Shown here in pieces: positions 1-34,601 of a DNA stretch of 34,601 bases. A program made the translations under genes and the position numbers. The notes beneath the pieces were generated by a model. The model saw nothing but the letters and a program-made list of their open reading frames with translations, had not been told where the DNA came from and ran no database searches. How positions within the stretch are numbered: position 1 is the stretch's first letter; each line of letters starts with the position of its first letter. Origin of the DNA: Candidatus Methanogaster sp. (lineage in GTDB: Archaea; Halobacteriota; Methanosarcinia; Methanosarcinales; Methanogasteraceae); contig QBUV01000094.1 of NCBI GenBank assembly GCA_013572355.1, positions 1 to 34,601 of the forward strand. The letters run 5' to 3'.

Positions 1-301
1 AACAGTTAGCCAACGACTGATGGTTAATAAGTGAGTAACCATACATAAACATTTCTCTATGTGAACGCAAACATCACGACTATTATTTTTCAAAAATATG
101 TTGTCTGCGGCTTGTATTGATGTCCGCTTCACCCCACAAATCGCATCATCCACGCGGGCCATCCCGACCTCCATTCACTATGCCAGCTTCACGAAGTCAC
201 CAAACCCCTGACTTAAGTGCGGAGACTGTACACCCGCGTTATCACATCCAGTTTGCCTTCATCGCTGCTCCACACTTCGCAGTTACTCCGGATGCGCCAT
301 C

Positions 302-844
302 TCAAACCCCCGCCACCTCCCGCATAAATCTCCTCTTGATCTCCACCGGCTCCATATCGATGATCGGCACGTCAGCATTCCCTGGATCGACCGTTACCAC
401 GAGCATGCCCGAGCCATGCACACCAGATCGCACCTCTTCAATTGTCGATGCTCTCCGCACATCGCGCACCCCCGCCCCAGTTGCGATCGCTGCCAGATCA
501 GCCGCACGCGATGTGGCGGTCAACTGGCATCCTGTCGAGCCGTAGCACTGGTTATCGAGAACCACGAGCAGATAGTTATCCGGAGCATGGTTTGCGATGG
601 TCGCAAGCGAGCCCAAGTTCATCAGAAGCGAGCCGTCGCCATCGAGGACCACGACCTTGCGCGGCTGCGCCAGCGCCAGCCCAAGCCCGATCGATGATGC
701 AAGCCCCATCGAACCGAGCATGTAAAAATGCGTCACCTTATCCTTTAGCGCATACAGTTCCCTGCTCGGGTAACCGAGATTGCAGATCACAAGCTCATCT
801 GCCAGTTCCAGAGCGATCGCCTCGATTGCAGATACGCGCTTCAT
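302..844 (-). CDS. comE: Sulfopyruvate decarboxylase beta subunit (coenzyme M biosynthesis), TPP-binding
   Basis: 180 aa with NLGYPSREL, FYMLGSMGLASSIGLG and the TPP motif DGDGSLLMN...LDNQCYGSTG. Confidence 0.88.
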   Translation of the reverse strand: MKRVSAIEAIALELADELVICNLGYPSRELYALKDKVTHFYMLGSMGLASSIGLGLALAQPRKVVVLDGDGSLLMNLGSLATIANHAPDNYLLVVLDNQCYGSTGCQLTATSRAADLAAIATGAGVRDVRRASTIEEVRSGVHGSGMLVVTVDPGNADVPIIDMEPVEIKRRFMREVAGV

Positions 845-867
845 CTGATGATATCAACGGTTTCAGG

Positions 868-882
868 GTATAAAGTTTATAC
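868..882. promoter_or_regulatory. Palindromic back-to-back TATA boxes (GTATAAA-G-TTTATAC) serving divergent comE and DUF1464
   Basis: Perfect 7-1-7 palindrome giving TTTATAC on each strand, each 23 nt from the respective ATG (844 and 906). Confidence 0.65.
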
Positions 883-905
883 GTCCGGGCAGCCATCCCA
901 ACATT

Positions 906-1940
906 ATGACACGCGTCATCGGAATCGATCCGGGCACAAAGAGTTTCGACTTCTTTGGACTGGACGGCGAGAAGGTCACCCTCGATCTATCGATACCAAC
1001 GAAGGAGATCGCGTCCGACCCGGAATCGGTCATCGATCTGCTAAAAACGACCGAGCCCGAACTTATCATCGGACCCTCAGGGTACGGGATTCCTATCAAA
1101 AAAATCTCTGATATAACGCGGCGCGACATTTTCCTGATGTCGCTTCGCCGGAGTGACGATAACAGGTCGATACTCGGAATGCGCAGGTTCATCGAGACGT
1201 TAAAAGAGCATAATCTGCCGGTATATGCAATCCCAGGGGTCATACACCTGCCAACGGTCCCCTCCTATCGAAAGGTCAACAGGATCGACATGGGCACTCC
1301 TGACAAGTTGTGCTCGTGCGCGCTTGCAGTGCGGGATCAGGCGGCAAGCTCTGGCATCGACTATGACCGGACATCGTTTATACTGCTGGAGGTCGGATTC
1401 GCACACACCGCCGCCATCGCTGTCGATTCCGGAAGGGTTGTGGACGGCATCGGCGGAAGCAGCGGTGGCATCGGATTTCTTTCGATGGGTGCGATCGACG
1501 GCGAACTTGCATACCTCCTCGGCAGGTTCGGAAAGGAGTTTATGATCAGCCGGGGCGCGCGTTTCCTAACCGGAAGCGAGATTGCGCCAGAGGACCTTGC
1601 CATGCATGATGATGCACGTAGCGCGCTTATCGAGGGTGCGGTCAAGAACGTTCTCGCACTCACAGCCGCTCTGGCGCCGGACGAGGTGCTGCTATCAGGC
1701 AGACTATCAAGGATTCCGGAAATTTGGACTGAGTTGATGGAGCGGTTGGATACGGTTGCCCCTGTTCGATCGTTAAAAGGATTTTCCGGTGCTAAAATTG
1801 CAAAAGAATCCGCACAAGGCGGCGCGGTGATAGCGGATGGGCTTTTGCAGGGGCGGTACGCTGGCATCGTTGCGACGATGAGGATTAAAGAGGCGTGTGG
1901 TACGGTTCTCGACTACGTGCCGCCGATTTCGGATGGGTGA
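906..1940 (+). CDS. DUF1464 family protein (ASKHA-fold, predicted butyrate kinase-like)
   Basis: N-terminal IGIDPGTKSFD phosphate loop; GPSGYG, PGVIHLPTVP and NRIDMGTPDK motifs typical of the family. Confidence 0.8.
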   Translation: MTRVIGIDPGTKSFDFFGLDGEKVTLDLSIPTKEIASDPESVIDLLKTTEPELIIGPSGYGIPIKKISDITRRDIFLMSLRRSDDNRSILGMRRFIETLKEHNLPVYAIPGVIHLPTVPSYRKVNRIDMGTPDKLCSCALAVRDQAASSGIDYDRTSFILLEVGFAHTAAIAVDSGRVVDGIGGSSGGIGFLSMGAIDGELAYLLGRFGKEFMISRGARFLTGSEIAPEDLAMHDDARSALIEGAVKNVLALTAALAPDEVLLSGRLSRIPEIWTELMERLDTVAPVRSLKGFSGAKIAKESAQGGAVIADGLLQGRYAGIVATMRIKEACGTVLDYVPPISDG

Positions 1941-2228
1941 TCCGGAATTCTCACAATTTCGTTAGCAGTCAAGCAGTAGTACGATCATAGTATGATAGTG
2001 ACACTGTTGTGGTACTCATCCCACAACGATGTATATACCAATGTCACCCCAATGCAGCTTTTACAGTAAGTCTTTCTAAGAAATCCGTTCGTGTGGGTTT
2101 TGCACTGGGGTCATATAAACGTGTACGCAGCCCAAACCTCTGGGCTGCGACATTTTTCGTTGAACGAAAGGTATCTTTGGGTAATGTTTGTGCAGCCAGA
2201 GTTTCGGGCGTTCTGGTTCTGGGACTGC

Positions 2229-3539
2229 TCATCTTGCAAACTCCCCCCGCCGCACGCACCCGATACCGGAAAGAACCGCCTCGATCCCGCCCTCGACACC
2301 GTCCGGGTCACAGTCGCCAAGAATCTCGATCCGGAAAGTTGCGCTCTGTCTCGGCTCGTACCGGTCGATGACATCTGCACGTACCGCGCCATCGCATCTC
2401 GATATCACATCACAGATCACGAAAGGGTCTGCGCGGTCAGGCAGTATGACCGAGATATCCCGCGTAAACCTGCGCAGATTTTCAAGTTTCCAGTCCTGCA
2501 ACTCTGCCTGGCTGAGCAGTCTTATGTTTTCGATCTTTAATTCAACAGATTTCCGACCCTCTTCCATCACAATGGTTCTCGGGGCGACCTTTGTGATGAC
2601 GCCTGTATGCATAACCCCGGAACGGAGGTGCAACACGCCGCTCTCTCGCCCTATCGACCTGACCAGTTCCTCAAACTCTGTGATCTTCGTATTGATCAGT
2701 TTATCGGACCGTCTCAGAGCGGATTCCGTATCCCCGAAGTGGGATGCCGCATTCTTCATCAGATCTGTGAAATCGTCCACGGAACCGTCCCTGACAATCT
2801 CCGAAAGCCCCGTACACTCGGCGATGAACGCCTCATGCACCTCCGCGATCCTTGGATTGTTCATCTGGATCATCGCGTACAGGTGCGGGTTCTGACCGAG
2901 TATCCGCCCGACGAAATCGAGCATGATCTCGTACACAGGGCTCATGAACCTTCTCGACAGGGAGACCTCGAAGTCGAGGCTCCGAAGCGTGGATCCGATG
3001 CTTAAGTATGCGAAATGCGTGAGCCCCTGCACCACTGCCATGACTCGGTCGTGCGTGTCGGCATCAACGATCTCGACGTTCGCACCCTCGCGCTCGAAGA
3101 GATCGGTCAATATCGGAAGCCACCGTTCGCATCTGCTTGACGGCGTGATCATCACAGCCTGCCCGCTGATGTCAGGGATGCTCGGACCGAACATCGGATG
3201 CGTCCCAATCACCTCGACGCCAGCAGGTGCACACTTCTCCATCGCAGCAAGCGGTATCTTCTTTATCGAGGTCATATCCATGAGAAGGCTTCCACGACTC
3301 ATCTTCGGCGCAATCTCTTCGATCGTATCCTCTGTCACATCGATGGGAACCGAGATCACAACGATATCGCTCTCGTGGATTGCGGCATCCAGATCGTGCG
3401 CATACGTTGCGCCCAACGCTTCGGCGATCTCGACCTTGCCGCTTTTGCCCCAGACCACAACCGTATGGTGGAGGCGCTGGAAGAATCTCGTAAACCACTG
3501 TCCGAGTTCGCCGGTTCCGCCAATGATCAGGATCTTCAT
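2229..3539 (-). CDS. tyrA: Prephenate dehydrogenase with C-terminal extension
   Basis: Rossmann IIGGTGELG, DMTSIK, HPMFGP, HDRVMAVVQGLTH. Confidence 0.92.
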   Translation of the reverse strand: MKILIIGGTGELGQWFTRFFQRLHHTVVVWGKSGKVEIAEALGATYAHDLDAAIHESDIVVISVPIDVTEDTIEEIAPKMSRGSLLMDMTSIKKIPLAAMEKCAPAGVEVIGTHPMFGPSIPDISGQAVMITPSSRCERWLPILTDLFEREGANVEIVDADTHDRVMAVVQGLTHFAYLSIGSTLRSLDFEVSLSRRFMSPVYEIMLDFVGRILGQNPHLYAMIQMNNPRIAEVHEAFIAECTGLSEIVRDGSVDDFTDLMKNAASHFGDTESALRRSDKLINTKITEFEELVRSIGRESGVLHLRSGVMHTGVITKVAPRTIVMEEGRKSVELKIENIRLLSQAELQDWKLENLRRFTRDISVILPDRADPFVICDVISRCDGAVRADVIDRYEPRQSATFRIEILGDCDPDGVEGGIEAVLSGIGCVRRGEFAR

Positions 3540-3658
3540 GGGTACTCCTTTTTATATTGTAATTTCATGTATTTCATATATATCAAAAAGTTTTTGCGAG
3601 TGGGCTATCGCACAAATCCTTATAAGCCGCAAAAGCCATTTTTCAACCGGGTGATATT

Positions 3659-4411
3659 ATGGAACAATATTTGATACCAATAGTGATTGTAGTGCTGTTT
3701 GTGCTTGCAAGCGCTGTAAAGATCGTTCAGGAGTACGAGCGTGGCGTGATATTCCGGCTCGGGCGACTGGTCGGTGCAAGAGGACCAGGACTATTCTTCA
3801 TAATCCCGATACTCGAGACGATGAAGAAGATCGATCTCAGGACGATCGTGCTCGATATCCCGCCGCAGGAGGTTATCACAAGGGATAACGTGACTGCCCG
3901 GGTGAATGCTGTGGTGTACTACCGGGTGATGGATCCGAGCAAGGCAGTCGTGCAGGTTGAGCACTATCCGACAGCAACCGCGCAGATGGCGCTCACTACG
4001 CTTCGGGGCGTTGTTGGGCAGGTGGAACTTGATGAGGTTCTTTCCGAGCGGGATAAGATCAACAAGCGGCTGCAGGAGATCATCGATGAGTCGACTGACC
4101 CATGGGGGATCAAGGTTTCGGCTGTCGAGATCAAGGATGTCGAACTGCCAGAGTCGATGCAGCGTGCGATGGCTTCGCAGGCAGAGGCAGAGAGGAACCG
4201 GAGGGCACGGATCATCAACGCAGAAGGAGAGATGCAGGCATCAATCAAACTTGCGGATGCTGCGAAGGTGCTGAACGAACAACCGGGAGCACTCTACATC
4301 CGGACGCTCCAGACGATCAAGGATGCGACCGAGGAGAAGGCGACGACGGTTGTGATTCCGCTGCCGATAGAACTCATGGGCGCACTCGGACTCAATAAAG
4401 AGAATAAGTAA
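3659..4411 (+). CDS. SPFH/band-7 slipin (stomatin-like) protein
   Basis: N-terminal hydrophobic segment, [38 protein letters not shown] coiled coil. Confidence 0.93.
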
Positions 4412-4439
4412 AGAGAGATGAGTGGAAAATGGGATTGAG

Positions 4440-5732
4440 ATGAAACGTATCCCAATCCTTCTAACGCTCCTGCTGCTGGCGCTTCCCCTTATCGTGGCGC
4501 CGGCATGTAGCGCGTCAGAACCAGTGATCTATGTGATCGAGGTGGACGACATGATCACAGCAGGCACTGAGATGGAGATCGCCCGCGGCATCGATCACGC
4601 AACCGATATCGGTGCTGCCGCGGTGTTGATCGAAATAAACACGCCTGGCGGGCTTGTTGACTCGATGGAGGGGATCGTATCTGATATCGAGCGTTCGGAG
4701 GTGCCTGTGATCACGTTTGTGCCGCAGGGTGAGCGAGCGTTCTCTGCCGGTGCATTCATTCTTTTATCAGGGCATATCGCTGCAATGGCTCCCGGTACAG
4801 CCACAGGAGCGGCAACACCGATTGCGATAACGCCAACAGGCACGACGCCGGTTGAGAACAAGACTGTTAATGCGTACGCAGCCAGGATGCGCGGGATCGC
4901 GGAGAACCGGAACCGATCTACAGAGGTCGCGGAGAAGTTCGTGACAGAGGGGTTATCACTGACTGCGGAGGAAGCGCTGGAGCAGGATGTGATCGATGTA
5001 GTCGCGTCCGGCAGGCACGATCTTGCCGCTGCCATCGATAACAGAACCGTAAACGTGAGCAGGGAATCGGTGACACTCCGCACGAAGGGTGCAATCTTCA
5101 TCACACAGGAACCGCAGTTTGCTGCATCGATCGTCGCCCTACTGAGCAACCCCCAGATCGCGTTCGTACTCTTCTTAATCGGGATCTATGGGATCATCTA
5201 CGGTCTCAAAGCTCCTGGGACGTACGTTCCTGAGATGGTCGGCGCGATAGCGATAATACTTGCGCTGTACGGCATGGGAATGTTCTCGGTAAGCACATTC
5301 GGCGTGCTATTGATCGTAGCCGGGATAATATTGCTCATAGCAGAGGTTCTCACGCCGACATTCGGGGTACTGACGATCGGCGGCGCGATCTGCCTGGTTC
5401 TCGGTGCCATCATGTTTCCACAGGAGCCGTTCATGCCGGCTGAATGGATTAGCGACTTCAGACAGACCGTCTTCGCACTCGTGATCCTCTCTGTCGTGAT
5501 CATCGTGGCAGGTCTCGGTTTTGTTATGAAGACGAGGCTTACGAAACCGACGACTGGGCGGGATGAACTGATCGGAGAGGTTGTCAGGGCAGAGACCGAC
5601 ATCGCACCGGTTGGCACTGTGCACATTCACGGTGAGATATGGCGGGCATCCGCAACAGAGCCGGTGCGGAGAGGAGAGGACGTGGTGATCCAGGATGTGG
5701 ACGGGCTCACGCTGGTTGTTGAGAAGAAGTAG
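4440..5732 (+). CDS. nfeD: NfeD family membrane-bound ClpP-class serine protease
   Basis: Signal peptide, INTPGG, AFSAG (catalytic Ser), ENK (Lys), TM bundle, C-terminal OB fold (GTVHIHGEIWRA); ATG 4440 preferred over GTG 4422. Confidence 0.92.
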   Translation: MKRIPILLTLLLLALPLIVAPACSASEPVIYVIEVDDMITAGTEMEIARGIDHATDIGAAAVLIEINTPGGLVDSMEGIVSDIERSEVPVITFVPQGERAFSAGAFILLSGHIAAMAPGTATGAATPIAITPTGTTPVENKTVNAYAARMRGIAENRNRSTEVAEKFVTEGLSLTAEEALEQDVIDVVASGRHDLAAAIDNRTVNVSRESVTLRTKGAIFITQEPQFAASIVALLSNPQIAFVLFLIGIYGIIYGLKAPGTYVPEMVGAIAIILALYGMGMFSVSTFGVLLIVAGIILLIAEVLTPTFGVLTIGGAICLVLGAIMFPQEPFMPAEWISDFRQTVFALVILSVVIIVAGLGFVMKTRLTKPTTGRDELIGEVVRAETDIAPVGTVHIHGEIWRASATEPVRRGEDVVIQDVDGLTLVVEKK

Positions 5733-5790
5733 AGAGTCCATGAACCCGCCCGGAGGCAACCCCTGAATCGAATCATCGAAATCGTAGATC

Positions 5791-6438
5791 TTATCCCTTC
5801 GCATCGATTAGACGCTTTGGGTTCGTCCTGACCGCGGCTACGCAATCGCGCTCAGTCAGTCCTGCCCCCATCGCCACCGTAAGCGCCATCTCTTCAGTGA
5901 TCAGATCGTCTGGTGCGTGCGCATCTGTGTTCACGATGAGATCGCATCCGATCTCGCACGCAATCCGAGCAACATACCCGTTCGTCCGGTTGTGTCCGCA
6001 TCTTGCCGTGATCTCGAGCAGTACGCCATTTTCGCGTGCGCATTCGACCTCATCGGTGGTGATCAGTCCGGGATGCGCCAGAATGTCGATGTCCGACCGA
6101 AGTGCAGCAGCATTCGTGCCCGGAGCCACAGGTTCTGACGTGGTCTCGCCGTGCACCACGATGATATCAGCGCCAAGCGACCTTGCTTTATCTGCAAGCC
6201 GCGCAATCTTTCCGGGCGGAACATGCGTCAGTTCCACACCAGTTAGGACTCTGATACCCCATTCCTCCTCCAGAAACGAAGTCTTTTTCATTGCGTCCAG
6301 CACAAATTCGATGTTCGTAAAATCGACGTGATCCGTGATCGCAATCGCAGAATAGCCATGCACCACTGCACGGCGGACGAGTTCGCTCGGTATCAGTTCG
6401 CCGTCGCTGAATATAGAGTGGGTGTGCAGGTCGATCAT
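5791..6438 (-). CDS. PHP-domain protein (histidinol-phosphatase-like family)
   Basis: MIDLHTHSIFSDG, AITDH, GVELTH, LAHP and NTDAH metal-binding motifs; start set at MIDLH. Confidence 0.88.
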   Translation of the reverse strand: MIDLHTHSIFSDGELIPSELVRRAVVHGYSAIAITDHVDFTNIEFVLDAMKKTSFLEEEWGIRVLTGVELTHVPPGKIARLADKARSLGADIIVVHGETTSEPVAPGTNAAALRSDIDILAHPGLITTDEVECARENGVLLEITARCGHNRTNGYVARIACEIGCDLIVNTDAHAPDDLITEEMALTVAMGAGLTERDCVAAVRTNPKRLIDAKG

Positions 6439-6548
6439 CACAGATATCTGGGGTGCGAGACCTATAAGCATTCCCATAAGCGCAGGTTGGTCAGCAGACC
6501 GGAAACGTCAAAATCGCCACCCGTTGGGGGTGGATAACTTAAAGATCC

Positions 6549-6842
6549 TTAATTAGCGGATCGTAGCTCCTTCATCTTCGAGCAAACCTCATAGAGAATC
6601 GAGGATTTTGGAGCGTCTGTCTTCTTTACGAGCACCCGTCCCTGTTTCTCCCACCATGCCGCAGGATGCGCCTTCGTATCTTCGACAGCGCAATCGAGAT
6701 TGAGCATTCTGGCTGCTTCTGCGATCTCATCGAGCCGCGGCGACTTCACAGCACTCCGCCTCGAGACCCTGCGCCCACCGTTTCTCGATATCCTGCTGTC
6801 GAAATAGATGGGCCAGATAACGATCCTGTCTGTTTCTGGCAT
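6549..6842 (-). CDS. srp19: Signal recognition particle 19 kDa protein
   Basis: IVIWPIYFDSRISRNGGRRV, P-x-L-x-EI, HP..WWE..GRVLV. Confidence 0.93.
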   Translation of the reverse strand: MPETDRIVIWPIYFDSRISRNGGRRVSRRSAVKSPRLDEIAEAARMLNLDCAVEDTKAHPAAWWEKQGRVLVKKTDAPKSSILYEVCSKMKELRSAN

Positions 6843-6846
6843 AAAA

Positions 6847-6957
6847 TCCCGCCTCCCGGAATCGAACCGGGGACATCGCGGTCTCTGCGCGGTAATGTGT
6901 GCTTTCGCACATGATCATACTACAGCCGCGCACTCTACCAGGCTGAGTTAAAGCGGG
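6847..6957 (-). tRNA. tRNA-Tyr(GTA) with 37-nt intron at canonical position 37/38 (intron 6883-6919)
   Basis: Minus strand: acceptor CCCGCTT/AGGCGGG-A, D arm ACTC/GAGT, anticodon stem CGCGG/CCGCG with CT-GTA-G, T arm CCCGG-TTCGATT-CCGGG; intron gives a CTGT/GCAG BHB helix and a GTGC-GAAA-GCAC hairpin. Confidence 0.95.
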
Positions 6958-7101
6958 TTATATAGAGTGGTGCCGCGGCCTTTATCAATCTTTTGTTTCT
7001 GGCAGTATCTCCGAATCAGCATGAATCCGCAAAAATATTGGAACACATGAGTTGTGTCAGCGAGGAGTTTTCCATGCACCGCAGCACTGGAGTTCGCAAA
7101 A

Positions 7102-7722
7102 TCAGACGCTTTGCCCAAGCATGATACGCTCGCACCGCTTGAGGTCCTGAACCGTGTTCACATTCAGCGCAACTTCAGTTTCAGGGAGAATCAGGTTATA
7201 ATCGGGCTGCTCCTCCTCGATCAGACCACCATCGAGGATGTTAACGCCGCACGGGACGATCAACTCATCGTTGCGATTGAAGACCGCGGTCGGGTGCTGC
7301 CCAAGTTCCGTACAGACGGAAAGCGGCGTGTGAACAGAGAGCGCAGGTTCGCAGCGCTTGTTGTAGATCGAAACAACCCTATCGATCATCTCAGGGGTTA
7401 CAAGCGGGAGATCAGACATTACAACGAGTACCGGCTCCTTGATTCCCGCTGCCTTGATCCCGTGAACCATGTCGCCGACGTAACCGAGACCGGGCGCGGG
7501 AATGATATCGACATCCCCCTGCGTCCCAAGATATTCCTGTGTCTGCGGAACGCTTGGTGAGGTCACGACAAAGATGCTGCCTATCGACCTGCTGCGCCTG
7601 AGCGTATCGATCACGTACATGATAAGCGGTCTTCCGCAAAGTTCGACCATCGGCTTTTCGCCAGTCCAGTCCCCTGTGAAGAACCTGCTCCCGACCCCGC
7701 CAGCCATCACTACCGCATCCAT
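7102..7722 (-). CDS. cobY: GTP:adenosylcobinamide-phosphate guanylyltransferase (NTP transferase)
   Basis: MAGGVGSRF, EKPMV, GLGYVGD, SDLPL, GVNIL, NVNT..DL; GGTGA RBS before ATG 7722. Confidence 0.82.
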   Translation of the reverse strand: MDAVVMAGGVGSRFFTGDWTGEKPMVELCGRPLIMYVIDTLRRSRSIGSIFVVTSPSVPQTQEYLGTQGDVDIIPAPGLGYVGDMVHGIKAAGIKEPVLVVMSDLPLVTPEMIDRVVSIYNKRCEPALSVHTPLSVCTELGQHPTAVFNRNDELIVPCGVNILDGGLIEEEQPDYNLILPETEVALNVNTVQDLKRCERIMLGQSV

Positions 7723-7727
7723 GCGAA

Positions 7728-8309
7728 TCACCTTCCGCTCCCGCGCCCTTCCCGCCCGCTAACGAGATCAAGATGGTACTTCACCATGCAACTGTGTTCG
7801 ATCTGGGTTGTCACCACGTACGCCTCCTCAAGAAGCATCCCGGTGGCGATCGTGCCGTGCCCGCGTATGATCACGCCTTTGTGCTCGCGCAAAAATGAGG
7901 CGGCATTCTCTGCAAGTTCCGAGGTTCCGATGCCGCCTGTAACGATCGGGATCTCGTGCAGGAAGTATATTCCCTCGCTATCGACCGGCACGACCCGGGA
8001 ATCCTCGATCAAGGACTCGATCACCGAAAAAGGGCAGTGTGCATGGATGATTGCGAGCGCTGAAGTGTTCTTGTAGATGGCGCGATGCACGATCGCCTCT
8101 GATGATGCGATCATGTCCATGCTTGAGGTTCCCTCGACACTGATCTCTACAACGGAATCCCGGTCGATCTCGTCCAGTGCGGATCCGCTTCTCGTGATCA
8201 GCATTCCTCCGCCGGTGCGGACGCTGATATTGCCGAAATGCGACTCAACAAGACCGTACTCAACAAGTTTCTTTCCGAATCGTGAAATCTCTCGCCACAT
8301 GGTTCTCAT
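7728..8309 (-). CDS. Class II aldolase/adducin family protein (FucA-like)
   Basis: GNIS, ITRSG, ASSE..HRAIY, IIHAH, GHG; alternative start at 8300. Confidence 0.88.
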   Translation of the reverse strand: MRTMWREISRFGKKLVEYGLVESHFGNISVRTGGGMLITRSGSALDEIDRDSVVEISVEGTSSMDMIASSEAIVHRAIYKNTSALAIIHAHCPFSVIESLIEDSRVVPVDSEGIYFLHEIPIVTGGIGTSELAENAASFLREHKGVIIRGHGTIATGMLLEEAYVVTTQIEHSCMVKYHLDLVSGREGRGSGR

Positions 8310-8418
8310 ATCAATTGTCGTTGGTCTATCTCTACCAATCTTTAGTATTTGCTCCGGATGGAACTGATGACGCTGGCATACAACTTAAGTAGAATCTACA
8401 CAATACAAAGCGTGAACC

Positions 8419-9813
8419 ATGATGAGTATCACTGATGTACTGCGGCGTGTCGAGGAGGCATCTGCCGAGGACGTGGTCGCCGAACATCTCGAGCAGATCC
8501 GCAAGAGCAAGTTTAACACATTCATAACAGTAGCAGAAGATCAATCACTCGAGCGTGCCCGCTTGATCGATTCAGGAGAATTAAAATCAGGCGGCAGACT
8601 CGCAGGCGTCCCGATAGCGATCAAGGACAACATGTCGACGACGGGCATCCTGACGACCTGCGCATCGCATATTCTCGATGGCTACATCCCGCCCTACGAC
8701 GCAACCGTCGTTGAGCGTCTCTATAACGAAGGCGCAATCGTAATCGGGAAGACAAACATGGATGAGTTTGCGATGGGCACATCCACAGAGTCCAGCTACT
8801 ACGGACCGACAAGGAATCCGCACAACCCGGATTGCGTTCCGGGCGGCTCATCTGGAGGGAGTGCTGCCACTGTTGCAGCAGGAGAGGTGGCAATCTCGCT
8901 TGGCTCTGACACAGGCGGCTCTGTCCGGTGTCCTGCGTCCTTCTGCGGCGTTGTCGGGTTAAAGCCGACTTATGGCGCGGTATCCAGATACGGACTTATC
9001 TCGTATGCAAACTCGCTCGAACAGATCGGACCGATCGCATCGAACGTGGAGGACGTCGCGTTCCTCTACTCGATCATCGCTGGCTACGATCCAAAGGATT
9101 CGACGTCTGTGGAGGTCGATACAGAGATCGGCATCGATTGCGACGTCAAGGGGCTTACGATCGGCGTTCCCGCTCAGTACTTTGGTGAGGGGATCGATCC
9201 CGCGGTCGAAAGCGCAGTCTGGGACGGGATACACCGTCTTGAGGGCGAGGGCGCAACATACAGCGAGGTCGATATGCCGCATACCGATTATGCGCTTGCC
9301 GCCTACTACATCATCGCAATGAGCGAGGCGTCCTCGAATCTGGCGAGGTTCGATGGCATGAGGTACGGTCTCCGGACCGAGGATAAGGACTGGAGCACCA
9401 CGTACTCAGAGATCCGTGCACTCGGGTTCGGAGAGGAGGTCAAGCGGAGGATAATTCTCGGCACGTTCTCGCTGTCGACTGGATATCACGACAAATACTA
9501 CTTAAAAGCGCTTCAGGTGCGGACGCTCGTCAAACAGGACTTTGATCGGGCATTCAAGGATGTTGACGTCCTGATTGCGCCGACGATGCCGATGCCTGCG
9601 TTTCGGATTGGGGAACTCGTGGATCCGCTCTCGCAGTACCTTGCCGATGTGAACACCGTTCCGATCAACCTCGCAGGCGTGCCATCGGTATCGGTGCCGT
9701 GCGGGAGCACGGATGGGCTTCCGATCGGGATGCAGATCATTGGGCGGTACTTCGATGAACCAAGGATTCTCGGTGTGGCAGCGGCTGTGGAGCGGTCATT
9801 GCAATACTCGTAA
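8419..9813 (+). CDS. gatA: Asp/Glu-tRNA amidotransferase subunit A
   Basis: Amidase signature IKDN, GKTNMDEFAMG, PGGSSGGS, GSDTGGSVR; SNLARFDGMRYG and EVKRRIILG. Confidence 0.95.
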   Translation: MMSITDVLRRVEEASAEDVVAEHLEQIRKSKFNTFITVAEDQSLERARLIDSGELKSGGRLAGVPIAIKDNMSTTGILTTCASHILDGYIPPYDATVVERLYNEGAIVIGKTNMDEFAMGTSTESSYYGPTRNPHNPDCVPGGSSGGSAATVAAGEVAISLGSDTGGSVRCPASFCGVVGLKPTYGAVSRYGLISYANSLEQIGPIASNVEDVAFLYSIIAGYDPKDSTSVEVDTEIGIDCDVKGLTIGVPAQYFGEGIDPAVESAVWDGIHRLEGEGATYSEVDMPHTDYALAAYYIIAMSEASSNLARFDGMRYGLRTEDKDWSTTYSEIRALGFGEEVKRRIILGTFSLSTGYHDKYYLKALQVRTLVKQDFDRAFKDVDVLIAPTMPMPAFRIGELVDPLSQYLADVNTVPINLAGVPSVSVPCGSTDGLPIGMQIIGRYFDEPRILGVAAAVERSLQYS

Positions 9814-9851
9814 CGTAGCTGTTCTGCTTCACTTAGCACTTTTAGGGCGAA

Positions 9852-10766
9852 TCAGAAAGTTTCTCGCACAACAACCCCGTCCTCACTTGCCTTCGTCATG
9901 ATCGCACGCCCCCCGGCGTCGTTGATCGCCGAAGCAACCGCGTCGGCAACCGCGTCGCTGGTAAGCGCAACGATGCACCCACCACCGCCAGCGCCGGTGA
10001 TCTTCGCACCATACGCGCCCGCGTCCCTGGCAGCGTACACGAGTCGCGAGAGTTTCGCACTTCCCGCGCCGATCGCATCCAGAAGCCCGTGATCGATGTT
10101 CATCAGTTCCCCGACCGACCTGTAATCGCGTCCCTCGATTAAGGGCACGCCGATCTCTGACAGGTTGTCTATTGTATCGAATATCGAGTCCATGATTCCG
10201 GGATAGTCCTCATGCAGGATTCTGACGTTTCCCACAAGTTCTTTTGTGGAAGAGAACTCTTCTGTGTCCCCGATCACGATATCGCACTCGAGCAGCCGCA
10301 GTCTCGATGATGATACTCCGGGTTTTATCATCATGGTTCCGCCCATCGTCGAGACTGCGGTGTCGGTCGGCGATGCCGTGCCCTGGACATCCCGCTCGAT
10401 CCGGTGCCCCACCTCTGCAAGCGTGGCGCTGTCCATCATGAGCCGGAACTCGGCATTGAGCGCGCCAAGCGTTGCGATCACCGCAGCAGCCGACGATCCG
10501 AGTCCTGATCCGACCGGAATCTCCGAATTGATCCGAACCGAGACCGCAGGGACGGCGAGCGATTCGATGCACCGCGAGATGTAGGGGTGCACCATGTAAT
10601 CGATGCCTGTCGTGCCGAGAAGGGACGAGATCGTCGTCTGGTCAGATTCCGAGACCGTTGCGGTGGTGCGGAGGTTGATTGCGGATGCGATCGCACGCTT
10701 GCCGTAGACTACCGCGTGTTCGCCGAAGAGATATATTTTTCCGGGTGCAGAGCAAGTTGTGGTCAT
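9852..10766 (-). CDS. mvk: Mevalonate kinase
   Basis: APGKIYLFGEHAVVYG, PVGSGLGSSAA, AKITGAGGGG. Confidence 0.93.
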   Translation of the reverse strand: MTTTCSAPGKIYLFGEHAVVYGKRAIASAINLRTTATVSESDQTTISSLLGTTGIDYMVHPYISRCIESLAVPAVSVRINSEIPVGSGLGSSAAAVIATLGALNAEFRLMMDSATLAEVGHRIERDVQGTASPTDTAVSTMGGTMMIKPGVSSSRLRLLECDIVIGDTEEFSSTKELVGNVRILHEDYPGIMDSIFDTIDNLSEIGVPLIEGRDYRSVGELMNIDHGLLDAIGAGSAKLSRLVYAARDAGAYGAKITGAGGGGCIVALTSDAVADAVASAINDAGGRAIMTKASEDGVVVRETF

Positions 10767-10835
10767 GTTATCGCGTGTCTCTCATTTTCTATGGGGTGGT
10801 ATGTTCATTTCTTTCGTTTCAGATAATCTACGAGC

Positions 10836-11198
10836 TCAAAGTCCCAATGCGATCCGCAATCGCTCTTCTATTTCATTCATCAGATCCCTGTCCAGTTCCC
10901 CCAAAACACGCAATACAAGCGACCTATCGAGTAACGCCAACTTGTGCGTCCTGAATACCGAGCGATATTTCAAACCCGCCCCCGGAAAGGAAGAATGTCC
11001 TGGTTCAAGGATGAAATCAGTCGGGAGTAATTCTGCGGGCATCGATGATGAGACGAAAAGACAGAGAACGTCATCAAATCTTCGCATCAGGTGGTCAGGC
11101 GTAAGCACCACCGCTGGACGGACTTTTGTGTTGGTAAGGTCAGTAAACGGGTAGCGAACGAGAACTATACTACCTCGCCTTACGATTCGCTGAGCCAT
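10836..11198 (-). CDS. Type II toxin, PemK/MazF family endoribonuclease
   Basis: RGSIVLVRYPFTDLTNTKVRPAVVL, GLKYRS, C-terminal GEL...I...LRIALGL. Confidence 0.88.
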   Translation of the reverse strand: MAQRIVRRGSIVLVRYPFTDLTNTKVRPAVVLTPDHLMRRFDDVLCLFVSSSMPAELLPTDFILEPGHSSFPGAGLKYRSVFRTHKLALLDRSLVLRVLGELDRDLMNEIEERLRIALGL

Positions 11199-11437
11199 TT
11201 GACTGCCTCACCATCCTCACTGGAGTAAACATCCTCGCAACTGGCATCCAGCCAGTCGAAACTCCCGGATTCCATGACGAGCTGCATAAGTTCTTGAGTT
11301 GAGATCTCGTCAGTCAGAACCGAGAAATTCTGCAAACTCCGCCGTGCTATCACGAAAGCCGCAAAGATCTCGACTTCTGCACGTTCCTGAGGTGCCATAT
11401 TATCAAGTAATTGTGAGAGTTTTTTTGATACAGGCAT
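11180..11437 (-). CDS. Putative cognate antitoxin (acidic C-terminus, DUF2281-like)
   Basis: 85 aa, GAGGTGA RBS, upstream of and overlapping the toxin by 19 nt, acidic tail SFDWLDASCEDVYSSEDG. Confidence 0.7.
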   Translation of the reverse strand: MPVSKKLSQLLDNMAPQERAEVEIFAAFVIARRSLQNFSVLTDEISTQELMQLVMESGSFDWLDASCEDVYSSEDGEAVKWLSES

Positions 11438-11533
11438 AATTCACCTCTCTATCATTATTTCCTAAATAATTTACCTTTACGCCACAATGGTTTAAATAAT
11501 AAATTTGCCTGCCCGACTATACCGCACACAAAA

Positions 11534-13255
11534 TCAACCCCCGCCTTTCGCGACCCCGATCAGCTGTTTCGTGTACGGGTGCTCAGGATTTGCGATGACA
11601 CGGTGTGCTGGCGCGTTCTCCACGATCTTGCCACCATGCAGCACCGCGATCCGGTCGCTCACCTTGCGTGCAACCCCGATGTCGTGCGTCACAAAGAGCA
11701 TGGAGATGCCACGCTCGTTCTGCAGGTCGAGGAGGAGCCTCAGAACCTTTGCCTGGACGCTCGAGTCAAGGAAGGACGTCGATTCATCCGCGATGAGTAG
11801 ATGTGGCTTCATTATCAGCGCACGTGCTATAGCCACCCGCTGCAACTCACCTCCGCTTAATTCATGCGGATATTTCTGCAGAAAATACTCATCAACCGGC
11901 AGTTGCACCTCTCGAAGCGCGCTTTCAATCCTATCCCCGGATTCGTCATCGAATTCTCCGTGTATGTGCAGGGGCTCTGCAATCGCCTCAGACACCGTGA
12001 ACCTGTGACTGATCGAGTCCCTTGGTGACTGGTAGACGATCCCAACCGTTTTTGCAAACTCTTTCCGGTCGATATCTGAAACCCCCCTCCCTCGAAAGAG
12101 AATCTCCCCGCTATCCGGCTTGATCGTGCCTGCGATCAGGTATGCAAGCGTGGTCTTCCCGGAGCCGGTCTCGCCCACGAGTGCGAGTATCTCACCCTCG
12201 TCAAGCGTAAGAGAGATGTCGCTTAAGACCCGGAGGTCTTTGTATGACTTCGAGACGTCTTTCACAGATACCATGGTCGCTATGCCGCCGCGGTGGCAGA
12301 CGACATAACCATAGTCCTCCTTTACACTACTATCCCCCCTCGGCACCGCCTGCGGTTCTTTCTGCGAGCAGACACCGATCGACTGCGTACATCTCGGCTG
12401 GAAGATGCAACAGCTACGCTCGCTGGATCGGGAAAACATGGATGGCGGAACTCCCCTCACACCTGCAAGGTCTTTAGCACGCTCCATCATAGGAAACGAC
12501 CGGACAAGCGCACGGGTGTACGGATGGCGTGGCGCATCCAGGAGTTCATGGGATGGCAGGGATTCGAGAATGCTCCCGAAATAGAGCACCTCGCAGCGAT
12601 CAGAGCAGATGGGCACAAAGGAGAGGTCATGGGTTATCAGAAGCACCGCCTTACCTGCATCCACCTGTTCGTTTATCACCTCGGCAAGGTACGATTTCGT
12701 GATCGCATCGACAGATGCAACAGGTTCGTCGAGCACGAGGATTCCCGGGTCTGTGATCAGCGCCATCGCCATCAGGACCCGCTGGCGTTCGCCGGCACTG
12801 ATCTGGTGCGGGTACAGGATATCGCGCCCCGCTTTTATCTTTAAGTAATCAAGCATCCTTTCGGACCGCTCCCGTGCAATACTCCGGGATTCCCCGTTCT
12901 TGATCAGCGGTTCGGCGACCTGATCGATGATCCGGTGAACCGGGTTTAGCACGTCCCCGTAATTCTGGAACACGATAGCGATCTCATTCCACCTGATCGT
13001 TTCCATCTCCGAATCGGAAAGACCGGATACATCGGTGCCGCCCACCAGAACCTGCCCCGTCATCACAGCGTTTGGTGCCAGGAGTTTCATGGAAGCGAGT
13101 GCGAGCGTCGACTTTCCGGAACCGGACTCCCCGACCACGGAAACGCACTCTCCCTCATTTATTTTAATAGATATGTTGTCCAGGGCAGTAATGTGGTCAT
13201 CAGGCGAACCTGATACACCGTACCGCACATTCAGATTCTTAAATTGGAGTGACAT
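11534..13255 (-). CDS. ABC transporter ATP-binding protein, fused double NBD (Dpp/Opp/Nik family)
   Basis: Walker A GESGSGKST and GETGSGKTT, signatures ISAGERQR and LSGGELQR, HPYT motifs, Cys-rich linker. Confidence 0.93.
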   Translation of the reverse strand: MSLQFKNLNVRYGVSGSPDDHITALDNISIKINEGECVSVVGESGSGKSTLALASMKLLAPNAVMTGQVLVGGTDVSGLSDSEMETIRWNEIAIVFQNYGDVLNPVHRIIDQVAEPLIKNGESRSIARERSERMLDYLKIKAGRDILYPHQISAGERQRVLMAMALITDPGILVLDEPVASVDAITKSYLAEVINEQVDAGKAVLLITHDLSFVPICSDRCEVLYFGSILESLPSHELLDAPRHPYTRALVRSFPMMERAKDLAGVRGVPPSMFSRSSERSCCIFQPRCTQSIGVCSQKEPQAVPRGDSSVKEDYGYVVCHRGGIATMVSVKDVSKSYKDLRVLSDISLTLDEGEILALVGETGSGKTTLAYLIAGTIKPDSGEILFRGRGVSDIDRKEFAKTVGIVYQSPRDSISHRFTVSEAIAEPLHIHGEFDDESGDRIESALREVQLPVDEYFLQKYPHELSGGELQRVAIARALIMKPHLLIADESTSFLDSSVQAKVLRLLLDLQNERGISMLFVTHDIGVARKVSDRIAVLHGGKIVENAPAHRVIANPEHPYTKQLIGVAKGGG

Positions 13256-14096
13256 TGTTCCTCCGCAGTCTCGGATCGAATATCTCCTCTATCGCGTAAG
13301 ATATGAGTCCGAGCGAGATGATAAGCAGTGAAAGTGCGACAACTGGCGGAAGCAGCCAGTTGAACCAGACGCCGAAACACGGATCTAGGTAGCGCATCGC
13401 ATAACTCATCATGATCCCGAGACTCTTTGTGGTCGGATCGAATATTCCGAGGAATGATAAGCCTGCTTCCATGAAGACCGCGATCCGGGCTTTTGTGACA
13501 AAACCCATAGCATACAGCGGAAAGAGTTCTGGCATGATGTGCTTGTACATGATATAGCTCGTCGGTGCGCCCGTGTTCTTTGCAGCTTTTACATACAGCT
13601 TCGTCTTAAGCGAGAGCGTTTGTGCCCGCATCCCTCTTGCTATGGTCTGCCACAGCACAAGCGAGAGTGCAATTATCAGAACGGTGGTGGACGGCTTGAA
13701 GTACGCTGCAATCAGTATCAGTACCATGATCGTTGGTATCGCAAGCAGGGCATCAGCGAGCCTCATGACGATCATGTCATACATCCCGCCGATCAACGCG
13801 GCAGAGACGCCGAGTACGATCCCGATCGTGCAGGTGATGGTTGCAACCGCTATTCCGAAGAGAATCGAGGTTCGAAGTGCCCACAGAAGCTCGCTGAATA
13901 TGTCATAGCCGATATCATTGGTTCCGAGAAGGTGTTCCCTCGATGGCGGCTGGAACGCTGAGGCTGAGTAATCCCATGGATCGTGTGGTGCGATTACCGG
14001 GGCAAGGATCGCTGTTGTGAATAAGAATAAGATTAGCACGAGTCCGGCGACACCGATTTTATCCTTTGCAAACTCTTGGAATGGTTTAATATGCAT
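13239..14096 (-). CDS. ABC transporter permease (DppC/OppC/NikC-like)
   Basis: HLLGTNDIGYDIFS, EAA-like loop YVKAAKNTGA, LSFLG. Confidence 0.92.
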   Translation of the reverse strand: MHIKPFQEFAKDKIGVAGLVLILFLFTTAILAPVIAPHDPWDYSASAFQPPSREHLLGTNDIGYDIFSELLWALRTSILFGIAVATITCTIGIVLGVSAALIGGMYDMIVMRLADALLAIPTIMVLILIAAYFKPSTTVLIIALSLVLWQTIARGMRAQTLSLKTKLYVKAAKNTGAPTSYIMYKHIMPELFPLYAMGFVTKARIAVFMEAGLSFLGIFDPTTKSLGIMMSYAMRYLDPCFGVWFNWLLPPVVALSLLIISLGLISYAIEEIFDPRLRRNNVTPI

Positions 14097-15060
14097 ATCC
14101 AACCCTCGGATCGATCTTTTTATACATCAGGTCAACAACAATGTTAATCAGGAGTACCAGAATCACTGATACCGTGAGAATCCCCTGCATCAGTGGCAGA
14201 TCACGGTTCGATATCGCATGATACGTCAGAAGCCCGAGTCCAGGGTATGCAAAGATAGTTTCGATGAAAAGCGCGCCCGTTATGAGGTATGCGATCCTGA
14301 TACCGATCCTTGTTGCGAACGGGAGTATCGCATTCCTTGCAGCGTGAAGATACTTTATCCTGCGATTTTTGATGCCCTTCGCACGGGCTGTGAGCACGTA
14401 GGGCTCGCGAATCGTGAGCAGCATGCTGTTCCTGATCAGGAGATAGTCGCCAGGGATCATGGAGAGCGTGAGCGTTGCAAGCGGCAGCACCAGGTGCCAG
14501 AGGACGTCTTTGATATACTCGATGCCCTCTGCACCCGAGTACGGTGTCATTGCGCCTGTACTCGGAAACCATCCGAAGTACAGGCAGAATACCGTAAGCG
14601 ATGTGATGCCGATTGCGAGAGACGGGATGCCGTCGAGTAGCAGCATGAACGTGAGGAGCGTTTTGTCGAACCGTCCGCCGCGCCGCCACGAACTCTCAAC
14701 GCCCAGCACGATTCCCGCAACGGCTGACAGAATAAACGAGGTTCCCACAAGAAGCAGCGTCCACGGCAGCGCACCCATTATGAGATCCGCAGTGGATGCG
14801 TGGCAGATGTATGAATATCCAAGATCTCCGTGTGCGAGCTCTGTGAGGTATATAAAGAACTGTTCGTGAAGCGGCAGGTCGAGCCCGTGCATCCTGACGA
14901 GTTCCGCATACATCTCTTCAGTCATCAACGTCTCGTGACCGCTGTACATCGCAAGTATTGCGTCACCTGGCAGAAGCCGCGGTAACAGGAAATTGAGGAA
15001 AAGGAGGATAAAGATGGTTAGTAGATAGGCTACTACCATCTTCATCGTCCTGTTTCGCAT
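14086..15060 (-). CDS. ABC transporter permease (DppB/OppB/NikB-like)
   Basis: RLLPGD, GLDLPL..QF, GDLGYS, YVLTARAKG, ETIFAYPGLG. Confidence 0.92.
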   Translation of the reverse strand: MRNRTMKMVVAYLLTIFILLFLNFLLPRLLPGDAILAMYSGHETLMTEEMYAELVRMHGLDLPLHEQFFIYLTELAHGDLGYSYICHASTADLIMGALPWTLLLVGTSFILSAVAGIVLGVESSWRRGGRFDKTLLTFMLLLDGIPSLAIGITSLTVFCLYFGWFPSTGAMTPYSGAEGIEYIKDVLWHLVLPLATLTLSMIPGDYLLIRNSMLLTIREPYVLTARAKGIKNRRIKYLHAARNAILPFATRIGIRIAYLITGALFIETIFAYPGLGLLTYHAISNRDLPLMQGILTVSVILVLLINIVVDLMYKKIDPRVGYAY

Positions 15061-15061
15061 G

Positions 15062-16816
15062 TTATGGCTTCCTGTTAGAGCGTTTCATCTGCACGATCGC
15101 GAATGCTGTCAGAATTGCGATCACCGCTAAACCCGGCGCGATCGGGGTCGCCTCTGCAGCAGTCCCGGTTTCTGTGGCTGTTGTTTCTGTTGCTTCTGCT
15201 ATTTCACCTGACATAGCGCCATCCCCTATCAGAGCGATCTTGTTCTGCGGGATCGGGATTCCTTTGGCGATTCCTCCGGTCGTGTAGAACCATTCGACTC
15301 CGGCGTCCGGACTGTATGCGTAATACCATGTCGGGTAATACAGCGAGATCGCGGGAAGTTCCCGTGCATATACGTTCTGGGATTCATGGACCGCAGCAAG
15401 CCTCTTTTCGGGATCCATCTCGTGCATCAGATCGTCCAGAAGTTCGTTTAACTCCTCGCTCTTGTTATATCTGGCAGTATTCGGACTTGTCTTGGCTCCC
15501 GGAACCTGCACGACCTTCTCGTAGAGAATCTTTGGATCGCCGCCGATGCCACCGTGTCCTGAGATTGCGAGATCAAAGTCCCAGTTGATCACTTTTGTAT
15601 CGACCACCTTTGTGTCAAGGGAGGTAAGATCGATCCGTATTCCAACTTTTTCGAGCTGGTTTTTGAGGATCTCCCCGTCCCGGTCAGGCGTGGGCTGTCC
15701 ACCGACACCGATCATCGAGACGAGCACCTGAAGTTGCAGGGGCTTACCGTCCTTTGTGAAAACGCCATCCTCCCAGACGTAGCCGAGCGTTGAGATCATT
15801 TCCTTCGCCTTATCGGGATTGTACGGGTAGTCAGGAACGTTCGGGCTTGCCCACACGCTCTCAGATGAGATCAGTCCATAACTTGCAGGCTTTCCGTGCC
15901 CTCTCAAAGATTTATCCACAAACTCACTCTGGTTGATCGCATAACAAAGAGCCTGCCTGAATACGATATTATCAAGCGGCTCCCTGTTGTGGTTGATCAT
16001 CAGGTTCTTGTTCCAGTAATGCGGACCCTCTATCACGACAAATCCAAGCCCTCCAATAGTATCTGCCATATCAGGTTTCACATCAGCAAAATCGACCTCG
16101 CCGTGCTGAAGCGCCATCTGTGGGTCGCCTGCCTTCACATAGATCAGCCGGTCAATGATCGGTCTTCCGAGATAATATTCGTCGAATGCCTCGTACCGGT
16201 ATGTTCCGTGCTCCTTACTGAAATCGGCGTACTTGAAAGGACCGCATCCGATGAAGGCACCCGCCTCCACAAAGTCCATCGGGTTTGCAACGTCTTTCCA
16301 GATATGTTCTGGCAGAATCGGCATCGTGCCGCCGATATCCTCCATAAACGGCGCATACGGGCCGCTCATGTATATCTTAACCGTGTGCGGACCTATCACT
16401 TCTGCCCTGTCAACGCTATCGAGAACTGTCCAGCCATAAGGATGCTCCTTCATGTACGCTATGGTGAAGGCGACATCATCGGCAGTCACTGGCTCACCGT
16501 CGTGCCACTTTGCATTCTCTGCCAGATTAAAGACGTAAACATCTTCTTCGGGAGAGTATTCCCAGTCTTCTGCCAGCAAGGGAATCGGACCCGTGGTCTC
16601 ATTCTTCCACACAAGCGTATCAAAGATGAAATGCATCCTCACGTATCCAGGTCCCCGTGAATAAGCCAGATACGGGGACGGATTTCCCCAATCGCCTGCT
16701 TTATCTGCGATCCTGACCTCTCGCTCCGCAGCAGCACTGATTGCGGGCGTGAGCAGACAGAGGCAGATTATTGCGGATGCGATCAGTATCAATGATGCGA
16801 TCAGTATCCGCCTCAT
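15062..16816 (-). CDS. ABC transporter substrate-binding protein, family 5 (peptide/nickel), with Thr-rich linker and C-terminal membrane anchor
   Basis: Signal peptide, IFDTLV, KWHDGEPVTADDVAFT, IGCGPFK, FRQALCYAIN; ATG overlaps the fmdE stop (ATGA). Confidence 0.9.
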   Translation of the reverse strand: MRRILIASLILIASAIICLCLLTPAISAAAEREVRIADKAGDWGNPSPYLAYSRGPGYVRMHFIFDTLVWKNETTGPIPLLAEDWEYSPEEDVYVFNLAENAKWHDGEPVTADDVAFTIAYMKEHPYGWTVLDSVDRAEVIGPHTVKIYMSGPYAPFMEDIGGTMPILPEHIWKDVANPMDFVEAGAFIGCGPFKYADFSKEHGTYRYEAFDEYYLGRPIIDRLIYVKAGDPQMALQHGEVDFADVKPDMADTIGGLGFVVIEGPHYWNKNLMINHNREPLDNIVFRQALCYAINQSEFVDKSLRGHGKPASYGLISSESVWASPNVPDYPYNPDKAKEMISTLGYVWEDGVFTKDGKPLQLQVLVSMIGVGGQPTPDRDGEILKNQLEKVGIRIDLTSLDTKVVDTKVINWDFDLAISGHGGIGGDPKILYEKVVQVPGAKTSPNTARYNKSEELNELLDDLMHEMDPEKRLAAVHESQNVYARELPAISLYYPTWYYAYSPDAGVEWFYTTGGIAKGIPIPQNKIALIGDGAMSGEIAEATETTATETGTAAEATPIAPGLAVIAILTAFAIVQMKRSNRKP

Positions 16817-17418
16817 TTCATCAACTCCTCGAAACACGGGATGCAGTGTGGTGCACCGTCCAGAAGCCGGATCCGCGTCTCCATCACAGGTTCGCCGCAG
16901 CTATCGCAGCATATCGATTCGTGGATATGCGCCATCGGTAGCGGTTCCGGAGTGATCACCTCTATGCTCAGAAGATCCGCTTCCGGGAGATCCAGTAGCG
17001 CATTACTTTTTTCGATGTGTAACCGCTTGAACTCCTCCATTTCAGCAGGAGTTGCTGTTTTCTCTTTGACTTTGGCGAAGAGGTCCAGATGATGTTTGTC
17101 CGTTATGACTGCCCCTTCCTTGACGGAAATCCTAATTGCCTTCTGGTTTTCACGGTTCATGAACGTATAGACGTATTTACCATAATCCTTGAAGATCAGG
17201 TTTCCTTTGCCAAACGTACAGCCAGTCAGCACCTGGATGGCATCCACGCCGCAGGAGCTGTTCTCGACGATTGCGACCATCTCCTCGTCCTTAGCAGGCT
17301 TCCCCAGTTCTCTCAACGCAACCAGAGAGACCCGTAGCCCCATCGCAAGTCCGGGGCACTGGTGTCCGTGAAACCGGATAGCAGTCTCGAGTATGGATTT
17401 AGTATCAGTAGAGTCCAT
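16813..17418 (-). CDS. fmdE: FmdE/FwdE family protein with C-terminal zinc finger
   Basis: FHGHQCPG, CGVDAIQVLTGCTFGKGNL, CDSCGE...CIPC. Confidence 0.88.
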   Translation of the reverse strand: MDSTDTKSILETAIRFHGHQCPGLAMGLRVSLVALRELGKPAKDEEMVAIVENSSCGVDAIQVLTGCTFGKGNLIFKDYGKYVYTFMNRENQKAIRISVKEGAVITDKHHLDLFAKVKEKTATPAEMEEFKRLHIEKSNALLDLPEADLLSIEVITPEPLPMAHIHESICCDSCGEPVMETRIRLLDGAPHCIPCFEELMK

Positions 17419-17570
17419 GTCCTACGCTACTTATTGATACTATTAAAAGTTTTTGTTGAATGATTTATCAGGAGTCGGCGAAAGTTTTATATGACATGAA
17501 ATTATTGTGTTTTGGAAGTAGCAGCAATAACTACTATATATGTAACAAAAGCGTATGAGGTATAAATAAA

Positions 17571-18761
17571 ATGGACAGAAATAACACTTTAAAATCGATA
17601 ACTATCAGCATAATGCTGGTGCTATCGATCGTAGCGCTATGTACCGGCACCGTATCTGCAAAACCGATAGAGATACGGGCTATGCCGGGATCGATCACAA
17701 CCGGTTCTGATATGATTCTCGATGGGTTTAATTTCTCGGCGTTGCAGTATTCTATTAAGAAGCCGCTCCCCAACGCCACTGTAGAATTCCTCGACCTCCA
17801 CTTCGCCAGTAACGGGACGATCAAAGAAGACGATGCGGTTTACACGACAAATACGTGCAAGGGCCCTACTATGCGGTTTATCTGGTTCATGGGCTGCGAA
17901 TACCGCTCGCTCGATCCGGATAAGGCGAATCTCTTGAGTAAGATACTGATCTGTTTCGACAAATATGATGCGCCGGAGGAGGGCAATACAAAGAAGACCC
18001 TGGCAACCGGCGAGATCTGGGAGCTTAAGGAAGGGTACAGTCTTGTGGCATCGCAGGTTGATCTCAAAGGTAATAAAGTGTATCTAAATATTTATAAAAA
18101 TGGTGAAGCTGTGTACGATGAGGTTCTCCAACCAGGGGACTATTTCGTGTACAACGAGACCATCGACGATGTGGAGGACATTACCCTCTTCACGTGCCAC
18201 GTTGATTCGGCGTTCCGCGGAACCGATTCCAATGTCGTGATACTGAGTGTGGTGAGACAGTACTCGGATAATCCGAAGAAGATTGAGATCGGCGATGAGT
18301 ACGGGGACTTTGAGGTGAAAGAGATCACAGGTACGATGATCCAACTCAGGAACGCCAACACGATATCCTTTTCGCGCTTTGAACGAGCGGAACTGCTTGG
18401 CGATTGGATTAAGTTTAGGGTTTCTGAGAATGGATGGTGGGGCTATGCATATACCGAAAAAGAGTGCGCAGCTCCGGAAGTTAAGGGATCTACCGGAAAC
18501 CCGGAGTCATCACCAGTCGAGACTGTGGTAGCAGACAGCACCCCAGCCACCACGCCAACCAGTGTGGCAGATACAGATACCGGCGGCGACACTTCCGAAG
18601 ACGCGCCCGCCGCACCCCCTGATGATACCAGTGCAACGGAAAACAATCCTGCGACGGAGACTGGAACTGATGCCGCGCATCCGGAATCTGTTCCGGGTTT
18701 CGGGGTTCTCTCTGTTATCGCTGGACTTTTTGCAGTTGCCTGCATTAGACGGCTGAAGTGA
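17571..18761 (+). CDS. Methanosarcinales S-layer-domain (DUF1608-like) protein with PGF-CTERM
   Basis: Signal peptide, LATGEIWELKEGYSL..SQVDLKGNKV, VDSAFRG, T/D/P-rich linker, VPGFG-TM-RRLK. Confidence 0.8.
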   Translation: MDRNNTLKSITISIMLVLSIVALCTGTVSAKPIEIRAMPGSITTGSDMILDGFNFSALQYSIKKPLPNATVEFLDLHFASNGTIKEDDAVYTTNTCKGPTMRFIWFMGCEYRSLDPDKANLLSKILICFDKYDAPEEGNTKKTLATGEIWELKEGYSLVASQVDLKGNKVYLNIYKNGEAVYDEVLQPGDYFVYNETIDDVEDITLFTCHVDSAFRGTDSNVVILSVVRQYSDNPKKIEIGDEYGDFEVKEITGTMIQLRNANTISFSRFERAELLGDWIKFRVSENGWWGYAYTEKECAAPEVKGSTGNPESSPVETVVADSTPATTPTSVADTDTGGDTSEDAPAAPPDDTSATENNPATETGTDAAHPESVPGFGVLSVIAGLFAVACIRRLK

Positions 18762-18787
18762 AAGAGGTGGATACCACAGACTCTTGC

Positions 18788-18821
18788 AAGACCTGTGACA
18801 GATGTTCTACAGGTCTTTTTT
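18788..18821 (+). terminator. Hairpin plus T-run downstream of the S-layer gene
   Basis: AAGACCTGT (18788-18796) pairs with ACAGGTCTT (18809-18817), followed by TTTT. Confidence 0.6.
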
Positions 18822-18984
18822 ACTTTATCGAAGGCAGAGGGCAGATGTGCCAGATGCATCCCGAGCAGAATCAGCCGACGGGGTGGGAACTGTGATCGGT
18901 TATGGGCGGCGGCAGCAGCTCTGTAAACCGAATAGGTTAATATAGAAGGATGTTATAGATTAACATAATTACACAGGTGATTTC

Positions 18985-19380
18985 ATGGCCAATAGAAATA
19001 TTATAGAAAGGATACTTGGTCCGCCGATGCCGAAAAAATCTGTAGACCCTGATAAGTATCACAATATCAGTCTCGATGACTACGATGAGGTCATAGAAGA
19101 TGCGCCGGCGGAGACGTACATACGTGTTGCGGAACTGAGCAATCTCGATGGAATTCCCGATCTAAGAAAGGAGATATACGACGGAAATATCGTGATTGTC
19201 GATATCTCGCTGATAAAGCGGGACAAGATGATACTCGAACGCGCGCTTCGTGACCTGCGTGATGTGGTAAGTGATGTTCATGGGGATATTGCAGGACTCG
19301 GCGAGGATATGGTGATCACGACTCCGACAGGCATCAAGATCGATCGTACACGGCTTGGTGGGCAGACAACGGCATATTGA
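18985..19380 (+). CDS. sepF: Cell division protein SepF
   Basis: Amphipathic N-terminus, EIYDGNIVIVDIS, GDIAGLGE..VITTPTGIKIDR; AGGTGA RBS. Confidence 0.9.
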   Translation: MANRNIIERILGPPMPKKSVDPDKYHNISLDDYDEVIEDAPAETYIRVAELSNLDGIPDLRKEIYDGNIVIVDISLIKRDKMILERALRDLRDVVSDVHGDIAGLGEDMVITTPTGIKIDRTRLGGQTTAY

Positions 19381-19381
19381 T

Positions 19382-20776
19382 ATGAAGATCAACAGCCCTC
19401 TGCAGGCTTACGAATACCTGCCGAAGACGAACTGCGGGGACTGTGGGGAACCGACATGCATGGCGTTTGCCTCGCATCTGATCGATCGGTCGATGAAGGC
19501 AGAGGAGTGCCCGCCCCTGCTCGGTGAAGAATATAACGATAATTATAACACGCTCGTCGATCTGCTTGCGCCTGAGATACGCGAGGTCGTAATCGGAACC
19601 GGCGACCATGCGATCACCATCGGCGGGGATGATGTGCTGTATCGGCACAAGCTGACCTTCTTTAATAAAACCGCCTTCGCTTATGACGTGTGGGACACGA
19701 TGAGCGAAGAAGAACTGGTGGGGCGTGTCAACGATATCCAGAACTACAAAAAATTTTATATCGGCGAATTCCTGACGCTTGACGCGGTTGCGATCAGATG
19801 CACGTCCGGTGATGCGGATCAGTTCGCGCAAACGACCGCGAAGGTGATGGAAACGACCGAACTGCCGCTCCTACTCTGCTCGCTTGATCCGGAGATTCTC
19901 GGTGCAGGACTTGCCGTTGCCGCCGATCGAAAGCCGCTGATCTATGCTGCGACCACAGAGAACTGGCGCGATGTTGCAGAGCTTGCACTCACACATAACG
20001 TCCCTGTGGTGCTCTCTGCGCCAAACGATCCGGATGCCTTGAAATCGCTTGCACTGACGTTTGCGTCGGCGGGCATCACCGATCTCGTGCTCGATCCGGG
20101 GACGTTTCCGACAGACGGGCTGCGGGACTCCTTTGAGAACTTCCTGAAGATCAGGCGTGCAGGGATCGATGGGCAGACCGATATCGCATATCCGCTGATG
20201 GCGGTTCCCATGACGGTGTGGGAACGTTCCGATGGCATAAGTGCGGCATACTGGGAGAGCGTGCTTGCATCGATCTTCACGGTCAGGTACGGGGACATCA
20301 TGATCATGCACAGCATCGAGCCGTACTCGCTTCTTCCCGAACTGCATATCAGGGACACGGTCTACACCGACCCGAGAAAGCCGGTGATGGTCGATGCAGG
20401 TGTCTTTGAGGTCGGATCGCCTGACCGGAAGTCGCCTGTCTTCGTAACAGCGAACTTTGCGCTGACATATTACACGGTGGAGAGCGATCTGGCGTCCAAT
20501 GACATCGACTGCTATCTCTGCGTGGTGGACACCGACGGCATCGGCGTCGAGGCTGCGGTAGCGGGCGGACAGCTCACTGCGGCAAAGATCAAGGCTATGT
20601 TCGATTCGGCCGGTTTTGATGTGAAGGAGAAGACCGACCACGGCACAATGATCCTTCCGGGACTTGCTGCACGGCTGCAAGGGGATGTTGAGGATGAAAC
20701 CGGGCTTACCGTGATGATCGGACCTCCTGATTCAGGGCAGATCCCGCGGTGGATGGAATCGAAGTGGGAGTCGTAA
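19382..20776 (+). CDS. cdhE: Acetyl-CoA decarbonylase/synthase complex gamma subunit (corrinoid Fe-S protein large subunit)
   Basis: LPKTNCGDCGEPTCMAFA...CP Fe-S motif, IGGDDVLYRH, YTDPRKP, TANFALTYYTVESD. Confidence 0.95.
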   Translation: MKINSPLQAYEYLPKTNCGDCGEPTCMAFASHLIDRSMKAEECPPLLGEEYNDNYNTLVDLLAPEIREVVIGTGDHAITIGGDDVLYRHKLTFFNKTAFAYDVWDTMSEEELVGRVNDIQNYKKFYIGEFLTLDAVAIRCTSGDADQFAQTTAKVMETTELPLLLCSLDPEILGAGLAVAADRKPLIYAATTENWRDVAELALTHNVPVVLSAPNDPDALKSLALTFASAGITDLVLDPGTFPTDGLRDSFENFLKIRRAGIDGQTDIAYPLMAVPMTVWERSDGISAAYWESVLASIFTVRYGDIMIMHSIEPYSLLPELHIRDTVYTDPRKPVMVDAGVFEVGSPDRKSPVFVTANFALTYYTVESDLASNDIDCYLCVVDTDGIGVEAAVAGGQLTAAKIKAMFDSAGFDVKEKTDHGTMILPGLAARLQGDVEDETGLTVMIGPPDSGQIPRWMESKWES

Positions 20777-20781
20777 GAAGA

Positions 20782-20800
20782 TTTCACTTTCACCCCGCTC
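20782..20800 (+). promoter_or_regulatory. Upstream element TTTCACTTTCACCCCGCTC, copy 1, ahead of TATA TTTATATA (20813-20820)
   Basis: Identical 19-mer also at 23231-23249, at matching spacing to a TATA box. Confidence 0.6.
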
Positions 20801-20842
20801 TTGGATTACTGATTTATATATGTGGGCTGATGTACATATCAA

Positions 20843-20915
20843 GGACTTGCACAGCCCTACACGATTCTGGGCGGACCTGCAGATTCGTCCCCTCTTTTTC
20901 TTTTTTTATTTTTTT
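20843..20915 (+). ncRNA. Candidate small structured RNA (or attenuated uvrC leader)
   Basis: TATA at 20813-20820 predicts a start near 20843; nested pairings GGAC/GTCC, TTGCA/TGCAG, GCCC/GGGC; T-tract 20895-20915. Confidence 0.45.
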
Positions 20916-21010
20916 AACAACCTCAGCCAGACCCCTGATCCGTAAGATTCATTGCTAATCCCGCTCGCAGTATATCTACCAGACCGCGTGTAAGCGACTC
21001 TGAAAGAAAC

Positions 21011-22561
21011 ATGATCGATCCATCAGGACTCCCGGAAGACCCGGGATGCTATCTCTTCAAAGATGCCGCTGATAACATAATCTACGTGGGGAAAGCAAAG
21101 AATCTCAAAAAACGCGTCCATAGTTACTTCCAGAGACGCGAGCGCGACCCAAAGACCGAGGTCCTCGTAGAAAAAGCAGATTCTGTCGATTTCATCGTAA
21201 CGGACAGTGAACTTGAGGCGCTGATCCTTGAAAACACCCTCATTAAGCGACACCAGCCGAGATACAACATCGACCTTAAGGATGCTAAGAGTTACGCATA
21301 TATCCATATCACGGACGAGGAATTTCCGCGTATCGGGATTGCACGGAGGTTGGGCGGAAGCGGCAGTTTCTTTGGTCCGTTTGTCACTGCAAAGGAGCGC
21401 GACTATATCCTTTCGGTCGTTAAGAAGACGTTTAAGCTGCGGTCATGTCGCAGACTCACGAAACGGGCGTGTCTCAGGTACCATATCGGGTCGTGCAGCG
21501 CGCCGTGCATCGGAAAGATCAGCACCGAAGAGTACCACAAGCAGGCCTCCCGGGCGCAGTCGCATCTCCGCGGGAATACGAGCGACCTGATCCGGTCTTT
21601 ATCGCAGGAGATGGCAGAAAAATCGACGGAACAGGAATTTGAGCGGGCGTTAGAACTTAGAAACCAGATCGCTGCCATCGAACACCTTTCCGAGCGCCAG
21701 TATGTGGATCGGCAGAAGAAGTACGATGAGGATGTCGTCAACTACGTGAAAAGCGATTGTAAGGTCTATCTCATGCTCTTCAACGTGTACAAGGGCATGC
21801 TCGCAGACAAGCAGGAGTTCGTCTTCGATGAGCGCGAGGAGGTGATCGACGAGTTCCTTGTGCAGTACTACTCAGAGCACGACCCGCCGCCCGAACTGAT
21901 CCTGCCCTCGCAGGTAAGTGATGTGATCCCGGATTTCCTATCCGAAAGAAGCGGGCGGCGGGTCAGGATCACGGTCCCGAAGCGGGGGGAGAAGAAGAAG
22001 CTGCTTGATCTTGTCGGGAAGAATATCGAGATTTCATTCTTTGGCGGGCAGATCAAACTTGAGGCGCTGAAGAACCTTCTCGGGCTTTCCCGCGTCCCCT
22101 CTGTCATCGAGTGCTTTGACATCTCCCACCTCTCAGGCACGTCGATGGTCGCATCGATGGTGCAGTACAGGTCAGGAAAGCCGGATAAACGGAATTACAG
22201 GCGGTTCAAGATCAGGACGGTCGAGAAGATCGACGATTTCGCTGCCATCGCGGAGGTCGTGCGGAGGCGGTACTCACGCCTGAAAAGGGAAGCTGGCGAA
22301 TTCCCGGATCTGGTAATCATCGATGGCGGGAAGGGGCAGCTATCGGCAGCCCGCGGGGAGGTTGGAAGACTCGGACTCAGGATTCCAATCATCTCCATCG
22401 CCAAACGTGAGGAAGAGATCTATGTGCCGGGTCTCACCCATCCCCTGCCTGCTGACCGGAAAGACAAAGCATCGCTCTTTGTTCAGGAGATCCGGGATGA
22501 GGCGCACCGGTTCGCAGTCGCGTACCACCGGCTGCTCAGGCGAAAAGCGGTGGTGTCATGA
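21011..22561 (+). CDS. uvrC: Excinuclease ABC subunit C (no C-terminal HhH domain)
   Basis: GIY-YIG PGCYLFK/IIYVGKAKNLKKRV, Cys cluster, UVR FERALELRNQ, ECFDISH, IIDGGKGQL, RDEAHRFA. Confidence 0.95.
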   Translation: MIDPSGLPEDPGCYLFKDAADNIIYVGKAKNLKKRVHSYFQRRERDPKTEVLVEKADSVDFIVTDSELEALILENTLIKRHQPRYNIDLKDAKSYAYIHITDEEFPRIGIARRLGGSGSFFGPFVTAKERDYILSVVKKTFKLRSCRRLTKRACLRYHIGSCSAPCIGKISTEEYHKQASRAQSHLRGNTSDLIRSLSQEMAEKSTEQEFERALELRNQIAAIEHLSERQYVDRQKKYDEDVVNYVKSDCKVYLMLFNVYKGMLADKQEFVFDEREEVIDEFLVQYYSEHDPPPELILPSQVSDVIPDFLSERSGRRVRITVPKRGEKKKLLDLVGKNIEISFFGGQIKLEALKNLLGLSRVPSVIECFDISHLSGTSMVASMVQYRSGKPDKRNYRRFKIRTVEKIDDFAAIAEVVRRRYSRLKREAGEFPDLVIIDGGKGQLSAARGEVGRLGLRIPIISIAKREEEIYVPGLTHPLPADRKDKASLFVQEIRDEAHRFAVAYHRLLRRKAVVS

Positions 22562-22632
22562 TCTTTCGCGGTTTATAGTGTGACGTTTATAGCCGTTGAA
22601 ACCGAACAACCCTTCTGAAGTTCAGACTGACC

Positions 22633-23286
22633 ATGTTAGAACACTCAACCCACCCCGGCTACCAGATCCACCTCGCAGATACCGTCTACGAACCGGCAGA
22701 GGACTCGTACCTCTTGATCGATGCCGCACTAAACGAGATCGCGGGATCGAATCGGCGCCTGCGCATCATCGAGATCGGCACCGGATCAGGGATCGTGACA
22801 GCGGCTATGATGCGAGATGCGCCGGAACACCGATACGCAGCAACCGACATCAGCCCCCACGCGGTAACCTGCGCCAGGGCAAACCGTGTGCCGGTTGTTC
22901 GTGCGGATCTCTTCAGAGGGATCGGGGGCAGATTTGATCTGATCATCTTCAATCCGCCGTATCTCCCAACCACACCAGCCGAGCGGGTCGATGGCTGGCT
23001 CGATCGTGCATGGAACGGCGGGGCTGATGGGCGGGCGGTCATCAACCGGTTCCTCAAACATGCGCCAGCATTTCTCGCAGACCGCGGAAGCATCCTGCTC
23101 TTGCTCTCGTCACTGACCGGCATCGAGGCGGTGCGTGAGCGCATGGCGTCGGTGGGTCTTCTGGTGTACGAGGTGGCGAGCATCCGATGCCCGGGCGAGC
23201 GGCTTGTGGTGCTGCGTGGTTCACATCCACTTTCACTTTCACCCCGCTCATGCCAAACGGTTAATACTCCCCCAAAAACAGTTTGA
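22633..23286 (+). CDS. HemK2/MTQ2-family (release factor glutamine) methyltransferase
   Basis: VYEPAEDSYLL, EIGTGSG, FNPPYLP, AWNGGADGR. Confidence 0.9.
   Translation: MLEHSTHPGYQIHLADTVYEPAEDSYLLIDAALNEIAGSNRRLRIIEIGTGSGIVTAAMMRDAPEHRYAATDISPHAVTCARANRVPVVRADLFRGIGGRFDLIIFNPPYLPTTPAERVDGWLDRAWNGGADGRAVINRFLKHAPAFLADRGSILLLLSSLTGIEAVRERMASVGLLVYEVASIRCPGERLVVLRGSHPLSLSPRSCQTVNTPPKTV
23231..23249 (+). promoter_or_regulatory. Upstream element TTTCACTTTCACCCCGCTC, copy 2, ahead of the radA promoter (TTAATA 23261-23266)
   Basis: Identical to 20782-20800; embedded in the 3' tail of the hemK2 ORF. Confidence 0.65.
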
Positions 23287-23297
23287 TCTAGATTATC

Positions 23298-24275
23298 ATG
23301 AACGAAATATCCATAGAGGAACTTCCGGGCGTTGGTCCTGCGACCGCTGAGAAACTGAAGGATGCGGGATTCAATTCAATCGAGGCGATTGCTGTTGCGT
23401 CGCCTTCAGAACTTGCAGCAACCGCGGAAATCGGGGAATCGACCGCGGTCAAGATCATCGCAGCAGCACGAACCTCTGCCGATGTCGGCGGATTCGAGAC
23501 CGGAGATGCCATCCTCGAGCGCAGGAAGGAGATCGGCAAACTCAAGCTCGGATGCACCGAGGTTGACAACATGATGGGCGGGGGATTTGAAACACAGGCG
23601 ATTACAGAGGTGTATGGCGAGTTTGGTTCCGGAAAGACGCAGATAGCACATCAAATTGCAGTAAATGTGCAGCTGCCGGTTGGCTTGGGTGGACTGAACG
23701 GATCTGTAATCCTCATCGACACAGAGAACACATTTCGACCGGATCGGATCGCAAGCATGGTGGAAGGGGCGGCAAAGAGATACGAAACCGAGTATGATCC
23801 CGAGGAATTCCTGAAAAACATCCATGTTGCCCGTGCATACAACTCCAACCATCAGGTCCTTCTCGTGGACACCGCATCCGAACTTGCAGATTCGCTCCGG
23901 GATACCGATAAGCCAGTACGCCTCTTGATTGTGGATTCGCTGACAGCGCACTTCCGGGCAGAGTATGTCGGCAGGGGCACGCTTGCTGATAGGCAGCAGA
24001 AATTAAACAAGCATCTGCACGCCCTCATGCGATTTGGCGACCTGAACAATGCGATGGTCTTTATAACCAATCAGGTGATGTCAAAGCCGGATGCGTTCTT
24101 CGGCGATCCGACAAAGCCGATCGGCGGGCACATTCTCGGGCACACCTCGACATTCCGGCTATATCTGCGGAAATCGAAAGGTGACAAGCGGGTTGCAAAA
24201 CTGGTCGACTCACCCAACCTTCCGGACGGCGAGGCACTATACACAGTGACACCAGAGGGGCTATTCGATATATGA
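23298..24275 (+). CDS. radA: DNA repair and recombination protein RadA
   Basis: Hh[18 protein letters not shown], Walker [32 protein letters not shown]. Confidence 0.97.
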
Positions 24276-24943
24276 TCAAGGCTATTGCGATCGATATCGA
24301 TGGCACGCTGACGCACAATGACCGGAGCATCGACTGCCGCGCAGTGGAGTGCCTTCGCTCGCTCGATATCCCGATCGTGCTTGCTACTGGTAACGTGCTC
24401 TGCTTTGCAAGGGCGGCAGCAAAACTGATCGGAACCGGCGGGCAGATTATAGCAGAGAACGGCGGCGTAATCTCGCTTGAATATGATGGCAAGGAGTACT
24501 ACGGTGGCGATATCGATGCGTGTGAGCGTGCGTTTGATGCATTGACAAAACATCTCGGTGCACATATCCAAAAACTCGATTCAGAGTACAGGAAGACCGA
24601 GATAGCTCTTCGGAGGAACTTTGATGCCGCGGATGCGCGGCAGATCATTGGTGAGGACATCGAGGTTGTGGATTCCGGTTACGCCATCCATCTAAAGAGC
24701 AAGAATGTGGACAAGGGAACCGGACTCTTCCGGATAGCTGGTCTCATGGGTATCGATGCAAGCGACTTTGCTGCCATCGGGGACTCTGAAAACGATCTGC
24801 AACTGCTTGCCGCGGCTGGATTTGGGGTTGCTGTCGGAAATGCGCATCCTGCGCTTGCGGCTGCTGCCGATCTCGTGACCGCTGGCAAGTATGGCGCAGG
24901 CGTTGTCGAGGCGATCCGGTATCTGGCATCTTGCAAGATCTGA
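24272..24943 (+). CDS. Phosphoglycolate phosphatase, archaeal HAD type IIB
   Basis: DIDGTLT, ATGN, IAENGG, DKG, IGDSEND; ATGA overlap with the radA stop. Confidence 0.88.
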
Positions 24944-24971
24944 CCCACACCGCAGTCAGCCGACGTAAATC

Positions 24972-27686
24972 TCAAACCCTGTTCTCATCGTAATACCGGT
25001 CCAGAATCTCGACAATATTCCGCACCTCACAGTCCACCCCGTTCCTCTCGAGACCGTGCCTGAACTGGAGTTCGCAACTCGGGCAGGTGGTGACAACCAC
25101 ATCAGGATCGATCTTTCGGATGTCGTCAAGTTTCCGCTCGAATATCCTCATAGAGATGTCCGAATGCAAAAAACCGTATGTGCCAGCTCCGCCGCAGCAC
25201 CCATCCCCGAGTTCGACAAACTCTGATACAACCTTCGCAAGTATCCCACCCCCGTTCCCAATGCCAGCAGCGGCGAGATGACAGGGGTTGTGATAGGCTG
25301 CACGGATATCAAGTTTCTTTCCCGACAACATGCCGTCGTCAAGATGCTTTGCAAGAAACTCGCCGATATCATAAGTGATCGATGATACTCTCGCCGCGGC
25401 GTCGCCCAGTTCGTCCCCTTTTAGCAGTTCCCCGAATCGCTTGAGCATCATGGTGCAGGAGGCGCAGGAGGTCACGATGGCATCATACCTCTCGTCGGCG
25501 AATGCGGCGACGTTCTTCCTTGCAGTCTCCTTTACCAGATCGTACATCCCTTCCTCGATCATCGGAAGCCCGCAGCACTGCTGCTCCGGGATGAAAACAT
25601 TGAATCCGCTCTTTGCAAGCACCCGGATCATCGAGCAGGCGACCTGATCGTCGAAGAGCGCTGATGCACACCCCACAAACACCGCGACGTTCATCGCATC
25701 CGGATTCTGTTCCTGCACACACTCATCGAGTACCAGCGGTGCTCTCCTGATCTTCGGAAGATCCCTCCCAAGGAGCGTTTCTGCCGCAGGAGTTCCGATC
25801 CTCCCAAAGAACCGCGCATACCGCTCGAATCGGTTGTAATTAGATGCCCATGTACGCATCGCCTGTCTGGTATAAAGGGGCGGGCTTTTCTGGGAAAAGA
25901 GCAGTTCTCCAATACTCGCATGGCTCGGGCATCTGGTCGCGCACCTTAAGCAGCCGAGACAGGTATCAAGCATCTTTCCTGCACTGTGTGACTCGCCATG
26001 CCCGGGATTTTCGAGTTTTCGGAACCTTGCAAGCTGTAGAAACGACCTCGAACCTGATTCCCCTTTCAATGTGATCGATATCGGGCAGACCGATTTGCAG
26101 TATCCGCAGTTGATGCACTTTTTTTCAAATTTGTTTATATATTCTGTTGGGTATTTTATATCATCCGTGATCTGCCTGTCGCTGAAGATTACATCAGGAT
26201 TCAGGAGGTCATCAGGGTCGAAAATCTCCTTTATCTGCTGCATATAACCGTATATCCTCGCCCCCCACTCTTTTTTGAGGAACATCGTCCTGAGCCGCCC
26301 CATCCCGTGCTCGCCGGTCATGGTGCCGTTGTACTTGAATACGACATCGTATACCCGGTTCACCAGTTCAGGCAGCAGATCGATGTTTTTTGTGTCGTTT
26401 AAGTTTAGCATCGGTCTGATATGCAGATTCCCTGATCCTGCGTGTCCGTAGACTGCCGAAGTTATGCCATACCCCTCGAATATCTTATGTAGATCGCATA
26501 TCAGCGGTGCAAGATCGGATACATTGACAGCAACGTCATCGATGAACGCATCCGGCTTCATATCCTCATCATAGTTTGTCAGGATCGGGACGAGCGCTTT
26601 CCTGACAGCCCATATCCTTTCCTGAACTTCTTCGTCCTCTGATTCGGAAAAAATTAAACAGACATCATACCGTTCATGAATCATCCGCTCAAGCTCAGCT
26701 ATCTTCGATTTCCGGTCGTCGCCCTCGAATTCAACGAAGAGCGCGCGTGCATTCGCAGGTATACCCATATCGGGATGCTCTGCCCGGACGATTGCAAGAG
26801 AAGTCGAGTCCATCATCTCGATCTTTACGGGACCGAGTTTCTTGATGTGCTGGACTGCATCGCCGGCATCGTATAACTTTTTGAAGTATATCGCACTGAT
26901 AGCCGTCCCCGATACGACCGGGAGAACCTTCAGCCGTATTCGTGTGAAGATTCCAAGTGTTCCGACACTTCCGGACATCAGATGTGCGATCATCCCGCCG
27001 ATATGGCTATTATCAAGCATCGCCCTGATATTGTACCCGCTTGCAGTCTTTACGTCCCTCTTCGATTCGAGACGTGTGATTGTGTCGGTGTCAGCAAGTA
27101 TCTGCTTTTTTAGATCGAGTAATCCGCCTGATATCCTGTCCGGGATGGTCTCTGCTCTGGCGGTGTCGATGATCTCGCCGTCTGCTGATACGAACTCCAC
27201 ATCGGTCACGTAATCATCGGTGGTTCCGTACTTCACAGACGTAGCTCCGCTCGCCTTCGTCCCGATATTACCGCCTACCATGCAGATCTCAGAACTCGAC
27301 GGGTCTGACGGGAGAAATAACCCTGTCTCGCCGAGATATTCCTGAAGATCATTTATTACGACTCCTGGCTCCACATCCACAAAGAACTCCCCATCCTTCT
27401 CCACAGTGCCGAGAATCCGGTTCATCTTCTTTGAGACATCCAGAACGATCCCCCTGCCAAGGCAGCTTCCTGCGAGATTGGTCCCGGCAGCCCTTGCTGT
27501 GACAGGAATTCCAAGTTCCTTTGCAGCCTTCACACAAACGCTAACGTCTTCTGCATCTACCGGACAGACCACGGCAGACGGAATGACCTGATAGATGCTC
27601 GCATCGGTTGAATAGCAGTACAGCGTCGCAAGATCGGTGTACACATCACCTCTGACGTTTTGGAGTGCTTTTTTGGTGTGGTTCAT
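24972..27686 (-). CDS. FAD-binding and Fe-S-binding oxidoreductase (GlcD/Dld-like fused to GlcF-like ferredoxin and two CCG domains)
   Basis: YSTDASIY, RAAGTNLAG, GSVGTLG, GHAGSGNLHIRP, GEHG, CINCGYCKSVCP, CLGCLRCATRCP, two CCG...CxxC motifs; GGAGG RBS. Confidence 0.9.
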   Translation of the reverse strand: MNHTKKALQNVRGDVYTDLATLYCYSTDASIYQVIPSAVVCPVDAEDVSVCVKAAKELGIPVTARAAGTNLAGSCLGRGIVLDVSKKMNRILGTVEKDGEFFVDVEPGVVINDLQEYLGETGLFLPSDPSSSEICMVGGNIGTKASGATSVKYGTTDDYVTDVEFVSADGEIIDTARAETIPDRISGGLLDLKKQILADTDTITRLESKRDVKTASGYNIRAMLDNSHIGGMIAHLMSGSVGTLGIFTRIRLKVLPVVSGTAISAIYFKKLYDAGDAVQHIKKLGPVKIEMMDSTSLAIVRAEHPDMGIPANARALFVEFEGDDRKSKIAELERMIHERYDVCLIFSESEDEEVQERIWAVRKALVPILTNYDEDMKPDAFIDDVAVNVSDLAPLICDLHKIFEGYGITSAVYGHAGSGNLHIRPMLNLNDTKNIDLLPELVNRVYDVVFKYNGTMTGEHGMGRLRTMFLKKEWGARIYGYMQQIKEIFDPDDLLNPDVIFSDRQITDDIKYPTEYINKFEKKCINCGYCKSVCPISITLKGESGSRSFLQLARFRKLENPGHGESHSAGKMLDTCLGCLRCATRCPSHASIGELLFSQKSPPLYTRQAMRTWASNYNRFERYARFFGRIGTPAAETLLGRDLPKIRRAPLVLDECVQEQNPDAMNVAVFVGCASALFDDQVACSMIRVLAKSGFNVFIPEQQCCGLPMIEEGMYDLVKETARKNVAAFADERYDAIVTSCASCTMMLKRFGELLKGDELGDAAARVSSITYDIGEFLAKHLDDGMLSGKKLDIRAAYHNPCHLAAAGIGNGGGILAKVVSEFVELGDGCCGGAGTYGFLHSDISMRIFERKLDDIRKIDPDVVVTTCPSCELQFRHGLERNGVDCEVRNIVEILDRYYDENRV

Positions 27687-27878
27687 CCTATCCTCCGGAT
27701 CGAAGACAACGTATCCATGATCTCTGAAATCTCTGAACTCCTCACTAACATCAATCTTTCTGGCGACTGTTCCATAATACTCTTCTCTATTTTTGTTCCC
27801 TATCCCACCAACCCATGCCTTCAGAGCCCTTAAAATGCAAAGATTATAAGTTCATAAAGCGCATACATCGAGGCATAC

Positions 27879-28955
27879 ATGTTCGATCCACAAACACTCG
27901 TCGTCCCTGACGGCACCAGGATGGAGGAGCGTACCATTGTGGTTGACGGCGGTGCGATCATCGGTGGCGGTACCAGCATCGAATACGGCATCATCGCAGA
28001 TGAGATCACGATCGGTGAGAACGTGAAGATCTATGGCGAGGTCTCTGCACGTTCGGATGTTTACATCGACCGCAGGTCTGAGATCGGAGGCACGGTGCGT
28101 GCGAATGGCGACGCCCATCTTGGTGAGTTTACGAAGATCGATGGCAAACTCGCTGTTGCAGGCAATCTTGACATCGGGGATCATGTATCGATCAAGGACG
28201 GGTTCGAGGCGAGGGGCTGGATCACGATCAGAAACCCGATACCGCTCATCATCTTCCTGTATCTGTACCTGAGTGAGCTGATACGCAGCGGCAAGGACGA
28301 AGAGGTGGAAAGAGCATTGGATGATCTATTTTCCGATGATTCGGATAGTGCCGATACTCCGATGATGGTACTGCCTGCAAAATCCAGAATAACGCTCAGC
28401 GCGATCGAAACAGGCAAGCCCGCATATATCGGAGACGACTGCCGGCTGCAAGGCAATATCCGTGCAGAATCGGTAGCTATGGGCAGCAACACAACCTTAT
28501 TCGGGAGCATAAGGGCTAAAAACGTCACGATCCGTGAAAATTGTACTGTTCATGGGAATATCGATGCGAGTGGTAACATCAGCATCGGCAGTGGCAACCA
28601 CGTACTTGGCGATCTCCATGCACGGGCTATCAATATCCATCGCAGCGCGGTAGTGGACGGCACGATGGACGCACCCCGCGGCATCGTTGTTGAGGAGACT
28701 GCGAGCGAGGTGGAAGAAGCAAGAAAGCCGAGAGAGGTTGAAAAGCCAAAAGAGATAGGAAGTCTGGAAACAGAAGCAAAAGCAAAAGTAGGGGCAAAGA
28801 GATCGAAGGATAAGAAACATGCAATATCCGGCAGAAATAGAGGGCGAAAGCAGTTTGCAAGACCGCGAAGCAGGAGAGACAAACACAGTAGGGGGGAGCG
28901 GTATGGGCATGGGCAGAGATATTACGTACGAAGACGTGGCGCAGAGCGTCGTTGA
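27879..28955 (+). CDS. Beta-helix polymer-forming/bactofilin-like protein (COG4801-like) with basic C-terminal tail
   Basis: Repeated I-G-x-x-x-x-I-x-G-x-V/L units on either side of a hydrophobic IRNPIPLIIFLYLYL segment; K/R-rich end. Confidence 0.72.
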   Translation: MFDPQTLVVPDGTRMEERTIVVDGGAIIGGGTSIEYGIIADEITIGENVKIYGEVSARSDVYIDRRSEIGGTVRANGDAHLGEFTKIDGKLAVAGNLDIGDHVSIKDGFEARGWITIRNPIPLIIFLYLYLSELIRSGKDEEVERALDDLFSDDSDSADTPMMVLPAKSRITLSAIETGKPAYIGDDCRLQGNIRAESVAMGSNTTLFGSIRAKNVTIRENCTVHGNIDASGNISIGSGNHVLGDLHARAINIHRSAVVDGTMDAPRGIVVEETASEVEEARKPREVEKPKEIGSLETEAKAKVGAKRSKDKKHAISGRNRGRKQFARPRSRRDKHSRGERYGHGQRYYVRRRGAERR

Positions 28956-29793
28956 CCTGCTGTTGAGGGCTGAGACCCGGCTTCCCGACGACGTGACGGC
29001 AGCACTAACGGATGCGCATGGGCGCGAGACCGATCCCACTGCAAGAGCGCAGATCGAGGCGATTCTTGAGAACATCGAACTCGCAGCGATGCGGAAGGTT
29101 CCGATCTGTCAGGATACCGGGATATTGATATTCTTTGTCGAAATCGGAAGGGATTGCACGATTAATTTTGACATCAAAGATGCGATACGGGACGGCGTCG
29201 CAAAAGCTACCGAGATCGTACCGCTCCGACCAAACGCGGTGCATCCGGTCACGAGAGAAGCATCCGGAAACGTTGGAATCGGACTTCCCGACATCATTCT
29301 CGATATCAACGAGGGAGACCGCATAAGAATTACTGTGCTGCCGAAAGGTGCCGGAAGTGAGAATGTGAGCCGGCTTGCGATGCTTAACCCCTCGCAGGTA
29401 GCGGATATCAAGCGGTTCGTCCTCGAGACAGTCGCAGATGCCGGAGGAAAGCCGTGCCCCCCTGTTATTGTTGGCGTCGGGATCGGCGGATCCTTTGACA
29501 AGGCAGCCCGTCTTGCAAAGAAGGCGTTACTGCGTGAAATCTGCAATAACGCCTCCGGCATCGACGCTTGCGTTAACGGCTCTGCCGTCGATGCTTGCGT
29601 TATGGGTGAATTCGAGCGGGAGATGCTCGATGCGATCAATTCACTCGGCATCGGCACGATGGGGCTTGGCGGAGATATCACCGCGCTTGCCGTGCATATC
29701 GAGTATGCGCACTGCCACACCGCATCGCTTCCTGTTGCTGTGAACATCCAGTGCTGGGCGAACCGGAGAGCGAGCGTGGAACTCGGCGGGTGA
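28903..29793 (+). CDS. Class I fumarate hydratase/tartrate dehydratase alpha subunit
   Basis: PICQDTG, PKGAGSEN, KPCPP, GLGG, HCHTASLPVAVNIQCWA; G-rich RBS before ATG 28903. Confidence 0.9.
   Translation: MGMGRDITYEDVAQSVVDLLLRAETRLPDDVTAALTDAHGRETDPTARAQIEAILENIELAAMRKVPICQDTGILIFFVEIGRDCTINFDIKDAIRDGVAKATEIVPLRPNAVHPVTREASGNVGIGLPDIILDINEGDRIRITVLPKGAGSENVSRLAMLNPSQVADIKRFVLETVADAGGKPCPPVIVGVGIGGSFDKAARLAKKALLREICNNASGIDACVNGSAVDACVMGEFEREMLDAINSLGIGTMGLGGDITALAVHIEYAHCHTASLPVAVNIQCWANRRASVELGG
29548..29601 (+). repeat. Two diverged 27-nt tandem copies within the fumarase alpha gene
   Basis: AACGCCTCCGGCATCGACGCTTGCGTT / AACGGCTCTGCCGTCGATGCTTGCGTT, encoding NASGIDACV / NGSAVDACV. Confidence 0.75.
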
Positions 29794-29902
29794 TCTGGCG
29801 TCTCGTGGTTTCATTATGCCGCTTCGCAATCCCTGACCGGCAAACAACTCCCATAACCCCACGCGACCGTTAAGATGCAACCACGATGATACAGATGCAC
29901 AA

Positions 29903-31519
29903 ATGTTCGAACCAGCCTGCCGCGAGATTCTTGATCAGATCCTGAATCACGAGATAGTGAGCGAGCGTGAGCTTGATGCCGCCAAGAAGCGGGTCAGCGC
30001 AAAGTACAAACTCCCGAGCCTCCCAAAGAATTCGGAGATCCTTATGCTCTGCTCTGCGGATGAGCGTGCCCGCGCGATCCTTCTGCTGCAACGAAAGTCG
30101 GTCCGCACGATATCAGGCGTTGCCGTGGTTGCTGTGATGACCTCGCCGTACCCGTGCCCGCATGGCGCATGCATCCCGTGCCCGGGCGGTCCCGCATCCG
30201 TATTCCGGACACCGCAGAGTTACATGGGACGGGAGCCGGCCACGATGCGTGCGATCCAGTGCGGATACGACCCGTACAAGCAGGTGGCAGTCCGGCTGCG
30301 GCAGTTGTATAGCATCGGGCATCCGGTCGACAAGGTTGAACTGATCGTGATGGGCGGGACGTTCACAGCCCGCCCGCCGGATTACCAGCAGTGGTTCGTC
30401 GGGAGGTCGCTTTCGGCTATGAATGATTTCGGCGGCGCGGGCGCGGCGGATCAGGATATCGATCTCGATACTGATCTCAATACCGAATCCGTAATCGCCA
30501 CAAACGAGACTGCCGCGGTCAGGAATATCGGGATCACCTTTGAAACCCGCCCTGACTATCTGTCCACAGTGGAGATCGACCGCCTGCTCGAGATGGGCGC
30601 AACGAAGGTGGAAGTAGGGGTTCAGAGCATTTATGACCGCGTGCTCGAGAAGATCAACCGCGGGCATACCGTGCAGGACGCAATCGCTGCCAACAAGCGT
30701 TTGCGTGACAGCGGGCTTAAGGTCGGATTCCATATAATGGTCGGGCTTCCCGGATCTGATGCCGACGACGATCTCAACATGTTTAAGACGCTCTTCAGCG
30801 ATCCTTTATTCTGCCCTGACCACCTGAAGATCTATCCCACGCTCGTCACCGAGGGAACCGTGCTCCACCGGTGGTGGAAGGATGGGAGCTACCACTCGCT
30901 TGATAACGTTTCAGCAACCGAGCTGCTCGCAGATATCAAGAGTGTGCTTCCGAAATGGGTGCGGCTGCAGCGGATCCAGCGGGACATTCCCGCGCAGCAG
31001 ATCGCGGCAGGCGTCACAAAGAGCAACATCCGCCAGCTTGCAGAAGAGCAGCTTCGGTCGATGGGGGGGTCATGCAGGTGCATCAGGTGCCGCGAGGTCG
31101 GACATGCATCGCTGCGCGGAAGAGTGCCTGAGAAGATCGAACTGTTGATCGAGACGTACAGTGCATGTGGCGGAACCGAGCACTTCATATCGTTTGAAGA
31201 CGTGGGAAACGACATCCTGATCGGTTTTCTGCGGCTGCGGTTTCCGGATTCTCCGCACCGGATAGAACTTGCGAACGCTGCTCTCGTGCGTGAACTGGTG
31301 GTGTATGGGCGGATGGTGCCCTTGGATGCAGAATCCCGTCCTCACAGGGACCAGTGGCAGCATAGGGGGTACGGGCGCGAACTGCTAGCTTTCGCAGAGG
31401 ATCTTGCGTCCAAGCACGGATTTTCAAAAATCGCTGTTACAAGTGGTATCGGCGTGCGTGAGTATTACAGGAAGCGCGGTTATGTGCGCGAGGGCGCATA
31501 CATGGTGAAGTACCTTTAA
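29903..31519 (+). CDS. elp3: Elp3 radical SAM/GNAT tRNA U34 modification enzyme
   Basis: RTISGVAVVAVM, CPHGACIPC, MGGTF, ETRPD, RIQRDIP, QHRGYG, SGIGVREYY. Confidence 0.95.
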   Translation: MFEPACREILDQILNHEIVSERELDAAKKRVSAKYKLPSLPKNSEILMLCSADERARAILLLQRKSVRTISGVAVVAVMTSPYPCPHGACIPCPGGPASVFRTPQSYMGREPATMRAIQCGYDPYKQVAVRLRQLYSIGHPVDKVELIVMGGTFTARPPDYQQWFVGRSLSAMNDFGGAGAADQDIDLDTDLNTESVIATNETAAVRNIGITFETRPDYLSTVEIDRLLEMGATKVEVGVQSIYDRVLEKINRGHTVQDAIAANKRLRDSGLKVGFHIMVGLPGSDADDDLNMFKTLFSDPLFCPDHLKIYPTLVTEGTVLHRWWKDGSYHSLDNVSATELLADIKSVLPKWVRLQRIQRDIPAQQIAAGVTKSNIRQLAEEQLRSMGGSCRCIRCREVGHASLRGRVPEKIELLIETYSACGGTEHFISFEDVGNDILIGFLRLRFPDSPHRIELANAALVRELVVYGRMVPLDAESRPHRDQWQHRGYGRELLAFAEDLASKHGFSKIAVTSGIGVREYYRKRGYVREGAYMVKYL

Positions 31520-31692
31520 CCGGGCCAGGTTCCGTACTGAAACCCAAGAGCGATCGCGAATATGCCAGCGACAGCAGCGATTATAACCACAGTCTTTGGA
31601 TTGATGCGTATCGCGGTCTCGTCTGCATCGTAATATCTCATCAGACCCGCAGAAGACATGAGTCCGCTGCCACTTGCTTTCTTTTTAGCCAT
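31516..31692 (-). CDS. secG: Preprotein translocase subunit Sec61-beta/SecG
   Basis: MAKKK..GLMSSAGLMRYYD..I.INP followed by one TM helix. Confidence 0.9.
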   Translation of the reverse strand: MAKKKASGSGLMSSAGLMRYYDADETAIRINPKTVVIIAAVAGIFAIALGFQYGTWPG

Positions 31693-31786
31693 TGACGTCA
31701 TTATCTCTGGCGATGTCACATAAACGTTTCTATCATTGGATGAAGGGTTACTTTATTATGTATCTGCTACAGAATGTATCTATTAC

Positions 31787-32164
31787 ATGAGTGTAAGGAT
31801 TATGGCTGTGGACGATGAACCGGATACGGTAGACCTGATCACACTGGTGCTTGAAAATGAGGGTTATGAGGTACTGCCAGCTTACAGCGGCAGAGATGCG
31901 CTGGACATGCTCAAAGATACAAAACCCGATCTGATCCTGCTGGATATTATGATGGAAGATATCGATGGCTGGGGGGTGTACGAATCAATCCGTAAAAATG
32001 AGGAAACGAAGGATATTCCAGTGGTGATGCTCACAGCAAAGGCGCAGTCCATCGATAAGATGATCGGTCTGCATGTTGTCGGTGTCGATGAATACATCAC
32101 CAAGCCATTCGGTCACAGAGAGTTGATCGATGGCATAAAGAAGCACCTGCCAGTGACCGGATGA
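31787..32164 (+). CDS. Stand-alone response regulator receiver domain
   Basis: AVDDE, PDLILLDIMM (phospho-Asp), MLTAK, YITKPF. Confidence 0.92.
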   Translation: MSVRIMAVDDEPDTVDLITLVLENEGYEVLPAYSGRDALDMLKDTKPDLILLDIMMEDIDGWGVYESIRKNEETKDIPVVMLTAKAQSIDKMIGLHVVGVDEYITKPFGHRELIDGIKKHLPVTG

Positions 32165-32171
32165 GGATGAG

Positions 32172-32606
32172 ATGGACTACACAGCGGGCGCGATTGGCAG
32201 AGTGTTCATCGCACGCATCGATCATGATGAAGATCTGCTCGACGAACTCGTCAAACTCGCAAGATCAGAAGAGATCAAGCAGGCATTCTTCATGCTGATA
32301 GGGGCTGTTAAGAATATGCAGGTCGTGACCGGACCGAAGGAGGACACTGTCCCGCCGGATCCGATGTGGCACTCGATCGCGGGCGCTTGCGAGATACTCG
32401 GTATCGGAAACATCCTCTGGAAGGACGGGGACCCGAGCATCCATCTCCATGCAGCGCTTGGCAAGGGCGATGACGTGACTGTCGGCTGTCTGCGCGATAG
32501 CGTCGATACGTACCTCACCACCGAAGCTATCATATTCGAGATATCAGGCATCGCTGCAGAACGGGTGTACGATGATATGTACGGGATCGCACGGATGGTG
32601 TTATGA
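32172..32606 (+). CDS. PPC/DUF296 domain protein
   Basis: GRVFIARIDHDEDL, IGAV, EILGIGNI, IHLHAALG. Confidence 0.88.
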   Translation: MDYTAGAIGRVFIARIDHDEDLLDELVKLARSEEIKQAFFMLIGAVKNMQVVTGPKEDTVPPDPMWHSIAGACEILGIGNILWKDGDPSIHLHAALGKGDDVTVGCLRDSVDTYLTTEAIIFEISGIAAERVYDDMYGIARMVL

Positions 32607-33769
32607 TGAAATATCTATATCAGGACTCTGTAAAACTCCCCTCGAAGCGTGATTTCATTCACGATCTGGAGGCTCTACTGGACGTGACCGCGGCGGTCGT
32701 TCCGCTTGAAGACGAGATCATCTCGGCTAATAACGAAGTGGAAGAGAGCCACCATGCGAAGGATAGGAAAATTTCCGGGCTGAGAACGTTCGAAAGCGAG
32801 GTGACGAGGCAGATGAACGAGATCGTCAGGGATGGCGGCACCGATGAGATGCAGGTCTGCAAGAATGCGGTCATAGATGTGTGTGCATCCTGCGTGGATC
32901 AACAGAAGGCAAAGATCGATTCCGAGTCTGGTGCATCACTAACTGATCTGGCTGAGAAGATCGACCTCAACGCGGAGCGTATCTGCAAGATAGTCAGTCC
33001 GTTTCTCGAATTCGGAGTATATGGCGCCAGATTTGCATATTCGCTCGAATCGGAGGGGAAAAAGGGACTCCACGGCGAGTTCAAAGCAGATCTGGGCGAG
33101 CTATCATTCGCTTATGAACTGCGGTTTAAGGATGCGGTCACTGTGAAGCAGCTGGTAGGTTCGTTCGCAATTCCGGTACCGAGAAAGGCAGGGATATTCC
33201 ACAGTGAAGAAACTGTGAAGATGCTGGACATGTCGCATCACCGTTTGGCTGATGTCACCTACTCGAATAACCAGGTAACCGCAGAATTTAAAGACAGAAG
33301 GGGAGCAAAAATGGTCCGCATCGAGATGAAAACTGCCACCGATGATTATTCGATAGTGTATGAAGGTGCAGAGCCGGTCAATCTGACAAGAGACGAATTG
33401 GTCTCAAAAGAGATCGATAGCGATGGTGCCACCGGTCTCATGCACGCGGTGATCGGTTATGTGTTGGATACAGAAAAACGCGAGGTTGCGACGCTTGTGA
33501 GACTGACGTTTAATGGCATGAATGTGATCAGAGAGCCGCTCGCCTCTGATGCGCTGAAGGTCATGCTCGCGGAATACGGCAGATTCGCAAACGAATGTAT
33601 CGCACACGGGGCGGCAAAGGACGAATTCGTGATAAAGATCGAATCGGACGACGGCACAAGGACTGAGAAATACATGTCGATCTCGACGGTCAAGGAGCGT
33701 CTGCTCGGGATCGGGGAAGCGGGCGCGGAACTGGCGGATGCATTTGGACTGGGGACGAGCGCGTCATGA
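32603..33769 (+). CDS. Hypothetical protein (helical N-half, beta-rich C-half)
   Basis: 388-aa ORF with ATGA overlap to the PPC gene; no motif recognised. Confidence 0.75.
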   Translation: MMKYLYQDSVKLPSKRDFIHDLEALLDVTAAVVPLEDEIISANNEVEESHHAKDRKISGLRTFESEVTRQMNEIVRDGGTDEMQVCKNAVIDVCASCVDQQKAKIDSESGASLTDLAEKIDLNAERICKIVSPFLEFGVYGARFAYSLESEGKKGLHGEFKADLGELSFAYELRFKDAVTVKQLVGSFAIPVPRKAGIFHSEETVKMLDMSHHRLADVTYSNNQVTAEFKDRRGAKMVRIEMKTATDDYSIVYEGAEPVNLTRDELVSKEIDSDGATGLMHAVIGYVLDTEKREVATLVRLTFNGMNVIREPLASDALKVMLAEYGRFANECIAHGAAKDEFVIKIESDDGTRTEKYMSISTVKERLLGIGEAGAELADAFGLGTSAS

Positions 33770-33840
33770 CAATGTGTAGGAACTGCCGTGCCTTATGGGC
33801 TCGCCACGAGCCGTATAGTACACTCCCAAGTATAATACTT

Positions 33841-33945
33841 ATGAGTGTATTCATAGACCGGGGGCGGGAATTGTCACTCCTCAAAGTTATTGGAAGAATG
33901 TTTTTAAATTTATTGAGCGGTAATAGGAGAGTGATCCAAATATGA
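33841..33945 (+). pseudogene. Truncated stub resembling the N-terminus of an archaeal AAA ATPase
   Basis: MSVFIDRGRELSLL resembles the F-x-D-R-E-x-E-L start of archaeal ATPases; ends after 34 aa with no Walker A. Confidence 0.45.
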
Positions 33946-34601
33946 TTGACCAATTTAATGATACCAATAAGATAAAAATTGCTTTGCTGATAGATGGAGA
34001 TAATGCACAAGCGACTCTAATTGAAAAAATCTTAGCTGAAACGGGTAAACACGGACCAATTACGATAAGACGTATTTATGGCGACTGGACTACACCAAAT
34101 ATGAATAGGTGGAAAGAGACTTTGAATAATCTTGCAATTCAACCAATCCAACAATTCCGTTATACTGTTGGCAAGAACGCCACAGATAGTGCTATGATTA
34201 TTGATGCAATGGATATCCTTCATGACGGTTCAGTAGAAGGTTTTTGTATCGTTTCCAGTGACAGTGATTATACAAGACTTGCAACTAGAATCCGTGAAAG
34301 TGGCATTCTTGTGATGGGGATTGGTAAAAGCACAACACCAAAGGCATTCGTAAAGGCATGCAACATATTCATTTATACTGAAAATCTAACACCTAAAGAT
34401 TCCATCCGGGGAAATGAAACGGAATTAAAGAGTTCATTAACAACCGATGAAAAAGCGAAAATATCGGATCCGATCCCATTACTCAAAGAAGCTTTTGAAA
34501 TGGCTTTAGGAGAGGATAGTTGGGCACATTTGAGTACGATGGGAAATTGTTTACTCCAGTTAGATCCGGGGTTTGATCCAAGGTCTTATGGATACAAACA
34601 A
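33942..34601 (+). CDS. NYN (LabA/DUF88, PIN-like) domain protein with OST-HTH/LOTUS domain; runs off the window end
   Basis: Manual translation: IALLIDGDNA, RRIYGDW, GKNATDSAMIIDAMD, VSSDSDYTRLATRIRESG, WAHLS..G...DPGFDPRSYG; absent from the ORF track because it has no stop in the window. Confidence 0.9.
   Translation, partial: MIDQFNDTNKIKIALLIDGDNAQATLIEKILAETGKHGPITIRRIYGDWTTPNMNRWKETLNNLAIQPIQQFRYTVGKNATDSAMIIDAMDILHDGSVEGFCIVSSDSDYTRLATRIRESGILVMGIGKSTTPKAFVKACNIFIYTENLTPKDSIRGNETELKSSLTTDEKAKISDPIPLLKEAFEMALGEDSWAHLSTMGNCLLQLDPGFDPRSYGYKQ

Follow-up and report, generated by a model that had tools for sequence, protein, structure and literature searches.

The window considered here is the whole stretch of DNA that was analysed, 34,601 nucleotides in length. 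Its forward strand carries, in this order, cdhD, a small RNA-like unit, uvrC, an open reading frame (ORF) for a small-domain methyltransferase, and radA, which encodes the RadA/Rad51 recombinase (Table 1). A short box occurs twice in this segment, once ahead of the small unit and once ahead of radA.

Table 1. Features surrounding the two copies of the box, with positions in the window.
Feature	Position	Strand	Evidence or remark
cdhD	19355..20776	+	Pfam CdhD, 470 bits; the small unit follows its 3' end in three genera
Box copy 1	20782..20800	+	Two TTTCAC hexamers, then CCCGCTC; promoter of the small RNA-like unit; exact match
TATA box of the small unit, TTTATATA	20813..20820	+	12 nt after the box; TTTATAT invariant in 30 copies
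Predicted small RNA body, ~55 nt	20841..20894	+	Start inferred from the TATA position; three-part hairpin with a near-unvarying 11-nt loop
Oligo-T tracts, predicted intrinsic terminator of the small unit	20895..20915	+	T-tracts in all aligned copies
uvrC	21011..22561	+	Pfam UvrC domains; adjoins the small unit, membership in the box set not conserved
Small-domain methyltransferase ORF	22633..23286	+	Last codons run through box copy 2 and the radA TATA box
radA upstream element	23220..23249	+	Four hexamers plus CCGCTC; box copy 2 (23231..23249) makes up the final 19 nt
radA TATA-like box, TTAATA	23261..23266	+	11 nt after the box, 32 nt before the ATG
radA (RadA/Rad51 recombinase)	23298..24275	+	Pfam Rad51, 285 bits, and HHH_5; gene under box copy 2

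The box is the 19-mer TTTCACTTTCACCCCGCTC, present in exactly two copies, both on the forward strand and starting 31 nt before TTTATATA at the small unit and 30 nt before TTAATA at radA. When up to three mismatches are allowed, the same two places are the only matches in the window (0.01 expected), and none of 100 dinucleotide-preserving shuffles of the window contained at least two matches to the 19-mer. A sequence-only reading had described an identical 19-bp box on the same strand at these distances from TATA-like boxes, and its coordinates are hereby confirmed. Across the assembly (1.69 Mb, 226 contigs) the 19-mer is found at these two places only; a third near-copy, an 18-mer lacking the first T, lies once at the end of a contig of the same assembly (C90). 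Both window sites contain the 11-mer TTTCACTTTCA exactly. The core of the box, ACTTTCAC, is the junction of two TTTCAC hexamers, and is followed by a C-rich CCCGC(T/A)C.

At radA, the box forms the 3' end of a run of hexamers (TTCACA, TCCACT, TTCACT and TTCACC, positions 23220 to 23243) and starts 67 nt before the ATG, gene starts being heuristic throughout. The box, the spacer and the TATA box of radA are kept in all 20 close relatives examined, which answers the question of conservation at radA raised by the sequence-only reading, and the sequence 5' of the box differs among them. The number of hexamers varies from 2 to 5 in these relatives, and the TATA box is conserved as GGTTAATAC or GATTAATAC.

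The other copy of the box opens a unit of about 135 bp, restricted to one family, in which the box and a TATA box are followed by some 55 conserved nt and then by oligo-T; there are 1 to 5 copies per genome. When copies of the unit are aligned, the box and the TATA box are invariant, the next ~20 nt are variable, ~55 nt are conserved, and the T-tracts follow; box copy 1 itself is near-invariant across 30 aligned copies from 23 genomes. A covariance model of the unit (R1) matches positions 20838 to 20903 at 81.8 bits and retrieves the unit in 24 of 26 family genomes. The copies are syntenic across genera, one upstream protein cluster, that of cdhD, adjoining nine of them in three genera (g1, g2 and g3), and the genes downstream of the copies are unrelated to each other. 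In one relative, two copies of the unit flank a 4.2-kb segment. On reading the alignments, neither an ATG nor a shared reading frame was found between unit copies, and an Rfam 15 scan of positions 20000 to 24000 (E <= 1) returned no match. Because the box and the TATA box are invariant, the ~55-nt body is conserved, T-tracts follow and the downstream genes are unrelated, the unit is probably a gene of its own and a candidate small RNA.

The structure of this predicted RNA was approached in several ways. The minimum-free-energy fold of the body is -14.9 kcal/mol, with a single-sequence z-score of -0.92. The three-part hairpin shape was recognized by reading in 29 of 33 copies folded individually, a count that reflects thermodynamics only. 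Written out by hand, this hairpin obtains no covariation support (86.4% of cells paired, vs 87.0% in shuffles), and RNAalifold applied to 33 unique copies recovered only an invariant 4-bp inner stem. Possible targets in the source genome (G000), sought as 11-mer complementarity, are not above chance, with ~26 non-self matches against ~36 expected by our own estimate. Contigs from four RNA libraries, issued from four studies, cover every bin between 20600 and 24400, with ends, strand and level not readable in these data and a DNA origin possible.

In the ANME-2 (Methanogaster-like) family, the box with a TATA box at fixed spacing precedes radA, two replication-factor-A (RPA) genes, xseA and recQ, as well as a uvrD-like helicase fragment in one genome. 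Apart from radA, these assignments rely on NF005553 replication factor A (695 and 687 bits, cut-off 353) for RPA, Exonuc_VII_L (323 bits) for xseA, TIGR01389 (686 bits, cut-off 640) for recQ and UvrD-helicase (102 bits) for the fragment. The genomes are incomplete MAGs (the source genome is 85% complete), and the list of members is partial. Across 27 family genomes the 13-mer TTCACTTTCACCC has 82 occurrences, vs one for the reversed control. The small unit accounts for 49 of them, radA for 22, xseA for 4 and RPA genes for 2; another 2 are at contig ends, and the last 3 fall in what looks like coding sequence and have no TATA box. In all, 77 of the 82 sites are followed at fixed distance by a TATA box and then by one of these three genes or the small RNA body.

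A scan for the architecture itself (proximal half-site, 8–13 nt, TATA) gave five matches in the source genome, two at small units and one each at RPA, radA and xseA, vs none in the control. Extended to the 27 genomes, it gave 104 matches vs 7 in the control. Classed by reading the strings, these comprise 44 small units, 21 radA, 22 RPA-type sites (11 checked by ORF, the other half classed by promoter string alone), 6 xseA, 1 recQ, 1 uvrD-like, 1 contig end and 8 others. The last eight are at about the control level, and the seven that were inspected, together with one additional site, lack either a distal half-site or a downstream ORF; they were set aside. Two contigs (C144 and C149) have 11-mer-like matches, and a third (C160) has one half-site; these are located within or next to coding sequence, lack the TATA spacing and were taken as chance or weak matches. 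The gap between box and TATA box at the repair genes, RPA included, is 10–12 nt. The enrichment at a fixed distance from the TATA boxes of repair genes that the sequence-only reading had proposed to look for is present at radA, RPA, xseA and recQ. Nevertheless, the SOS-like regulon that it had envisaged does not hold in the broad sense: as neither uvrA, uvrB and uvrC nor other obvious excision-repair genes are found in the box set, this is a recombination and single-stranded DNA (ssDNA) set.

The element extends well beyond this family. Of 40 genomes, 27, representing 19 of the 25 phylum families sampled, have ACTTTC[AG]C in the 260 nt upstream of radA; none of the 40 has it there on the opposite strand. 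The opposite strand served as the control in this comparison, since a tandem repeat of this kind is nearly unchanged by reversal and the reversed sequence is not a valid control. Where the TATA pattern matched, the distance from core to TATA at radA is 15–20 nt across the phylum. In another family of the same order (f4), 11 of 15 genomes carry the motif ahead of the best RPA homologue as well (opposite strand, 0 of 15), and ATACTTTCACC..GCT followed by a TATA box is found at both radA and the RPA gene. Several other families have sequences of the ACTTTCACCCCGC type at radA, and f4 has them at the RPA gene; the CCCCGCTC extension, previously held to be lineage-specific, is therefore not so. Taken together, the genome comparisons indicate that a genuine promoter element, conserved over a wide range, precedes DNA recombination and repair genes, and that the box is the form taken here by an old radA promoter element common to most of the phylum.

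Sequence conservation, fixed spacing and orientation, and the content of the gene set are direct observations. In our judgement, the box is likely to be a cis-regulatory site of ssDNA and recombination promoters and of a small RNA gene, derived locally from the old radA element. It would be placed just upstream of the BRE/TATA region and, with a transcription start ~25 nt after the TATA box, would span roughly -60 to -41. A conserved DNA-binding protein may occupy the hexamers, help to recruit TBP/TFB and raise transcription after DNA damage or replication stress. Copy 1 would drive the predicted small RNA, ending at the oligo-T tract, and this RNA would be made alongside the repair proteins. 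Damage induction of the box genes is suggested by analogy with one haloarchaeal study.

A real, if doubtful, possibility is that the box has a housekeeping or replication-coupled role and sets a high or cell-cycle-timed expression of RadA and RPA, with no damage response. Such a role would suit a set of genes for ssDNA and recombination functions, which each replication round requires, as well as the lack of the box at uvrC, the dedicated excision-repair gene looked at, and the constitutive conservation of the element at radA across the phylum. On the other hand, xseA and recQ are not obvious replication-cycle genes, and the Halobacterium genes carrying the 11-mer are UV-B-induced ones.

The hexamers could also be the operator of a LexA-like repressor that is released after damage, which we hold to be quite unlikely. 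The genes do look like an SOS-type set on a small scale, and these data are compatible with either sign of regulation. However, archaeal repressors usually overlap the BRE/TATA region or the start site, while sites upstream of the BRE are typical of activators, and the direct repeats end 10–12 nt upstream of the TATA box, overlapping neither it nor the start.

As first read, the locus was taken to have radA and uvrC under the joint control of one activator site, whose CCCCGCTC extension was held to be lineage-specific. An identical 19-mer does lie upstream of both genes on the same strand, the unit precedes uvrC in 8 of 10 genomes of its genus (g1), and some read-through of the T-tracts is possible. 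Nevertheless, box copy 1, which the sequence-only reading had assigned to the uvrC promoter, belongs to a separate small unit ending in oligo-T, and this conserved unit and its T-tracts lie between the box and uvrC, which has a TATA-like sequence of its own (GTATATC, 20970–20976). Neither box nor unit was found within 330 nt upstream of uvrC in any of 11 genomes of the sister genera (g2–g4), which largely refutes the co-regulation, and across genera the unit stays with cdhD rather than with uvrC. The occurrence of the extension in other families also argues against this reading, which has become very improbable. The comparison indicates that uvrC is a mere downstream neighbour of the unit in one genus. 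Finally, a scar of a mobile repeat or terminator (the box belonging to a MITE-like element or marking gene 3' ends, and playing no part in promoters) might be suspected from the multi-copy 135-bp unit, its position at gene 3' ends and the pair of copies around the 4.2-kb segment, but its probability is practically negligible: the box stands alone, without the unit, before radA, RPA, xseA and recQ, always co-oriented and with a TATA box at 10–12 nt, 77 of the 82 TTCACTTTCACCC sites have a TATA box at fixed distance ahead of repair genes or the small RNA body, reading the two ends of the unit revealed no terminal inverted repeat, and the copies are syntenic across genera.

The reading of the box as a cis-regulatory site of ssDNA and recombination promoters bears on whether euryarchaea have a transcriptional DNA-damage regulon, and on its control. 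In the literature searched, the only Orc1-type damage regulator of euryarchaea is virus-borne and is called the first in the phylum by its authors (PMC10123103); no paper naming the binder of the Halobacterium motif was found there, and the searched passages of two reviews (PMC7776575, PMC7690668) contain nothing on the motif. On a much wider scale, Halobacteriota, Thermoplasmatota and Hadarchaeota might share an ancient regulon for recombination and ssDNA repair with ACTTTCAC as its operator, which would be homologous to the crenarchaeal ANTTTC element; one conserved factor, possibly an Orc1/Cdc6 paralogue, would then govern a pan-archaeal damage response, and a lineage-specific small RNA of ~55 nt would have been recruited in the ANME-2c-type family. 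This is a speculation that we consider unlikely. The core is present at radA in most families of the phylum; in Methanosarcinales it is found at RPA as well as at radA, also in families that have genetically tractable members, and the question is, therefore, directly testable. With the unit, uncultured methane-oxidising archaea gain a previously unlisted candidate small RNA whose promoter follows the same code as those of the repair genes. To our knowledge, no damage-controlled riboregulator has been described in archaea.

Bacteria offer the most familiar counterpart, as their SOS regulon, defined by the LexA box, includes SOS-controlled small RNAs and small toxin genes. As in that system, one short site is found here at recombinase, ssDNA-binding, helicase, nuclease and small RNA genes. 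In contrast to the LexA box, the present element is made up of direct repeats located before the TATA box rather than a palindrome over the promoter, and the box set has no excision-repair genes; no LexA-like mechanism is implied.

Among archaea, the sequence-only reading had pointed to an Orc1-2-bound ANTTTC element in Sulfolobus and a Halobacterium 11-mer, both of which are borne out by the pertinent sections of Sun 2018 (PMC6061795), where Orc1-2 binds ANTTTC, and Boubriak 2008 (PMC2556686). The ACTTTC core fits ANTTTC, a six-base resemblance that is weak evidence, and the 20-bp Sulfolobales consensus, in the parts of the reports that describe it, also continues with a purine (TTTCR; PMC6061795, PMC12490963). 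The same parts present that element as promoter-proximal and needed for damage-induced activation; the box is likewise promoter-proximal. The gene sets differ, the Sulfolobus regulon as described there (ups, ced, tfb3 and orc1-2; PMC6061795, PMC12490963) being without the repair enzymes found here. Moreover, Sulfolobales orc1-2 carries its own motif in its promoter, according to the relevant section of PMC12490963, whereas neither Orc1/Cdc6 gene does here. The source genome has two such genes above the TIGR02928 cut-off (445 and 271 bits); no box with a TATA box lies within 260 nt upstream of either, and the 104 family matches include no such class.

The closest parallel is with Halobacterium sp. 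NRC-1. The sections of Boubriak 2008 (PMC2556686) dealing with the motif place TTTCACTTTCA upstream of the TATA box of four UV-B-induced genes, including radA1, and mention comparable sequences at the radA genes of further halophiles and of Methanospirillum. The present set, with two RPA genes, xseA, recQ and a small RNA, differs from the top6B, vng17 and vng280 named in those sections, and a conserved CCCGCTC follows the 11-mer here. The same 11 bases, their placement upstream of the TATA box and the flagship gene, radA, are nevertheless common to both.

The 19-mer TTTCACTTTCACCCCGCTC reported by the sequence-only reading was recovered at both of its positions on the + strand, with the TATA-like boxes placed as that reading had them (see the table). 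These are the only matches with up to three mismatches in the window (0.01 expected), and two matches were obtained in 0 of 100 shuffles. Across the whole assembly (1.69 Mb, 226 contigs), the 19-mer is found nowhere outside these two sites, while a copy without the first T stands at the end of contig C90. Between box 2 and the radA TATA lie 11 nt, and the radA ATG follows 67 nt after the start of the box, which overlaps the final codons of the methyltransferase ORF; from the start of box 1 to the uvrC ATG, the distance is 229 nt. The repeated box is real and biologically meaningful.

Genes, box copies and TATA-like elements around the two sites
Feature	Position	Strand	Basis
cdhD	19355-20776		Pfam
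Box 1	20782-20800	+	19-mer
TATA-like TTTATATA	20813		
TATA-like GTATATC of uvrC	20970-20976		
uvrC	21011-22561		Pfam
Small-domain methyltransferase	22633-23286		Pfam
Box 2	23231-23249	+	19-mer
TATA-like TTAATA	23261		
radA	23298-24275		Pfam

Sequence comparison assigns site 1 to a small unit of its own (about 135 bp), whose promoter it forms. The C90 copy has in common with site 1 the box, a 12-nt spacer and TTTATAT, then, after 15-20 diverged bases, about 55 nt of conserved sequence and the oligo-T tracts, within unrelated flanks. A DNA search with 20782-20915 located the unit in 23/41 relatives (1-5 copies per genome), including 22/24 genomes of the window's own family and 0/16 genomes of the order's other families. 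The alignment of 30 copies shows almost no variation in box and TATA, a variable stretch from TATA to the likely start, and a highly conserved body followed by T-tracts, as in a gene that stands alone with its own promoter and terminator. The body contains no ATG and no reading frame common to the assembly's two copies, and is therefore read as a non-coding RNA; Rfam gave no match. With a covariance model of 33 unique copies, the unit was detected in 24/26 family genomes, and the order's 94 other genomes gave only two borderline matches (E 0.004-0.007). For the predicted RNA, a three-part hairpin is possible with an 11-nt, hardly varying loop; 29/33 copies take this shape (by reading of the folds). 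The folding energy of the window copy is -14.9 kcal/mol and its z-score only -0.92, and covariation gave the hairpin no support (86.4% paired cells vs 87.0% in shuffles).

In one relative (G003:C64:21000-25600, L164; also L104), the cdhD-uvrC interval contains a 4.2-kb segment with a copy of the unit on either side, the two in direct orientation. The segment encodes a 936-aa TPR protein and a 337-aa protein without a known family, on the opposite strand, and beyond the second copy comes a serine-recombinase (resolvase) gene. In the window the unit is single and the segment is absent.

No relation is seen among the genes that follow the unit's copies: uvrC seven times, a convergent TPR gene five times, and radical SAM, HsdM, resolvase, TGT, CarB, TldD and ArlH genes, among others. 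The window's copy is syntenic with the cdhD 3' end in three genera (nine copies). When uvrC loci with the 5' end present were compared over up to 330 nt upstream, the unit was found in 8/10 genomes of genus g1 and in 0/11 of the family's genera g2-g4, where the box was likewise not seen. The uvrC half of the proposed damage regulon thus falls away, and uvrC is not a member of the box set. At 20960-20976, the closing heptamer of the box, CCCGCTC, is repeated with 3 nt between it and uvrC's own TATA-like element; this short region is kept within the genus, with a spacing unlike the one at true box sites.

The promoters marked by the box belong to a repair and recombination set. In the 27 family genomes, the 13-mer TTCACTTTCACCC was counted 82 times and its reversed control once. 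Classified through fetched loci and coordinates matching the small-unit search, these sites lie at the small unit (49), radA (22), xseA (4), RPA genes (2), contig ends (2) and in apparent coding sequence without TATA (3). A looser pattern, in which TTCRCCCNRYWC is separated by 8-13 nt from a TATA-like hexamer downstream, matched five times in the window's assembly (two small units, RPA, radA and xseA; control 0) and 104 times in the family (control 7). By matched strings, the latter comprise small unit (44), RPA-type (22, of which 11 were ORF-checked and 11 assigned by promoter string only), radA (21), xseA (6), recQ (1), uvrD-like (1), contig end (1) and other (8) sites. The products were identified as replication factor A (NF005553, two paralogues at 695 and 687 bits, cut-off 353), XseA (Exonuc_VII_L, 323 bits), RecQ (TIGR01389, 686 bits, cut-off 640) and, on a fragment from one genome, a UvrD-helicase domain (102 bits). 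In the window's assembly, xseA keeps the TATA-proximal half-site alone, and recQ, cut by a contig end, has a box with two mismatches.

Between box/TATA and recQ lies a 16-codon upstream ORF (L004:1034-1084, contig C6; L169 in relative G001), with an AT-rich stretch after it. The two genomes encode similar peptides there, identical in the first four and last seven residues. The last 26 bases of contig C218 hold a good box, TTCACTTTCACCCTGCTC; like that at G014:C137:11764 (L156), it sits at a contig's very end, cut off from any gene it may serve. On contig C160 (14412; L002:913), an rpS17e-dapA pair has one proximal half-site, CAGTTTCACCCCGCTC, about 100 nt ahead of it; with the closest TATA-like stretch about 50 nt off, this half-site is unlikely to be functional.

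The direct-repeat site is conserved far beyond the window's lineage. Box, spacer and TATA are kept upstream of radA in 20/20 loci with RadA 87-98% identical, next to unrelated sequence 5' of the box; some of these have 3-5 hexamers. TTTCA(C/A) hexamers number 2 to 5 among close relatives (L008, L021, L028, L163), with no change in the proximal part or in how far it lies from TATA. In a wider survey (67/73 radA loci examined, the other 6 being without upstream sequence), box-related sequences were seen by eye in Methanothrix, Thermoplasmatota and Hadarchaeota records, and the pattern search found none in Methanococcales or DPANN-type records. RadA is present in 110/111 genomes of a phylum sample. 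In 260 nt upstream of radA in 40 of its genomes (all 25 reported families), the strict core ACTTTC[AG]C was found in 27/40 genomes and 19/25 families (opposite strand 0/40), with TATA, where its pattern matched, 15-20 nt downstream. High-GC, halophile-like families carry a double TTTCACTTTCA. Several other families carry ACTTTCACCCCGC(G/A)C, so the extension, supposed to be lineage-specific, is a common property.

RPA genes, named as a further place to look, carry box and TATA in the window's family. In f4, another family of the order, the core lies about 95 nt before the ATG of the best RPA homologue in 11/15 genomes (opposite strand 0/15), as ATACTTTCACC(C/T)(C/T)GCT, then TTTATATA. The f4 leaders (L266-L279) also conserve an inverted repeat (GCCTCTC ... 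GAGAGGC-like), located about 20-70 nt ahead of the start codon and ending at the ribosome-binding GAGG, which may be a hairpin controlling translation; it was not seen in RPA leaders of the window's own family.

A short, co-oriented direct-repeat site with TATA 10-12 nt downstream is common to non-homologous recombination, ssDNA and predicted small RNA gene promoters. A conserved DNA-binding protein would use it, and the 6-bp period and variable hexamer number suggest several protomers side by side on the hexamers. Sites just upstream of BRE/TATA are typical of activators in archaeal promoters, and the box's position would fit such a role. By analogy with Halobacterium, the signal would be DNA damage or replication stress. 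The regulator may be Orc1-2-like; the assembly has two Orc1/Cdc6 genes, and the box architecture was found within 260 nt upstream of neither. On contig C163, about 75 nt before the better-scoring one (start codon 11067), the hexamer-repeat-like TTTTCACTTTA directly abuts AT-rich TTATTAAAATAAAA, without the usual spacer to TATA; this stretch may belong to an origin or a promoter region.

Both published motifs invoked by the sequence-only reading stand as it gave them. In Halobacterium, TTTCACTTTCA precedes the TATA of radA1, vng17, top6B and vng280, all UV-B-induced, with similar sequences at radA of other halophiles and Methanospirillum, and was suggested to be a regulator binding site (Boubriak et al. 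2008, PMC2556686). In Sulfolobus, ANTTTC is bound by Orc1-2 and needed for induction (Sun et al. 2018, PMC6061795); its likeness to the box is limited to six bases. A viral Orc1 has been termed the first Orc1 example in the Euryarchaeota damage response (Chen et al. 2023, PMC10123103). The literature search, which reached few subscription journals and so may have missed a report, returned no naming of the protein binding the haloarchaeal motif and no account of wider conservation. The cis element itself is already published for halophiles; new are the occurrence of the box in ANME-2/Methanosarcinales with the genes it marks there, how widely it is spread in the phylum, and the family-specific predicted small RNA gene carrying it.
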